This document shows, in pieces, positions 1-64,000 of a stretch of DNA of 64,000 bases (position 1 is the first letter of the stretch; the number at the start of each line of letters is the position of its first letter). Under the pieces are notes generated by a model, which saw nothing but the letters and a program-made list of their open reading frames with translations, ran no database searches and had not been told where the DNA came from. Source of the DNA: Opitutus sp. GAS368 (GTDB lineage Bacteria > Verrucomicrobiota > Verrucomicrobiia > Opitutales > Opitutaceae); NCBI GenBank assembly GCA_945903415.1, contig CAMDOD010000002.1, positions 474 through 64,473 on the forward strand, read 5' to 3'. The position numbers were made by a program, and so were the translations under genes.

Positions 1-1
1 G

Positions 2-1210
2 GTGCAACGCTATCTCGGCGTCATCAACGTTCAGATCGCGGCCGGACATGACTTCACGTACGCGATGGTCGCCGGTTACACGGCGGTCCTCTGCTCGCCC
101 GGCTTTCTCTATCTCGAGGAGGCGCCCGGCCGGCTCGACGACTATGCCGTCGCGTCGCGACTCGCTTTCTTCCTGTGGAACTCGTCGCCCGACCAGGCGC
201 TCCTGACCCGTGCGGCTCAGGGCGAACTTCGCCGGCCCGAGGTTCTGCGCACGGAGACCGAGCGGCTGCTCGCGGATCCGAAGGCGCGTCGTTTCACCGA
301 GGCCTTCCTCGATTACTGGCTAGAGCTTCGGCACATGGATGCGACTACGCCGTCCAATACGCTTTATCCCGATTACTATCTCGATGAGTCGCTGGCCGAG
401 GCCGCGCTGGACGAGTCCCGGATGTTCTTCGACGAACTGCTGCGCCGCGATCTGCCGGCGAGCAACATCGTGAATTCGGATTTCACCTACCTGAACGAGC
501 GGCTGGCGGAGCACTATGGCATGTCGAACGTCAAGGGTGCGGCGATGCGGCGCGTGACCCTGCCGGCTAATGGGGTGCGCGGCGGCATGATGACGCAGGC
601 GATGGTGCTCAAGGTTACCGCCAACGGCACGACCACGTCGCCCGTGATCCGGGGCCGCTGGATTGCGGAACGGATGCTCGGCCAGGAAATTCCGCCGCCG
701 CCTGCCGCGGTCCCGGCGGTCGATCCCGATACGCGTGGGGCCGTGACGATTCGTCAGCAGTTGGCGAAACACAGCGCGGACGAAAGCTGCGCGGGCTGTC
801 ACCGGAAGATCGATCCGGCGGGCTTCGCGCTGGAGAACTTCGATGTCATGGGTCGCTGGCGTGATCGCTATCGCGCGGATGCCAAGGACAAGGTGCCGGA
901 AATCGGCATCGGTAAGAACGGCTGGCCGTTTGACTTCCACTACGCGCTGCCCGTCGAGGGTTCCGGCCGGCTGGCCGATGGCCGCGAGTTCAAGGATGTC
1001 CGCGACCTCAAAAAGCTCGTCCTGGCTGATGAAGCGCTGGCCCCCCGGAATCTCGCGCGGCAGCTGACCGTGTATGCCACGGGCGCCCCGGTGCGGTTCA
1101 GCGATCGCGCGGCCATCGAGCAGCTGCTCCAGACGGCCAAGCCCAGCGGCTACGGCGTGCGTAGCCTCGTCCACGCGATCGTGCAGAGCGATCTGTTCCT
1201 GAACAAGTAG
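2..1210 (+). CDS. DUF1592/DUF1588-family (Planctomycete-type cytochrome) protein, C-terminal part; 5' end lies outside the window
   Basis: Open from the window edge to TAG at 1208-1210. Long identical runs with the C-terminal half of the 930-aa ORF at 10712-13504, e.g. [85 protein letters not shown]. Contains the CxxCH motif SCAGCHRKIDP. Confidence 0.85.
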   Translation: MQRYLGVINVQIAAGHDFTYAMVAGYTAVLCSPGFLYLEEAPGRLDDYAVASRLAFFLWNSSPDQALLTRAAQGELRRPEVLRTETERLLADPKARRFTEAFLDYWLELRHMDATTPSNTLYPDYYLDESLAEAALDESRMFFDELLRRDLPASNIVNSDFTYLNERLAEHYGMSNVKGAAMRRVTLPANGVRGGMMTQAMVLKVTANGTTTSPVIRGRWIAERMLGQEIPPPPAAVPAVDPDTRGAVTIRQQLAKHSADESCAGCHRKIDPAGFALENFDVMGRWRDRYRADAKDKVPEIGIGKNGWPFDFHYALPVEGSGRLADGREFKDVRDLKKLVLADEALAPRNLARQLTVYATGAPVRFSDRAAIEQLLQTAKPSGYGVRSLVHAIVQSDLFLNK

Positions 1211-1227
1211 GCGGCGCGAAGGCGACC

Positions 1228-1277
1228 GGAGTCGTTCGGACTCCTACTGCCGCGTAGCCCTGCGCGTGAGCGCAGGG
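1228..1277. repeat. REP doublet: two head-to-head GTAG-anchored GC-rich hairpins
   Basis: Minus-strand unit: GTAG (1244-1247, reverse complement) plus stem ggagtc/gactcc (1228-1244). Plus-strand unit: GTAG at 1254-1257 plus perfect 8-bp stem ccctgcgc/gcgcaggg (1258-1277, loop gtga). The heads are separated by tgccgc. Confidence 0.6.
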
Positions 1278-1307
1278 ACCATGATCTAGAGCGGCATAAG
1301 AAATAAC

Positions 1308-1375
1308 ATAGCCAGCCGGGCGTGGACGAGCCCCGCCCCTACCCGCATTTCGTAGGGGCGCGCCTCGTGCGAGCC
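1308..1375. repeat. REPIN-like doublet, family 1 (GTAGGGGCGGGGCTCG.. / GTAGGGGCGCGCCTCGTGCG..), copy A
   Basis: gggcgtggacgagccccgcccctac-ccgcatttc-gtaggggcgcgcctcgtgcgagcc. The reverse complement matches the element at 5513-5620 almost base for base. Confidence 0.7.
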
Positions 1376-1632
1376 GGGTTTGAGCCCGAAGCCAGGAAGC
1401 CAGGAATCGGCCCAACCTCATTTCTTGGCCTTCCCGATGCCCCTGTTCCAGTGCCACGGCTCGACTCGGTGGACTCACTCGGTGCGCAGTAGAGGCTGTC
1501 AGGCACTTTTGTCTTTTGGAGGGCCGAGCTCCGCCGAGGCCGATAGTATTGCGTCACGGTTTCGGACTCGGGGGACCTCGTCCCTCCAATTGCCCGCATT
1601 GGTTTCACAACCGAGGAAGTGCATGACACGCT

Positions 1633-2577
1633 CTAGTACCCCTTCGCCCAATCGATCACGTTCTGCAGCGGCTGGCCCGCGCGGTAGCGGGCGAGGTTGG
1701 ACGTGAAGAAGGCGACGGCATCCCGAAAGACCTGATCCGAACCACCGCCCGTGTGCTGGGTGAGGATCGTGCGCGGGCAGTTCCAGAGCGGATCGTCGGC
1801 CAGGAGCGGTTCGTGGCGGGTGACGTCGAGGACGGCGCCGCCGAGTCGCCCGGAATGGAGCGCGTCGACCAGGGCGGGCTCTTCGACGAGTGAACCGCGA
1901 CCGATGTTCGCGAAGAGGGCGCCCGGTTTGAAACATTTGAGCCGCGCCGCGTCGATCAAGCCGCGGGTGTCCGGCGTGTCGGGCAGCGCAGCGCACACGA
2001 TGTCCGCACGGGGGAGGGCGGTATCGAGTTCGGCCAGCGTGTGGATGTCGCCGGAGGTGCGACCGTAGGCGGTGAACGTGCAGTGAAACGGAAGCAGCAG
2101 TTCCTGCAGCCGCCGATTCGCCGAACCTGCGCCGAGGAGCAGCACGTGCAGGCCATCGAGCCGCCGCAACCCTGATTGGAGCCTCGGCTTCTGCCAGTCG
2201 CGCTGCGGCTGAAGCCGGGCGAATTGATCGATGCCGCGCACGAGGGCGAGCAACCCGCCGAGGACGGTCTGCACCATGGCTTCGACGAACACGCCGCGCA
2301 TGTTGGTGCACGTCACGCGTCCCGCCACGGCGGTCCAGTTGAGATGCAGGAAATTATCAACCCCGGCGGAGGAGAACTGGATCCAGCGAAGCTGCGGCGC
2401 CGCGGCCAGGAGATCCTCGGGAAACGCGCCGAACACGACCTCGGCGGCGAGGAAGGCCTCCCGATCGGCCGCTGACGGCCGCGCCGGGTCGGCATACCAG
2501 ACTTCATCCGCCGGGGTGGCGGCGCCGAGGGTTAGGCGGTCGGACTCCGGCAGGGGACAGGCGACGTAGATTTTCAC
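1633..2577 (-). CDS. D-isomer-specific 2-hydroxyacid dehydrogenase family, NAD-binding
   Basis: Rossmann motif LLLGAGSANRRL. Family-typical C-terminal block ANIGRGSLVEEPALVDAL....LGGAVLDVTRHEPL. I place the start at GTG 2577 (VKIYVACPLP...) rather than the upstream M at 2679. Confidence 0.8.
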   Translation of the reverse strand: MKIYVACPLPESDRLTLGAATPADEVWYADPARPSAADREAFLAAEVVFGAFPEDLLAAAPQLRWIQFSSAGVDNFLHLNWTAVAGRVTCTNMRGVFVEAMVQTVLGGLLALVRGIDQFARLQPQRDWQKPRLQSGLRRLDGLHVLLLGAGSANRRLQELLLPFHCTFTAYGRTSGDIHTLAELDTALPRADIVCAALPDTPDTRGLIDAARLKCFKPGALFANIGRGSLVEEPALVDALHSGRLGGAVLDVTRHEPLLADDPLWNCPRTILTQHTGGGSDQVFRDAVAFFTSNLARYRAGQPLQNVIDWAKGY

Positions 2578-2705
2578 GTGCCTGCGATCTAGGGGCGCAC
2601 GCAAGAATGTCGCGGCAAAACCGTGCGAGGCCCGCGCCGAGCCATCCAAGGCATTTGAACCACGAAGACACAGAGGCACAGAGATCGGAGGTTCGGGATC
2701 TGCCC

Positions 2706-2832
2706 AATTTTCAGATTACCGATTTTCAATTCTCAATTTTCAATCGCTCTGGGCGAACACGCGGCGGCGTTGGTTCGCCAGAACGCGATCGGACGCGGAG
2801 ATTGAAAATTGAGAATTGAAAATCTGGAATCG
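2706..2832. repeat. AT-rich palindromic element, copy 1 (TCAAT-heptad arms around a GC-rich centre)
   Basis: Left arm gattttcaattctcaattttcaatc (2721-2745) is the perfect reverse complement of gattgaaaattgagaattgaaaatc (2800-2824). TCAAT recurs every 7 nt, three times per arm. The 54-nt GC-rich centre has its own small inverted repeat. The arms are very AT-rich against the GC-rich surrounding sequence. Confidence 0.9.
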
Positions 2833-2859
2833 CAAAGTCGGTCCCATCCACGCCCGGAC

Positions 2860-2880
2860 CCGACCGGTGGTCGGTTGACA
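2860..2880 (+). promoter_or_regulatory. Candidate vapBC operator (inverted repeat ccgacc-ggt-ggtcgg) abutting a TTGACA -35 box
   Basis: Inverted repeat at 2860-2874 lies directly next to TTGACA at 2875-2880, about 30 nt before the vapB ATG (2912). The -10 region is poor (ttacgg / attacg), so this is tentative. It would give a near-leaderless mRNA. Confidence 0.3.
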
Positions 2881-2911
2881 GGTATTACTGGGCAGAATTA
2901 CGGTAAGAACC

Positions 2912-3145
2912 ATGAAGATCACGACCAAGGGTCAGGTCACCATTCCGCAGAATCTGCGCGAGGAGTTCGGGCTGCTGCCTAATACCGACGTCGAGTTTGT
3001 GCGGGATGGCCGGGGCGGCGTGCGCCTGCAAAAATCCGCCAAAGTCGGCACCCGGGGCGCCGACCTCGTGGCGGCGTTGCGGGGCAAGTGGCGCAGCAAG
3101 CTGGGTACCGACGAGGTGATGGCCATGACCCGCGGTGAATCGTGA
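2912..3145 (+). CDS. vapB: AbrB/MazE/SpoVT-family antitoxin (VapB-like)
   Basis: 77 aa. N-terminal MKITTKGQVTIPQNLREEFGL is the classic AbrB-type swapped-hairpin signature. The stop overlaps the start of the downstream PIN gene (GTGA). Confidence 0.8.
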   Translation: MKITTKGQVTIPQNLREEFGLLPNTDVEFVRDGRGGVRLQKSAKVGTRGADLVAALRGKWRSKLGTDEVMAMTRGES

Positions 3146-3543
3146 GCACGCTGGTCGACAGCAATGTGCTCATCGACGTGCTGAGCGAGGATGCCCGCTG
3201 GTTCGAGTGGTCCGCGCAGGCGCTAGCGCGCGCCGCCGAACACGGGACCCTCGCCATCAACCCGATTATCTATGCCGAGGTGGGAATCGGTTATGCTACG
3301 CCGGCCCAGATTGACGCCGTGTTGCCCACGGATCGTTTCGCTCGGCTGGCGCTGCCCTTTGCGGCGGGCTTCGTCGCCGGGCGGGTATTTTTGACCTACC
3401 GACGCCGCGATGGCGCGCGTCAGTCGCCACTGCCGGATTTCTACATCGGAGCGCACGCGCTGGTCGAGGGGCACACCTTGCTGACCCGCGACCCGGCGCG
3501 CTATCGCACTTATTTTCCCAAGCTGAAATTGATTTGTCCGTGA
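3142..3543 (+). CDS. vapC: PIN-domain ribonuclease toxin (VapC-like)
   Basis: 133 aa. LVDSNVLIDVLSED gives the first acidic PIN residue. It shows PIN-like size and layout and a later conserved TRD motif (LLTRDPARY). 4-nt overlap with vapB. Confidence 0.85.
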   Translation: MSTLVDSNVLIDVLSEDARWFEWSAQALARAAEHGTLAINPIIYAEVGIGYATPAQIDAVLPTDRFARLALPFAAGFVAGRVFLTYRRRDGARQSPLPDFYIGAHALVEGHTLLTRDPARYRTYFPKLKLICP

Positions 3544-3612
3544 ACGATGCGCCGCTGTTCAGATGAAGGTCCACCGACCTGGCCGAAAATGCAGCAACGC
3601 GGCCGGACCACC

Positions 3613-3731
3613 AATTTCAGATTAGCGATTTTCAATTTTCAATCTGCAGTCGGCGGACGCGCCACGGCGCAACCGCGCAGGGAGGGCGCGCGGACCATCA
3701 TTGAAAATTGAGAATTGAAAATCTGGAATCG
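3613..3731. repeat. AT-rich palindromic element, copy 2
   Basis: Right arm attgaaaattgagaattgaaaatctggaatcg (3700-3731) is identical to copy 1 (2801-2832). The left arm (3627-3644) carries only two TCAAT heptads, so one heptad is missing. The 55-nt centre shows no similarity by eye to the centre of copy 1. Same orientation as copy 1. Confidence 0.9.
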
Positions 3732-3839
3732 TGAATCGGCAAATGGCTCGGATCGTCCCAGCGCCGCTCTCGCGCAGCGTCGCCGGTCGCCGCTTCCCTT
3801 GACCACCGGCGCTCCCTTTGGCATCGGTTGGGCACCCCG

Positions 3840-5483
3840 ATGTCGACTCGTTTATTCCGAGGATTCCGTTGGTTCGCGCGCAGGTGCGCGATCGGACTCG
3901 GCGGTTTCGGTGCAATCTTCGCCGGCGGATGCGATCGACGGGAGACGCTCGCCGATGGTGCGGCCCGGGATCAGGTGATGGTCGTGGGTAACGGGGCCGA
4001 GCCGTCGGATGTGGATCCGCAGACGATCACCGGCATCCCGGAGCGGAATATCGTCGTGACGCTTTTCGAGGGGCTCACGCGCGTCGATCCCGAGACCCTG
4101 GAACCCCGGCCGGGCGCGGCGGAGCGTTGGGACGTCTCCGCCGATGGGCTGCGTTATACGTTTCACCTGCGTCGCGGGCTCCAGTGGTCGGATGGCACGC
4201 CGCTCAACGTCCATGATTTCATCGCGTCGTTCCGGCGGATGCTCGCCCCGGAGTTGGGCTCCGACAATGCCGACAATCTTTACTACGTCGTCAACGCGGA
4301 GGCGTTTCACCAAGGCAAATTGAGCGACTTCGATCAGGTGGGATTCCGCGCCGTGGATGATCACACGTTGGAGGTTCGGCTCCGCCATCCGACGCCCTTT
4401 CTGCTCAAGACCATGGCGGCGCGTTCCTGGTTTCCGGTGCCGCGGCATGTGATCGTCCGCAATGGCGATCCGTACCGGCCGGGCAACCGCTGGACGTTGC
4501 CGGGGCAGCATGTCGGCAACGGTCCGTTTGTGATGCAGGACTGGAAACCGAATGTGCACCTCGAGGTGCGGCGGAGCCCGACGTACTGGAATCGCGACGC
4601 GGTCCGGCTGGGCGGCGTCCGGTTTGTGCCGATGGAAAGCCAGCCGGCGGAGGAGGCCGCGTTTCGGGCGGGTCAGTTGCACAAGACCTCGCGCGTGCCG
4701 ATCAACAAAATCTCCGTTTACCAACGCGAGGCGCCGGAGAAGATCCATGTGCATCCGTACTCTGGGGTCTATTTTTTCAACTTCAACGTGAAGCGCCCGC
4801 CCTTCGATGACGTGCGGGTGCGGCGGGCGCTCGCTCTCGCGGTGGACCGGCCGAGTATCGTCCGCAATGTGGCGCGCGGCGGAGAAACGCCGGCCTATCA
4901 CTTCGTCCCCGCGGGCCTCGGGGGCTATGTCAGTACGTCACTGACGCGGCTCGACTACGATGTCGCCCGGAAGCTGCTGGCGGAGGCGGGTTATCCCGGG
5001 GGCCGGGGGTTGGCGCCGATTACCCTGCTCTACAACACGGCGGACAATCATCGCGCGATCGCGGAGGCGCTGCAGCAGACTTGGAAGGTCGAGTTGGGGA
5101 TCAACGTCCGCTTGGAGAATCAGGAGTGGAAGGTGTACCTGGACACGATGCACACGCAGAACTACCAGCTCTGCCGGGCCGGTTTGATCGTGGAGCCCTA
5201 CGATCCTTCGCAATTTCTGCGGGTGTTCATGACCACCGACGGATTCAACCGCACGGGTTGGTCGAATCCCGAATACGACCGGCTCTACGGGGAGATTATG
5301 CAGACGGTGGATCAGCCCCGCCGGCTCGCGCTGCTCCAGCGGATGGAGGCGATCCTGATGGATGAGATGCCGATCCTGCCGGTGTATTTTGTCGCGAACC
5401 AATATTTGATGGATCCGCGAATCCGCGGCTGGGCGGACAACCTGCTCGCGCTCGGGCCCTACGAGCGGGCCTGGATTGAGTAG
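3840..5483 (+). CDS. ABC transporter substrate-binding protein, family 5 (oligopeptide/dipeptide-type), lipoprotein
   Basis: Lipobox FAGGC after a signal peptide. SBP_bac_5-like blocks: LFEGLTRVDPETLEPRPGAAERWDVSADGLRYTFHLRRGLQWSDG and PYSGVYFFNFNVKRPPFDDVRVRRAL. No permease or ATPase genes are adjacent. Start taken at ATG 3840. Confidence 0.85.
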   Translation: MSTRLFRGFRWFARRCAIGLGGFGAIFAGGCDRRETLADGAARDQVMVVGNGAEPSDVDPQTITGIPERNIVVTLFEGLTRVDPETLEPRPGAAERWDVSADGLRYTFHLRRGLQWSDGTPLNVHDFIASFRRMLAPELGSDNADNLYYVVNAEAFHQGKLSDFDQVGFRAVDDHTLEVRLRHPTPFLLKTMAARSWFPVPRHVIVRNGDPYRPGNRWTLPGQHVGNGPFVMQDWKPNVHLEVRRSPTYWNRDAVRLGGVRFVPMESQPAEEAAFRAGQLHKTSRVPINKISVYQREAPEKIHVHPYSGVYFFNFNVKRPPFDDVRVRRALALAVDRPSIVRNVARGGETPAYHFVPAGLGGYVSTSLTRLDYDVARKLLAEAGYPGGRGLAPITLLYNTADNHRAIAEALQQTWKVELGINVRLENQEWKVYLDTMHTQNYQLCRAGLIVEPYDPSQFLRVFMTTDGFNRTGWSNPEYDRLYGEIMQTVDQPRRLALLQRMEAILMDEMPILPVYFVANQYLMDPRIRGWADNLLALGPYERAWIE

Positions 5484-5512
5484 GCCTGCGACTAGAGCCT
5501 TTGAAGTTGAAG

Positions 5513-5620
5513 TGTAGCCGATCAGCCATCGTGGGCGCGCACGAGGCGCGCCCCTACAAACTGCGGGTAGGGGGCGGGGCTCGCTCACGCCCGTGCTGGC
5601 TACAAGAAGGGGTAGCCGGC
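5513..5620. repeat. REPIN-like doublet, family 1, copy B (inverted relative to copy A) with flanking GTAGCC/GGCTAC units
   Basis: gtagccgatcagccatcgt-gggcgcgcacgaggcgcgcccctac-aaactgcgg-gtagggggcggggctcgctcacgccc-gtgctggctac-aagaagg-ggtagccggc. Includes a perfect 8-bp stem gggcgcgc/gcgcgccc. Confidence 0.7.
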
Positions 5621-5630
5621 AGATGTTCCC

Positions 5631-6671
5631 TCAGGCCAGCCAGCGGTCGCGGCCCGCGTGAACGAATTCATCGTCGACGAGCCAGGGATACGCCTTTGTC
5701 ACCCGCGAAATCTCCGCCGCCTGCCCGGGCGAAAGGCGTTCCTCCGGATTGAGGCAGGCCGTCGTCTCAAGCAGCCCTTGCCGGCGCAACACCTCATGGA
5801 TGCCGGGCAGGCAGCCGGCGAACGCGTGCGCGGGATCGAAGAGGGCCGCGTTCGCGTCGGTGATGGCTGCATTCTGCGTCAGCCAATCGGCGGCGAGGCG
5901 GGGCTTTCGCCGCGCCGACTGAATGGCCCACAGCATCGCCACCGCGCGCTCCGTCCAGACTCCCCATTGACCCAGCAACCCGCCGGCAATGAATCGCGTC
6001 CGGCCGCCGAACGAGAAGGGTGTCATGAGATCCGCGATGATGTTGTCGTCGTTGCCGGTGTAGAGGGCGACGTCGTCACGTCCGGCTTCCAGCACCGCGC
6101 GGACGACATCGAGGGTCCGATAGCGATCGAACGGCGCGATCTTGATCGCGACGACCTCCGGGATCTCGGCGAAGTCGCGCCAGAAGCGATACGAGAAATT
6201 GCGTCCGCCGACGGCCGGCTGGAGGTAGAATCCCACCAGAGGAATCTCGCGGGCCACGGTCCGGCAGTGGCGCAGGATGGCGCGTTCCGGCTCGCGGGCC
6301 CAGGCGCCGAGGCTCAACAGGCCGGCGTGGTATCCGTGCGACAAGGCGATCTTCGCCTCGCCGACAGCCTGCGCGGTGGGCCCGCAGAGCCCGGCGATGA
6401 GGACGAAGGGGGGCGACTTGGGGCCCCGCCATGAGCGAGCGGAGTCGGCCGCGAGTTGCAGGACCGGCTCATAGAGACCGATCTTCGGAGCGCGGATGGC
6501 GAATTGGGTCGAGTGAACGCCGACGGCGACGCCGCCTGCGCCCGCGTCGCTATAGTAGCGGATGAGGGCGCGCTGGCGCCGTTCGTTCCAACGGCGGGTG
6601 CGGGTCAGGGCGAGCGGCAGAGCGGGCAGCACGTGTCCGGCCAGCAGATGAGTGCGCAGATTGAAGGACAT
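5631..6671 (-). CDS. Dihydrodipicolinate synthase / N-acetylneuraminate lyase family (class I aldolase) protein
   Basis: 346 aa. VVAIKIAPF resembles the Schiff-base lysine context and ALYTGNDDNI resembles the GDD block of the DapA/NAL family. It is not obviously a true DapA. Confidence 0.6.
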   Translation of the reverse strand: MSFNLRTHLLAGHVLPALPLALTRTRRWNERRQRALIRYYSDAGAGGVAVGVHSTQFAIRAPKIGLYEPVLQLAADSARSWRGPKSPPFVLIAGLCGPTAQAVGEAKIALSHGYHAGLLSLGAWAREPERAILRHCRTVAREIPLVGFYLQPAVGGRNFSYRFWRDFAEIPEVVAIKIAPFDRYRTLDVVRAVLEAGRDDVALYTGNDDNIIADLMTPFSFGGRTRFIAGGLLGQWGVWTERAVAMLWAIQSARRKPRLAADWLTQNAAITDANAALFDPAHAFAGCLPGIHEVLRRQGLLETTACLNPEERLSPGQAAEISRVTKAYPWLVDDEFVHAGRDRWLA

Positions 6672-6677
6672 GGGTGG

Positions 6678-7727
6678 TTAGTATTGGCCGGAGCGATTTT
6701 CGAATGCGGTGGGTTTGCCCCAGAGATTTCCGCCCGCGTCGATCCAAGCGGCGATCCACGCGGTCATCTGTTCGACGGAGGTCGGGGGCACACCGAAGCG
6801 GGCGTGCGAGCGCGAGGCGTTGTTGAGCCAGGCCGTCCCGGCCTCCCGGCCCTCGAAGCGGACCTCACGCCCGAAGAGGTGGCCAAACCGGAGCGCAAGT
6901 TCGCGCACGCTCAGGATCTGCGCGCCGGTGATGTTCACCGGCACGGCGGGCGAGCCGGCCAGCGACCATGACTGGATGATCTGGGCGACCGCATCACGCT
7001 GCCAGATGACATTCACGTGTCCGGTGGTGACATCGATCGGCAGGCCCGCGCGAACCTTCTGGGCGAGGTCGACGAGGACGCCGTAGCGGAATTCGACGGA
7101 ATAGTTCAGGCGGATCAGTGCGACGGGCGTGCCCTCCTGGAGCGAAACGGCGGCAAAGGCCCGTTCCCGTTCGAGGCAGGAGATGGCGTAGTCGCCCACG
7201 GGGGCGACGGGAGTTTCCTCAGTCGCGCCGCCCGAGACCGGGGAGACAAACGGATAGACGCAGCCGGTGGAGAAGGCGACGATGCGGGAACGATGGAAGC
7301 GGCGGGCGACGCGCTGCGGCATCTCGACGTTGGCGCGTTGCAGGACCTCGGGATTGGTGGCGGTGCCGAACTTGACGCCCGCGAGGAAGAAGACCGTCGG
7401 AGCATCGGGGAGACGCTGCAGCGCCGCTTCATCGAGGAGATCGCAGGCTTCGATCTGGATTCCGTGCTGCTCGAACTCCGCGCGATCCCGCAGCGTGGTG
7501 AAGCGCGACACCGCCACCACGGGATCGGAACTGCCCTGGGCGTCGCGGGCGCGGCGCAGCATGAGGCAAAGGTGCAGTCCCATTTTGCCGCCGGCGCCGA
7601 GGACCAGGATCGGTCCGGCCATCCGGGCCACCGTTGCGGCCGCGCCGGCGGTCGGCTCGCTCAGGAAAAGATCCAGGCCGTCCGGCGGGCAGGGGAGGGC
7701 AGTCCGATCGGGGGCGGGAGGACTCAA
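6678..7727 (-). CDS. NAD(P)-dependent epimerase/dehydratase (extended/atypical SDR) family protein
   Basis: Rossmann motif ILVLGAGGKMG. Only 6 nt separate it from the aldolase-family gene, so they are probably an operon. The position expected for YxxxK reads YAISC. An alternative start at ATG 7622 (MAGPILVLGAGG) is plausible. Confidence 0.7.
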   Translation of the reverse strand: MSPPAPDRTALPCPPDGLDLFLSEPTAGAAATVARMAGPILVLGAGGKMGLHLCLMLRRARDAQGSSDPVVAVSRFTTLRDRAEFEQHGIQIEACDLLDEAALQRLPDAPTVFFLAGVKFGTATNPEVLQRANVEMPQRVARRFHRSRIVAFSTGCVYPFVSPVSGGATEETPVAPVGDYAISCLERERAFAAVSLQEGTPVALIRLNYSVEFRYGVLVDLAQKVRAGLPIDVTTGHVNVIWQRDAVAQIIQSWSLAGSPAVPVNITGAQILSVRELALRFGHLFGREVRFEGREAGTAWLNNASRSHARFGVPPTSVEQMTAWIAAWIDAGGNLWGKPTAFENRSGQY

Positions 7728-7913
7728 GGTGTCCTCTAGCTAGGTTGGCCTGTGGCTGGCACAAGCTGAAAGTCGGCAGAGTTGCAGCGGGCGGGCGATC
7801 TGTCGAAGTCCGCCTGTGCTCACCAGGATCCCATGTCCGTATCTGCTGTGCGGGCTGGGGCGCTCTGCTGGGAAGGCAGGGTGCGGACTGCCCTCGACCG
7901 CGAGGGTCCGGCC

Positions 7914-8780
7914 ATGAAGGCACTCGCCCCCGGAGTCACTTTGCGGCCGCTGCGGGCGGCCGACCTTCCCGCCGCGAGCGAACTGCGCCGACTCGCGGGT
8001 TGGAATCAAACGGAGCGGGATTGGGCCGGTTATCTGGAGTTTGAACCCGCGGGATGCTTCGCGGTGGAACGCGAGGGCCGGGTGGTGGGAACCGCCACGA
8101 CGATCACCTATGGCAGCCGGTTCGGCTGGATCGGGATGGTCTTGGTGGATCCCTCGCATCGCCGGGGAGGAATCGGATCGGTGCTGCTCGATCGGAGCAT
8201 CCAATACCTGCGGACGAAGGGCGTCGCCGGAATCAAGCTCGATGCCACTCCGATGGGACGAGCCGTCTATCTTCCCATGGGATTTCGCGATGAGTATGAA
8301 CTCGCCCGATACGAGGGCGTGGCGGGCGAGTTCAACCACCCGAGCGAGGACGTGGAGGCGTTCACGGCGTCGGATTGGGAGGAAGCCGTGGCCTTCGATG
8401 CCGCGGTCTTCGGCGCGGAGCGGAGCGCTGTGATCCGTTCGCTTGCCGGCCGCAATCCCGAGTGGTGCTTTGTGGCCAGGAAGGAGGGTCGAGTCGCGGG
8501 CCTCGTCATCGCGCGACAGGGAAGCAATGCGGTGCAGGTCGGGCCTTGGATCGCGTCCGATGAAGCGATCGCGGCGGGCTTGATTGCGGCCGTCTGGCGC
8601 CGCATCGCGGGTCGGCGGGTGTTTGTCGATGTGCCGGCGCCGAATTCCGCCGGCACGGCCCTGGTCGGCCGGCTGGGCCTCGGTGTCCAGCGAGGCTTCA
8701 CCCGAATGTATCTGGGCGAGAACGCATTTCCCGGGCTACCGGAGTGGTGGTACAGCACGAGTGGCGCCGAGAAGGGATAA
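7914..8780 (+). CDS. GNAT family N-acetyltransferase with a C-terminal extension
   Basis: GWIGMVLVDPSHRRGGIGSVLL is the acetyl-CoA-binding motif A (R/Q-x-x-G-x-G/A). Start taken at ATG 7914 (MKALAPG). Confidence 0.75.
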   Translation: MKALAPGVTLRPLRAADLPAASELRRLAGWNQTERDWAGYLEFEPAGCFAVEREGRVVGTATTITYGSRFGWIGMVLVDPSHRRGGIGSVLLDRSIQYLRTKGVAGIKLDATPMGRAVYLPMGFRDEYELARYEGVAGEFNHPSEDVEAFTASDWEEAVAFDAAVFGAERSAVIRSLAGRNPEWCFVARKEGRVAGLVIARQGSNAVQVGPWIASDEAIAAGLIAAVWRRIAGRRVFVDVPAPNSAGTALVGRLGLGVQRGFTRMYLGENAFPGLPEWWYSTSGAEKG

Positions 8781-8810
8781 AAAAAGAGCGCGACCAGGAA
8801 GGTCGCGCTC
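8779..8810 (-). terminator. Intrinsic terminator between convergent genes (T-run on the minus strand)
   Basis: Perfect 10-bp stem gagcgcgacc/ggtcgcgctc, loop aggaa. The A-run at 8779-8785 reads as a U-tract on the minus strand, downstream of the gene at 8840-9289. The hairpin also follows the GNAT stop. Confidence 0.6.
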
Positions 8811-8839
8811 GAATGGAAGCGGCGGTGTGGCCGCGGCGA

Positions 8840-9289
8840 TCAGTAAGTGCCCGGCGCGTTGTCCGAAGGGCCCTTGTTGGGCTTCGGCTTCATGACCGGA
8901 TTGGCAATGCGGCCCGCCGGAAGCGGCACGCGCGGAGGCGTGAGCCAGAGCGCGACCACTTGATAGCGGCTGATCACGGAGTGCATCAGCGCCTCATACA
9001 GGCCCTGGTCGAAGTTTTTCTCCAAAGCGACTTTCCGCTTCGTGAGATCCTCGAGCGACTTCACGCACTCGATCTTGTAATCGGGGTCGTCGACCTTGGC
9101 GATGATGGCCTCGACACCCTTCAACCGGGCATCGACGGCGGCCAAGGCGGTCTTCTGATCCCCGGTGAGGGGAACGGGAGCGACGGCCGCGGGTTCGGGC
9201 TTGGCGGGGATCTCAGCGGCCACCAAGGCCGGACTGGTGCCCAAGCCCAGGCCGGCGATCAGGACGAGGGAGAGTCGGGAAGGTGACAT
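8840..9289 (-). CDS. Hypothetical secreted protein (149 aa), third gene of the minus-strand DUF1592/DUF1552 operon
   Basis: Signal peptide MSPSRLSLVLIAGLGLGTSPALVAA. The start lies 5 nt after the DUF1552 stop. No family recognised. Confidence 0.5.
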   Translation of the reverse strand: MSPSRLSLVLIAGLGLGTSPALVAAEIPAKPEPAAVAPVPLTGDQKTALAAVDARLKGVEAIIAKVDDPDYKIECVKSLEDLTKRKVALEKNFDQGLYEALMHSVISRYQVVALWLTPPRVPLPAGRIANPVMKPKPNKGPSDNAPGTY

Positions 9290-9294
9290 GGCGA

Positions 9295-10635
9295 TCAGGT
9301 CATTTCCAAACCGCGGAGCGTGCCGGTGGAGGTTGAGAACTTGTCCTGTTCGATGCCCAGGCGCTGCAGCATCGAGACGAAGAGGTTCGGGAGCGGATAA
9401 TTCCGCTCGAGGTCGAATGCGAGATGCTGGCCGTGCTTGAAGCCGCCGCCCGCGAAGATGACGGGGACGTTCGTGTTCACGTGCTTGTTCGCATCGCCCA
9501 TGTTGGAGCCAAAGTAGACCATCGTGCGGTCCATCAGCGTCTCGCTGCCCTCACGTACCGCCTTGAGGTCGGTGAAGAGCTTCGCGAGCAGCTTCATGTG
9601 CGCATCGTCGAGGGCCTTGAGCTGGCCGCGCTTGTCATCCGAGCGGCCGTGGTGGGAGAGGTTGTGATAGCCGTCGGTGATGCCCTTCACGTTGAGCGCG
9701 GGCGAACCGACGCTGTCGAGCATCAGCGTGATGGCGCGGGTCGAGTCACTCTCGAATGACAGGCGGGCCAGCGCGTACATGACCTCGGTCTTCTTCATGT
9801 AGTCGGCCGGATCCGAGGGATCGACCGGGGCGGCTTCCTGCACGACGGGCTTGGCCTTCTGTTCCCAGCCGCGGGAGGCCGTCATCCGGCTCTCGAGGTC
9901 ACGCACGCTGGTGAAATATTGATCGAGCCGCTCGCGATCGCGCGGGCCGCCCTTGCGCTGCAGTTCCTTGGCGTGGTCCGCGACGGCGTCGAGGATGCTG
10001 CGGCCGGTGTCGAGCTGGCGGACCTGGGCCTCAATCTGCTGCGGCGTGCCCTGCAGGAAGAGCTGCTTGAAGACCTCCGCGGCCTTGTCTTCTGGCGGAA
10101 TGGCCACGCCGGTGCCGCTGTAGGAAAGACTCCGGCTGCGCGTGTTGACCGCGAGCGTGATGGACGGGAACCGCGTCATGATTCCGATGCGCTCGCCGAC
10201 GAACTGGTCGAGCGAGATCGTGTTGCGGAAGGAGCTGCTGCCGGGGTGCGGGGCGCCGGTCAGGAAGCAGATGTCCGAGGTATGGCTGCCGTCGACGCCG
10301 GGATGCGAAACGCCGCTCATGACGGTGAAGTCGTTGCGGTGTTCCTGCAGGAGATTCAGATAGGGTGACGCGGTGTAGTCTCGACCGGCGTTGGCCGGGA
10401 AGAAGAGATCGGGAAGCACGCCCAAGTTCTGACAGATCGCGAACATCCGGCGGGGCTTCGCGCCCGGAGCGAGCGGCGAAGTCGATTCGGCGGCCCGCGC
10501 AAACGACGGCAGCATCGAATCCAGCATCGGAAGCGCCAGGGCGACGCCTGATCCTTTGAGGAAGGTGCGTCGCGAAAGCGGACGCCGGGTGGAGATGAAC
10601 GGGCCGTAGGGGGATTGGGCAGTGGTGGTCTTCAT
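9295..10635 (-). CDS. DUF1552 (HxxSHH) family protein with a twin-arginine signal
   Basis: Tat-like N-terminus [20 protein letters not shown]. Contains the motif GYHNLSHHG. Start taken at ATG 10635 (MKTTTAQ), not at the 517-aa ORF start. Confidence 0.85.
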
Positions 10636-10711
10636 GATTTGGGCTCTCTGATCGCTGAGGGTACTATATGAGAAAGTGTTCGCGTTTAAAGTCAGATTCT
10701 TGCGGAAGGCA

Positions 10712-13504
10712 TCATTTGTTGAGGAACAGGTCGCTCTGCACAATAGCGTGGATGAGGCTGCGGACGCCATATTGACGGCCCTTTGCCTCTCCGAGAATGC
10801 CCTCGATGACCGCGCGATCACTAAAACGCACCGGCGATCCGGTCGCATAGACCGCCAGTTGCCGTGCCAGATTCCGGGCGATCTGCGCCTCGTCGCGGAG
10901 GATCAGGCGCTTGAATTCGCGGACATCCTTGAAGGTCTGGCCATCGGGCAACTGACCCTGCGCTTCGACGGGCAGTGCGTAGTGGAAATCGAACGCCCAG
11001 CCATTCTTGCCGAGGCCGACCTCGGGCAGCTTGTCCTTGGCGTCGCCACGGTACCGGTCGCGCCAGGCGCCCATGACGTCAAAACTCTCCAGCGCGAAGC
11101 CCTGCGGATCGATCTTGGTGTGGCAGACCGCACAACTCTCGTCCGCGCGGTGCCGCTCGAGCTGCTGGCGAATTGTGACGGCGCCGCGAGTGTCGGGATC
11201 GACCGCGGGGACGGCCGCCGGCGGGGCGGGAACATGGCGGCCGAGGATGCGTTCGCTGAGCCATTTACCGCGAATGACCGGCGAAGTCGTCGTGCCGTTG
11301 GCGGTGACCTTCAGAACCATGGCCTGAGTCATGACTCCGCCGCGAACGCTGTCCGCGGGCAAGGCCACGCGGCGCATGGCCGCACCGGCGACACCCCGAA
11401 TGCCATAGTGCTCGGCGAGTCGCTCGTTGAGGTAGGTGAAATCCGAGTTGATGACGTTTCGGGCTGGCAGATCTTTTTGCAGCAACTCGGTGAAGAACAT
11501 CCGTGACTCGTCGAGCGCGGCCTCGGCCAGCGCTTCATCGAGATAATAGTCAGGGTAGAGCGTGTTGGAGGGAGTCGTCGCGTCCTGCTTGCGCAGCTCG
11601 AGCCAATAATCGAGGAACGCTTCCACGAGCCGCCGGGACTTGGGGTCGTTCAGCAAGCGCTCCGTTTCCGTGCGCAGGACCTCGGGCCGGCGCAGTTCGC
11701 CTCGTTGCGCCCGGGCGAGGAGGGCTGCATCGGGCGCCGAATTCCAGAGGAAATAGGCGAGGCGGGACGCCACCGCGTAGTCATCGAGCCGGCCCGGCGT
11801 TTCCTCGAGATAGAGGAAGCCGGGGGAGCAGATGATCGCCGTGTAACCCGCGAGCATGGAATACGTGAAATCGTGCCCGGCCTTCATCTGGGCTCGAATG
11901 AGTCCCAGATAGCGCTGCACATCCGCTTCCTCGACCGGGCGTCGATAGGCTTGCCGCATGAACGCTCGCAGCAGTCGCTCAGTGTCGCGCTCCGTATTGG
12001 CGGACACGACTTCGACGGGAACGTCCTGCGTCCGCACCACCCGGCCATAACCGCCGGCACCGTCGGGTCCGCGATTCCGCGAGGGCATCAGGGTCTGGAC
12101 CGCGATCTCCGCTTCAGGTCGATCCGATTTCTTCAACGGCAGATCGCCAAAGAGAATTCGATAGCCCGCAGTTGAGGTTTCATCCAGCAGGGGGCCTTCG
12201 ACTTCCATCCACCGAAACGCCACCGCGGGAGCGCCGTCGCGCTGGGCGAGGGGATTGGAGGCGGATCCCGGCCGGTTGCGGAAAAAGCGGGACGCGTCGG
12301 TTACCAGGGCTTCGTTCTCGGCGAGAGTGATGACGCCCAGATCGTAAACCGCAGGCTCCGGAGTGAGATCAAACTCGCCGACCCGGCGGACGTCGATCGG
12401 GCCTTGCGCATACACCGTGATGGGTTCGTTCCGGCGTCCCGCGGAGACATCGCCGCCGTTTGGGTAATGCCACTGCGGCTCGCCGTGGATAAGTTCCTTC
12501 GTGCCGTCAGCCTTCGTGACCGTGCTGGTGCTGTGTCCGTTGGGGCCGACCCAGACGGTGTAGCCACTCCAACGGACACGATACTTGCCCGCAACTGGCG
12601 CGCGAAAGTTGTCCCAGATGGTGTGGAACGGATGGTAATTGCTGCGCATCCAGCCGACGGCCTCCAATTCACGCGTCGCCGGATCCTCGCTGCCAACAGT
12701 CAATGGGGCCTGGCGGGCCCGGACTTCGGGCTGCGGGCTGGTACCGAGAACCGGAAACGCCATGCGCTCGGGATTCGGATTTCCGTTCATGACACGGTGG
12801 AAGGTGCGGGTCCAGACCTGCTCGTCACGTGCCCAATAACGGGTGGTCGTGGCGGCGGGCAGGGACTGCCGCGCCAGTTCGATCCCCATCGTATGGCGCA
12901 TCGCCTGGTTGGCGGCCCTCATGTATCGCGTCATCTGCACGTGCGAGACGTCCAAGGCGTCACCAATTTTGTTGAACAACTCGGCCTCGCCGTCCTCCGG
13001 CAGCTCATTCTTCACGTGGAGCCACGGTGCCTGGAGCAGGTCGCGCAGGGAGTTCTCGAACTCGTAGCGATTAAGCCGGCGCTGCGTGGTGCGACCATCC
13101 CGGGCCGCGGTCGCCTTGTCCTCCGTCGTCAGCGACGTTGCCAGGGATTGAACGAAGTCTCCCAGTTCGGACGCCGCGGGCCGGCGTTTTTCCTTGGGCG
13201 GCATCTCTCCCGCCTGGACGCGGTCGTGGACGCGGACCCAGGTCAGGAAGTTGGCCGGATCGGACGGCGCGTACTGCAGCGTGGTCAGGTCGAGATTGCC
13301 TTCCTTGTCCACGTCGTTGTGGCAGCTCGAGCAATGCGTGTCGGTGAACGTAGTGAGATCGGCACCGAGGTTGGCGGCGAACATTCCGCCGGGGAGCAAT
13401 CCGATCAGCAGCGCCCCCAGATGGGAGGCGAGTGCCCGAACGCGGTGAGCAGACCGAGGCGAGGCAAGACCACCGGGGGGCGAATTAAAGGGGGAGAAAT
13501 TCAT
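10712..13504 (-). CDS. DUF1592/DUF1588/DUF1585/DUF1587/DUF1595-family multidomain protein with two CxxCH haem-binding motifs
   Basis: 930 aa. Signal/anchor segment, then HCSSCHN near the N-terminus and [11 protein letters not shown] near the C-terminus. Paralogous to 2-1210 and 13793-16192. Confidence 0.9.
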
Positions 13505-13792
13505 GCTCGGGAAGAAAGGGTGCTATGGTCTTCGGGAAGACAACGACTACCGGGGAACAGACCAAGCTACCACCGTTCCAGCGTCTGCGCTACCGTGAAA
13601 AAGGTGTCGGCCCGCCCGGAGGTCAAGGCGGAGGAAATGGTCTGGAGAATTTTTCGCGAATCCCAGTGGCGAACTGGTCGGCAATGCACGACGTTTTACC
13701 TCGCGCTTGGTCGGGTGACCGCTTTTTTTCCGCACTGACCCCGTCGCCCCCGGTGACATGCAGAATCTGATAGTGATTCGTTCCCCCCTCCC

Positions 13793-16192
13793 ATGCCCCT
13801 TTTGCTTCCCTCCCGTTTGGATCGCTGGCGCCTGGCCATCGCAGGAATTTTCGTCGGTTCGTTCGCTGGCGTGATCGGTGTCAACGCGGCGGTGGGAGTC
13901 GCCGACGCTGCTCCCGTGGCTGAACTCGTGAAGCAGTATTGTCTGGATTGCCATGACAACGGCGCCAAGAAGGCCGACCTTTCCTTTGAGGAACTGGATC
14001 TCACTCATCCGGCGAAAGACCCGCATGTTTGGGAGCAGGTCGTTCACAAACTCAGCCATCGCCAGATGCCCCCAGTCGGCGAGCCGCGACCCGATGACGC
14101 GGTATTCAATCGCGTGGTGAAATCGTTGGTCGCCGAGTTGGACAAGGTGGCCGCGGCCAGTCCGAATCCAGGCCGGACCGATTCGTTGCGCCGGCTGACC
14201 CGCAACGAATACCAGAATGCCGTCCGCGATCTGCTCGCGGTGGAGATCGATGCCACCACGCTGCTGCCGAACGACGAACCCAGTCACGGCTTTGACAATG
14301 TCACAGTGGGGAACCTTTCGCCGACCCTGCTCGATCGCTACGTCTCCGCGGCGCAGAAGATCGCCCGCCTGGCGATTGGCGGGACCGGCAAGGCTCCTGG
14401 TGGCGACACGTTTCGCGTTCGGCCCGATCTGACCCAGGAAGATCACATCGAAGGGCTGCCGATCGGAACCCGTGGCGGCACCCTTATTCCCCACCTGTTT
14501 CCCCAGGACGGGGAGTATGAAATTCAGGTGCGACTGGCGCGCGATCGCAACGAACAGGTCGAGGGTCTGAAGCAGCCTCACGAGGTGGAGTTTATTCTCG
14601 ATCGGGAGCGCGTCGGGCTGTTCACGGTGGCGCCGCCCGGCAGCGACAAGAACGCCGAGGGCGTCGACACGCATTTGAAGCTGCGGCTCAACGTCAAGGC
14701 GGGGCCGCACGCTCTCGGGGTGACTTTCCCGAAGAATCCTTTGGCGCTGATCGAGACGGAGCGCCAGCCGTTCCTCGTCCGATTCAACGTGCACCGCCAC
14801 CCGCGGACGGCGCCGGCGATTTTCCAGGTTTCGATCACGGGTCCGTTCAACGCCAAGGGGCCGGGCGACACCCCGAGCCGCCGGCTGATCTTCGGCGGCA
14901 ACGGGGCGGTGGGGGTTGATTCCAACTCCGTACCGGCGCAGGAAGCGCGGGCGCGCGCCATCCTCGAGCCCATCGTGCGTCGGGCGTATCGCCGGCCCGT
15001 CACCGACGAAGATCTGCGCAAGCCGATGCAATTTTTCCGGGAAGGCACTTACGAAGGAGCCGGGTTCGAGGCCGGGATCGAGAACGCCCTGGGCGCGATT
15101 CTGGTTAGTCCACGGTTTCTCCTCCGGGTGGAGAACGACCCCGCGGGAATCGCACCCGGCACGGTGTATCGGATCGGGGACCTCGAATTGGCTTCCCGGC
15201 TCTCCTTCTTCCTCTGGAGCAGCCTGCCGGACGACGCGCTCCTCGAGGCGGCCGTGCGCGGCGACCTCCGGCAGCCAGCGCTCCTCGAGCAGCAGGTGCG
15301 CCGGATGCTCGCCGATGAGCGGTCGCGCAGCCTCGTCACCAATTTCGCGAGTCAATGGCTCCACTTGCGCGCGCTGGAAGGGACCACGCCGGACCTTCGC
15401 CTCTTCATCAACTTCGACGACAACGTTCGCCAGGCGCTCCGCCAGGAAACCGAGCTCTTCTTCGAAAGCATCCTGCGCGAGGATCGGAGCGTCACCGAGC
15501 TGATCAGCGCGGACTACACTTTCCTGAACGAGCGGCTCGCGAAGCATTACGGGATTCCGAATATCTACGGGAGTCACTTCCGGCGGGTTTCCTTTGCGGG
15601 CGACGCCCAGCGCCAGCGGGGCGGTTTGCTGCGACATGGCAGCATCCTCACAGTGACCTCGTATGCGACCCGCACTTCGCCGGTGATTCGCGGCGCCTGG
15701 ATTCTCGGCAACCTGCAGGGCGCGCCGCCGCCGCCGCCACCACCCAATATCCCGTCGCTCGATGAGAACATCATCGCGGCGTCGCTGCCGATGCGCGAGC
15801 GGCTGGCCGAGCATCGCAAGAATCCGAGCTGCGCGGGCTGCCACAATGTCATGGATCCGGTCGGTTTCTCGCTGGAGAATTTCGATGCGATCGGCCGGTG
15901 GCGCGATCTGGAGGATCACCAGCCGGTGGATGCGTCCGGCGGATTCTCCGATGGCAGCACCTTCACGGGCGTGCAGGGCCTGGAACAGGCGTTGCTCCGC
16001 CGGCCCGAACTTTTTGCCGGCACGATCGCGGAAAAACTGCTGATCTTTGCCCTGGGCCGGGGTGTCGAAACCTACGATGCGCCCGCCCTCCGCCAGATCG
16101 TCCGGCTCGCCGAAGCCGACGGCTACCGCTTTTCGTCCCTGATTCTTGGCATCGTCAACAGCACTCCGTTCCAGATGAGGAAATCCCCATGA
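13793..16192 (+). CDS. DUF1592/DUF1588-family multidomain protein with two CxxCH motifs
   Basis: 799 aa. N-terminal YCLDCHD and C-terminal SCAGCHNVMDP. Shared family blocks: FLWSSLPDD, SADYTFLNERLAKHYGI, TSYATRTSPVIRG. The stop overlaps the next gene's start (ATGA). Confidence 0.9.
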   Translation: MPLLLPSRLDRWRLAIAGIFVGSFAGVIGVNAAVGVADAAPVAELVKQYCLDCHDNGAKKADLSFEELDLTHPAKDPHVWEQVVHKLSHRQMPPVGEPRPDDAVFNRVVKSLVAELDKVAAASPNPGRTDSLRRLTRNEYQNAVRDLLAVEIDATTLLPNDEPSHGFDNVTVGNLSPTLLDRYVSAAQKIARLAIGGTGKAPGGDTFRVRPDLTQEDHIEGLPIGTRGGTLIPHLFPQDGEYEIQVRLARDRNEQVEGLKQPHEVEFILDRERVGLFTVAPPGSDKNAEGVDTHLKLRLNVKAGPHALGVTFPKNPLALIETERQPFLVRFNVHRHPRTAPAIFQVSITGPFNAKGPGDTPSRRLIFGGNGAVGVDSNSVPAQEARARAILEPIVRRAYRRPVTDEDLRKPMQFFREGTYEGAGFEAGIENALGAILVSPRFLLRVENDPAGIAPGTVYRIGDLELASRLSFFLWSSLPDDALLEAAVRGDLRQPALLEQQVRRMLADERSRSLVTNFASQWLHLRALEGTTPDLRLFINFDDNVRQALRQETELFFESILREDRSVTELISADYTFLNERLAKHYGIPNIYGSHFRRVSFAGDAQRQRGGLLRHGSILTVTSYATRTSPVIRGAWILGNLQGAPPPPPPPNIPSLDENIIAASLPMRERLAEHRKNPSCAGCHNVMDPVGFSLENFDAIGRWRDLEDHQPVDASGGFSDGSTFTGVQGLEQALLRRPELFAGTIAEKLLIFALGRGVETYDAPALRQIVRLAEADGYRFSSLILGIVNSTPFQMRKSP

Positions 16193-17535
16193 TTATCACC
16201 AAAAAGGCATTACCCCGACGGACCTTCCTGCGCGGCATCGGCGCCACGCTCGCGCTCCCGCTGCTCGACGCCATGATTCCGGCGGCTACGGCGGCGACGA
16301 AGACGGTCGCCACGCCCGTGCGCCGGCTCGGTTATGTGTTCATGCCGATGGGCTGCGACCAACCGCGCTGGACGCCGCCGGGCACCGACGGACTCTTGCG
16401 GGAGCTTTCGCCGATCCTCAGTTCGCTGGAACCCGTCAAGCAGCACGTCACCGCCTTCAGCAACCTTGAGTTGCGCAACGCCTATCCCGGTTCGCACGCG
16501 ACCTCGAACGCCGCGTTCCTCAGTGCCGCGAAGGCGAAGCACACCGAGAGTTCCGACTACTATCTCGGCACGACGGCCGACCAGCTGGCGGCCCAGCAGA
16601 TCGGCCGCGAGTCGCAGCTTCCCTCCCTCGAGCTCTCGATGGACATGATGCAGACCACAGGGCAGTGCGACAACGGCTACGCCTGCGTTTATCAGAACAA
16701 CCTCTCCTGGTCGTCGCCGACCACACCGCTGCCCTCCGAGGCGCATCCGCGAATCGTGTTCGAGCGTCTCTTCGGCGAGGGCGGAAATCTCGCGGAGCGT
16801 CGTGCCGCCCTGCGCAAGCGGGCCAGTCTCCTCGATTGGATCACCGAGGACATGGCCAGCCTGCGGCGTGAACTCGGGCCTGCCGATCGCCAAAAGGTCA
16901 GCGAATATCTCGACACGGTGCGCGAGGTGGAGCGCCGGATTCAGCGGGCCGAGGCCAATGCGGTCGGCAATCCGCTTCCTGATCTCGACCGTCCGCTGGG
17001 CGTACCCGCCGCTTATGCGGATCATGCCAAGCTCATGTTCGATCTGCAGGTGCTGGCCATGCAGGGCGACGTGACTCGCATCTGCACCTTCCAGCTCGCC
17101 CGCGAAACGAGCAACCGGACCTATCCCGAGATTGGCGTTCCCGATCCGCATCACCCGCTCTCCCATCACGGCAACGACCCGGAAAAGGTCGCGCGGATGG
17201 CGAAGATCAATGCCTTCCACGTGTCGCTGTTCTCGTACTATCTGCAGCGCCTGAAAGAGACGCCCGATGGCGCGGGATCGCTGCTGGATCATTCGCTGAT
17301 CCTCTACGGTAGCGGCATCGGCAACCCGAACATCCACGATCACACGAACCTTCCGGTCCTCGTCGCCGGCGGCTCCGCCCTCGGCATGAAAGGCGGCCGC
17401 CACATCCGGTACGATCAGCCGGTCCCGCTCGCCAACCTCCATCTCACACTGCTCGACAAGGCCGGCGTGAAGATCGACTCGTTCGCCGACAGCAACGGCC
17501 GGATCGAGGAGTTGTTCTCGCCGCTCTCCGTATAA
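16189..17535 (+). CDS. DUF1552 (HxxSHH) family protein with a twin-arginine signal
   Basis: MIITKKALPRRTFLRGIGATLALPLLDA. Contains the motif DPHHPLSHHG. Start at ATG 16189, overlapping the upstream stop by 4 nt. Confidence 0.85.
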   Translation: MIITKKALPRRTFLRGIGATLALPLLDAMIPAATAATKTVATPVRRLGYVFMPMGCDQPRWTPPGTDGLLRELSPILSSLEPVKQHVTAFSNLELRNAYPGSHATSNAAFLSAAKAKHTESSDYYLGTTADQLAAQQIGRESQLPSLELSMDMMQTTGQCDNGYACVYQNNLSWSSPTTPLPSEAHPRIVFERLFGEGGNLAERRAALRKRASLLDWITEDMASLRRELGPADRQKVSEYLDTVREVERRIQRAEANAVGNPLPDLDRPLGVPAAYADHAKLMFDLQVLAMQGDVTRICTFQLARETSNRTYPEIGVPDPHHPLSHHGNDPEKVARMAKINAFHVSLFSYYLQRLKETPDGAGSLLDHSLILYGSGIGNPNIHDHTNLPVLVAGGSALGMKGGRHIRYDQPVPLANLHLTLLDKAGVKIDSFADSNGRIEELFSPLSV

Positions 17536-17575
17536 CTGGGTGAGGCCGGGTGCCCCCGGCCTGCCCGCATTGCCC

Positions 17576-19093
17576 ATGAAACGTTACCCCCTGATGTTTA
17601 CCACACCCGCCGCGTTGCTCAGCTTGCTGGCCTGCTGCCTCGGCCTGGGATCGAATCTCGCACTCGGCGCCTCGCCCTCGCGGGCGGCACTGGCTGATGC
17701 GATGGAAAAGAAGGATGTCGCCGCGGTGCGGGCGTTGATTGGCGACAGCGATGTGAACGTTGCGCAGGTGGACGGGATGACGGCCCTCCATTGGGCGGTG
17801 CGTCATGACGATCTCGCGGCGGTCAAGATTCTCCTGGCGGCGAAGGCCGACTCGAAGGTCGTGAATCGCTACGGCGTGACGCCGCTGTCGCTCGCCTGCA
17901 CCAATGGGAATACGGAGATGGTCACGCTACTGCTCGATTCCGGGGCCGACGCGAACGCCGCGCTGCCGGGTGGCGAGACGCCGCTCATGACTGCCGCCCG
18001 CACCGGACGGCTGGGCCCGGTCAAGGCCTTGCTGGCCCGTGGCGCGGACGCCAACGCGAAGCTTCCCCAAGGCCAGACCGCGATGATGTGGGCAGCGGCC
18101 GACGGTCATCCCGAGGTGGTGCAGGCACTCATCGATGCCGGAGCCGATTTCAAGACGGCGCTCCCGATCGGGTTCACCCCGATGCTGTTCGCGGTCCGCG
18201 CCGGACACACCGCCGTCGTGCAGGTGTTTCTGAAGGCGGGGGTGGACATCAACGAGGCCTCGGCCCCGACGGTTCGTCCGGGCAACAAACAACTCCGCCG
18301 GGGCTCCAGTGCGATCACGGTGGCGGTGGAGAACGGTCGCTTCGATCTGGCCTCACTGCTGATCGACCGCGGCGCGGATCCCAGCGACATGCGGTCGGGC
18401 TACACGCCCTTGCACATCCTTTCCTGGATTCGGAAGCCCGATCGCGGCGAGGACGAAGGCGATCCGATCCCGGAGGATCCGAGCCGGACGACGAGCGCGG
18501 AACTCATCCGAAAGTTCGTCGCCAAGGGCGCCGACCTTAATGCCCGCCTGACCGGCGGACCGTCCGGCGGCGGACGGATCAATCGCAAGGGCTGCACGCC
18601 GTTCATGCTGGCGGCGGACACGGCGGACACCGCGTTCATGAAGTTGCTGCGCGAGTTGGGTGCCGATCCGACGATCATGAACGAGGATGGCTGCACGCCG
18701 ATCATGGCGGCGGCCGGGCTTGGGACGCGGTCAGCCGAGGAGGAGGCGGGGACTGAAGACGAGGCGATCGAGGCCTTGGAGTACCTCCTTGGCCTCGGAG
18801 CCGACATTAATGCCGTCTCGCGCGATGGTGACACCGCGATGCACGGTGCGGCCTTCGCCAATTTTCCCAAGGTCGTGAAGTTTCTCGATGCCCGCGGGGC
18901 GAAGATCGAGGTGTGGAACCAGCCCAGCAAACGCGGCTGGATCCCGCTGCGCATCGCCGAGGGACATCGCTTCGGTAACTTTAAACCGTCATTCGAGACC
19001 ATCGCCGCGATCAAGGAAGTCATGCTGGCCCACGGCGCGACCGTGCCGCCGCCCATGGCGCCGATTCCAGTCAACGGTTACGTGCCGCTCTGA
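17576..19093 (+). CDS. Secreted ankyrin-repeat protein (about 505 aa)
   Basis: Signal peptide MKRYPLMFTTPAALLSLLACCLGLGS. Many ANK units (DGMTALHWAVRHDDLAAVKILLAAKAD, GVTPLSLACTNGNTEMVTLLLDSGAD, GQTAMMWAAADGHPEVVQALIDAGAD, and others). It lies 40 nt downstream of the DUF1552 gene on the same strand. Confidence 0.9.
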   Translation: MKRYPLMFTTPAALLSLLACCLGLGSNLALGASPSRAALADAMEKKDVAAVRALIGDSDVNVAQVDGMTALHWAVRHDDLAAVKILLAAKADSKVVNRYGVTPLSLACTNGNTEMVTLLLDSGADANAALPGGETPLMTAARTGRLGPVKALLARGADANAKLPQGQTAMMWAAADGHPEVVQALIDAGADFKTALPIGFTPMLFAVRAGHTAVVQVFLKAGVDINEASAPTVRPGNKQLRRGSSAITVAVENGRFDLASLLIDRGADPSDMRSGYTPLHILSWIRKPDRGEDEGDPIPEDPSRTTSAELIRKFVAKGADLNARLTGGPSGGGRINRKGCTPFMLAADTADTAFMKLLRELGADPTIMNEDGCTPIMAAAGLGTRSAEEEAGTEDEAIEALEYLLGLGADINAVSRDGDTAMHGAAFANFPKVVKFLDARGAKIEVWNQPSKRGWIPLRIAEGHRFGNFKPSFETIAAIKEVMLAHGATVPPPMAPIPVNGYVPL

Positions 19094-19229
19094 GAGGGCG
19101 TCGCGAAATCGGCCCGGCAGGCGGACTTGAATCACGCGGGCGGGAGCTGGCGTGGGTGTGCAACATGGCTCGCAGCAGCACCACGTCGTTCTCGTTGTCT
19201 TCGACGTAGAGGATGAACGAAGAACTCAT
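19071..19229 (-). pseudogene. Relic of a response-regulator receiver domain (N-terminal about 23 codons only)
   Basis: MSSSFILYVEDNENDVVLLRAML (19229 down to about 19161) is a typical receiver-domain beta1/alpha1 start. After that the frame reads as low-complexity sequence and runs into the 3' end of the convergent ankyrin gene. There is no room for the remaining roughly 100 codons. Confidence 0.4.
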
Positions 19230-19413
19230 TTGATTTCCCGCTGGTGACGGCACCGACGACAGCGGGGATGCCCAGGGTTCCTCCCAGCGGCAAGTGACAC
19301 CCGCAGAGTCGGAGTTTTTCACGTTCCATTGGAAAGCGTCCCGGATCGGTCGGAGCCAGCCCGTCGATCACGCGGAGTTAGAGGGCATCTAAAAAGGGTG
19401 GCTTCTCTCACCA

Positions 19414-19488
19414 CGGTGCGGCTGTGGCCACGAGCGCCAGCGAGTGGAACGACGGGCCTTTCATCCACTCGCTGGCGCTTCGTGCTAC
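19414..19488. repeat. REP family 2 palindrome, copy D
   Basis: gtggccacgagcgccagcgagtgg-aacgacgggcctttcat-ccactcgctggcgcttcgtgctac. Perfect 12-bp core stem gccagcgagtgg/ccactcgctggc. GTAG head on the minus strand. The core cgagtggaacgacgggc.tttcat is shared with 58247-58311. Confidence 0.7.
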
Positions 19489-19609
19489 GGGAAGCGGGCC
19501 TTTGGGGACAGGCCCTTGGACGCGTGCGGGGTGCCGATCCCGGAGCTGGAGAGGTCAACCTCACTGCCAAACCGTTCAGCCGATCGCCGCCGAGGCGGTG
19601 GACGAACGC

Positions 19610-19638
19610 AAAAAAAGCGCGGCACCGAAGTGCCGCGC
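19610..19638 (-). terminator. Intrinsic terminator of fba
   Basis: Stem gcgcggcac/gtgccgcgc, loop cgaa, with a 7-nt A-run on the plus strand that reads as a U-tract on the minus strand. It lies 24 nt downstream of the fba stop. Confidence 0.75.
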
Positions 19639-19661
19639 TAAAACCGTCGTTCGGTCTCCGT

Positions 19662-20642
19662 TCAGGCCCGCGCCACCTGCGGGGCCGTGGTGCCAGCCGT
19701 GAGGCTCTTGCGCAGATCGGCCAACTGGTTGGCGCTGCCGAGGAGTTGGTTGCGGCTCGCGATGAACTTCGCGTATTCCTCGATGAAGATCTTGCCCGGC
19801 GGGCGGAAATCGAAGTCACCAGGATTGTCGCGGAAGTATTCGCGGTGGACACGGGTCCAAACGAGGCGGCCATCGGTGTCGATGTTGACCTTGGTGACGC
19901 CGAGTTGGGCGGCCGGGAGATACTCGGCCGGATCGACGCCCATCGAGTCCTTGATTGTGCCGCCGGCGGCATTGATCCGGTCGACCTCGTCCTTCGGGAC
20001 GGAGGACGAACCGTGCATCACCAGCGGGTAGCCGGGGAGGCGGGCCTTGATCTTCTCGAGCACATCGAAGTGCAACGACTGGCGGCCCTTGAACTTGAAG
20101 GCGCCGTGGCTGGTACCGATCGCGCAGGCGAGGGAATCACAGCCGGTCTGGTTCACGAAATCCTTGGCTTCATCCGGGTCCGTCAGGCAGGCGTGACCTT
20201 CCTCGACTTTGATGTCCTCCTCGACGCCGCCGAGCATGCCGAGTTCGGCTTCCACCGAAAGACCCTTGGCGTGGGCCTTCTCGACGACGCGCTTCGTGAT
20301 GGCGACGTTCTGATCGAAGGGATCGTGCGAGGCATCGATCATGACGGAGCTGAAGAAGCCCGAATCGATGCACTCGTAGCAGGTCTGCTCGTCGCCGTGG
20401 TCGAGATGGACGGCGTAGATCGCCTCCGGGAACACATCGCCCGCCGCGCGGATGATGGCCTCGAGCATGCGCTTGTCGGTGTACTTCCGCGCACCCTTGG
20501 AAAGCTGGATGATGAACGGGGCTTGGGATTGGACACAACCCTTGAACAAGCCCATGGCCTGCTCGGCATTATTGATGTTATACGCACCGACGGCGTACTT
20601 GCCGTAGGCATGTTTGAAGAGCTGCGCGGTGGTGACGATCAT
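19662..20642 (-). CDS. fba: Class II fructose-bisphosphate aldolase
   Basis: MIVTTAQLFKHAYGKYAVGAYNINNAEQ...PFIIQLSKGARKY...VHLDHGD...VMIDASH...LVMHGSSSVP are hallmark class II FBA blocks, including the metal ligands. Confidence 0.9.
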   Translation of the reverse strand: MIVTTAQLFKHAYGKYAVGAYNINNAEQAMGLFKGCVQSQAPFIIQLSKGARKYTDKRMLEAIIRAAGDVFPEAIYAVHLDHGDEQTCYECIDSGFFSSVMIDASHDPFDQNVAITKRVVEKAHAKGLSVEAELGMLGGVEEDIKVEEGHACLTDPDEAKDFVNQTGCDSLACAIGTSHGAFKFKGRQSLHFDVLEKIKARLPGYPLVMHGSSSVPKDEVDRINAAGGTIKDSMGVDPAEYLPAAQLGVTKVNIDTDGRLVWTRVHREYFRDNPGDFDFRPPGKIFIEEYAKFIASRNQLLGSANQLADLRKSLTAGTTAPQVARA

Positions 20643-20713
20643 GTTCGAAGGTAGTAAACCGCACTGTTCCTGTCACCTTCGGACCGCGCAAGGGTTTTTT
20701 CCGGGCGCATCTG

Positions 20714-21787
20714 TTAACCGCCGCCCTTGCGCCGGGTGGCCGGCGCGCTTCCTCCGGGCGAGAGGTTATCGCGGAGCAGCTGCTGCAACTGCTGCTGGCT
20801 TTGCTGCTGCTGTTGAATCTGCTGGAGAGCGGACATTTGGGTGGGAGCTAGGACAGTTTGCGCCTGCGTGACCGCCCCTGCGGTGACCCGGGCCGTGCCA
20901 CCGCCTCGGGCTCCCATGTCGACGACCGCATTGAGCATGCCGGGACCGCCCAAGACGCCCGCCACCAGCCCACCCAGTTCAGGGCCGATGAAACCCCGTC
21001 CGGGTGGCGGAGGATTCGCGTTCTCTCCGCGCGGGGGGGGATTGTCCGCGAGAATCTGCACCAACTGATCGGCCTGCGTCGCGCTCAGGGGAACATCGGT
21101 GTAGCTGAGCCGCTGCTGGAGGTCGTTGACTAGGGTGCGCTGGGGTAGGGTCTGTTCGTAATTCTGGAGCTGGGCGAAGCCGGAGTCGCCCAGCAGCGAC
21201 TTGATGCCGACATCGACCTCGCCCTGGGCGTCCGCGATGAGCTTTCGAAAGCCCTCGGGATCGGTCCGCGGATTCACGCCCTGATCTCGCGCGGCCATCA
21301 GGACGTCCTGCAAGGTGGTCTGACGCTCGGCGAGGAGGCTCTTCAACTGATCCGACTGCGCGGTCCCAAGATTCAGGCGGTGAAACAGCGCCGCATACCG
21401 GGCATCGATCGCCGCCGTTTGCTGAATCCGCATGAGGGCCTGGACTTCCGGCTTGGCCATCAGATCCCGGACCGCGGCCATTTGTTGCTGTGGACCGCGA
21501 CCGGCCCGTTGCCCTCCGCGGTCGCGCGTCGGATCGGCTCCCTCGGAGAAAGTCGGGGGCGGCGTGGCATCGCCGGGCGGCGGGCGCGAGGCGGCCAGTT
21601 CGTCCTGCAACTCGCGGTTCCGCGATTCAAGATCCCAGGCCCGCTTCTGCCAGTCCGCCCGTTCGTTCGGATCCATGGCCGCGGCGCGGAGTTCGATCAG
21701 CTCGCGGTACTGACTCCACGCGATGCCCGCGCCACCGAGGGTGGTGATCGCGAGGATCACGATGACGTACGGTTGCGGCGACTTCAC
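20714..21787 (-). CDS. Hypothetical membrane-anchored protein with a coiled-coil, L-x-x-T-Q-like repeats and a Gln-rich tail
   Basis: N-terminal TM segment YVIVILAITTLGGAGIAW. Three repeats: LGTAQSDQLKSLL, LSATQADQLVQIL, LAPTQMSALQQIQ. C-terminal QQIQQQQQSQQQLQQLL. No family recognised. Confidence 0.6.
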   Translation of the reverse strand: MKSPQPYVIVILAITTLGGAGIAWSQYRELIELRAAAMDPNERADWQKRAWDLESRNRELQDELAASRPPPGDATPPPTFSEGADPTRDRGGQRAGRGPQQQMAAVRDLMAKPEVQALMRIQQTAAIDARYAALFHRLNLGTAQSDQLKSLLAERQTTLQDVLMAARDQGVNPRTDPEGFRKLIADAQGEVDVGIKSLLGDSGFAQLQNYEQTLPQRTLVNDLQQRLSYTDVPLSATQADQLVQILADNPPPRGENANPPPPGRGFIGPELGGLVAGVLGGPGMLNAVVDMGARGGGTARVTAGAVTQAQTVLAPTQMSALQQIQQQQQSQQQLQQLLRDNLSPGGSAPATRRKGGG

Positions 21788-21860
21788 GACTGAGGACTAG
21801 ACGCAGGGTGGTCGGTGAAGTTACTCGCGGCGCGCACCCCCGGGGGCGCCGGCAGTGGCG

Positions 21861-24659
21861 CTACCGGGGCGGAAACTCGAACTCGGCCTTGGCGCCGGTC
21901 TTGGACAGCACCAGATAGGCGGAGAAGGGCAGTCCGCGTTTGGACATGAAGCCCTCGATCAAGTTCGTCCGGCCGGTCTCAAACAGCTGGCGTGCCTCCT
22001 CGGTGGGAATGTCCTTGGCGCAGAGCTGGCGCTTGAGGGTGAACACGATCCGGTTGTCCTGGTCCGGTTTGCGGACGTAGAACGCCTCGGGTGTCTCGAG
22101 GACCTCGCCGTTCTTGTGCATCTTGCTCGGCCCGAGGACGACGGCGGTCGTGAGATCGGGCGGCGCCTTGGCCTTGCGGGGAATCGGATTGCCGTCCTTG
22201 TCGAGCTTGGCCTTCCGCGGCGGAAACTCCCAGGCGATGCGCTCGCCCTGGCGTTTGAGAAACGCATCGAACGGGCGGCCCTTCTTCGACGTGAACCCTT
22301 GGATCAACTCGGTCTTGCCCTCGGAAACCAACGCGATCGCCGCCTCGCGGGGAATAGCCTTTTGGCACATAAGCCGGCCGACCCGGAAGGTCTGCTTGAA
22401 GCCCTCGCCCTCGCGCTCGCGCAGCAGGTAGCTGTTGCCCGACTCGCAGAGTTCCGCGCCGGTGGCGGGATCTTTCCAGAAGGGTTCCAGTGTCGCCAGG
22501 TCCTGCTTGTCGCCGAAGTCGTACTCGGCCTTCCACTTTCCTTTTTCCTCGTCCTTGACGAGTTTCAGAGCGGCAGCGAACCGGCTGCGGGTGCGGGCGG
22601 AAATGAATCCGTCGAGGGGACCCACGACGCCTTTCTCGACCAGTTCGCGCACCTCGGTTTCCTCCATCCGGCGACCGCCAATGACCTTGTAGATCATGAA
22701 CTCGCCGTCCTGCGACTTGTAGCCGCGCAAAGTCTCCCGCAGCGGCTTGCCGTCGGTCGGGGAGGGGATGTCGGTCGTCCGCGCGATCGAGTCATCCTCC
22801 TCGAAGCCTTTCACGCGCTCGATGATGCCTTTCGTCGTCGCCGCGATCTCGGCCATGAACTTCGGCCGGGTAAACTTGCCGTGCTCCATCTGCCGGAGCT
22901 TGTATTCCCAATCGCCGGTAAGGTCGGGCTTGGTCAGTTCCTCGGCCTTCACCGCGCCGAGGAATTGGAGCAACTGCTCCGCTTTCGCCGTCGGCACCAG
23001 TTCGCGCTGCGCCCGGTCCATATACTTCTGATTGATCAGGCCGTCGATCGTATCGGCCCGGGTCGCCGGCGTCCCGAGACCGCGCTCCTTCATCGCCTCG
23101 GCGAATCCCTCGTCGTCGACCAGCTTGCCGGCACCTTCCATCGCGGACAGCAGCGTCGCTTCTGTGTACCGTGGGGGTGGCTTCGTGGTTTCGGAGTGGA
23201 GGATCGGATCGATGGTCTTCGCGCGGGACGGCGATCCGTCGTCGGCGGTAAGCGCGGGCAGCGACTTGGAATCCGCCGCATCCTCGTCGACGTTCGTGCG
23301 GCCATAGACCGCGAGCCAGCCCGGGACGGTGAGGACCTTGCCCTCCGTCTTGAAGTCATGAGCCGGGGCCACCGTGCTGATGCGGGTCGTCACATCGAAT
23401 TCGGCCGACGGATAAAAAACCGCGACGAAACGCCGGGCGATCATGTCGAACACCTTTGCCTCCATGTCCTCGAGATTCTTCGTCTCGTGGGCGGTCGGGA
23501 TGATGGCGAAGTGATCCGAGATCTGCTCGTTGTTGAAGATGCGCTTGTTCGGCCGCACCCAGCCACTGTCCAGGACCTTCTGCGCATGCTTCCCCAAGTC
23601 TCCGCCGAGATTCTGGAGCGTTTCGCGGACGGTCGGAATATAATCCTCCGGCAGGGCCCGCGAATCCGTACGAGGATACGTGATCATCTTGTGCCGCTCG
23701 TACAACGCCTGGGCAATCTGGAGGGTGCGTCGCGCGGGCAGGCCGAAGCGGTTGTTCGCCTCACGCTGGAGCGTGGTCAGATCGTAAAGGCGCGGAGCGG
23801 CCTGCGTGCTGCCCTTCTTTTCCTCGGTGACGCGGGCGGGCGGCTGGCCCTGGCACGAGGCCACGACGGCCTCCGCCATCGCCTGCTCCCAGATGCGATC
23901 GATGCGATCGTGATCGTCGCCCTCGGCCCGCTTGAAGTTCGGACGCTGGTACACGCCCTCGTAGCGACCCTTGGCGACCTCGAACGTCGCCGTTACCCGC
24001 CAGTAAGCGCGGGGCTTGAAATTCCGAATCTCGAGCTCGCGGTTATAGACGATCGCGAGGGTGGGCGTCTGCACGCGACCGACCGACGCGACGTTCCCGG
24101 CCCGGGATCCAAACATACGCTTGGTCAGCGCGCGCGTCCCGTTGATGCCGATCAGCCAGTCGCTCTCGCTGCGGCAGCGGGCGGCGTCCTCGAGTCCCTT
24201 CATCTTCTCGCCGTCGCGGAGGTTGCGGAACGCCTCCTTGATGCCCTCGGTGGTCATCGTCTGCATCCACGCGCGCTTCACCGGCAGCTTGCACTTGGTG
24301 AGCTGGTAGAGGTACGCGAAGATCAACTCGCCCTCGCGGCCGGCGTCACAGGCATTGATGACCTGGGTGATGTCCTTGCGGGCAAGAAGTTTTTTCAACG
24401 CGCTGAAGCGCTCCTTCGAGGCCTCGATCGGCTTGAGGCCGAATTTCTCGGGAATGATCGGCAGCATTTCCAGCCGCCAGAAGCCGTATTTCTTCTTGTC
24501 GATGTCCTCCGGCATCTCGAGTTCCACGAGGTGGCCGAGCGCATAGGAGATGACGTACTCGTCGTTCTCGTAGTGGTCGCCCTTCTTCGGAACCTTGCCC
24601 AGGGAGCGCGCGAGGTCCGCCGCGACGGAGGGCTTCTCGGCGATGACGAGTGACTTCAT
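21861..24659 (-). CDS. topB: Type IA DNA topoisomerase, topoisomerase III-like, with C-terminal repeat domains
   Basis: Toprim start MKSLVIAEKPS. Contains GHLVEL...LPIIPEKF, YPRTDSRALP (active-site Tyr context) and repeated C-terminal units GFTSKKGRPFDAFL / GFMSKRGLPFSAYL. Start taken at ATG 24659. Confidence 0.85.
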   Translation of the reverse strand: MKSLVIAEKPSVAADLARSLGKVPKKGDHYENDEYVISYALGHLVELEMPEDIDKKKYGFWRLEMLPIIPEKFGLKPIEASKERFSALKKLLARKDITQVINACDAGREGELIFAYLYQLTKCKLPVKRAWMQTMTTEGIKEAFRNLRDGEKMKGLEDAARCRSESDWLIGINGTRALTKRMFGSRAGNVASVGRVQTPTLAIVYNRELEIRNFKPRAYWRVTATFEVAKGRYEGVYQRPNFKRAEGDDHDRIDRIWEQAMAEAVVASCQGQPPARVTEEKKGSTQAAPRLYDLTTLQREANNRFGLPARRTLQIAQALYERHKMITYPRTDSRALPEDYIPTVRETLQNLGGDLGKHAQKVLDSGWVRPNKRIFNNEQISDHFAIIPTAHETKNLEDMEAKVFDMIARRFVAVFYPSAEFDVTTRISTVAPAHDFKTEGKVLTVPGWLAVYGRTNVDEDAADSKSLPALTADDGSPSRAKTIDPILHSETTKPPPRYTEATLLSAMEGAGKLVDDEGFAEAMKERGLGTPATRADTIDGLINQKYMDRAQRELVPTAKAEQLLQFLGAVKAEELTKPDLTGDWEYKLRQMEHGKFTRPKFMAEIAATTKGIIERVKGFEEDDSIARTTDIPSPTDGKPLRETLRGYKSQDGEFMIYKVIGGRRMEETEVRELVEKGVVGPLDGFISARTRSRFAAALKLVKDEEKGKWKAEYDFGDKQDLATLEPFWKDPATGAELCESGNSYLLREREGEGFKQTFRVGRLMCQKAIPREAAIALVSEGKTELIQGFTSKKGRPFDAFLKRQGERIAWEFPPRKAKLDKDGNPIPRKAKAPPDLTTAVVLGPSKMHKNGEVLETPEAFYVRKPDQDNRIVFTLKRQLCAKDIPTEEARQLFETGRTNLIEGFMSKRGLPFSAYLVLSKTGAKAEFEFPPR

Positions 24660-24782
24660 GTAAGGGCGAGCCGTTGCCCGCGACGGGACGAAGTGCAAGA
24701 AATTGTTTTCCCGGATTTCGGGCGGGGCCCGAAATCCGGAGTGAGGCGCGGAGACCCTTGGACCCTTCCGCCGCCTGCATTC

Positions 24783-24857
24783 CTAGCGCCGGTTTACGAC
24801 CGGCGAAAGAGGATCGGGTCTTCGGAATGGCCGTCGCCGGCCGAAGACCGGCGCTAC
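24783..24857. repeat. REP family 3 palindrome, copy F
   Basis: ctagcgccggtttacgaccggcg...ggtcttcgg-aatggccgtcgccgg-ccgaagaccggcgctac. GTAG head on the minus strand. Both ends match 62070-62134. Confidence 0.65.
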
Positions 24858-24891
24858 GGCGCAGCAGGACTACGCCTCTCTACTCGACGTC

Positions 24892-25980
24892 TTAGGCTGC
24901 GACTTTTGGGGTCTCGGCGAGGGCGGCGTCGAAGGATTGCAGCATGGACGCGATGGTCGCATCGGTTTCGTCGCCCATGTTGGAAATCCGGAAGGTCTTT
25001 CCCTTCAGCTTGCCGTAGCCGCCGTCGATTACGAGGTGGTGCTTCGACTTGAGGATCTTGTTCAAGGCGCCGAGGTCGTAGTTCAGGGTGTTCGCGAAAC
25101 AATTCAGCGTCACCGAGCCGTAGCCCTCTTTCGGGAACATCTGGAAGCCCTTCGCAAGCACGTGATCGCGCACCATCCGGTTGAGCCGGGCGTGGCGGGC
25201 GTGGCGGGCGTCGATGCCCTCGGCCTTGATGTCCTCGAGCTTGGACTTGAGCGCGTAGATGTGGGAAATCGTCGGCGTGCTGGGGGTCATGCCCGCCTCG
25301 TGGTTTTTCTGGAACTCGACGAAGTCGAAATAATAGCCGCGGCCCTCGGTCTTCGCGGCGCGGTCGAGAGCGCGCTTCGACACCGACACGAGCGAAAGGC
25401 CGGGCGGCATCGCGAGGGCCTTCTGCGAACCGGTGATGAAAACATCGATTCCGAGTTCATCCTTCGAGATCGGCATCGCGCTGAACGAGCTCACCGTGTC
25501 GACGATCGAGATGACCTCGGGAAACTCGCGCACGACCTTCATGATCGCCGGCAGGTCGCTCATGCAGCCGCACGAGGTTTCATTGTGGATCAGCGTGATC
25601 GCGTCGTAGGCGCCGGTCGCGAGTTCGCGCCGCACGGCCTCGGGATCCACCGGCTGGCCCCATTCGAACTTCAACGCGGTCGCGGCCTTGGCGTCGCGGA
25701 GGGCGACATCGTTCCACTTGTCCGAGAACGCTCCGTTCATGCAATTCAGGACCTTTTTCTGGACGACGTTGCGGAGGGCCCCTTCCATCACGCCCCAGGC
25801 GCTGCTCGTCGAAAGATACACCGGATCCCTGGTGTTCATCAGGGCCTGCAGGTCGGGCTGGATCGCGTTGTACAGGGCGACGAAATCAGGGCTCCGATGC
25901 CCAATCATGGGCTGGCCCATGGCGCGCAGCGTTTTTTCCGAGACGGCGATGGGACCGGGGATGAAGAGTTTGTAGCTCAT
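24892..25980 (-). CDS. Class V aminotransferase (serine-pyruvate / alanine-glyoxylate aminotransferase family)
   Basis: MSYKLFIPGPIAVSEKTLRAMGQPMIGHRSPDF is the typical N-terminus. TGSQKALAMPPGLS carries the PLP-lysine motif. Start taken at ATG 25980. Confidence 0.8.
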   Translation of the reverse strand: MSYKLFIPGPIAVSEKTLRAMGQPMIGHRSPDFVALYNAIQPDLQALMNTRDPVYLSTSSAWGVMEGALRNVVQKKVLNCMNGAFSDKWNDVALRDAKAATALKFEWGQPVDPEAVRRELATGAYDAITLIHNETSCGCMSDLPAIMKVVREFPEVISIVDTVSSFSAMPISKDELGIDVFITGSQKALAMPPGLSLVSVSKRALDRAAKTEGRGYYFDFVEFQKNHEAGMTPSTPTISHIYALKSKLEDIKAEGIDARHARHARLNRMVRDHVLAKGFQMFPKEGYGSVTLNCFANTLNYDLGALNKILKSKHHLVIDGGYGKLKGKTFRISNMGDETDATIASMLQSFDAALAETPKVAA

Positions 25981-26204
25981 AGGTTTTGCTGCGCAAAAAC
26001 CTTGGTTCGGATCCGCCGCTGCGGAACCGCCAGACAATGTGCGCAGGCGTGGGGGAAAACAGTTTACGCCCTCCGAGCCGTCAACCTTCATTCCCGGACA
26101 GCAGCATGCTTCATCAAGGGTATCAGTTAACCAGCAGAGTGGGGCTTGGACCCGCCTCCTTACCAGCGGCGCGAGCCGCCTAGGGTTTTGCGGACCCAAA
26201 GCCC

Positions 26205-27425
26205 ATGAATTGGCTGAAGCGTCAGGTCACTGCGCTCGAACTCTACACGGTCGATGTCATCTATGGCCGTCGGGCCGGGGCGGCACCTGCGATCTATGGT
26301 GCGGTGCTGCAGGCGTTCTCCTGGCTCTTCCAAGTTATAGCCAGGACACGCCTTTGGCTCTACCGGCACCGAATTCTTCACGATCAGCCGCTCGGCTGCC
26401 TCGTGGTCGTGGTCGGCAATCTCACCGTCGGCGGCACCGGGAAAACGCCGGTGGTGGAGAAGTTTGCCCGCGCGCTGCACGATCGCGGACGCAAGGTCGC
26501 CATCCTGAGCCGCGGATACAAGAGCAAGGCTCCGCCCGCCTGGAAGCGTTGGTGGTGGTCCTTCACCCAAGCGGAGGAACCACCGCCGCGCATCGTCAGC
26601 GACGGCCGGCAGGTGCTCCTCGACAGCGAACAGGCCGGCGACGAACCCTACATGCTGGCCCGCAATCTCCCGGGGGTGATCGTGCTCGTGGACAAGAACC
26701 GGGTGAAGGCCGGGGCTTACGCGATCAAGAAATTCGGCTGCGACACGCTCGTGCTCGATGATGGTTTTCAGTATCTGCCGCTGAAGGGCCGGCTGAATCT
26801 GCTGCTCGTCGACAAGACCAATCCCTTCGGCAACGGCCACCTGCTTCCGCGCGGAATCCTGCGCGAGCCGATCTCGCACCTGCGCCGCGCGAGCTATGTT
26901 TTCCTGACCAAGTCTGATGGACGCCGCGATCCGGAGCTCGAGCGGTTGATTGAGGAGCACAACCCCGGCGTGGACATCATCGAGTGCGCCCACCGTCCCC
27001 AGTACCTCCAACGGTTCGGGCCGCTGACGCCGGGCGAGGACGGCCGTCAGCCGCTCACGTTTCTCAAGGGCCGGCGGGTCTTCGCGTTCAGCGGGATCGC
27101 CACGCCCGAGAGCTTCGAGAAATTTCTCCGCGATCTCGGAGCCCTATTGATGGGCCGGGAGCGCTTCGTCGATCACTATCGGTATGGTCCCGAGGACCTG
27201 GCGGAGCTCTTTGCCGCGGCCCGGCAGGCGGGCGCGGAATGCCTGGTGACGACGGAGAAGGATGCCGTCCGAATCAGCGAGGCAATGGAGTGTCCGTTGC
27301 CGGTCTATTACCTTCGGCTTGAGATCGAGATTTTGCGCGGCGCGGCGGACTTCGACGAGGCGGTGGGCCGGATCTGTTTCCCGGCGACTGGCCTCAAGTC
27401 CGCCGGGGCCCTCTCGCAGGGATAA
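26205..27425 (+). CDS. lpxK: Tetraacyldisaccharide 4'-kinase
   Basis: [19 protein letters not shown] (P-loop), then ILSRGYKS and LVLDDGFQ, are canonical LpxK blocks. Confidence 0.85.
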
Positions 27426-27515
27426 GACCGCAGACTGCCGGGTGGGGGAGGGTGGGCCCGGTCCGGGAGCTTTCGCCCTTGCCCGGTCGGACGCGGCCGG
27501 GGTTAAGTGCCCATC

Positions 27516-28643
27516 ATGATTCTCGATCCCCGCTTCACCCAACTGGCCAGCGGCCTCATTGGATTTTCGACGGCGCTGAAGCCGGGTGAGCGCGTGCTCA
27601 TCGATGCGTTTGATGTCCCGGACGAGATGGTGGTCGCACTGGTCCGCGCCACCCGTGAACGCGGCGCCCACCCCTACGTGCAACTGCACCGGGCCCGCAT
27701 CACTCGTGAACTGACGTTGGGCGCCGCCGAAGCGCAGTACGCGCCGCATGCCGAGATCGAGCTAGCCCGCATGCAAAAAATGGATGCCTACATCGCGCTG
27801 CGGGGTTCGAACAACATCTTCGAGGCCGCGGATGTCCCGTCACCCAAGGTCCAGTTGGTCTCGCGCCTGATGAAGCCCGTGCTCGATCACCGGGTGGGCC
27901 GGACGAAGTGGGTCGTGCTCCGCTGGCCCAGCCCGGCGATGGCGCAGCAGGCCGGCATGAGCACGGAGGCCTTCGAGGATTTCTACTTCCGCGTCTGCAC
28001 GCTCGATTACGGCCGGATGATCCCCGGGATGAAGGCGCTGGCCACGCTGATGGAGAAAACCGATCGCGTGCACATCAAGGGACCGGGCACCGATCTGCGG
28101 TTCTCGATCAAAGGCATCGGCGCCCAGCCCTGCGGCGGCTTGCGCAACATCCCGGATGGCGAGGTCTTCTCGTGTCCGGTGAAGGACAGCGTCGAGGGCT
28201 GCATCCAATACAACGCGCCGACCGTTTATCTCGGCGCCTCCTTCGACAATATCCGCCTCGAGTTCCGCAAGGGCCGAATTGTCGAGGCGACCTCGAGCAA
28301 CACGAAGCGCCTGAATGAGATTCTCGATAGCGATGCCGGCGCGCGTTACATCGGCGAGTTCGCGATCGGATTCAACCCGCACATCCTCGAGCCGATGCGT
28401 GACATTCTCTTCGACGAGAAAATCGCGGGCTCCTTCCATTTCACGCCGGGCCAGGCCTACGAGAACGTGGGGAACGGCAACAAATCGCAGGTGCATTGGG
28501 ACATGGTCTGCATGCAGCGCCCCGAATACGGCGGCGGTGAAATCTGGTTCGACGGGAAGCTGATCCGGAAGAACGGCCTCTTCGTTCCGAAGGCGCTGCA
28601 CAAGTTGAATCCGGACTACTTGCTCGGGAAATCCAGTCGCTGA
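27516..28643 (+). CDS. M29-family aminopeptidase (AmpS/PepS-like)
   Basis: Size and blocks are typical of thermophilic-metalloprotease M29: [38 protein letters not shown] 27516, or GTG 27507. Confidence 0.8.
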
Positions 28644-28686
28644 CCGCGGACGCCGGGCTCACCGCAGCCAAGCGCCGTCGCGCCAC

Positions 28687-29658
28687 ATGCAAGACTTCAT
28701 CCAGGCGCTGCCCAAGACGGAAACGCATCTGCATGTCGAGGGCGCGTTGCCGTATGAGTTGTTGACGGCTTGGCAGCCCGAACGCTGGTCGGCCCACCCG
28801 CCGTTTCGGGCGCGGGAGTATCGGTACGCCTCGTTTCCCGAGTTCGAGCGCATTCTCCTCGATCATGCGCTGCCGTTCTTCACCTCGGCGGAACGCTACC
28901 ATGAGGCGGCGAAAGCGATCTTTGCCCGCCACGTGGCGCAGAATGTCCGCTATGTGGAGACCAGTTTCCACCTGCCGGTGACGAAGTTCATCCAAGTGCC
29001 CGGGCCGGAGATTATCGCTGCGATAAGGGCAGCGGTACCCGCCGGCCTTGAGGTGAGAATTTTCTGCGGGATGCTCCGCTCGGATCTTGGGGGAGATCTG
29101 CGGCCGACCATCGATCGGCTTCATACTTGGGACGGTCTCGCTGGCACGGACCTGCATGGCTTCGAACAGATGCCGACGCATCCTGATACGGCGGCGGTGT
29201 GGGCCCGCCTGCGCGCGGCGGGGAAGATCACCAAGTGCCACGCCGGGGAGTTCGATGGTCCAGGTCGAGTCCGCGAGGCGATCGAGGTGCTCGGCGTGAA
29301 ACGCATCCAGCATGGCATCCGGGCGATTGAGGATCCCGCCGTGGTCCGGCTGGCGGCCGAGCGCGGCGTGACTTTCGACGTCTGCCCGATCAGCAACGTG
29401 GGCTTGCAGGTGGTGCCGTCGCTGCGTGCCCACCCGCTGCGCGCGCTCCTCGCGGCGGGAATCCGCTGCACGGTGAGCACCGACGATCCGCTCTGCTTCG
29501 CGAACTCGATTAACGGGGAATACGCGGCGCTCGCCGCGGAGTTGAATTTCTCCCGCCGCGAGTTGGCGGCTGTCGCCCGAAATGGCTGGGAGGTGGCGGA
29601 CGTTTCCCCCTCCGCGCGTCAGGCAATGTTGGGCGCCATCGATCGGCTGGCGGTATAG
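28687..29658 (+). CDS. add: Adenosine/adenine deaminase family metallohydrolase
   Basis: [14 protein letters not shown] (HxH metal site), HAGE, and TVSTDDPL (C-terminal Asp-Asp). Confidence 0.8.
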
Positions 29659-29765
29659 CACGTCGCTGCGGGTGCCACGCGGAGGTCGATTCGGAGCTGA
29701 TGGTTGCCCTCGCGTCCAGTTGCGGCAACCGTCCTACCCGGTCGTGCGTACCAAAATCTTTCCTT

Positions 29766-30668
29766 ATGCCACTTCATCTTGGTCGAGTTGTTTTGCGGTT
29801 CCTGCTGGCGGCTATCGCCCTCCCGTCGGGGCTGGCCGCCCAGCCGGGTCGACCCGGGGCCGCCCCCGGCGGGCCCTGGGAATGGCGGACTGAGTTTTCG
29901 GGTGCGGGCACGGCCGATATCGCGGAGGGAACCCGCGCCCTCGGTTCGATCCGTCACACCCTGACCGCCGCCGAACTGACCCGCCGCATGACCATCAACG
30001 CCGCCTCGTCGCTCTCGATCGGCGGCGCCTGGCGGAGTTTCGATTTCGCCGGAAGCACAGCCGATGTCCCCGGACAACTGCAGTCCATCGCGCTCCGGGT
30101 GGGCTATGAACGCCAGCTTTCGGCGAAGTGGTCGTTGGGCATCGACGCGACCCCCGGGTTCTACAGTGACTTCGAGGACCTGGATTCGTCGGACGTGAAT
30201 GTGCCCTTCGGCTTCCGCCTGATGTCGGCGAACAGCCGCGATTTCCAATGGGGAATCGCACTGATGGTCGATCCGTGGCGTCCAAGTCCGATCATTGGCG
30301 GTCCGGGAGTCCGCTGGCAGTTTGCGCCCGGTTGGACCTTCGTCGGATTCCCACCCGAGCCGCGGGTGGAATATGCGCTCACCCCGACTTTCTCGCTGCA
30401 TGCCGGCATGAGCCTCCGCAGCGGCACGTTTCGAGTCGCGCAGGACTTTGGCCGCCGCCGCGGCCGGCCATTGTTGGACAATCAACGGGTTGATTTTCGC
30501 GAGATCACCGTCGGCGTCGGTGGTCGCTGGCAAATTCTCCCAGGTCTGACCGCGCAGGCCACCGTCGGTTGGATGACCGACCGTCGTTTCGAGTATGAAG
30601 AGCGAAAGCTCCTGCTGAATGGCGACGGGGCCGCGAGCTTCGTGATTTCGCTGCGCGGCGGATTCTAG
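29766..30668 (+). CDS. Hypothetical outer-membrane beta-barrel protein
   Basis: Signal peptide MPLHLGRVVLRFLLAAIALPSGLAAQ. Alternating hydrophobic pattern and terminal ...SLRGGF, with the C-terminal Phe typical of OMPs. No family recognised. Confidence 0.5.
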   Translation: MPLHLGRVVLRFLLAAIALPSGLAAQPGRPGAAPGGPWEWRTEFSGAGTADIAEGTRALGSIRHTLTAAELTRRMTINAASSLSIGGAWRSFDFAGSTADVPGQLQSIALRVGYERQLSAKWSLGIDATPGFYSDFEDLDSSDVNVPFGFRLMSANSRDFQWGIALMVDPWRPSPIIGGPGVRWQFAPGWTFVGFPPEPRVEYALTPTFSLHAGMSLRSGTFRVAQDFGRRRGRPLLDNQRVDFREITVGVGGRWQILPGLTAQATVGWMTDRRFEYEERKLLLNGDGAASFVISLRGGF

Positions 30669-30725
30669 GTTGATGGCTGTGCAGGCAGTGGAGCGCCCTG
30701 GCGGGATTGCGCTTCCTTGTGGCCG

Positions 30726-30792
30726 CGAGCGTGAGCGAGTGGCAAAGCGCGAAGCACGGAGCGAATGCTGCGCTGCCACTCGCTCACGCTCG
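30726..30792. repeat. Long GC-rich hairpin (19-bp perfect stem) upstream of the K+ channel gene
   Basis: cgagcgtgagcgagtggca (30726-30744) and tgccactcgctcacgctcg (30774-30792) are exact reverse complements with a 29-nt loop. The stem extends imperfectly outward. It shares the agcgagtgg core with REP family 2. Confidence 0.75.
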
Positions 30793-30947
30793 CAGCCACG
30801 GAAACACAGGCCATCCGCCTCATGCCGGCGGTGGACCGCGCCGGGTTGGTCGGGCGGCTCGCCGGCCCGGCTGCCTCGATGCTTGCGGTCCAGTCGGTGC
30901 AGGGCACGGTTGCGGTTCATGCGAAAATGGTCCGCGGTCCGCGCCTC

Positions 30948-31832
30948 ATGAAGGAGAATCCCACCGATCCGTCCCTTCCGGTGCCCCCGGCTTCCTCCCG
31001 GCCTGCCGCGATCGAGCGTCCGTCGGCCGGCGCGTCGGATTGGCGGCAGCAACTTCACACGGTCGTTTTCGAAGCGGACACCCCGGCGGGCCGGCGCTTC
31101 GATTCTATTCTCCTGGTCGTGATCGTGTTCAGCGTGATCGCCGTTTCGCTCGAGAGTATTCACGCCGTCCGGGATCGCTTTGGCGGCCTCCTGCGGGCGG
31201 TCGAGTGGGGGATTACCGCCCTGTTCACATTCGAGTACCTGCTCCGTCTCATCGCGGTGCGCCGGCCCTGGCGCTATGCCCTCAGCTTTTACGGACTCGT
31301 CGATCTCCTCGCGATTCTGCCCACCTACCTGAGCCTCTTCATTGCCGGCGCGCAGTCACTTCAGGTTGTGCGGGCGTTGCGGCTGCTGCGGGTGTTCCGG
31401 ATCTTCAAACTCACCCATTTCGTCGGCGAAGCGGCCTTGCTGCAGGCGGCGCTGAAGGCGAGCGCCCGGAAGATCACGATTTTTCTCGGAGCCGTGATCA
31501 CGGTCGTGCTGATTTTTGGCGCGCTCATGTATCTCGTCGAAGGCGAGGCCTCCGGCTTCACCAGCATCCCCACGTCCATCTACTGGGCCATCGTCACCAT
31601 GACGACCGTCGGCTATGGCGACATCGCCCCGCAAAGCCCCCTCGGTCGAATCATTGCCTCGCTGCTGATGATTGCCGGTTATGGCATCCTCGCCGTGCCG
31701 ACGGGCATTGTGACCATCGAGCTGGCCGAGGCGCAGCGGAAGTCGCGCAACACCCAGGCTTGTCCCGCCTGTGGCCGTGGCGACCACGCCGACGACGCCA
31801 GCTACTGCAAGTATTGCGGCGAGAAGCTCTGA
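30948..31832 (+). CDS. Voltage-gated (6-TM) potassium channel with a C-terminal zinc-ribbon
   Basis: S4 segment LQVVRALRLLRVFRIFKL (Arg every third residue). Selectivity filter TMTTVGYGD. C-terminal CPACG-x15-CKYCG. The start is ambiguous (ATG 30948 or 30927). Confidence 0.9.
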   Translation: MKENPTDPSLPVPPASSRPAAIERPSAGASDWRQQLHTVVFEADTPAGRRFDSILLVVIVFSVIAVSLESIHAVRDRFGGLLRAVEWGITALFTFEYLLRLIAVRRPWRYALSFYGLVDLLAILPTYLSLFIAGAQSLQVVRALRLLRVFRIFKLTHFVGEAALLQAALKASARKITIFLGAVITVVLIFGALMYLVEGEASGFTSIPTSIYWAIVTMTTVGYGDIAPQSPLGRIIASLLMIAGYGILAVPTGIVTIELAEAQRKSRNTQACPACGRGDHADDASYCKYCGEKL

Positions 31833-31843
31833 GTCGGCGAAGG

Positions 31844-31866
31844 GCCGGCAGGTGCCGGCGGTTTTC
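31844..31866 (+). terminator. Possible intrinsic terminator after the K+ channel gene
   Basis: Short stem ccggc/gccgg (loop aggt) followed by cggtttt. Weak. Confidence 0.35.
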
Positions 31867-31908
31867 CTGTCGCGTCGCCCGGGTATCGGCGGCAAGTAAA
31901 GGACGACC

Positions 31909-32931
31909 ATGGCTGAGATCTACACCGTTCCCGAGGGCATCCCCCGGCTTCGCGCCGACAAGGCGCTGGCCCTGGCCTTCCCGGATCACAGCCGGACCGC
32001 CCTGCAGCGCACCTTCGATCTCGGACTCGTGATCCGGGCGGGCAAGTCGCTTAAGCGCGACGATTACGTCTTCGGCGGGGATGTGATCGAGTTCTCCTTT
32101 CCGGAAACCACGCCGACCGACATGACGCCCGCGGACATTCCGTTGGATGTGTTGTTCGAGGATCGGCACATGCTGGCGGTCAACAAACCGTCGGGGATGG
32201 TCGTGCATCCCGGTGCGGCCACCGGTGAGGACACGCTGGTCCATGCGCTGCTGTCGCACTGCGCGGGCAGCCTAAGCGGCATCGGCGGGGTCGAGCGCCC
32301 TGGCATCGTGCACCGGCTGGACAAGGAAACGACGGGCGTAATCGTGGTGGCCAAGTCCGACAAGGCGCATCGCGCGCTGGCCGATCAGTTTGCGACCCGC
32401 ACCCTGAAGAAGGAGTACCTTGCCCTGGTCGCGGGGGTTCCTCCGCTGCTCAGCGGGACGATCGACAAAGCCATCGCGCGGCATCCAACGCATCGCCACC
32501 GCATGACGGTCGCCGAAGGCGGCAAGGTGGCCCGCACGGATTGGGAACGGGTCGAGGCGTTCGGCAAGGTTGCCGCGCTGATGCGGCTGCAGATTTTAAC
32601 GGGCCGGACGCACCAGATTCGCGTGCACCTGAAGTCGCTTGGCTTCCCGGTGCTCGGCGATCCCCTTTATGGCTGGAAGGAAGATCCGCGGCTGAAGGTG
32701 CAGCCCCCGCGAGTGATGCTGCACGCCGAGCACCTCGTGCTGAAGCATCCGATCAGCGGCAAGGTGCTCGATTTGCGCGCGCCGCTGCCGGACGATTTCG
32801 AGGCCCAGATTGCCCAATTGCGGAAGGTCGCGAAAGCCGCGACCAAGGCAGCCGACCGAATCGCCGCGCCCTCGAAGGCGCGACGCAAGCCAGTGCCCCC
32901 GCCGTTTCACGAGCACGAGCCGCGCGACTAG
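31909..32931 (+). CDS. rluD: RluA-family 23S rRNA pseudouridine synthase (RluD-like)
   Basis: S4-like N-terminus, then FEDRHMLAVNKPSGMVVHPG and the catalytic HRLDKETTGVIVVAK. Basic C-terminal tail. Confidence 0.85.
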   Translation: MAEIYTVPEGIPRLRADKALALAFPDHSRTALQRTFDLGLVIRAGKSLKRDDYVFGGDVIEFSFPETTPTDMTPADIPLDVLFEDRHMLAVNKPSGMVVHPGAATGEDTLVHALLSHCAGSLSGIGGVERPGIVHRLDKETTGVIVVAKSDKAHRALADQFATRTLKKEYLALVAGVPPLLSGTIDKAIARHPTHRHRMTVAEGGKVARTDWERVEAFGKVAALMRLQILTGRTHQIRVHLKSLGFPVLGDPLYGWKEDPRLKVQPPRVMLHAEHLVLKHPISGKVLDLRAPLPDDFEAQIAQLRKVAKAATKAADRIAAPSKARRKPVPPPFHEHEPRD

Positions 32932-32971
32932 GCTGGTGTAGTGGCTCGCATCGCCGCCGGGACTTTGGGTG

Positions 32972-33029
32972 GCAACGAGCGCCCGCGAGTTGATGAATGG
33001 TGGGTCAACTCGCGGGCGCTCGTTGCTAC
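32972..33029. terminator. Perfect 22-bp palindrome between convergent rluD and ppx; GTAG-anchored REP-like bidirectional terminator candidate
   Basis: gcaacgagcgcccgcgagttga (32972-32993) and tcaactcgcgggcgctcgttgc (33005-33026) are exact reverse complements with an 11-nt loop. It is followed by tac, so the minus strand reads GTAG plus the palindrome. Confidence 0.6.
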
Positions 33030-33047
33030 TCGAATGACGACCTTCGT

Positions 33048-33983
33048 TTAACCGAGAACTTCGGCGGCGAGGCCGTGGCGCAGGTTGCAGAGGGAGTTGT
33101 GGAAACTCGCCAGTCCTCCGGCCTCGGCCACTGTCACCAGGGTCAGCACCGCGATGGGAAAGACGTCAGCCCGGCCGGGGGGCAGGCCGGGAATGCGGCG
33201 CCGTTCATCGAGCGTGAGCGGCGCGAGAAGGTCGAAAAGCCCGCGCAGCTGCGGCGTGGAGATCACGGGAACCGAAGTATCGAACGCCTGGCCCGCCCGC
33301 GCCCCGAGAATGGCGCGGGCCGTGGTTACGGTTCCGCCCGTGCCGACGGCCGAGGCCCCCCCGGGCAGGGAAAAGGCGAACCCGGCGTTCTTGAGCGTTC
33401 CTCGAATGAACTCCTGAATCCTGGGCACGACCGCGACGGGGAACGGAGCCGCGGGATCGGGCACGAACTGTTCCGTCAATCGCACACAGCCGAGTTGCAG
33501 CGAAACGGCTTGCTCCGTCCGGCGTCCGCGAAATGCGAGGCACTCGAGGCTGCCGCCACCGAGATCGAACACGTAAAATTCTTTCCAATTCGTGAGCGCC
33601 GGATCTGCGGTCAGGCCGCGGCCGATGAGATTCGCCTCTTCTTCGCCGGACAGGATCCGCAGCGGGTGCCCCGTGGCGTTCTTAACCCGGCGCGCGAGTT
33701 CCGACCCATTCCCGGCATCCCGGACAGCGCTGGTGGCAACGAGCACGTGGCGGTCGCAGTGCAAGGCCTCGGCTTCACGCAACAGCGCCTGGATCGCCTC
33801 GATGGCGGCTTCCATGCCGGCCTCGCCGAGCACCGGGTGGGCGCGACTGATCCCGGCGCCGATTCGCGCGTCGATGGTGCGCAGCTTCAGCGCTTGGACG
33901 TCACCGCCGGGGGTCCGCGTGGCGACGAGCAACTTGATCGAGTTGCTGCCGAGATCGATGATGGCGACGGGGGGGGAGGCCAC
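33048..33983 (-). CDS. ppx: Ppx/GppA-family phosphatase (311 aa)
   Basis: VAIIDLGSNSIKLLV and ATSAVRDAGNG are the ASKHA-fold Ppx/GppA motifs. GTG start at 33983, 2 nt after the rsmI stop. Confidence 0.8.
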   Translation of the reverse strand: MASPPVAIIDLGSNSIKLLVATRTPGGDVQALKLRTIDARIGAGISRAHPVLGEAGMEAAIEAIQALLREAEALHCDRHVLVATSAVRDAGNGSELARRVKNATGHPLRILSGEEEANLIGRGLTADPALTNWKEFYVFDLGGGSLECLAFRGRRTEQAVSLQLGCVRLTEQFVPDPAAPFPVAVVPRIQEFIRGTLKNAGFAFSLPGGASAVGTGGTVTTARAILGARAGQAFDTSVPVISTPQLRGLFDLLAPLTLDERRRIPGLPPGRADVFPIAVLTLVTVAEAGGLASFHNSLCNLRHGLAAEVLG

Positions 33984-33985
33984 GG

Positions 33986-34711
33986 TCAGAGGACGAAATC
34001 CCTGGGCGCAATGAGCAGGACGAACTCGCCCTTGAGCGACGCCTTGGCGAGCCGGGCCTGAACCTCGGCGGCGCGGCCGACGAAAAAGGCCTCGTGGAGC
34101 TTCGTGACTTCCTTCGCCACGCAAATCACGCGATCGTCCCCGAGAGTCGCGACGACGTCCGTGATGGCCTTGTCGATCCGATGGCAGCTTTCGTAGAGCG
34201 CGAGGGTGTAATCGAAATCCCGATATTGGCTGAAGAAGCCGGTCCGGGCCGCGGTCTTCGCGGGCAGGAACCCGACGAAAAGGAATCCGTTCGTCGGCAG
34301 ACCGCTCGCACTGAGGACGGCGATCAGGGCGCTGGGTCCCGGCACGGGCACGACCGGCAGGCCGCGCCGGCGGCATTCGCGGACGATGCGAAAACCGGGG
34401 TCGCTCAGCCCCGGCGTGCCGGCATCGCTGACCACGGCCACGGACTTGCCGGCTGCGATTTGATCGGCGAGTTGGACCGCGGCGACGGTTTCGTTGTGCT
34501 CGTGATAGGCGACGAGTGGCCGATGCAGACCGAAACGCGTGAGCATCGCACCGGTGGTTCGGGTGTCCTCGCAGGCAATCAGGTCAACGGCACCAAGAAT
34601 GGCGCGGGCGCGCTCGGTCAAGTCAGCGAGGTTCCCGATGGGCGTCGCCACGACATAGAGATGCCCGGGCTGTGGCGTGAGAGAGGAATTGATGGGGGGC
34701 GCGTCGGGCAT
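33986..34711 (-). CDS. rsmI: 16S rRNA (cytidine1402-2'-O)-methyltransferase
   Basis: LYVVATPIGNLADLTERA...IACEDTR...SDAGTPGLSDPG are canonical RsmI blocks. Start taken at ATG 34711. Confidence 0.9.
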   Translation of the reverse strand: MPDAPPINSSLTPQPGHLYVVATPIGNLADLTERARAILGAVDLIACEDTRTTGAMLTRFGLHRPLVAYHEHNETVAAVQLADQIAAGKSVAVVSDAGTPGLSDPGFRIVRECRRRGLPVVPVPGPSALIAVLSASGLPTNGFLFVGFLPAKTAARTGFFSQYRDFDYTLALYESCHRIDKAITDVVATLGDDRVICVAKEVTKLHEAFFVGRAAEVQARLAKASLKGEFVLLIAPRDFVL

Positions 34712-34767
34712 GAGGGCGGGCGTCCGGCCCGCGCGACCACATTGCGGGCCGCAGCGTGGCGGCCCAA

Positions 34768-34793
34768 CAAAAAATCCGGCCCGAGGCCGGATT
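34768..34793 (-). terminator. Intrinsic terminator downstream of the small lipoprotein gene
   Basis: The minus strand reads aaatccggcc-tcg-ggccggattt followed by tttg. Stem of 8-10 bp. Confidence 0.55.
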
Positions 34794-34827
34794 TGGAAGA
34801 GAGCCCAGAGTGGGCAAGGCGGGCGAA

Positions 34828-34992
34828 TCAGCGCCCCATCGACTGACCCATGCCGGGGATCTGGCCTTCCCAGGAGGCCGGAGCGCTCCATGGAATGGCG
34901 GACTTCTTCGGGCCGTTGGTCGAGCAAGCGCCCAATAAAGCGCCAAGCGACGTGAGGAGAACGACGAGGACGGTTTTCTTGAGCGAGGTCAT
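34828..34992 (-). CDS. Small lipoprotein (54 aa), hypothetical
   Basis: MTSLKKTVLVVLLTSLGALLGAC has a lipobox LLGAC. It is followed by a terminator. Start taken at ATG 34992. Confidence 0.5.
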   Translation of the reverse strand: MTSLKKTVLVVLLTSLGALLGACSTNGPKKSAIPWSAPASWEGQIPGMGQSMGR

Positions 34993-35129
34993 GGTGGACT
35001 GATTAATACAGCCGAAACGGGGTTCTGCAAGATCGGGCTGGGGATTGCAGAGGGGGAGACCGGGAATCTCGAGCGGGGAAGGCAAACGCGCAGCGAGACT
35101 GCGCGCCTGCGACGAGCCAGTTTCTTTCA

Positions 35130-36719
35130 TCAGCCCTGGGCCGCGAGCCGGTACTGGGCCTCGAACCACGGCTGCCGCAGCCGCTTCCGCACGCCGCTGC
35201 TCTGGTTGGCGGCGAGGTGCTCGAGTATTTTGAAGACGAGTTCCGTCTGCGCCGGCGAGCCGATCGCGCGGGCCAGTTTCTCGGCGGTGAACGAAGTGCC
35301 GGCCTTGGCGGTGAGGGCCTCAATAATCTGGCGCTTCAGGGCAATCACCCCGGTGGCGGCCTTCTTGCCCGCCTCGACGCCGGGCTGATGGTACGCGTTG
35401 ATGCCGACCAGCGAGGCATAGAGTCCCACCGCGCGTTCATAGAGCGCGATCAGCATGCCGAGGGTGCGCGGCGACACATCCGGCACTGTGAGCGTGATCG
35501 AGTGGCGATGCTTCTCGGTCAGCGCCTCGCGGGTGCCGAGCAGGAAGCCCTGCAGGTAGTCGCCGCTGGTGACACCGGGATCAACCTCAAGCGAGGTCTT
35601 CGCCTCGCGGTCCTTCAGCACCTCGATGAAGGTCACGAAGAAATTGTTCACGCCTTCGCGGAGCTGCTGCACGTAGGCATGCTGATCGGTCGAGCCCTTG
35701 TTGCCGTACACCGAGAGACCCTGGTTCACCACGCGGCCAGTGAGATCGAATTCCTTGCCGATCGACTCCATCACGAGTTGTTGCAGGTAACGGGAGAAAA
35801 GCAGCAGCCGGTCCTTGTAGGGCAGGACGACCATGTCCTTGGCCCCGCGGCCGTCGCTGGCGAAATGCCACATCAACGCCATCAGCGCGGCGGGGTTCTG
35901 CGCCGTCACCGGGTAACGCGTGACATTGTCCATCGCCGCGGCGCCATCGAGGAGCGGCTGGATCGCGATGCCCTGAAGCGCGGCGGGCAGCAGGCCGACG
36001 GCGCTGAGCTCACTCGTCCGGCCGCCCACCCAATCCCACATGGGGAACCGGGCGAGCCAGCCCCCGGCCGTGGCGACCTGATCGAGTTTTGAACCCTCGC
36101 CGGTCACGGCGACAAAATGCTTCCGATGGTCGAGCTTCTCAGCTTGGAACCCGGCGATCGCCTCGAGCATGCCGTTGCGCGTTTCCGCGGTCCCGCCGGA
36201 TTTCGAAATCACGAGCACCAGGGTCTTCGCGAGTTGGCGGCGGAGGCCGGCGAGCGCGTAGTCCATGCCGTCGGGATCGGTGTTGTCGAAGAAGGTCACG
36301 GTCAGGCGGTCCTTCCGCGGCTGGCCCAGCGCGTGGCTCACCAGTTGCGGCCCGAGAGCGGAGCCGCCGATGCCGATCACGAGGAGGTGTTTGAACTTCC
36401 CTTTCGGTCCCGCGATTGCACCCGAATGGACCTTCGCGGTGAACTCCTTGATTGCCGCCAGCGTCGAGGTGATCTGCGCGGCAATGTCCGGATTGGGCGC
36501 GAGGTGCGGGGCCCGCAACCAGTAGTGACCAACCATCCGTTTCTCGTCGGGATTGGCGATGGCGCCGCCTTCCAGCCGGATCATATCGGCGAATGCGGTC
36601 TGCATCGCAGGTTCCATCGACGACAGGTAGTCGTCGGAAAACGGCACCCGGCTGATATCCAACGCCACCCCGAGGTCGGCGTTGGGATAGTAGTGGGTCT
36701 TGAAGCGGGACCAGGTCAT
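35130..36719 (-). CDS. pgi: Glucose-6-phosphate isomerase
   Basis: 529 aa. [21 protein letters not shown] and [12 protein letters not shown] are PGI signature blocks. Start taken at ATG 36719. Confidence 0.85.
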
Positions 36720-36789
36720 CGGGGAAGGGGGCGAGGAAACATCATGACCGGGAACAGGCGGTCCCCGCGCGAAGCCCCGCCCTCCGTCT

Positions 36790-38493
36790 TCAGAACAGAT
36801 TTTTGTCCGTGACCGCACCCTCGGAGGCGCTGGTGACGAGCTTGGCGTACTTGGCGAGGACGCCGCGGGTTTCCTTGGCCTTCTTCGGCTTCCAAGCCTT
36901 GAGGCGGGCCTTGTACTCCTTGGCCGGGATATTGAGGGTGAGCTCGTTCTTCACCGCATCGATGGTGATTGAGTCGCCATTCTTGATGATGCCGATCGGA
37001 CCGCCGAGCGCCGCCTCGGGCGTAATGTGACCGACGACGAAACCGCGGCTGCCGCCGGAGAAACGGCCGTCGGTGATGAGCGCGACATCGGCGCCGAGTC
37101 CCTTGCCCATGATCGCACCGGTGGGCGAAAGCATCTCGCGCATGCCCGGGCCGCCGACGGGGCCTTCGTTGCGGATGACGACGACGTGACCGGCCTTCAC
37201 GCGGCCACTGAGGATGGCGGCCAGTGAGGCTTCCTCGGCCTCGAATACGATCGCCTTGCCGGTGAACTGGAGGCCTTCCTTGCCGGAGATTTTGGCAACG
37301 GCACCGATCGGAGCAAGGTTGCCGTAGAGGATGCGGAGATGGCTGTCCTTCTTGATTGGGTCGGAGAGCGGGCGCACGACGTCCTGATCCTTCGGATAGG
37401 GTTTCACGTCGCGGAGGTTCTCGGCGACGGTCTTCCCGGTGACGGTGATGCACTCGCCGTGGAGCAGGCCGGCATCGAGCAGCACTTTCATCAACGGGGG
37501 CAACCCGCCGATGCGGGTGAGATGAACCATGCCGTATTTGCCGGACGGCTTGAGGTCGGCGAGGACGGGCACGCGCTTGCCGATCTTGGTGAAGTCGTCG
37601 ATCGAGAGTTTCACGCCCGCGCTGTGGGCCATGGCGAGGAGGTGAAGCACGGCATTGGTCGAGCCACCGAGGGCGATCGTGACGGTGATCGCGTTCTCAA
37701 ACGCCTTCCGCGTCATGATATCGCGGGGCTTGATGTCGGCCTTGAGCAGGGCGATGGCAGCGGCGCCGGCCTGACGGCAATCTTCCTTCTTCTCCTTGCT
37801 AATCGCGATCTGGGCCGAGCTGTTCGGGAGGCTCATCCCCAGCGCCTCGATGGCGGAGGCCATCGTGTTCGCCGTGTACATGCCGCTGCAGGAGCCGGGT
37901 CCGGGAATCGCGCAGATTTCAATTTTTTCGAGTCCCTGGTCGTCGAGCTTGTGCGCGGCATGCTGCCCGACCGCTTCATAGACCGAGACGATGTCACATT
38001 CCTTCTTCGTATCCGGATGGAAGCCCGGGAGAATCGTGCCGCCGTAAACGAAGACGCCGGGCCGGTTCAGGCGCGCCAGCGCCATGATGCAACCGGGCAT
38101 GTTCTTGTCGCAGCCGCCGACCGTGACGACCGCGTCGAAACCCTCGGCCCCGGCGACGGTCTCGATCGAGTCGGCGATGACTTCACGCGACACGAGCGAG
38201 TAGCGCATGCCGGGCGTGCCCATGCTGATGCCGTCCGAGACCGTGATGGTGCCGAAGATCACGGCCTTGCCGCCCGCGGCGTTGGCGCCGGCCTCGGCGT
38301 CGCGCGAGAGCTGGTCGAGGTGCATGTTGCACGGGGTGACCATGCTCCACAGCGAAGCGATGCCGATGATCGGCTTCTTGAAGTCCTCTTCGGTAAAGCC
38401 GACTGGCCGGAGCATCGAGCGCGCGCCGGCGCGGCTCGGGCCGTCGTTAACGATGGAGGAATACTTGCGGAGGGAATCGGGGGCGGAGCTCAT
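36790..38493 (-). CDS. ilvD: Dihydroxy-acid dehydratase
   Basis: [42 protein letters not shown] and [10 protein letters not shown] are canonical IlvD blocks. Confidence 0.95.
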
Positions 38494-38777
38494 GATTAAA
38501 GTCGCCGGCAGAAGACCAGAGCGGCGAAACGCGGGCAAGCGCGTTCCGGGGCCGGCGCGTCATGTATTACGTGGATTCCGAAGTTAAACGTAAGGGAGTG
38601 GCCCGGTCCGTGAGGTCAGGGCCTTTTTGATCGCTTCGCCCAAGGCCGTCCCGCTGCTCACGCCGCGGGCGACAAAGCCAACTTCGGATTCCAAGTCTGA
38701 CGTGGCGCGGACGCGCGGGAGAAAATCCTATTGCATGCCGGTGAACCCGCCGCATCACTCCTCGCGATTCCACCTGC

Positions 38778-39644
38778 ATGGCCTTCAATCTGAAAAAAGT
38801 GCTCAAGGCACTGCTGCTGTCGTCCAGCCAGCCGCTCGCGATCAAGGATGTCCAGGCCGCCTTCACGCGGTTTCACGACCTCGCGTCGAGTCTGCCGCTG
38901 GAGGAAACGGCCGAGGAGTCGGCGGCCGCCCCTGAAGCAGCCGGGGCTCCCGGGGCGGCGATCGAAGCCGCCGCGCCCGCCGAGGTGCCGGCCGAACTCG
39001 CCGAGGTGTTCATCGAGGCCCCGTCGGATCCGGAACTTTATGCCGACGTGCCGTCGTTGATCACCGGCACGCAGGTTCGCGAGGCGATGGACGAGATCGC
39101 CGCCGAGTTGCGCGCGGCCGATGACGGCCTGCTGTTGATCGAGGGCAATGCGGGCTACCGCCTCGTGACTCACCCGCGCTTCGGCCGCTGGGTCCGGATT
39201 CTTCGGCAGGAACCGCCGCCGGTGAAACTGAGTCAGTCGTCGATCGAGACGCTCGCGGTCGTGGCGTACCGGCAGCCCGTCACCCGCACCGAGATCGAGA
39301 CCATCCGCGGCGTGTCGGCGGAGGCCGGCCTCAACAAATTACAGGAGCGCGAACTCGTGTACGTGGTCGGTCGCGCCGACACGCCGGGGCGCCCGATTCA
39401 ATACGGCACCACGGATCAATTCCTCGAGTTCGTGGGCATCAAGTCGCTCGATGAACTGCCGGCGTCCGATGTACTCTCGTCGCGACAGATCGACGAGTGG
39501 CTGAAGACCTCGACGCCGTCGCACACCCCCACCGACACGGACATGGGTCTCGCGGACGAGCAGTTGCCGCTTGAAGCCCTGTCCGCAACCGTGGAGGAGG
39601 CGACGCCTCCGGATGTGGCGGCCCCGACCGCCGCCAGTTCCTGA
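38778..39644 (+). CDS. scpB: Segregation and condensation protein B with an Ala/Pro/Glu-rich insertion and an acidic C-terminal tail
   Basis: LSQSSIETLAVVAYRQPVTRTEIETIRGV....GRADTPGRPIQYGTTDQFLEFVGI is the ScpB winged-helix core. No scpA is adjacent. Confidence 0.8.
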   Translation: MAFNLKKVLKALLLSSSQPLAIKDVQAAFTRFHDLASSLPLEETAEESAAAPEAAGAPGAAIEAAAPAEVPAELAEVFIEAPSDPELYADVPSLITGTQVREAMDEIAAELRAADDGLLLIEGNAGYRLVTHPRFGRWVRILRQEPPPVKLSQSSIETLAVVAYRQPVTRTEIETIRGVSAEAGLNKLQERELVYVVGRADTPGRPIQYGTTDQFLEFVGIKSLDELPASDVLSSRQIDEWLKTSTPSHTPTDTDMGLADEQLPLEALSATVEEATPPDVAAPTAASS

Positions 39645-39646
39645 CC

Positions 39647-40726
39647 ATGGACCTCGGCCCGATTCGCGACAAAATCGATCAACTGGACAAGCAGTTGGTT
39701 GAACTGCTGAACCAACGTCTCGCGCTCGCGGCGGAAATTGGGAAGGTGAAACGCAGCCAGGGAGGGCAGATTTACGTCGCGGAACGCGAGGACGCGGTCT
39801 TCCGCAAGGTCACCGGCCAGAACAGCGGTCCGATCAAGCACGAGGCGCTGCGCGCGATCTACCGCGAGATTATGTCGGCGGCCATCGCGCTGGAGAAGCC
39901 GCTGATGATCGCCTATCTCGGGCCCGAAGCGAGCAACACGCACTCGGCCGCGCTGAAGAAGTTCGGGGCCAGCGTCGACTACCACGCCATGGCGACGGTG
40001 CACGATATCTTCACCGCCGTGGAGAAGGGCGAGACGGACTACGCGGTCATCCCGATTGAGAACTCGACCGAAGGGTCGGTGCGCGAGGCGCTCGACAGTT
40101 TCGTGGAGAGTGATCTCAAGATCGTCGCGCAGATCTACCTCGAGATTAGCCATGCGCTGATCTCGAAATCGCCGCTCGAGTCCATCGAGCGGGTGTACTC
40201 GAAGGATCAAGCGCTCGCCCAATGCCGCAACTGGCTGCAGCGCCACCTGCCGCATGCGCAACTGATCGACGCCCCGAGCACCTCGCGCGCCGTGCAGCGG
40301 GCCAAGGAAGAGGCGGGGACCGCCGCGGTGGCGGGAGAACTTGCGGCCGAGCATTATGGCGTGCCGGTCGTCGAGCGAAACATCCAGGACAGGGCGGACA
40401 ACACCACGCGTTTTTTTGTCATCGGTCGCAAGCCCTCCGGCCCGGTCGGCGGCGGCAAGGACATCACGAGCCTCCTCGTGTCACTCGGCGACGAGGCGGC
40501 TTCGCATTCCGGTGCGCTCCTGAAGATGCTGATGCCGCTGGCGGAGCGGGGCATCAATCTCTCGAAGATCGAGTCGCGGCCGAGCAAGAAGCGCCCGTGG
40601 GATTACTTCTTCTTCCTCGATGTGACCGGCCATTACGAGGACGAGAACATGCGCGCCGCGATCGCTGAGTTGCGCAAGTTCTGTCCGTTGGTGAAGTGGC
40701 TGGGCAGCTATCCCTCGGCGAGCTGA
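39647..40726 (+). CDS. pheA: Bifunctional chorismate mutase / prephenate dehydratase
   Basis: N-terminal CM_2 helix IRDKIDQLDKQLVELLNQRLALA. PDT core IAYLGPEASNTHSAA...NTTRFFVIG. ACT domain with ESRPSKKRPWDYFFF. Confidence 0.9.
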   Translation: MDLGPIRDKIDQLDKQLVELLNQRLALAAEIGKVKRSQGGQIYVAEREDAVFRKVTGQNSGPIKHEALRAIYREIMSAAIALEKPLMIAYLGPEASNTHSAALKKFGASVDYHAMATVHDIFTAVEKGETDYAVIPIENSTEGSVREALDSFVESDLKIVAQIYLEISHALISKSPLESIERVYSKDQALAQCRNWLQRHLPHAQLIDAPSTSRAVQRAKEEAGTAAVAGELAAEHYGVPVVERNIQDRADNTTRFFVIGRKPSGPVGGGKDITSLLVSLGDEAASHSGALLKMLMPLAERGINLSKIESRPSKKRPWDYFFFLDVTGHYEDENMRAAIAELRKFCPLVKWLGSYPSAS

Positions 40727-40860
40727 ACCGGGCGCGGGTAGGCCGGCTGGAGACGAGGTAGCATGGGTCTTCAGACCGTTGACGTGGGATCGAATTGAAT
40801 TTCACGGGTCAGGCGACCCGTGCCACTTCCGTGCCCAGCAGGCAGTGCCTCTGGTTCCGA

Positions 40861-41256
40861 CTACTTCCGAAATGCCAGATAAAGCCCCGCCACGACGACC
40901 CCGACGAAAACAAGGGCACCGATAAAGTAGAGCAGGCAGCCCTTCCGGATGTCGGTTTGGAGCGCGGCGGGTGCCACGCGATATTGTTCGAGAATCTCGT
41001 CGGCATTGGCGGCCCGGGCATCCGCTGCCGGGGCGATCACCGGAGCAGATGCCGCGAGCGGCAGGCGGCGCACCGTGATCGGAGGTGCCGGGGTTGAAGG
41101 TGCCAGGAGGGGGGGGGCTTGAGGATCGGGGATCGGCGCCGCCGTGAGGGCCGGGGAAGCCGAGTTCGAGGCCTTGGCGATTTCTCGATCCAGCCACGCG
41201 AGGTGCTCCTGCAAAAGCGCGCGCTGGCGAAGGAGTTCGGCGAGGCGGTCGGCCAT
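40861..41256 (-). CDS. Hypothetical tail-anchored membrane protein (131 aa)
   Basis: N-terminal helical segment, Pro/Ala-rich linker, C-terminal TM segment CLLYFIGALVFVGVVVAGLYLAF. It lies downstream of rpmA after a terminator. The coding assignment is moderate. Confidence 0.45.
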   Translation of the reverse strand: MADRLAELLRQRALLQEHLAWLDREIAKASNSASPALTAAPIPDPQAPPLLAPSTPAPPITVRRLPLAASAPVIAPAADARAANADEILEQYRVAPAALQTDIRKGCLLYFIGALVFVGVVVAGLYLAFRK

Positions 41257-41321
41257 GGCGGGACGGTGACAACTGGAAGGAATCGGGCAAGCTTCGGAAA
41301 GGTGCGCGGCCTCCGGCCAAC

Positions 41322-41348
41322 AAAAAGGGCCGGTCTTGCGACCGGCCC
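41322..41348 (-). terminator. Intrinsic terminator of rplU-rpmA
   Basis: The minus strand reads gggccggtc-gcaa-gaccggccc followed by ttttt. It lies 25 nt after the rpmA stop. Confidence 0.75.
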
Positions 41349-41372
41349 TGGGAAATGAGTTCGAAGAACGAC

Positions 41373-41618
41373 TTAGGCCGTGACGACCGAGACGCTGCGA
41401 TGCGCCTTGTCGTACTTGATCGTGCCGTCCTTCAACGCGAAGAGCGTCCAATCGCGGCCGGTGCCGACATTCTTGCCCGCATGCAGCTTGGAGCCGCGTT
41501 GCCGGACGAGGATATTACCAGCGATGGCGACCTGGCCGCCAAACATCTTGATGCCCAGCCTTTTTGAATGGCTGTCGCGGCCGTTGCTCGATGTGCCCTG
41601 ACCTTTCTTATGCGCCAT
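41373..41618 (-). CDS. rpmA: 50S ribosomal protein L27
   Basis: [47 protein letters not shown] is unmistakable L27. Confidence 0.95.
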
Positions 41619-41632
41619 GACGAATAGTCTCC

Positions 41633-41947
41633 TTAAGCGTTAATCGATTCGATTTTGATGACTGAAAGCTCTTGGCGATGACCGCGTTTCCGCTCCATGC
41701 CCTTGCGCTTCTTCTTCTTGAACACGATGACCTTATCACCGCGCTTGTTCTCCAGAATTTTGACCGACACGGTGGCGCCGGGCAGGGTTGGGGTGCCAAC
41801 CTTGAAATTCTCGCCTTCGCCCGTGGCGAGGACTTCCTTGATTTCAACCGTCGAGCCCTTTTCGGTGCCCGGGTAACGGTTGACGGTCAAAATGTCGCCC
41901 TCGGTCACAGTGAACTGCTGGCCTTGGGTCTTGATGGTCGCTTTCAT
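41633..41947 (-). CDS. rplU: 50S ribosomal protein L21
   Basis: [20 protein letters not shown]...[21 protein letters not shown]. Only the last 104 codons of the 472-aa track ORF are real. Confidence 0.95.
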
Positions 41948-42069
41948 AAATAAAACTGCGGAATAAGCGGTTTCGTGGAAATGAACGCAAGGATTATTTC
42001 CCCTTTTCCTCCACGAAGAAGCGGGTTCACGGCCAGGTTCCAATTTCTCCAGCTGGCCTGCGACACCCT

Positions 42070-43473
42070 TCAAGGCCGCTTTTTCTCGGCGCGGTAAAAA
42101 ACGTGGTTCACGAGAAATCCCAGTCCGAACACGCCGCTGAGCGTGCGGATGTTTCGCATCGCGCCGAAGACCATCGTGAGCGGCTGCGCTTGCGGTTCGT
42201 GCACCCGCAGCAGCAGCAGGCAGCCGGATAACGAAAGGATCGGCATCAAGAGAAAGCACGTGTGGTAAACGGCGAGGGCATCCGACCAGCGTCCGAGGGC
42301 CCACGTCAAAACGTTGCCTCCAATGATCGGCGCCGCCGCCGCGACCAACGAGGTGATGGCGAGATTGGTTCCGATCGCGAGATTCTTGGCCTGGCGCGGA
42401 ATCAGCCGGAGCAGAATCGTGAACTGCCCGAGGATGAAGCCCGCACCGGTGGCGCCGCCGCCGATCCACATGCCGTAGAGCAGCCAGCTGTTGTCCGGCG
42501 TCAGGATGGTCCAGGTCCAGGTGGTCGCCTGCCAGAGGATCATGGAGACCACCATCACCGACTTGTTGCCATAGCGGTCGAGGAGCAATCCCCACGCGGG
42601 CAACGAGAGCGCGCCGGTGAGTTGGGCGATCGTCGAAAGAATGCCGACGTCGAAGGCCGACAGCCCGATCTGCTCGAACATGAAGATGTGGTAGAACGGT
42701 CCGAAACAGTTGGCGGCGAAAGACCAGACCGCACCGAACGCGATGAACACGAGGAACGATTTCGATTCCCAGACCGTCCGGGCCTGGTCCCGCAGCGGCA
42801 GCGGCGGACTGACGGCGTGACGTCGCGCCCGCGTCGGGCTGAGCCACTGCCAGCGCAGCGAAAAAATCCGCAGCAGGACCGCGCCCGCGATGATGTATTG
42901 GAAAACGCGAATGGCGTAGCCGCCCTGCACTAGGGCCCAGCCGGTCGCGAGGAGGAAGACGGTCGTCGAGATCTGCGTCATGCCGTTGCGGCGGCCGAAG
43001 AATTTTCCGCGCAGCCGGTAGGGTACCCATTCCTGAATCCACGCGTTCCACGTCACACCGGCGATCGCGCCGAAGCAGCTCGTGATGAGAAACCAGACGA
43101 TGATCATCTGCCCCGCGCGATTCGGGTCATCCCGCGGGATCCAGGGTAGCATGATCCCAAACACGACCCACGAGAGGAGATGCAACGTGGCCGCGGAGAT
43201 CGAGATGGTCTTCGGCGGCTTCCAGCGCGCGAGAAACGAGGCGACAAAGATCTGGAGGAAGTTGCCGACGAACGGCAGCGCGCAGATCAGGCCGATGGTC
43301 GTCTTCGGCAGGACAAAGGCCTTCGCCACGAGCGTCGTCATGAACACGTTCACCGGTAGCGACATGGTCACAAGCGGCATGGCCATGATGCCCTCGGCGG
43401 TGCACAGCCGCAGCGAACGGAGCAGATCCCGCTTGTGTTCGAGCGCGGTGGTACGTGCGGTGCTCGCGTTCAA
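42070..43473 (-). CDS. MFS transporter
   Basis: 467 aa with about 12 predicted hydrophobic segments. Loop 2-3-like motif in [12 protein letters not shown]. No substrate assignment is possible. Confidence 0.75.
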
Positions 43474-43541
43474 TGGAAGTCGAGCCCGGCACTGCTTGGC
43501 ACCGGGAACGAGGCCATGGTCAAAGGTGACATGGCGGACTG

Positions 43542-43775
43542 ATGGAGGAAAACGGGCATGCTGCGCACCTCAAAAAGCTGAATTCAGGGATCAAAGCGAA
43601 ACTCTTCCAGCGGAAGAACGCCCTGGCTCTGGCGCACTGGTTGCTTGGCAAGCACCTGGCGCTGCGCTGGCCGGACGGTCGCGAGGAGGCCCGGTTGATC
43701 ACCGAGACTGAGGCGAAGCTCTGGCGATTCGTGCTGGCGCCTCGGCCCGATCAAACGGACGGGCGGAGCGACTGA
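43542..43775 (+). pseudogene. Truncated DNA-3-methyladenine glycosylase (Mpg/AAG family) relic
   Basis: LFQRKNALALAHWLLGKHLALRWPDGREEARLITETEA follows the Mpg N-terminal pattern F..r.aleLA..LLGk.Lv.....G.IvETEAY. The similarity ends right after ETEA, the ORF stops about 20 codons later, and it overlaps the 3' end of the convergent GT9 gene. About two thirds of a normal Mpg is missing. Confidence 0.45.
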
Positions 43776-44653
43776 AGTTCGGCCCGGACATCCTCCACGG
43801 CAATCGCTGCCATCTCTGGCCCGCGGCGCAGGACGCGCACGGTCGATGCGGGCGGAGCCCAAAGCGAAGGATCAGTCGGACCAAACAGCAGCAGGCAGGG
43901 GATTCCCGTCGCGGCGGCGAGATGACTGATGCCGGAGTCGTGTCCGAGGAACAGCGCGCAGCGGGCCAACTGTGCAACCAAGGTTTCCAGGCGCAGGTTA
44001 ATCGCGGGCACGACGCGTGGATCGGTCAGCAGGGCAGTGAGGGCGGGTCCGCGGGTCTCGAGTTCGGCCTCGCCGAGGATCACGGTGATGGGGCCGGGCA
44101 GCGCCACGGTGACCTCCCGCCAGCGCTCGAGGGGCCAGTTCTTTCGCGCCGAACCGCTGCCGGGGTGCAGGGCAACGCCGATGGGCGAGATTCGGGCGAC
44201 CGCGGCGTCGCTGGCCAAGGGTTGGAGCGGAAACCAAGGCGCGGCGTCACCCAGGTCGAACGCGCGCAGGGCAGCCGCATAGTGCGCCGCCGCGGGGGCG
44301 AGGGTGGGCATGGCCGGCCAGGTCAGAAAGACTTGATCGGTGCGGCGTGGAAAGTGCCGCGGCAGGTCCGCGTCAGGATCCGGCCAATAGTTCAGGACGA
44401 GATCGAAGCTGGTGAGCCAGGTTGCCATCGGCTCGGTCAAAGGTGCGCCCCCAAAGAGGGCCGACCAGCGCGCCTCGTGCTGCGAGTGCACCGCATCGAT
44501 CAGGCCCCGCGCCCGGGCCAGTTCCGCGGCGCGGGCATTTCCGACCAACTCGATCCTTGCCTCCGGCCAGCGCCGGCGCAGGAGCGCGAGCGTGGGCAGC
44601 GTGACGATAAAGTCGCCGAGGGCGCCGCCCCTAAGGACGAGAATTTTTCGCAT
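43751..44653 (-). CDS. Glycosyltransferase family 9 (LPS heptosyltransferase-like)
   Basis: MRKILVLRGGALGDFIVTLPTLALLRRRWP is the GT9 N-terminus. C-terminal FLGHDSGISHLAAATGIP. Start taken at ATG 44653. Confidence 0.8.
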   Translation of the reverse strand: MRKILVLRGGALGDFIVTLPTLALLRRRWPEARIELVGNARAAELARARGLIDAVHSQHEARWSALFGGAPLTEPMATWLTSFDLVLNYWPDPDADLPRHFPRRTDQVFLTWPAMPTLAPAAAHYAAALRAFDLGDAAPWFPLQPLASDAAVARISPIGVALHPGSGSARKNWPLERWREVTVALPGPITVILGEAELETRGPALTALLTDPRVVPAINLRLETLVAQLARCALFLGHDSGISHLAAATGIPCLLLFGPTDPSLWAPPASTVRVLRRGPEMAAIAVEDVRAELQSLRPSV

Positions 44654-45482
44654 CCGGAACGGGTGAACTTCCGCTGGCCGCCGGGTTCGCCACGGTCGCG
44701 GGAGCCGGTGGTGTGCCGAGTTTGGTGCCCGGCTTTTCATAGTAGTCCAGCGTCGCGGTGCCGGTGCCGATGTTGAACTCCACGTCGAAGCGGACGGGCA
44801 GCCGCTGTTCGTCCTGCGAGATCCAGACGCGGACCGAGCTGCCGCGCTTGAACATGCCCTTGGGCGGCGTCTTCTCCATCCGTGGCTCGAGTACGAGGGT
44901 GTTGAATTTGCCGAGCGAGGTCCACAGTTCCTCGTACCGCGTCGCGTGGATCGTCAGCTCATAGAAATCGTCGTCGAACAGCACGAGCGCATCGCGGGAC
45001 TCGCCCGGCTTCAGGTTCCAGGTCCGGGTCTGGAGCAGGGCAAGGATCAAGTCCGAGGGATCGCCCGCCGGCATCGGGAGATTTGTCGGCTCCTGGCTGT
45101 CCTTCGCGGAATACGCGGCGGTCCGCGCGGCGTGGTCGAAGGCGACGTGGTGCTCCTTCACCTTGTCCTTGCTCTTGGAATACTCGTGCAGCGACCGCAG
45201 TCGGCCGGAATTGAGATCGTAGAACGACTCCGCCCTGGCGTCGAAAGCGAGCAGCATGCGGGCGAATCCGCGCGTGGCCGTCGTAGTGGTCACCACCAGC
45301 CGGTCGTCACGGGTGGCGTCCCGCCGCGCATCGATCTTGATGCTGCCTGCGCCCCGCACGATGGCCCAGGAGACGCGGAAACTGAGGTGCTCGCCGGCCT
45401 GGAGCGGAAAGTCGGCGGCGGCCCGGGCCGGTCCGGACGCCACGAGGAGGAGGATCGGCAACAGCAGCGAACGAAGTATCAT
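44631..45482 (-). CDS. DUF3108-like secreted protein
   Basis: Signal peptide MILRSLLLPILLLVASGPARA. GEHLSFRVSW..V.AGSIKID and the late RLPVRFDVEFNIGTGTATL resemble DUF3108. It overlaps the GT9 start by 23 nt. Confidence 0.65.
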   Translation of the reverse strand: MILRSLLLPILLLVASGPARAAADFPLQAGEHLSFRVSWAIVRGAGSIKIDARRDATRDDRLVVTTTTATRGFARMLLAFDARAESFYDLNSGRLRSLHEYSKSKDKVKEHHVAFDHAARTAAYSAKDSQEPTNLPMPAGDPSDLILALLQTRTWNLKPGESRDALVLFDDDFYELTIHATRYEELWTSLGKFNTLVLEPRMEKTPPKGMFKRGSSVRVWISQDEQRLPVRFDVEFNIGTGTATLDYYEKPGTKLGTPPAPATVANPAASGSSPVPDAKNSRP

Positions 45483-45643
45483 GAAGAAAGGAAGAGGGAA
45501 GTCGGGCGCGGGAAGAGGCGGCGGAAGTGAATCGATTTCGCCTCGGGAGCGGGTGAAGCTGGCCGCGGGTCCGACCCGCCGCGAGCAAAAGCCGGGCCCA
45601 ACCGAGGCGAAGCTGATGACACCGCCGACGGTCCCTTGAGCCT

Positions 45644-46696
45644 TCAAGTTGGATCTTCGGTCGGACGGGCCGGGACCGGCAGGGAGAGTTCGAGCTGGTT
45701 GTCCACTCCGAGCGCCCAGGCTTCGACCCCGCGCCGGCGCAGCGTGGCAGCGAACTCCTGGGCAAAGCCGTGGAGCGTGAACACCTGGCGGGGATTCACG
45801 GCCTCCACGAAGCGGAGGAGATCAGGGTAGTCGGCGTGGTCCGAGAGCGGGAACGCAGCGTCGCAACGGTAGCGATAGATGGCGCCCGCATCGAGGGCCC
45901 AGCCGCTGACGACGGCGGTGCGCGGCCGCGGAATCTGGCGCAGAAACGGCGAGGCGGGCGATTGCGGCGGACAGATGACGACGTGGCCCGTCAGCTCCTC
46001 GGCCGCGAATGGGCGGTAGGAGGGGAACACGATTCCAAACTCCTCATAGATATGCGTGAGGCGGAGATTTTGCGGATGCAGCATCGCGGGCAGACCCGCC
46101 GCGGCGAGTCCGCAGAGCAGTTCCTGGCTCTTGCCGAGGCTGTAAGCGAACAGCACCGGCGTCGCGCCCTCGACGAGGGCCGCTCGGCAGAAGGCGGCAA
46201 TGTCGGCCAGCACCTGCGCCGTGGGAGGGAAGACATATTTCGGACGGCCGAACGTGGTCTCCATGATCAGGACATCGGCGGCGGGCGTGGCGCAGATTTC
46301 GGCCGAGAGTCCCGGCTGCAGCTTGAAGTCTCCGGTGTAAAGCAGCCGCCCATGCGACTCGTGGGTGAGGAGACATTGCGCGGAGCCGTAGATATGGCCG
46401 GCGGGATGGAGCGTGACCGTCGTGTCGGGCGTGAGCTGCTCTCCCTGCCCGAACGGCAGGACGTGCTCGAGCCGCCGGCCGGGCATCCGGGCTTGCATCA
46501 GCCGCGACGTCCCTGCCGAGCATAGGATCTCGTCGTGGCGCGCGATATGATCCGAGTGGGCATGGGAAACGAACGATCTCCGTTGCCGAAAATGGGCATC
46601 GAGCCACCAAGCGATCTGCGGGAGCCAGACACCCGCGCGAAATTCAACCTGCCACGACATCGGCGGGAAGCTTTGGGCGCCGTGCCCGAACCTCAA
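45644..46696 (-). CDS. MBL-fold / beta-CASP nuclease resembling the 'ligase-associated DNA damage response exonuclease' family
   Basis: WLPQIAWWLDAHFRQRRSFVSHAHSDH (HxHxDH). Contains HPAGHIYGSA and METTFG, plus the C-terminal SDHADYPDL and TLHG. About 340 aa. An alternative start at ATG 46660 is possible. Confidence 0.7.
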   Translation of the reverse strand: MRFGHGAQSFPPMSWQVEFRAGVWLPQIAWWLDAHFRQRRSFVSHAHSDHIARHDEILCSAGTSRLMQARMPGRRLEHVLPFGQGEQLTPDTTVTLHPAGHIYGSAQCLLTHESHGRLLYTGDFKLQPGLSAEICATPAADVLIMETTFGRPKYVFPPTAQVLADIAAFCRAALVEGATPVLFAYSLGKSQELLCGLAAAGLPAMLHPQNLRLTHIYEEFGIVFPSYRPFAAEELTGHVVICPPQSPASPFLRQIPRPRTAVVSGWALDAGAIYRYRCDAAFPLSDHADYPDLLRFVEAVNPRQVFTLHGFAQEFAATLRRRGVEAWALGVDNQLELSLPVPARPTEDPT

Positions 46697-46767
46697 GCTG
46701 GGCCGCGCTTTTTCACCCAGAGCCGTATAATTTAATGTGTAACCGACTAGACGTCGTGGGAGCCAGG

Positions 46768-46810
46768 AAATGCGGGTAGGGGCGGGGCTCGGCCACGCCC
46801 GAATGGCTAC
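46768..46810. repeat. REP family 1, single unit, copy C
   Basis: aaatgcgg-gtaggggcggggctcggccacgccc-gaatggctac matches one half of the doublets at 1308-1375 and 5513-5620. Confidence 0.65.
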
Positions 46811-46828
46811 GGCATTTCTTAACCTTCT

Positions 46829-47101
46829 CTAGCGCCAGCCGGGAAGGCGGGACAGCAGCAGGAGCAGCAGCAGCACCCCGACGAGCCACCAGTACCAGGC
46901 CACGCCGTTGATTCGTCGCGTGGGCTGGCCGGGACCGGGGGCGTCGTCGTTCGAAGGCTCCGGGAGATCCAGGCCGTCGTAGAGATCCACGGCCCGCCAG
47001 CCCGTCCGTTCGTCGGCGCCGCATTCGGGACAGGCGTGGGCGGTCCGCGCCAGGGCGGCGCCGCATTGGGCGCATTCGTCCGGCGGTGGCTGCTCAGGCA
47101 T
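46829..47101 (-). CDS. Zinc-ribbon protein with a C-terminal transmembrane anchor (90 aa)
   Basis: CAQCG-x11-CPECG, then WYWWLVGVLLLLLLLS. The start overlaps the AI-2E gene stop by 8 nt. Confidence 0.55.
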   Translation of the reverse strand: MPEQPPPDECAQCGAALARTAHACPECGADERTGWRAVDLYDGLDLPEPSNDDAPGPGQPTRRINGVAWYWWLVGVLLLLLLLSRLPGWR

Positions 47102-48257
47102 CGCTGGACTGAAAGTACTTCCGCTTCGCCAGCCGCCACGCGGTGACGAAGAACGCCGTCAACGGCACGGCGAGCAGCATGCCGAGGATGCCTCCGAAGG
47201 CCGTGCCCCAGAAGAAAACCGCGAAGATAATCATCACCGGATGCAAGCCGGTTTGATGGCCCATGATTTTCGGCGTCAGGAACCACGCCTCGATCGACTG
47301 GACGATGCCATTGACCAGTAGCACGAGGCCGACGAGTTGCCAGCCGCCGGCGGGCTGGAAGAACGCGAGGGGGAGAGCGACCGCCAGGCCAAGGATCGTG
47401 CCGAGGTAGGGCACGATGTTGAGGATGCCGAGGGCGAGGCCGATGAAGAGACCGAACTTGAGCCCGACGACGCTGAACCCGAGAGCAAAGAGGACACCCA
47501 TGCTGAGGCCAATCAGAAGCTGGCCCCGGAAAAAGGACTCCACGATGGCGACAAACTCACTGGCGAGGAAAACGAAGTCCTCCCTCAGTCCGACGCGGAG
47601 GAAGGGCACCTGCGTGCCGAGGTTCCGCGTCGGTTCGCCGCGCATCAGCAGGAAGAAGAAGAGGTAGACCGGAATGATCGCGAAGTGGGTGATGAAGGCG
47701 AGGACGTCGAACACACCACCGAACGCGGCCTGAAGGGACGGGATCGCATGGTTGAAAACCGCCTTGCTCTGGTTCGCAATCGCGTCGGCGAGGCTGCGAA
47801 TACTCGGATTGGCGAGATGCCGTTCCGCGAGGGTGATCCACTGGGGGTAGTGGTTCGAAATATAACTCAACGCATTAGCCCAGAGATCGGGCAGGTACAC
47901 GATGAAGTTGATGAGCTGATCTATCACCGGCGGCAGCACGAGCACGAGGGCGCCGGCCGCGAGCAGGACGAACACGCCGTAGAGCAGAACGACCGCGACG
48001 ACCCGGCGAATCCCGAGTCGTCGCTCCACGCGCTCAACCAGCGGGCGCAGCATGAGCGCGAGGACGCCCGCCACGGCCAGCGGCCACAGCACGCTGGAAA
48101 AGAACATCAGGATCCGCCCGAGCACGAACACCGCGGCAATCAGGAGCGCCATCGACCCGAGAAAGCTGAGCAAGGTCAGCGCCACGCCCACGACGCGACG
48201 CTGGCTCGTGGAGAGGATCGGAGGAGTGGACTCGGCGGGCACGGCGATGGTGGCCAA
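47094..48257 (-). CDS. AI-2E family (PerM/UPF0118) transporter
   Basis: Multi-TM protein. The C-terminal half has the family-typical ...LNIVPYLGTILG...P.....G...V...F.....G.LG..LAVP. The start is uncertain: TTG 48257, GTG 48242, or the ORF maximum at 48362, which would overlap the RND gene. Confidence 0.75.
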   Translation of the reverse strand: MATIAVPAESTPPILSTSQRRVVGVALTLLSFLGSMALLIAAVFVLGRILMFFSSVLWPLAVAGVLALMLRPLVERVERRLGIRRVVAVVLLYGVFVLLAAGALVLVLPPVIDQLINFIVYLPDLWANALSYISNHYPQWITLAERHLANPSIRSLADAIANQSKAVFNHAIPSLQAAFGGVFDVLAFITHFAIIPVYLFFFLLMRGEPTRNLGTQVPFLRVGLREDFVFLASEFVAIVESFFRGQLLIGLSMGVLFALGFSVVGLKFGLFIGLALGILNIVPYLGTILGLAVALPLAFFQPAGGWQLVGLVLLVNGIVQSIEAWFLTPKIMGHQTGLHPVMIIFAVFFWGTAFGGILGMLLAVPLTAFFVTAWRLAKRKYFQSSDA

Positions 48258-48333
48258 GGGGAATCTAGTCGGGAAAAGTAAGCCAGTCGAAAGGAGGCGT
48301 CCGTCACCTCCGGAATGCCCGGGCTGGATTCGT

Positions 48334-50691
48334 TCAGCGCGCCTTGGGGTGGGGCAGCGCAAACGGCGCGACAGTGTGGCCAGTGTGATGGCGCCACAAC
48401 CAGCGGGCCATGGCGGGCAGCAGCACGATCGCGGCGACCATGTTGACGAGGAACATGAAGGCCAGGAGGATTCCCATGTCGGCCTGAAACTTCAGGCTCG
48501 AGAAAGCCCAGGTGCTGACGCCAATCGCGAGGGTCAGTCCCGTGAACACCACGGCGGTGCCCGCATCCTTGAGGGCGCTCCACATCGCATCCTCGAAATA
48601 CTCTCCGGCCTCGAGCGCCGTCTGGAGCCGCGCGAAAATGTAGATCCCGTAGTCAACCCCGATGCCCACGCCCAGGGCCACGACCGGCAGCGTCGAAGTC
48701 TTCAGCCCGATCTCGAGGTACACCATCAGGGCATAGGCCAGGTAACTGACGAGGGCCAGCGGCAGCACGATGCAGAGTGCGGCGCGGACGGACCGGAAGG
48801 TCACGAGGCAGAGGACGATGACCGCGCCAAAAACCCAGATCAGGATGGGGCGCTCGGCGGCGGCCACGACTTCATTGGTGGCGGCCATGACGCCGGCGTT
48901 TCCGCTCGCGAGGAGAAACTTCGCCTTCGGTGAAGGGTTCGCGGCGATGAAGGCCTTGGTGGCAGCGGTCACGGCCCGGAGCGTCGCGGCCTTGTGATCC
49001 GTCAGGAAGATCATGATTGGCATGACGCTGCCATCGGCATTGAGCAGTCCGGTCGCCGTCTCGATGGGCGACACGGCCTGGGCCAGCGCCTGTGGATTGC
49101 GGGGCAGGACTCGCCATTTCAGCGATCCCTCGCTGAACCCGGAGTTCACGATCTTTGCCATGGCCGGCAGGGAAATGACCGACTGCACCCCGGGCACGGT
49201 GCGGATCATGCCCTCGAACCGATCCATCAGTGCGACCACGTCGTAGTCGACGCAGCCATTGGGAACCGTCTCGACCATGACGGAGAGAATATCGACCCCG
49301 ATGCTGAACTTCGAGGTGATGATCCCGGTGTCGAGGTTGTAGCGTGAATCCGGACGGAGCTCCGGCACGCCGGCCTGCGTGTCGCCGATCCGCACCTCAC
49401 CGGATTTCCAGAACGCCCAGCAACCCAGGACGGAGGAAACAACGATGATGATCATGGACGGACGCGGCTGCAGTCCCTGCACCAGGCGGCGCCAGAGGGC
49501 GTCACCGGCCACCCGACGACCGGCGACCCAGAGGGCGTAACCCGGTGGCAGGCGCAGGTACGAGAGCAGCAGCGGCAGGAGGAAGAAGTTCGTGAGGATG
49601 ATGACGGCCACGCCGAGGCTCGCGGTGATCGCGAGTTCCTGAATCGCCGGCACCTTGATCACCAGCATGGTGATGAAACCCACCGTGTCGGTGAGGAGGG
49701 CGACGATCCCCGGGAGGATGAGCTGGCGAAACGCCGCGCGGGCCGCCTCCGGGCCGTCCTGTCCCTTGAAGACCTCGTTGCGAAACGTACAGACCTTCTG
49801 GACCCCGTGACTGACGCCGATGGCGAAGACGAGGAAAGGGACGAGAATCGAAAACGGGTCGATGCCGTAGCCGACCGCCGTGATGGCGCCGAGCTGCCAG
49901 ACCACCGCGACGAGCGAGCAAACGATCGGAGCCGCCGCGAGTTTCCAGCGACCCGCATAATTCCACACCAGCAGGGCCGTGATGAACACCGAGACGGCAA
50001 ACAACGAGAGCACGCCGCGTGCGCCGTCGCGGACATCGCCCATCACCTTCGCGAAGCCGATGATGTGAACCGTGATCGCGCCACCCGTCTCCCGTTCCAC
50101 CCGGGTGCGAATCGATTCGAGCCGGGCCGCGACCGCCGGGTAGTCAATTTTTGCTCCCGTGGAGGGATCGATTTCCAGCAGTTGGGCACTGACAATGGCG
50201 CCGGAGAAATCATTGGCCACGAGCTGGCCCAGCTTGCCGGACTTGATGATGTTCTCGCGGACGCGGGCGAAGTTCGCGGCGGTCGGCGTGAAGTCGGCCG
50301 GGATGACATTGCCCCCCGAAAAGCCATCCTCGACGATCTCGATGTAGCGCACGTTCGGCGTGAATAGGGACTGCACCTGCGGGCGATCCACGGCGGGCAG
50401 GAAGGTTACTTCGTCCGTCACGGCCTTGAGCTGGCCGAAGAACTCGGCGTTGAGGATGTCGCCCTGCCTCGCGACCAGGGCAATCAGCACGCGGTTGGCG
50501 CCGCCGAAGAGCCGTTGATGCCGGGTGAAGACCTGAATGTACTCGTGGTCCGTGGGGAGCGACTTGTTGAAACTGGCGTCGACGCGAAGCTGGGTGGCGC
50601 AATACGCCATCAAGGCCGTCAGCAGCGCGAAGACTCCGACGAGCGTGCCGCGGTGGCGGAACATCCAGGCGGTTAGCTTTTCGAGGAACAC
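48334..50691 (-). CDS. RND-superfamily (MMPL/HpnN-like) inner-membrane exporter
   Basis: 785 aa. Two repeats of one TM, a large periplasmic loop and a 5-TM bundle. It is the last member of the DUF1302/DUF1329/propeller operon. Confidence 0.8.
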   Translation of the reverse strand: MFLEKLTAWMFRHRGTLVGVFALLTALMAYCATQLRVDASFNKSLPTDHEYIQVFTRHQRLFGGANRVLIALVARQGDILNAEFFGQLKAVTDEVTFLPAVDRPQVQSLFTPNVRYIEIVEDGFSGGNVIPADFTPTAANFARVRENIIKSGKLGQLVANDFSGAIVSAQLLEIDPSTGAKIDYPAVAARLESIRTRVERETGGAITVHIIGFAKVMGDVRDGARGVLSLFAVSVFITALLVWNYAGRWKLAAAPIVCSLVAVVWQLGAITAVGYGIDPFSILVPFLVFAIGVSHGVQKVCTFRNEVFKGQDGPEAARAAFRQLILPGIVALLTDTVGFITMLVIKVPAIQELAITASLGVAVIILTNFFLLPLLLSYLRLPPGYALWVAGRRVAGDALWRRLVQGLQPRPSMIIIVVSSVLGCWAFWKSGEVRIGDTQAGVPELRPDSRYNLDTGIITSKFSIGVDILSVMVETVPNGCVDYDVVALMDRFEGMIRTVPGVQSVISLPAMAKIVNSGFSEGSLKWRVLPRNPQALAQAVSPIETATGLLNADGSVMPIMIFLTDHKAATLRAVTAATKAFIAANPSPKAKFLLASGNAGVMAATNEVVAAAERPILIWVFGAVIVLCLVTFRSVRAALCIVLPLALVSYLAYALMVYLEIGLKTSTLPVVALGVGIGVDYGIYIFARLQTALEAGEYFEDAMWSALKDAGTAVVFTGLTLAIGVSTWAFSSLKFQADMGILLAFMFLVNMVAAIVLLPAMARWLWRHHTGHTVAPFALPHPKAR

Positions 50692-50713
50692 GGGGCGGGA
50701 GGTGAGGCCGGCG

Positions 50714-51718
50714 TCAGGGCGTGCGGCCGTCGGTTGCGTTGCGATCCAGGACGGTGGCGCCGTCTTCCCCGAGCGCGAGAATTCGTCCGTTGGCGAGCGG
50801 GATCAGCTCGGCGACGGCGGTGCGCGGCGCCCCGGATGCCGGAGCCACGGACTTCCCGCCATCGCGGCTGACGAACAGAGCCCGCGCCTGGCCACCGAGG
50901 ACGATGAGATCGCGTCGAATCATGATCGCGGTGGCGAGCATCATGGGCGACGGGACGGCCACGGCCTTCCAGGTTTCGCCATCATCCTCGGATCGGAAGA
51001 GATGCCCGCGCAGTCCGTGCGCCAGCAGCGTCCGCGCATCCAGTGCCAGGATACCGTAGAAGGAACCTTCATAGGGCGCGGCGATCGGCTCCCAGGTGGC
51101 GCCGCGGTCCCGGGAACGGAGCAGCGTGCCGCTTTCACCCGCGAGATAGAGCGTCCCACCCGGCCCGCGCGTGATTCGGTTCAGATGCAGATCGCCGGCC
51201 TGGAAGGAGCGCCGTTGCCAGGTGCGGCCACCGTCCGCGGTGGCAAGACAGAGGCCATAGGCCCCGACGGCGATCACGTGGTCGGCATCCACGGCGAGCA
51301 CATCGAGCAATGAGTCCTGCTGGTTGTCGCCCTGGTACTGGCGCGTCCAGGTGCTGCCGCCATCGCTCGTGGCCAGGATCACGGCGTCGTGTCCGACCGC
51401 CCAGCCGCGGCGGCCGTCGGCGGCGAAACTAACGCCGGTCATTGTCGCGTGCGTGGGCGCGGCGGCAGATTCCCAGGATTGGGCCTGATCGGTGGAACGG
51501 AGGATCGTGCCGCGTTCTCCGACGGCGATGACGGCCGATTCCGTGACGGCTCCGTCCAGCAGCAGCATCCGCGGAGTGCTGACGGCGGCGACGGGCCGGA
51601 CGGGCAAAACCGCCAGACTCAGGACGACGGCGGCGAGTCCGCCGACCCTGGGCCAGGCACCGGTTCGGAGAGTCGGGCGGGACGGCGGCATCCGGCAGGG
51701 GCGACGCGGAAAGGGCAA
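50714..51718 (-). CDS. Ycf48-like / BNR (Asp-box) beta-propeller protein, secreted
   Basis: Repeated Asp-box-like motifs STDQAQSWE, SDGGSTWT, ADGGRTWQ, SRDRGATWE, SEDDGETWK, SRDGGKSV. N-terminal signal. Confidence 0.8.
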   Translation of the reverse strand: MPFPRRPCRMPPSRPTLRTGAWPRVGGLAAVVLSLAVLPVRPVAAVSTPRMLLLDGAVTESAVIAVGERGTILRSTDQAQSWESAAAPTHATMTGVSFAADGRRGWAVGHDAVILATSDGGSTWTRQYQGDNQQDSLLDVLAVDADHVIAVGAYGLCLATADGGRTWQRRSFQAGDLHLNRITRGPGGTLYLAGESGTLLRSRDRGATWEPIAAPYEGSFYGILALDARTLLAHGLRGHLFRSEDDGETWKAVAVPSPMMLATAIMIRRDLIVLGGQARALFVSRDGGKSVAPASGAPRTAVAELIPLANGRILALGEDGATVLDRNATDGRTP

Positions 51719-51744
51719 CCGGTGATCGCGCGCCGGCGTTTCGA

Positions 51745-53109
51745 TCAGCGCAGGCCTTCGCGGCGCAGCGTGTCCGGGGTGTAGTCGGCGGGCGAACGCT
51801 TGAGCGAAAAATCGTACATCGCGTTCTGGTTATCGAGCCCGACCGCCAGGTAGCGGCCATTCTGCAGATCGAGATGCACTTCGAGCGTGCTCCAGAAGGT
51901 CTGGGCCTCGTAGTAATTGATGCAATGCGCCTCGGAAACCCGCCAAATCTGGCCGCGGCCATCGTACTGATCGGCCGCCACGATCTGCCAGCTATCCTCG
52001 TCGATGTAGAAGGTCCGCCGGGCGTAGAGGTGAGAGGTGCCCGGCTTGACCGTCGCATCGACGACCCAGACCCGGTGCAACTCGTAGCGGGTGAGGTCCT
52101 GGTTGATGTGGAGCGGCTTCAGGATGTCGTCGTTCTTTAACTTGTCGCTGTGCAGTCGGTACGAGTTGTAGGGCACGAGCAGCTCCTTCTTGCCGACGAG
52201 CTTCCACTGGTACCGGTCCGGAGCTCCATTATACATGTCGAACTGGTCGCTGGTCCGCTGGCCATCCGCCGCGGTGCCGGGGTTGTCGTAGGCGACGTTC
52301 GGGGCGCGGGCGACCCGCCGGCGGCCCGTATTGTACACCCACGCGCGCCGCGGCTCCTTCACCTGGTCCATGGTCTCGTGGGCGATCAGGATGCTGCCGG
52401 CCAGCCGCGCCGGCGCCGTCACGGCCTGTTTGAAATAGATCAGCGTGTTGCTTTCCTGCAGCGCGGCCGCGGTGATGTCGGGCCGGGCGTAGTTGAACAG
52501 AAACTCGTCCTCGAGCTTCACGAGCTGATAACCGCCGCCCCGCTCGACGGCGGTCTGGTCGATGTGCCGGGTGGCGGCGACACCGCGGTATCGGGTGAGG
52601 AAATTCCAGACGACCTCGAGTCCGCTCTGGGGAATAGGAAAAGGGACGCCGCCGATCGCTCCGCTGATCCCGTTGCCGTCGGAAACGAGCTGCGCCCGGG
52701 TGGCGTTGGCCCGGGTCGCCTCGTAGACCCGCGTGGGATTCGAGGCGCTCCGGCGGGTCGGATACACGACCATCTTGTAGCTCGGGTAGGCCTTGAAGAC
52801 CGCGAGCTGTCCGGGCGTCAGCCGGCCCTCATGCTGGGCCAGATTGGCCGGCGTGATGGTGTAGAGGGGCTGATCTGCGGCAAAGGGATCGGGGTGGTGA
52901 TCGCCTTTCTTGTATCCGGCGGGCGGCGTTGTAATGCCTCCGGTCCACGCGGGAATCGTTCCCTCGGCATTGCCCGCCACCTCCGCGCCGAGCGGCGTGA
53001 GGATCTGGCCGAGACGGGCGGCCTCGGTTTCGGAGACAGCGCCACGAGCCGCGACGGCGGCGAAGGCAGACGCGAGGACCAGACCGGAAAGCGAGAGGGA
53101 GTGGTTCAT
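51745..53109 (-). CDS. DUF1329 family protein (LolA-like fold family), secreted
   Basis: Signal peptide. LTPLGAEVAGNAEGTIPAWTGG at the mature N-terminus, and size and blocks typical of DUF1329 (YNSYRL..., WVVDATVKPG, IDEDSW). Confidence 0.8.
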   Translation of the reverse strand: MNHSLSLSGLVLASAFAAVAARGAVSETEAARLGQILTPLGAEVAGNAEGTIPAWTGGITTPPAGYKKGDHHPDPFAADQPLYTITPANLAQHEGRLTPGQLAVFKAYPSYKMVVYPTRRSASNPTRVYEATRANATRAQLVSDGNGISGAIGGVPFPIPQSGLEVVWNFLTRYRGVAATRHIDQTAVERGGGYQLVKLEDEFLFNYARPDITAAALQESNTLIYFKQAVTAPARLAGSILIAHETMDQVKEPRRAWVYNTGRRRVARAPNVAYDNPGTAADGQRTSDQFDMYNGAPDRYQWKLVGKKELLVPYNSYRLHSDKLKNDDILKPLHINQDLTRYELHRVWVVDATVKPGTSHLYARRTFYIDEDSWQIVAADQYDGRGQIWRVSEAHCINYYEAQTFWSTLEVHLDLQNGRYLAVGLDNQNAMYDFSLKRSPADYTPDTLRREGLR

Positions 53110-53118
53110 ACGGGCGGG

Positions 53119-55104
53119 TCAGAAGGAATATTTGATCGTACTCGCGAAGTAATCACGATCGGCCAGGAGATTGTACACACCGGCGCCGAAGAAGTTCACG
53201 TAGCGCAGCTCGAGCGACCATTCGTTGCGATAGGTGAACTCGACGGCGACGTTCACGCTCTTGCGGCCGCGGATGTAGTTGCCGAGGGGCATGGGCGTGT
53301 TGCCGCTGACATCGTGGGTGAAGGCCACGCTCGGCTGGAGATTCACGTTCGCAAAGACGCTGTTGTAGTCGAGGCGGGCGAGGATCTGGTAGCCCCAGGA
53401 AAAGCGATCTGCGAACGCACTGGCCGGGGTTGCCGGCAGCGTCGGCGTACCGGTGGCGGCCAGCGCGGCCGCGTTGGCGGTGGTGAACGTGCCGGAGCCG
53501 TCGTAGCGGAGCACGTCCTTGGAGGGAAGATTCGCCCAGACGCCGCCCACCTCGCCGAGCAGCGTGAACTGCTGCGAACCGAGGATGGGGCCGAAGACCT
53601 TCGTCAACGTGGTCTGCGCGGTCGTCACGCGGTGCCGGCGGAAACCGGGCACCTCGAGGTTGAGCTGGCCGACGTAGTTGCCGATCTGGTTGTTGGAGCC
53701 ATAGGCCGCACCGGTGGAGTTCGTCAGCGAAGAAACGGTGGCGTAGAGCAGTTCCGCATCATCGACCTGGAGTGGGACGTCCTGCTTGACGGAGGCCTCG
53801 CCCTGCCAGGAGATGCCGGTGTTGCCGACCGCGGTGTTGAAGCTGAGGCCGGTCATCCGGATGTCCTCGGGGTACTCAGTGAAGTACCGGCCGGTGGCCG
53901 CGGCCAGCAGCAGCGCGATGCGACGGGCGCCGGCGATGGCGGCCTGGACCGGCGCTGATTGCAGCGTGCCGATTTCCAGGGGTGTGAGGGTCTGCGGCGC
54001 CGTCTGCGATTTTACGATCGCGCCAAAGACGAAGGCTGCCTGGGCCGCGGCGGTGGCGGAGGGCAGGCCGCCCTGGACGAAGGCCATCGTCAGCGGCACG
54101 GTGAGGTTGAGATTGATCGCCGAGGTGGGGGTGCGCGTGCTGATGACCGGCGAACGGCTGCTGTAGTTGGCGTAGTAGAGACCGAACTCGGTGTTGTTGA
54201 GCCGCGGCGCCAGCCACCGCACGGCCACCCCGTACTGGCCATGATTGCTGGGGCTTCGATCCGCCGCGCGGCCAATGCCGCCGAGCGTGCCCAGATCGGA
54301 AAGGGCGCCGGAGCCGAGCCAGACCTGAGATCCTCCGGGGCTCGCAAAATCGTTGGTCGAAAAATAGGTCCCCGCGGGTTCGAGTTCGTTGCGGCGGAAC
54401 TCAAGCAACCAGAACGGCTCGATCGTGAGATTCTCCGCCACGCCGATGGAGGCCTTGACCATGTTCACCGGCAGGAATGCCTCCTTCAACTCGGCCCCGG
54501 GGTTGCGCAGTTTCGAGAGGTCGACCGGATTGACCACGTTGATGCCGTTGGGAAGGAAGGTGCTCTCGCCGAGACTGAGGACCTGGCGGCCGACCCGGAG
54601 ATCCACGGGGATGTTGCCCCCGAGGTTGAACTTGAACCTCCCATAGAGATCGAGCCACTCGGCCCCGTTCACCACGCGGTCCTCGGCGCGGGCGGAGAGC
54701 GGCGTGCGCCGGGTCTTGCTGCTGCGGAGATCGGTGAACCAATAGCCGCGGGCCAGCAGGCCGAAGTCCCGGTAGTGGAGCTCGAGATCGTGCGAACCCT
54801 TGTAGAGCTGGGAAACCCAGCCGCGGCCGTAGTTCAGGTTGCCGTCGTCCGCATTGACCGAGTTCTGACGACCGGGGACGCCCTGGGAATTGTTGGCGGC
54901 GCCGTAATAATCAGGAGTGGGCTCCTGGAGCCGATAGATGCCTCCGAAGGACAGCGTCGTGTCGAACGCGCCGGTGACTTCACCGAACGTGAAGGGCGTC
55001 GCTCGGCCCGGGAGCGCGGCGAGGGCGAGGGCGAAGCCGGCCGCGAGGACGCGAAACACGGGAAGGGGGGCGCGGAAGGGCAGCGCAGAGAGCATGAAAT
55101 TCAT
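53119..55104 (-). CDS. DUF1302 family outer-membrane beta-barrel protein
   Basis: 661 aa with a signal peptide. GYWFTDLRS.., RVGRQVLSLGESTF, and C-terminal ...YFASTIKYSF (terminal Phe). Start taken at ATG 55104. Confidence 0.75.
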   Translation of the reverse strand: MNFMLSALPFRAPLPVFRVLAAGFALALAALPGRATPFTFGEVTGAFDTTLSFGGIYRLQEPTPDYYGAANNSQGVPGRQNSVNADDGNLNYGRGWVSQLYKGSHDLELHYRDFGLLARGYWFTDLRSSKTRRTPLSARAEDRVVNGAEWLDLYGRFKFNLGGNIPVDLRVGRQVLSLGESTFLPNGINVVNPVDLSKLRNPGAELKEAFLPVNMVKASIGVAENLTIEPFWLLEFRRNELEPAGTYFSTNDFASPGGSQVWLGSGALSDLGTLGGIGRAADRSPSNHGQYGVAVRWLAPRLNNTEFGLYYANYSSRSPVISTRTPTSAINLNLTVPLTMAFVQGGLPSATAAAQAAFVFGAIVKSQTAPQTLTPLEIGTLQSAPVQAAIAGARRIALLLAAATGRYFTEYPEDIRMTGLSFNTAVGNTGISWQGEASVKQDVPLQVDDAELLYATVSSLTNSTGAAYGSNNQIGNYVGQLNLEVPGFRRHRVTTAQTTLTKVFGPILGSQQFTLLGEVGGVWANLPSKDVLRYDGSGTFTTANAAALAATGTPTLPATPASAFADRFSWGYQILARLDYNSVFANVNLQPSVAFTHDVSGNTPMPLGNYIRGRKSVNVAVEFTYRNEWSLELRYVNFFGAGVYNLLADRDYFASTIKYSF

Positions 55105-55289
55105 GGCGACGAGATCCTCCACGCCGCCGGGTCAGGGGTTGGCGTCGCGGAGTGGGGAAGGGGCAATACGAGCTGGACGGCGCAAGACAAAGGATGAGGG
55201 TAGCACTGGCGCAAGGGTGAAACGGGTCCGGCGCCGATGCTTCTCGCTTTGACGCCCGGCGGATAATCGCAACGTTGCGCGTCCGATCC

Positions 55290-58250
55290 ATGCAGGTTCC
55301 CACCCACATCCACGTCAAGGGAGCCCGCGAGCACAACCTGAAGAATCTCGAGCTCAGGCTGCCCCGCGGGAAACTGGTCGTGATCACCGGGCCGAGCGGT
55401 TCGGGCAAGTCGTCGCTAGCGTTTGATACGATCTATGCCGAGGGCTACCGGAAATACATCGAGTCGCTGAGCGCCCAGGCGCGGCAGGTGCTCGATCAGT
55501 TGAAGCGTCCCGACGTCGACTTCATCCACGGCCTCTCGCCCGTCCTGGCGATCGAGCAACGGACCGGGGCAGGCGGGCCGCGCAGCACCATCGCCACGGC
55601 CACCGAGATTGCGGACTACGCGCAGCTCCTGTGGGCGCTCCTCGGGCAGCAGGTCTGCCCCAAGGATGGCGGGCGGGTCGTGCAGCGTTCGCTCGATGAC
55701 AACGTCCAGCGCATCCTCGCGGAGTGCGCCGGCGAACGCGTGGTGCTGCTGGCGCCCTTCATGCGGGCCAAACCCAGCGTGTTGCGCGAGGAGTTGCCGC
55801 GGCTGCGGCAGCGGGGCTTTCAGCGCGTCCGGATCGCCGGGGAAATCAAGACCCTCGACGATCCCAAGCTGGTGCCGTCCGGCGGCGGTACCCGCGAGCT
55901 GGTGGTCGAATTGGTGGTGGACCGGCTGCTGGCCAACGCCGATCAGCGCAGCCGGCTCGCCGACTCGCTGGAACTCGCGTTTCGCGAGGGCAAGGATCGC
56001 GCCAGCGTACTGGTGCAGCGCACCGCCGAGGAGCCCTGGCGCGAACTGCCGCTCAGCCAGTCGCGGGCGTGCGAGGTCTGCGGAGATATTTTTGACAAGC
56101 TCACCCCGCGGCATTTTTCGTTCAGCGCGCGCGAGGGAGCCTGTTCGACGTGCGACGGGCTCGGGCGCAAACTACGCTTCGCCCCGGAATTGATCGTGGC
56201 GGACGCCGACAAGTCGGTGCGCGAGGGGGCGCTGAAGCCCTGGCGCATTGGAGGAAAGAATCTCATCATCAAACACAACGCGCTGCTCAAGCAGGTGGCG
56301 GAGCAGCTCCCGTTCGACGCGGACGTGCCGTGGAAGAACCTGCCGGAGGAAACGCGCCAGATGATTTTGGGCGGCGCCGGCGAGCGGCAGTTTGCCTTCA
56401 AACTGCGCCGGATGCGCGAAGCCAAGGCCATGCCCTTCGAGGGTGTGATCGCGGACCTCGAGGATAGCTTCCGCCACACCCTGAGCGACGGGTTTCGGGC
56501 GCGGCTCATGACCTTCATGGTGAGCGGCGTCTGCCCCGAATGCCACGGCACGCGGCTCAACGCCCGAAGCGGCGCCGTGCGGATGGAGCCACCCGCCGCG
56601 GACCCTTCCGCCACGCCCAAGCCCGAACCTTCGCTCAACCCTCAACTTCCCCAACCCCCGCTCACTTTTCCCCAGTTCATGGCGCTGGATGTCGCCGCGG
56701 CCCACCGCTTCGCCACCACGCTCGTGGCGGCCCATGGTTCCAACACCGCCGTCCGCGAGGTCGTCACGGGTATCGAGCAGCGGCTGCATTTCCTCCTCGA
56801 GACCGGGCTCGGTTACCTGACGCTGGACCGCGACTACGGCACGCTCTCCGGTGGCGAAGCGCAGCGCGTGCGGCTCGCGACGCAACTGGGCATGGGGCTC
56901 GTGGGCGTCATCTATGTCCTCGACGAGCCGAGCGTCGGCCTGCATCCGCACGACAACCAGAAGCTGCTCGACACGCTGATCGCGCTGCGGGATCGCGGCA
57001 ACACGGTGCTCGTGGTCGAGCACGACGAGGATACCCTGCGGCTCGCCGACGAGTTGATCGAGCTGGGCCCCGAGGCGGGCAGCGAGGGCGGATCGCTGCT
57101 CTTCCAAGGGACGCCGGCCGCCTGTGCCGCGCTCCCGCCGCGGCTGTCACGGACGGGCGGATACCTGTCCCGCCAGCTCAAGGTCGAACGCGAGGCCAAG
57201 GCCAAGGCGCCCGATGGCGCTTGGCTCACCGTGCGGGAAGCGAAGGCGAACAATCTGCGCGGCATCGACGCGAAGTTCCCGGTCGGGCTGCTGACGTGCG
57301 TCACCGGAGTAAGCGGCTCCGGCAAAAGCACTCTCGTGCTCGACATCCTGGCGGCCGTCGCGGCCCGCAAGCTGAACGGCGCGCGCACGATCCCTGGCGC
57401 CCACCGGCAGATCGAGAATCTCGATTTCTTCGAGAAGCTGGTGCAGGTCGATCAGGAGCCGATTGGCCGCAGCCCGCGTTCGAATCCCGCCAGCTATGTG
57501 GATTTGCTGCCGCTGCTGCGCGATCTGTACGCCCAGGTCCCGCTGGCCAAGGTGCGCGGCTACAAGGCGAGCCGGTTTTCCTTCAATGTCCGGGGCGGCC
57601 GGTGCGAGCGCTGCCAGGGCGACGGCGCGATCAAGCTGGATATGCAGTTCATGCCGGACGCCTACGCGCCGTGCCCGAGTTGCGGCGGCCGGCGCTTCAA
57701 CCGGGAAACGCTCGAGATCCTCTTTCACGGGAAGTCGATCGCGGATGTCCTCGAACTGACGGTGCGGGAGGCGATCCAGCTTTTCCGGAATATTCCGCGG
57801 GTGATGGACAAGCTCACCACCTTGGACGCGGTCGGGCTCGGCTACCTCACGCTGGGGCAGTCCGCCACGACGTTGTCGGGCGGCGAGGCGCAGCGGATCA
57901 AGCTCTCGCTCGAGCTGAGCAAGCGCCAGCAGGGCTCGACGCTCTACATCCTCGACGAGCCGACAACCGGGCTGCACTGGACCGACATCCAGAAACTGAT
58001 GGATCTGCTCTTCAAGCTGCGCGATGCCGGCAACACCGTGATCGTGATCGAGCACAACCTCGACGTGATCAACCTGGCGGACTGGCTGATCGATCTCGGA
58101 CCGGGGGGAGGACGCGAGGGCGGCGAACTCCTCTATGCTGGCACCAGCGTGGACATCGAATCCGCTTCGCGTTCGCTCACCGGCGCAGCGTTGAAGCGGT
58201 GGCGGGCGTTCTCGCCGCGGCCGGTGTCTAAAAAGCCCCGTGTTCCGTAG
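55290..58250 (+). CDS. uvrA: Excinuclease ABC subunit A
   Basis: [38 protein letters not shown], two ABC modules, and zinc modules ([32 protein letters not shown]). Contains a Pro-rich insert [24 protein letters not shown]. Confidence 0.95.
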
Positions 58251-58311
58251 CCGCGAGCGGCCGCGAGTGGAACGACGGGCGTTTCATTCCCGCGCTGGCG
58301 CCCGTGGCTAC
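58247..58311. repeat. REP family 2, copy E; its GTAG head overlaps the uvrA stop codon
   Basis: gtagccgcgagcggccgcgagtgg-aacgacgggcgtttcatt-cccgcgctggcgcccgtggctac. A 17-nt identical core (cgagtggaacgacgggc) is shared with 19414-19488. It is flanked by GTAGCC...GGCTAC. Confidence 0.7.
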
Positions 58312-58403
58312 AGCCGCGCGGCGGCGAGAATAGTCATCTTTTTTAGACGCCCGCTAAGTTTGGCGCCGTCGCGGACGGCGGAACTGGAGCCCGGACCCAC
58401 CGA

Positions 58404-59135
58404 TCACTTCACCGCGGCCCAAACGCGTTGCACATCGTCGTTGTCCTCGATCGCCTGAAGAAACTCGCCGACCTCGGCCCGCCCGTTGTCGTCGAGGGCG
58501 GGGTAGGTCTTGGCGACGTAACCGAGCTCCGCGGTGATGACACTCCAGCCGTGCTGCTTGAGCCAGGTGGCAGCGGCATGGACCGCGGTCCGATCCGTCA
58601 GGAAGCGTGCGGCGGCGTGGCCCTCGGGCAGTTCGTCGTTCTGCTCGTGGGTGAGAATTTCAAACTCGTTCGCGCCCGCCTCAATCGCCGCGGCTTCGAG
58701 ATCCGAGGCCGGGTCCGCGTGGTGCGCTTCGACAATGCCGACGTGATCGAAGAGGAACTTGTTGCTGTTGGCGCCGCCGAGATGGCCCTTCTTGAACAGC
58801 AGCCGGATCTCGCCGGCGCTGCGGTTGTGATTGTCGGTCATGACCTCGACGATCACGGGTACCTTATGAGGAGCGTAGCCCTCGTACACGACGTGCTCGA
58901 GCACGAGTTTGTCGTCGCCAATCCCGGCGCCCTTGTTGATCGCCCGCTGAATCACGTCGCGGGTGACGCTGGCTTTCTTGGCTTTTTCGACCGCGGCGTG
59001 GAGCCGCGCATTCGCCTCGAGGTCGGCACCGCCCAGCTTGGCGGCGACGGTGATTTCCTTCACCAGCTTGCCGACCGTCTGCCCTTTTTTGAGGTTAACG
59101 ATCGCGCGTTTCGCGTGGAGCCATTGACGTCCCAT
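58404..59135 (-). CDS. yebC: YebC/PmpR family DNA-binding transcriptional regulator
   Basis: GRQWLHAKRAIVNLKKGQTVGKLVKEITVAAKLGG.D...N.RL..A.EKAK is canonical YebC. Confidence 0.9.
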   Translation of the reverse strand: MGRQWLHAKRAIVNLKKGQTVGKLVKEITVAAKLGGADLEANARLHAAVEKAKKASVTRDVIQRAINKGAGIGDDKLVLEHVVYEGYAPHKVPVIVEVMTDNHNRSAGEIRLLFKKGHLGGANSNKFLFDHVGIVEAHHADPASDLEAAAIEAGANEFEILTHEQNDELPEGHAAARFLTDRTAVHAAATWLKQHGWSVITAELGYVAKTYPALDDNGRAEVGEFLQAIEDNDDVQRVWAAVK

Positions 59136-59371
59136 GGCGCGAGAGTGGGAAGGCGATGCGCGTCGGCAATGCCGAATTACGGCCTCAACTATTCTTCTCC
59201 CCGTGATAACACAGCCAGCACATTAGCAGGACAATGACGGAAAAAATCGCGATCAGGATCATGGACAGCGGCCGGGGTGGGGAAGAAAGACCGTCGTCAA
59301 CCAATCGCGCGAGGTGGGTTTAGCCAGCCCTAATTTCAGCCGGGAAATTTCTGTCCGTCTCCAAGCAAAGG

Positions 59372-60607
59372 ATGCGAATTTCCTTCGCCCCCGGCGCCGG
59401 GCGGCTCAAACGTGGAGCACTGGTGTCACCGGTCATTCCCACCATCGCCCATCTCGACGCGGACGCGTTCTTTGTCTCCTGCGAACTGGCGCTCCGGCCG
59501 GAGTTGCGCGGAACGAAGTGCGCCGTGGGCGGGGGCGATCGCGGCATCATTTCCTCGGCCAGTTACGAGGCGCGGGCGTGCGGGGTCTACACGCCCATGC
59601 CGACCCAGCGGGCGCTGAAGGTGTGTCCGGATCTAATCATGCTGCCGCCCACGTCCGGACTGTATGGCAAGGTCTCGCATCGGATGTTCGAACTCTGCGA
59701 GACGATCACGCCGCTGGTGCAGCGCAACTCGATCGATGAGGGCTATCTCGAACTCGGGCCCTGCGGGTTTGGGACGAGCCGCGAGGTGGCGGAGCGACTG
59801 CGGCACCTGCAAACGCGGCTCTGGGACGAGTTGCAGATTCCCGTCTCGTTCGGCCTGGCGGTGAACAAGCTCGTATCGCAGATCGCGTCGAAGCTGCGCA
59901 AGCCCCGCGGTTTCGTGGTGGTGGAGCCGGGCACGGAAGAGGCGTTTTTGGCGCCGCTGCCGATTGGCAAGCTGCCCGGAATTGGCCCGAAGACCGAGGC
60001 CACTCTGGTGACGCAACACGGGCTGAAGCGAATTGGCGATATCGTGGCCCGCTCGGAGCGCGAACTCCGGATGATTTTCGGCGACGGCTGGGCGGAGATG
60101 CGCGCCACCGCGCAGGGCATCGATGCGCGGCCGGTCGAGACCGGGCACGACGACGCCAAAAGTTACTCGCAGCAGGAGACGTTCGGGACGGACATTGCGG
60201 ACTTCGCGGAAGTCGAGCGGATCGCGAAGCGGATGGTGGATGAGTTAATGTCGAAGATCCGCGGCGACGGAAAACGGGTTCGAACCCTCACGGTCAAGGT
60301 GCGCTATCCGGACTTTGCGCAAGAGTCGCATGGGCGCAGCCTGGCCGAGGCCACGGATCTCGAGGCGCCGTTCTATCCGCTCATTGCGCTGTTGTTGCGC
60401 GCCGCCTGGCAGCAGCGCCGCCCGCTGCGGCTGATTAGCGTCCGCTTTTCTAATGTGGATGACGGCGGGCGGCAGTTGGAGATGTTTGCGCAGACTGAGG
60501 AGAAGCGCCGCCGGCTCGCGGCCGTCGTCGATCGACTCAATGAACGCCCGGGCGATGCCGTCGTTCGCCATGGTCACCAGCTTGCCAGGAAACGACCGGG
60601 GGCCTAG
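59372..60607 (+). CDS. dinB: DNA polymerase IV (Y-family)
   Basis: IAHLDADAFFVSCE, SASYEARACGV, IDEGYLEL, LPIGKLPGIGPKT. The true start may be GTG 59423. Confidence 0.9.
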   Translation: MRISFAPGAGRLKRGALVSPVIPTIAHLDADAFFVSCELALRPELRGTKCAVGGGDRGIISSASYEARACGVYTPMPTQRALKVCPDLIMLPPTSGLYGKVSHRMFELCETITPLVQRNSIDEGYLELGPCGFGTSREVAERLRHLQTRLWDELQIPVSFGLAVNKLVSQIASKLRKPRGFVVVEPGTEEAFLAPLPIGKLPGIGPKTEATLVTQHGLKRIGDIVARSERELRMIFGDGWAEMRATAQGIDARPVETGHDDAKSYSQQETFGTDIADFAEVERIAKRMVDELMSKIRGDGKRVRTLTVKVRYPDFAQESHGRSLAEATDLEAPFYPLIALLLRAAWQQRRPLRLISVRFSNVDDGGRQLEMFAQTEEKRRRLAAVVDRLNERPGDAVVRHGHQLARKRPGA

Positions 60608-60623
60608 TTCCGATTCATCCGTC

Positions 60624-61172
60624 ATGCCGATCTACGAGTATCACTGCCCGGATAATCACACGGTCTACCAGTTCTACGCCAAGACGCTGGCCCAAGGACG
60701 GACCATTCCGCGGTGTCCGGATGACCCCAAGTATCGCATGGAGAGAATGATTTCGACGTTCGCGATCGCCTCGGGCGGGAAGAGCGAGCCGGAATCCGCC
60801 GCCGGACCGGAAGCAGCCGATGCGAGCGGGGATGCCCGGATGGAAGTGGCGATGGGTGCGATGGAAAAGGAGTTCTCCAGCGTCGATGAAAACGATCCCA
60901 AGGCGATGGCCCGGATGATGCGCAAGATGTCCGAACTGACCGGCGAGACCATCGACGGTGAAATGGAGGAGGTCGTGCGCAAGCTCGAGGAGGGCGCGGA
61001 TCCGGAGTCGCTCGAGGAACAACTGGGCCCCGGGGACGAAGCCGGCGAGCCGCCCGGAGGCGAAATGGGCGACGGCCCGGCGCTCGAGCCGACGGCGAAG
61101 GAGTCGCGCCACCGGTTTCGCGCCCGGCGACCGACGCCGCGCCGGGATCCGAAGCTGTACGACTACGAGTAA
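60624..61172 (+). CDS. FmdB-family zinc-ribbon protein with a long acidic tail
   Basis: MPIYEYHCP-x23-IPRCP is the CxxC_CxxC_SSSS-type N-terminus. It is followed by a Glu/Asp-rich segment and a basic C-terminus. It starts 17 nt after the dinB stop. Confidence 0.7.
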   Translation: MPIYEYHCPDNHTVYQFYAKTLAQGRTIPRCPDDPKYRMERMISTFAIASGGKSEPESAAGPEAADASGDARMEVAMGAMEKEFSSVDENDPKAMARMMRKMSELTGETIDGEMEEVVRKLEEGADPESLEEQLGPGDEAGEPPGGEMGDGPALEPTAKESRHRFRARRPTPRRDPKLYDYE

Positions 61173-61231
61173 GCGGGCGGCCGGCAGTTCCGTGCTTGGA
61201 AATCCACGTCTTCAACCTACGTTGACGGCGC

Positions 61232-62029
61232 ATGTCCTCACCTGACGTTCAGAACCGCATCGCCGCCGCCAAGCGTGCTGTGCTCGCCCAAACCGACCGG
61301 TTGCATCGCGAATTTGGGCGCGTGGAAAGCAAGTGGAAGGCGGATGAAAGCCGGGTGACCGCCGCCGACATCGCCATCTCGGAGGGCATCGTGGCCGCGC
61401 TGGCGGCAGAGTTTCCCACGGATCAATTCTTCAGCGAGGAGCTGAGCGGGGCCGACGCACCCATTCCGGTGCACGCTCGCTTTTCATGGGTCCTCGATCC
61501 GATCGATGGCACGAACAACTTCGCACTCGGGATTCCGCACTGCGCTATCAGCCTCGCGCTGTGCGAGGGTGGGGAACCGATCTACGGAGTGGTCTACGAT
61601 CTCAGCCGGCGCACCCTGATGCACGGCGGGCCGGGCTTCGGGGCCTTCGATGGCGACAAGCCGATGCAGGTCAGCACCGGGGCCTTCACCCGCGAAACGC
61701 TCGTGGGTTTCCACAGTCCGTTCGAGAAGACCCTCGTGCCGAATGCCAGTGGCGTGATTTCCAAGTTCAAGATTCGCGGACTCGGCAGCGCGACGCTGCA
61801 CCTGGCGTACGTGGCGGCGGGAATCCTGGATGGGTGCGTGGATTTCAACGTGAAGATCTGGGACCTCGCGGCCGCCATCCCGCTCGTGCGGGCGGCCGGT
61901 GGCGAAGTCCATTTCCTCAACGGACCGCAACTGCCGCTGCGGCAGTTCGACCTGAAGATGGGCCGCATCGTCTATGCCGCGGGCAGTCCCGCCATGGTCG
62001 CCGAGCTGCGCCGCCTCATGGAGCTCTAG
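61232..62029 (+). CDS. Inositol monophosphatase family protein (SuhB-like)
   Basis: FFSEE (metal-binding Glu), WVLDPIDGTNNF, and a C-terminal WDLAAA motif. Confidence 0.85.
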   Translation: MSSPDVQNRIAAAKRAVLAQTDRLHREFGRVESKWKADESRVTAADIAISEGIVAALAAEFPTDQFFSEELSGADAPIPVHARFSWVLDPIDGTNNFALGIPHCAISLALCEGGEPIYGVVYDLSRRTLMHGGPGFGAFDGDKPMQVSTGAFTRETLVGFHSPFEKTLVPNASGVISKFKIRGLGSATLHLAYVAAGILDGCVDFNVKIWDLAAAIPLVRAAGGEVHFLNGPQLPLRQFDLKMGRIVYAAGSPAMVAELRRLMEL

Positions 62030-62069
62030 TCCGGATATTTCACGACCCCATGATAAGGTCCAACACGCT

Positions 62070-62134
62070 GTAGCAGCCGGTACGAGTGGCGCCGGTCTCT
62101 GACCGGCGTCCCGCCAGTCGGAGACTGGCGCTAC
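62070..62134. repeat. REP family 3, copy G
   Basis: gtagcagccggtacgagtg-gcgccggtctctgaccggcg-tcccgccagtcg-gagactggcgctac. Both ends match copy F (24783-24857). Confidence 0.65.
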
Positions 62135-62298
62135 GGGCGGCAATCGCGTGCGGGGCTGTGATTAGCGTGGGAAAACAGTCCCCTCGCGCACGACAACAGA
62201 TTGAACCGTGCGCTCCGCGCCCGGCTTCGGCGGCGCGCGCAGCGCACCGCCCAGCAATAGAATTTGCGAGCCGCTGCCATTCCCGCGACTATTGCGAC

Positions 62299-64000
62299 AT
62301 GGATACGCCGAGGCATCCCGTGGGGACTTGGACCGAGCAACTCGTGGAGTTCCTCCGCACCCAGCCGGCGGTGAGCGCAGTCCGCATCGATCCGACCGCG
62401 CAGCGCCTCGAGGTGGCGACGATTGGCCATGTCGCGCTCGACGGCTTGGAGGATAAACTCGCCGAGACGATCGCCGCCATCGAGGCCGAACTCGCCTCGA
62501 AGGCGGCCGGGACCGTTCCGTTGGGGTATTCACTGCGCCGGGAAGGGGACGCGACCGTGGTCGGACGCGATTCGTGCAGCACCGCCGAGAAGATGTGGCT
62601 GTGGCGCGAGATGGAGTGGCCGGAGATCAAGGCCGAGCCAAAGCCCGAGGATCAGGAGTGGCGCTTCCTCGCCCTCATGGCCGCGATCTGCGGCGCGTCC
62701 GGCCTCATGGGCGTCGTGGCTGGCTATCTGGCGCCGGGAGTTCCTTGGGTGCCGAAGCTGTTCTTCCTGATCGGACTCGTGACCGGCGGGTGGGATGCGG
62801 CGATCGACACGGGCAAGAGCCTTCGCAAGGGCGATGTGGACATCCACTTTCTCATGCTCTCCGTCGCCATTGGAGCCATGTTCATCGATGCTTGGGGCGA
62901 GGCCGTGTTGTTGCTCTTTCTGTTCTCCGCCTCCGGGGCGATGGAGGAATACGCGCTCGACCGTACCCAGCGCGAGGTGAGTGCGTTGCTCAAGAGTTCG
63001 CCGAAGCGCGCCACCATCGTGCTCGCCGACGGCAGTGAGAGCGAAATCGCGGTCGAGGAACTCCAGTTGCGCCATCGCGTGCGGGTGAAGCCGGGCGAGG
63101 CGTTCGCCGCCGATGGCGTCGTCCTGGACGGCAAGAGCGCCAGTGACGAATCCACCCTCACGGGCGAGGCCGCCCCCGTCGAGAAGTCGAAGGGCGATCA
63201 GGTCTTTAGCGGCACGATCAACCTCTGGGGCATCGTGGACTACGATGTCGCCCGCCTGCCCTCGGAAAGCACGCTGCAAAAGATCATCCGGCTCATCCAG
63301 ACGGCGCAGAAACTCAAGGCCCCGAGCGAACGCTTCACGGATCGTTTCGGCACCGGTTACACCTACGCCGTCATCGGCGGTTCCACGCTGATGTTTCTCG
63401 TCTGGTGGCAGGGCTTCAATCTGCCGGCCTTCGTGAACACGCCGGAAACGCGTTCGGCCTTCTATCGCGCGATGACCTTGATGGTCGTGGCCAGCCCGTG
63501 CGCGCTGGTGCTCTCGATCCCGTCGGCCATCCTCGCCGCCATCGCGTGGGGTGCGCGGCATGGGGTGCTGTTTCGCGGTGGCGCCGCCATTGAAAAACTC
63601 GCGGACATCGGCGTCGTGGCTCTGGACAAAACCGGGACGCTTACCACCGGGGAACTCAACGTGGTGATCGCCGAGAGCTATCCGCACGGCCGCGAGCGCG
63701 AGGTCCTCGAACTCGCCTACGCGCTCGAATCGAAGTCCCAGCACCCGATCGCGCGGGCGATTGTCCGGCATGCCCGGGCCAATGGCGTCGCCGAACTCGC
63801 CGTCGCGGAATTTCAATCGCTCACCGGGCAGGGGCTGCGCGGCACGATCGACGGCGCGACTCTCCTGCTCGGACGGCGCGAACTCCTGGAAAGCGGTCCG
63901 CTCGCCGAGTGGGCGAAAAAGCTTCCGGCCGCTTCGGCTGAACTAAGCGAGGTCTGGGTGATCGGCCGGGGCCTGGTCGGGCGTATCCTGCTCAAGGATC
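62299..64000 (+). CDS. Heavy-metal-translocating P1B-type ATPase with an SPC motif; 3' end lies outside the window
   Basis: This frame is absent from the ORF track because it has no stop inside the window. My translation from ATG 62299 gives ...SDESTLTGEAAPVEK..., MVVASPCALVLS (SPC in TM6) and VVALDKTGTLTTG (phosphorylation site). It is still open at 64000. Confidence 0.9.
   Translation, partial: MDTPRHPVGTWTEQLVEFLRTQPAVSAVRIDPTAQRLEVATIGHVALDGLEDKLAETIAAIEAELASKAAGTVPLGYSLRREGDATVVGRDSCSTAEKMWLWREMEWPEIKAEPKPEDQEWRFLALMAAICGASGLMGVVAGYLAPGVPWVPKLFFLIGLVTGGWDAAIDTGKSLRKGDVDIHFLMLSVAIGAMFIDAWGEAVLLLFLFSASGAMEEYALDRTQREVSALLKSSPKRATIVLADGSESEIAVEELQLRHRVRVKPGEAFAADGVVLDGKSASDESTLTGEAAPVEKSKGDQVFSGTINLWGIVDYDVARLPSESTLQKIIRLIQTAQKLKAPSERFTDRFGTGYTYAVIGGSTLMFLVWWQGFNLPAFVNTPETRSAFYRAMTLMVVASPCALVLSIPSAILAAIAWGARHGVLFRGGAAIEKLADIGVVALDKTGTLTTGELNVVIAESYPHGREREVLELAYALESKSQHPIARAIVRHARANGVAELAVAEFQSLTGQGLRGTIDGATLLLGRRELLESGPLAEWAKKLPAASAELSEVWVIGRGLVGRILLKD

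Follow-up and report, generated by a model that had tools for sequence, protein, structure and literature searches.

A vapBC cassette between two heptad palindromes

The window, by which we mean the whole 64 kb stretch of DNA that was analysed, carries a vapB/vapC gene pair flanked by two AT-rich heptad palindromes, both of which are intergenic with respect to the called genes (Table 1). Element 1 lies in the divergent spacer between the start of a 2-hydroxyacid dehydrogenase gene (GTG at 2577, minus strand) and vapB, with its right arm ending 80 nt from the vapB ATG (2912). Element 2 lies between vapC and the start of an SBP (lipoprotein) gene, with its left arm beginning about 68-70 nt from the vapC stop (3543). 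Homologues of this VapC reach up to 99% identity.

Table 1. Positions of the two palindromes, their parts and the vapBC genes in the window.
Feature	Position	Strand	Description
Element 1, whole palindrome	2696-2849		TCAAT arm, centre, ATTGA arm (T-first)
Left arm 1	2704-2745	+	CCAATTT TCAGATT ACCGATT TTCAATT CTCAATT TTCAATC; perfect core 2721-2745
Centre 1	2746-2799		54 nt, GC 0.70, two local hairpins
Right arm 1	2800-2849	+	GATTGAAAATTGAGAATTGAAAATCTGGAATCG, then decayed heptads
Putative vapBC promoter/operator block	2875-2911	+	TTGACAGGTATTAC-N10-TACGGTAAGAACC, directly before ATG
vapB antitoxin	2912-3145	+	77 aa, AbrB/MazE fold; PF04014, E = 9e-9
vapC PIN-domain toxin	3142-3543	+	133 aa; PF01850, E = 5.5e-9
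Element 2, whole palindrome	3611-3746		left/right polarity as in element 1
Left arm 2	3611-3645	+	CCAATTTCAGATTAGCGATTTTCAATTTTCAATCT; one heptad fewer than left arm 1
Centre 2	3646-3699		54 nt, GC 0.80
Right arm 2	about 3700-3746	+	3700-3731 identical to 2801-2832

Both palindromes measure about 130-150 bp, and tandem heptads of the form ATTGARA/TYTCAAT make up their arms, whose GC content is 0.24-0.27, against about 0.65 for the window. An earlier, sequence-only reading of this DNA had described palindromes bracketing vapBC with exact, AT-rich 25-nt arms of 7-nt period, and all of these features were found: in copy 1 the arms (2721-2745 / 2800-2824) are exact reverse complements over 25 nt with three TCAAT/ATTGA units each. 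An inverted-repeat search, which also recovered the element 2 palindrome as inverted repeats, extended a weaker complementarity in copy 1 out to 50 nt (2696-2745 / 2800-2849, 82%, 54 nt apart). Left arm 1 consists of six heptads whose decay increases outward, and the outer units of the ATTGARA arms degenerate to ATCNGGA / ATCGNTA / ATTGNNN. When the arms are aligned, the heptad variants decay and shuffle with their phase kept, as expected for slippage. Left arm 2 is 87% identical to left arm 1 in the direct-repeat family, and the right arms are 100% identical over 32 nt. The heptad loss that the sequence-only reading had noted in copy 2 is real, but the 7-nt bulge it drew from this is not a necessary consequence, because a stem built of repeats can pair in a shifted register.

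Its description of the centres as GC-rich, equal in length and unrelated was likewise borne out. Their alignment gave z = 2.0 forward and 1.8 for the reverse complement, about 2 sd above shuffles, an excess shared by all other pairings among these GC-rich centres. The arms themselves are far from chance: a 24-nt arm has three matches in the window and none in 100 shuffles, and a pattern covering all four arms has four matches in the window and none in shuffles. TRF placed period-7 arrays at 2705-2744 (5.6 copies), 2801-2823 (3.3), 3628-3643 (2.3) and 3700-3722 (3.3), and in the rest of the 64 kb it listed just one further period-7 row, of 2.1 copies. Right arm 1 holds TGA in all three frames. 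The AT-rich arms also give rise to spurious ORFs, with peptides of the type '...FQFSIFN' and '...LKIEN*'.

Both elements are predicted to fold as DNA into long hairpins (element 1, -44.9 kcal/mol, z = -7.2; element 2, -31.9 kcal/mol, z = -3.8), and the predicted hairpins are very stable on both strands. A role of the centres as structured RNA was considered and rejected, since they show no conserved structure and have none in common (folding z = -2.7 and -0.7). That the centres are 'spacers' with phage counterparts is considered unlikely. Across the window and seven related loci, Rfam 15 gave no match at the gathering threshold and, at permissive thresholds, only generic miRNA-hairpin matches about 70 bits or more below threshold. 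A terminator scan returned nothing at either element; the order of the arms, U-rich on the 5' side and A-rich on the 3' side, means that no U-tract follows the stem. Only weak sigma-70-like matches came from a consensus promoter scan, and an outward promoter read from the arms (TTGAAA-N17-TGGAAT) was discarded, the scan accepting only one weak minus-strand site.

The cassette in relatives and in the population

In two relatives (L252 and, from its gene table, the P0008 contig) both vapBC and the two elements are absent from the same gene neighbourhood, and the block is therefore lineage-specific DNA. Relative to L252, the extra DNA consists of element 1, vapBC and element 2, with the elements exactly at its two ends. 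The outer spacers of the window do not align significantly with the 'empty' L252 spacer (z about 1), and the intergenic DNA is too diverged for insertion junctions to be defined.

Homologues of vapBC with 73-89% identity occur in five other contexts, where they lack ATTGA arrays. In L258-L268 an identical TTGACAGGTATTAC...TACGGTAAGAA block is kept upstream of vapB in all contexts, with or without arrays, and it is seen again in an alignment with L258; the block before the vapB ATG is the putative promoter/operator of the cassette itself and not part of the repeat. VapB is excluded as a binder of the arms, as the cassette keeps its own operator and does without arrays elsewhere. L258 has a different heptad palindrome upstream of its VapC, which shares 89% identity. 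The TIR-domain partner gene, retained by the homologues, has been lost from the window vapBC, which is a lineage-specific, promoter-carrying module.

Ten population contigs with an identical VapC all carry both elements (10/10). Presence/absence alleles among them were considered and rejected, the apparent length differences being due to N-gaps and differences in gene calling. Copy-number variation between close strains, as expected for long SSRs (LSSRs), was not seen: heptad numbers are identical in the ten contigs where they are readable, a weak result from a small sample. Centre 2 has one A/C SNP in the population, and assemblies break at the arms.

Heptad arrays in other genomes and phages

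Homologous T-first palindromes occur singly at unrelated loci in the relatives L135 and L251, where the centres, of about 55 nt, are a third and a fourth unrelated sequence. Across the four members of this subfamily the centres are 52-55 nt long in every case and show no significant similarity (|z| at most 2.6), and the right arm, by eye, faces a gene start in 4/4. At non-orthologous loci in organisms whose proteins share only 60-70% identity, the extended arms are nearly the same, down to their left/right asymmetry. Such loci in the window, L135, L251, L165 and L164 have polar, conserved arms of about 35-45 nt, and in L165, an unrelated contig, a 33-nt arm identical to that of the window stands solo. 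Purely local slippage does not predict near-identical arms at non-orthologous loci, which points to spread, gene conversion or selection.

The unit itself is far more widespread. (ATTGARA)3 is present in at least 120 genome contigs from Bacteroidota, Acidobacteriota, Cyanobacteria, Planctomycetota, CPR and others, and the window-specific arm pattern in at least 120 metagenome contigs. In viral contigs (ATTGARA)3 was again found in at least 120, compared with 47, 70 and 28 for composition-matched permuted heptads, an excess that hints at a sequence-specific bias or function. Among the matches listed, about 100 of the 124 arm-pattern matches (about 80%; the 124 include the four arms of the window and one L251 arm) are solo arms, the paired ones have gaps of 0-120 nt and both possible orders, and 38 ATTGA-type inverted pairs lie in other contigs. 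In many A-first pairs of other genomes (such as L120 and L057) the arms enclose a GC hairpin that is then followed by the U-rich arm. Period 7 is not peculiar to this unit: 51 GC-rich contigs hold 80 period-7 arrays, built of many units, whereas no other period is represented by more than 12, and there are 13 inverted unit-matched pairs, often with variable spacers. The arrays occupy spacers beside unrelated genes of all kinds, often touching stop or start codons, and in bacteria and phages are often 0-12 nt from start codons. When scored on the side towards which the array reads, ATTGARA arrays show no orientation bias relative to genes (a gene start lies there in 37 cases and a gene end in 45), and in phages they precede start codons in either orientation. 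A literature search for the literal heptad strings returned only chance matches in eukaryotic papers. Element 1 had no BLAST match among PLSDB plasmids, a search in which the low-complexity filter probably masks the arms.

Several known systems share part of this architecture. Contiguous 7-bp units in direct or inverted orientation, bound cooperatively beside a toxin-antitoxin operon, are familiar from the omega repressor operators of pSM19035 (omega-epsilon-zeta) and from plasmid iterons, and arrays of the omega type overlap the promoters they regulate and travel with the operon. The arrays of the window, by contrast, are absent from homologous cassettes and adjoin unrelated genes elsewhere. 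The alternative suggestion of the sequence-only reading, that the heptads are operator or iteron arrays, is not supported either, given the cassette's own conserved block before the ATG everywhere and the lack of an orientation rule for ATTGARA. Calothrix STRR are cyanobacterial heptamer repeats described as direct tandem arrays. Like the attC sites of chromosomal integrons (VCRs), the elements are imperfect palindromes of about 120 bp or so with conserved ends and a variable centre, and the two flank a small toxin-antitoxin cassette in the same orientation. However, attC sites have extrahelical bases, whereas copy 1 has a perfect 25-bp stem and the asymmetry of copy 2 is a whole heptad, and attC sites come with an integrase or site arrays, whereas no recombinase was found among the window genes checked and the 64 kb contain just two elements. 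With REP/BIME and MITE families (REP, ERIC, Correia) the elements have in common that they are small, multi-copy, intergenic hairpin palindromes, which in those families sometimes affect transcript ends, and their arms of 25-50 nt form terminal inverted repeats as in MITEs. REP and MITE copies are similar throughout, whereas the centres of the window family are unrelated, and MITEs are flanked by target-site duplications, of which the window elements show none above chance; REPs are moreover 20-40 bp long with GTAG/CGTC heads and a RAYT transposase, whereas the window elements measure 130-150 bp and no REP head tetranucleotides were found at their ends.

The closest likeness is to intergenic heptamer arrays. 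In Xanthomonas, 70-75 convergent inverted pairs of GGGAATC arrays have been counted per genome (Rehm 2015, PMC4692102), and these arrays and the GGGGAYT arrays of Nostoc (PMC4692102) resemble ours in their tandem 7-nt units in about 3-14 copies, in being about 90% intergenic in genomes of 65% GC, in their close inverted arrays able to form stem-loops or cruciforms, and in lying on either strand relative to genes; the decayed outer heptads of the window (TGGAATC, GGGAATG) even resemble the Xanthomonas unit. The sequence-only reading had called the palindromes a previously undescribed type of site, which is not supported, given that the arms are ordinary members of widespread intergenic heptanucleotide arrays and that such inverted GGGAATC pairs are known. 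What sets the window elements apart from those of Xanthomonas and Nostoc is the AT-rich unit, with which no G-quadruplex is possible, the verrucomicrobial host, the conserved left/right asymmetry of the arms and the near-constant centre of about 55 nt. TAACTGA repeats of Beggiatoaceae, Cyanobacteria and Bacteroidetes (PMC4679880) provide a second parallel, as AT-rich, TGA-containing heptamers in 2-6 or more copies that are intergenic, often a few nucleotides from start codons, give stop codons in all frames and have a patchy cross-phylum distribution suggesting transfer. They are, however, strongly 'forward' upstream of start codons, with one inverted pair reported, whereas ATTGARA arrays are unbiased and often paired; and whereas TAACTGA arrays are often within a few nucleotides of start codons, the window arms are 60-130 nt away. 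A TAACTGA-like 5'-UTR role for ATTGARA arrays was rejected on the lack of orientation bias relative to flanking genes. According to the account of Mrazek 2007 given in PMC4679880 and PMC4692102, no class of long SSR is more abundant than the heptanucleotides, which are proposed to arise by polymerase slippage. The dominant heptanucleotide periodicity is shared with the elements described here, which are likewise intergenic tandem heptads of at least about three copies with a recurrent unit and close inverted pairs; as that account presents them, long SSRs are direct tandem arrays, whereas the arms of the window are conserved across loci and species.

Proposed origin and possible roles of the elements

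We interpret the two elements as intergenic heptanucleotide-repeat palindromes of a slippage-driven repeat family, a kind of long SSR strongly enriched between the genes of many bacteria and their phages, as residents of the spacers and not parts of vapBC, and not as recombination sites, VapB operators or classical MITEs, an interpretation to which we give a probability of roughly 0.55. Replication slippage in steps of 7 nt would lengthen, shorten and reshuffle the arrays, and intrastrand template switching or gene conversion may preserve the complementarity of inverted ones, which would yield a hairpin- or cruciform-forming element of about 130-150 bp. The vapBC pair would be a small insertion, specific to the lineage and carrying its own promoter, with one element in the spacer on each side. 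The likely effect of the elements would be that of AT-rich, structure-forming punctuation, with stop codons in all frames when they are read outward and a strong hairpin that may hinder read-through or make transcript ends more stable; the analysis gave no sign that they mobilise or regulate vapBC. Against this interpretation, the DNA that L252 lacks has one element precisely at each of its ends, heptad number does not vary in the ten population contigs, and ATTGARA is commoner than permuted units. A constant centre length of 52-55 nt with unrelated sequences is not predicted by the neutral model, and neither this constancy nor the cross-species conservation of the arms is accounted for by the slippage reading.

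Some of these features would suit a MITE- or REP-like non-autonomous element, with the asymmetric arms as terminal inverted repeats for a transposase acting in trans, solo arms as decayed copies and the copies as subfamilies differing in inner sequence. Conserved polar arms at non-orthologous loci across species, the constant overall size, the absence from the L252 spacer and the breaking of assemblies at the arms all fit such an origin. We nevertheless consider it unlikely. Four copies have near-identical arms and four unrelated centres, and no target-site duplication above chance was found (only 4-5-mers over 1260 boundary combinations), two results that agree with the earlier judgement that this is no ordinary MITE. 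Nor do the genes checked in the window include a transposase, some 80% of the listed arm matches are solo, and the same architecture is built from many unrelated heptad units, which a single transposase cannot explain. It is very unlikely that the palindromes are cassette-delimiting recombination sites, whether attC-like or with arms acting as portable homology for excision and integration of an element-vapBC-element unit, which was in essence the mobilisable cassette of the sequence-only reading. Element 1, vapBC and element 2 are precisely what two relatives lack at this locus, the L258 palindrome stands upstream of an 89% identical VapC, and a crossover in the right arm would leave what is seen here, namely direct orientation, identical 32-nt right arms and different left arms and centres. 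The 32-nt identity does not point to a recent crossover, however, as this right arm is the consensus of the whole family and occurs also in the unrelated contig L165. Against such sites stand the absence of RYYYAAC (R'') and GTTRRRY (R') attC core sites in either element, the bulge-free 25-bp stem of copy 1, junctions that cannot be defined against the diverged L252 spacer, and genes that, as had been noted before, include no integrase or other recombinase among those checked. The elements in L251 and L135 are single and without a cassette, the very finding that the sequence-only reading had named as speaking against its proposal, and the five other vapBC contexts are without ATTGA arrays.

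The arms might instead be sequence-specific arrays for a protein that binds DNA or RNA cooperatively, one molecule per 7 nt, for which cold-shock/S1-type OB folds on RNA and omega-type repressors on DNA would be models; the pair with its fixed spacer of about 55 bp would then be a nucleoprotein site serving as insulator, regulator or translation enhancer. S1/Csp/CsrA have been proposed for TAACTGA arrays (MacGregor 2015, PMC4679880), and the excess of ATTGARA over composition-matched permutations, the arms conserved across species, the constant centre length, the arrays that often lie 0-12 nt from bacterial and phage start codons and the right arm turned towards a gene start in the four subfamily members are consistent with binding. 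The indifference of ATTGARA arrays to gene orientation, also before phage start codons, the many unrelated units with the same architecture and the weak sigma-70-like matches make it distinctly unlikely. A transcript-level element, in which the long hairpin insulates vapBC as a terminator, processing site or 3'-end stabiliser, would draw on the very stable hairpins predicted on both strands and on the A-first pairs of L120 and L057, which look like bidirectional terminators. The arm order in the window is the opposite, the terminator scan was blank at both elements, Rfam gave only sub-threshold, generic hairpin matches and the centres have no conserved structure, and such a role is accordingly highly improbable.

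A broader possibility, speculative and rather unlikely in our view, is that ATTGARA arrays are a functional signal shared across phyla and with phages, read by a protein binding in a 7-nt register or made by a dedicated mechanism, and that the polar Opitutaceae palindrome with its fixed spacer of about 55 bp is a nucleoprotein or cruciform site that possibly also offers portable homology for the gain and loss of small accessory modules such as vapBC.

Heptad arrays of high AT content stand out in GC-rich genomes, interrupt assemblies and give spurious ORFs, and their position on either side of an accessory cassette is not by itself ground to call heptad palindromes recombination sites. Among the tandem repeats of many phyla and of phages, period-7 arrays are the dominant form, often as unit-matched inverted pairs, and they are under-studied; one unit, ATTGARA, is common to distant lineages. 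If the arrays are functional, or are made by a specific mechanism, this would explain the long-noted excess of heptanucleotide repeats in bacterial genomes.

The paired heptad elements and their subfamily

The two palindromes that flank vapBC are built from the heptad ATTGARA (TYTCAAT on the other strand), with arms of 24-27% GC, compared with 65% for the window, that enclose GC-rich centres of 54 nt each. Their right arms (2801-2832 and 3700-3731) match base for base across 32 nt, looser complementarity extends the arms of element 1 to 50 nt each, and the two centres show no significant similarity when aligned in either orientation. The sequence-only description of arms, period, right-arm identity, missing heptad and unrelated GC-rich centres was thus borne out on re-analysis. 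Both elements exceed chance: the arm sequence has 3 matches in the window and a pattern fitting all four arms has 4, against 0 for each in shuffles, and a tandem-repeat scan of the 64 kb found no further period-7 arrays with at least 2.3 copies. Folding predicts a long hairpin for each element, and every arm, read outward, offers TGA in all three frames.

Heptad elements and the genes they flank (window coordinates)
Feature	Position	Gene context	Description
Element 1	2696-2849		palindrome with heptad arms
Element 1, perfect arms	2721-2745 and 2800-2824		25 nt each; three TCAAT/ATTGA units, 7-nt period
Element 2	3611-3746		left arm one heptad shorter
vapB		between elements 1 and 2	PF04014
vapC		between elements 1 and 2	PF01850
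L251 element (relative)		between dehydrogenase orthologue 3' end and oxidoreductase gene	
L135 element (relative)		between two genes other than those at L251	

The elements of the relatives L251 and L135 carry the same arms in the same left/right polarity (left, CCAATTnnAGATTAsCGATTTTCAAT; right, ATTGAAAATTGAGAATTGAAAATCnnnAATCg), and their centres, of 55 and 52 nt, are again unrelated in sequence. The extended arm also occurs solo in other contigs, once (L165) with 33/33 identity to the window right arm, and the arm alignment has heptads that decay and shuffle with their phase kept (ATCTGGA, ATCGsTA, ATCTGAA, ATTGGGG). About 130 nt to the left of the L135 element lies a small minus-strand ORF ('...TIKDQRLNLRFHQKQTALAKA...') that by eye resembles a ribbon-helix-helix antitoxin, which would give a second instance of an element adjoining a possible toxin-antitoxin gene.

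Heptad arrays across genomes

When one genome per species was scanned, (ATTGARA)3 occurred in at least 120 genome stretches, the matches listed coming from Prevotella and other Bacteroidota, Thermoanaerobaculia, Blastocatellia, Cyanobacteria, Planctomycetota, Victivallis, Chloroflexota, CPR phyla, Desulfobacterota and others, and a stricter pattern, which fits each of the four window arms and extends over the first decayed heptad, occurred in at least 120 metagenome stretches. Since viral contigs yielded at least 120 stretches with (ATTGARA)3, versus 47, 70 and 28 for three composition-matched permuted heptads, the unit is enriched but not unique. The arrays sit in short spacers beside unrelated genes, where they often provide the upstream gene's stop codon ('...IEN*') or finish a few bases before an ATG. 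Roughly 100 of the 124 arm-pattern matches listed, which include the four window arms and one L251 arm, are solo; paired arrays among the matches listed are 0-120 nt apart and occur in either order. Some GC-rich phage contigs have an array before nearly every gene start: in viral contigs L334, L270, L297, L328 and L289 (GC 0.58), (ATTGAGA)3-10 lies in the spacer at nearly every start codon, on one strand throughout. Phage groups differ: ahead of the ATG, one has the TCAAT orientation and another the ATTGA orientation.

Solo (GATTTTC)4 arrays lie just past the dehydrogenase stop in L252 (4054-4081), a relative without elements between its SBP and dehydrogenase genes, and in L253 (1169-1196), and L251 has its full palindrome at a comparable position; arrays appear and vanish at different ends of the same gene. 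At the window locus, the metagenome assemblies of population contigs L124, L125, L126 and L128 stop or have N-gaps exactly at heptad arms; the repeats disturb short-read assembly.

The period itself recurs with other units. Across 51 GC-rich contigs (range L004-L258) there were 80 period-7 arrays against at most 12 for every other period, with units as diverse as AGTCCTG, ATTGCGG, AACGCTC and CTACCCG, and 13 inverted pairs with an identical unit in both arms; about half of neighbouring period-7 arrays at these loci were unit-matched inverted pairs. With the query unit excluded, the first 120 (ATTGARA)3 loci held 59 exact period-7 repeats versus 1-12 for each of periods 4-12. Heptanucleotides are the most abundant long SSR class, with polymerase slippage suggested as the cause, according to Mrazek 2007 as cited in PMC4679880 and PMC4692102. 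TAACTGA arrays are known from Beggiatoaceae, Cyanobacteria and Bacteroidetes (MacGregor 2015, PMC4679880), and Xanthomonas genomes each have 70-75 convergent inverted pairs of GGGAATC arrays, from which stem-loops or cruciforms are possible (Rehm 2015, PMC4692102). Like the latter, the window elements are closely spaced inverted pairs of heptad arrays; with arms of so widespread a kind, the previously undescribed type of site first proposed is not supported. Among the papers searched, none contains the ATTGARA strings, and Rfam has no corresponding family.

The vapBC block and competing explanations

The L252 dehydrogenase is an orthologue with 68% identity, and its gene lies directly next to the SBP gene in divergent orientation, across a spacer that has no vapBC and no heptad array; in a second relative the order epimerase - 346-aa protein - X - dehydrogenase is preserved, also without vapBC. 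The block of about 1.05 kb (element 1, vapBC, element 2) is therefore lineage-specific, in favour of elements that serve the cassette as recombination sites or portable homology. In the orthologous interval the block is absent from both relatives, and the outer spacers of the window are too diverged from the L252 spacer for mapping the junctions. Against such sites stand the single, cassette-free elements of L251 and L135, the persistence of both elements, unchanged, in ten of ten population contigs, and the lack of ATTGA arrays in five other gene contexts of VapC homologues (73-89% identity). All homologous cassettes keep the block TTGACAGGTATTAC-N10-TACGGTAAGAAyC (window 2875-2911) directly before the vapB ATG, probably a promoter plus operator for VapB, the start being leaderless or nearly so; the cassette would therefore carry its own promoter and operator. 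Window homology with other cassettes gives out a short way into the right arm of element 1. The palindrome upstream of vapB in L258 (1686-1790; VapC 89% identical) is made of a different heptad: (AACGCTC)5.6, a 45-nt spacer and (TTGAGCG)3, units that happen to match the integron core consensus RYYYAAC / GTTRRRY. As the sequence-only reading had noted, no recombinase, integrase or transposase lies nearby, either among Pfam-annotated genes near the locus or among 28 larger ORFs across the window, which is ordinary core chromosome (topA, lpxK, pgi, ilvD, scpB, pheA, uvrA, dinB). Neither element contains attC core sites. The claim that they delimit a mobilisable cassette is accordingly not supported, and a recombination or homology role is very improbable. 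The elements also lack REP heads and any target-site duplication above chance; we regard a MITE-like mobile element as unlikely.

With respect to the genes beside them, ATTGARA arrays point either way without preference, and phages place either orientation before start codons, depending on the phage; a strand-specific RNA signal, as proposed for the TAACTGA arrays, is therefore disfavoured for these arrays, which differ in having no orientation bias. Many pairs in other genomes, ordered A-rich arm, GC hairpin, U-rich arm, resemble bidirectional terminators, whereas the window elements have the opposite arm order and a terminator scan there found nothing, leaving little room for a hairpin acting at the transcript level. 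The arms contain only weak sigma-70-like matches. That the arms are sequence-specific protein-binding arrays, akin to the operators or iterons suggested earlier, is rather doubtful. The arrays might conceivably affect read-through, transcript stability or DNA structure.

In close vapBC homologues (L258-L268), a TIR-domain gene nearly always comes next and overlaps the pair; its products are either TIR_2 fragments (81-143 aa) or TIR-TPR proteins (about 1120 aa). No TIR gene follows the window vapBC (2912-3543), whose end is 68 nt from element 2; the pair resembles a three-gene vapB-vapC-TIR module cut short, possibly one with a role in defence. Beyond it, the lipoprotein signal MSTRLFRGFRWFARRCAIGLGGFGAIFAGGC of the SBP_bac_5 protein suggests a true start at ATG 3841, not 3828 (ORF list) or 3978 (gene caller). 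The window also encodes, at 1-1210 and 10.9-16.2 kb, an HXXSHH protein and several 'planctomycete cytochrome' proteins of PSCyt/PSD type (DUF1585-1595). Genomes of the PVC superphylum typically have such proteins, which fits the assignment of the home organism as an Opitutaceae-like verrucomicrobium.

A verrucomicrobial addition to a known class

We favour, at a probability of about 0.55, a slippage-driven repeat family without a cassette-specific role; cross-species arm conservation and constant centre length are both unexplained by a purely neutral slippage model. Rather than a new kind of site for delimiting cassettes, the elements are best filed as an AT-rich verrucomicrobial addition to a class already known, that of intergenic heptanucleotide-repeat arrays and their inverted pairs. 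It is the wider heptad-array phenomenon that deserves attention, in particular the conserved polar arms around a free centre of fixed length.
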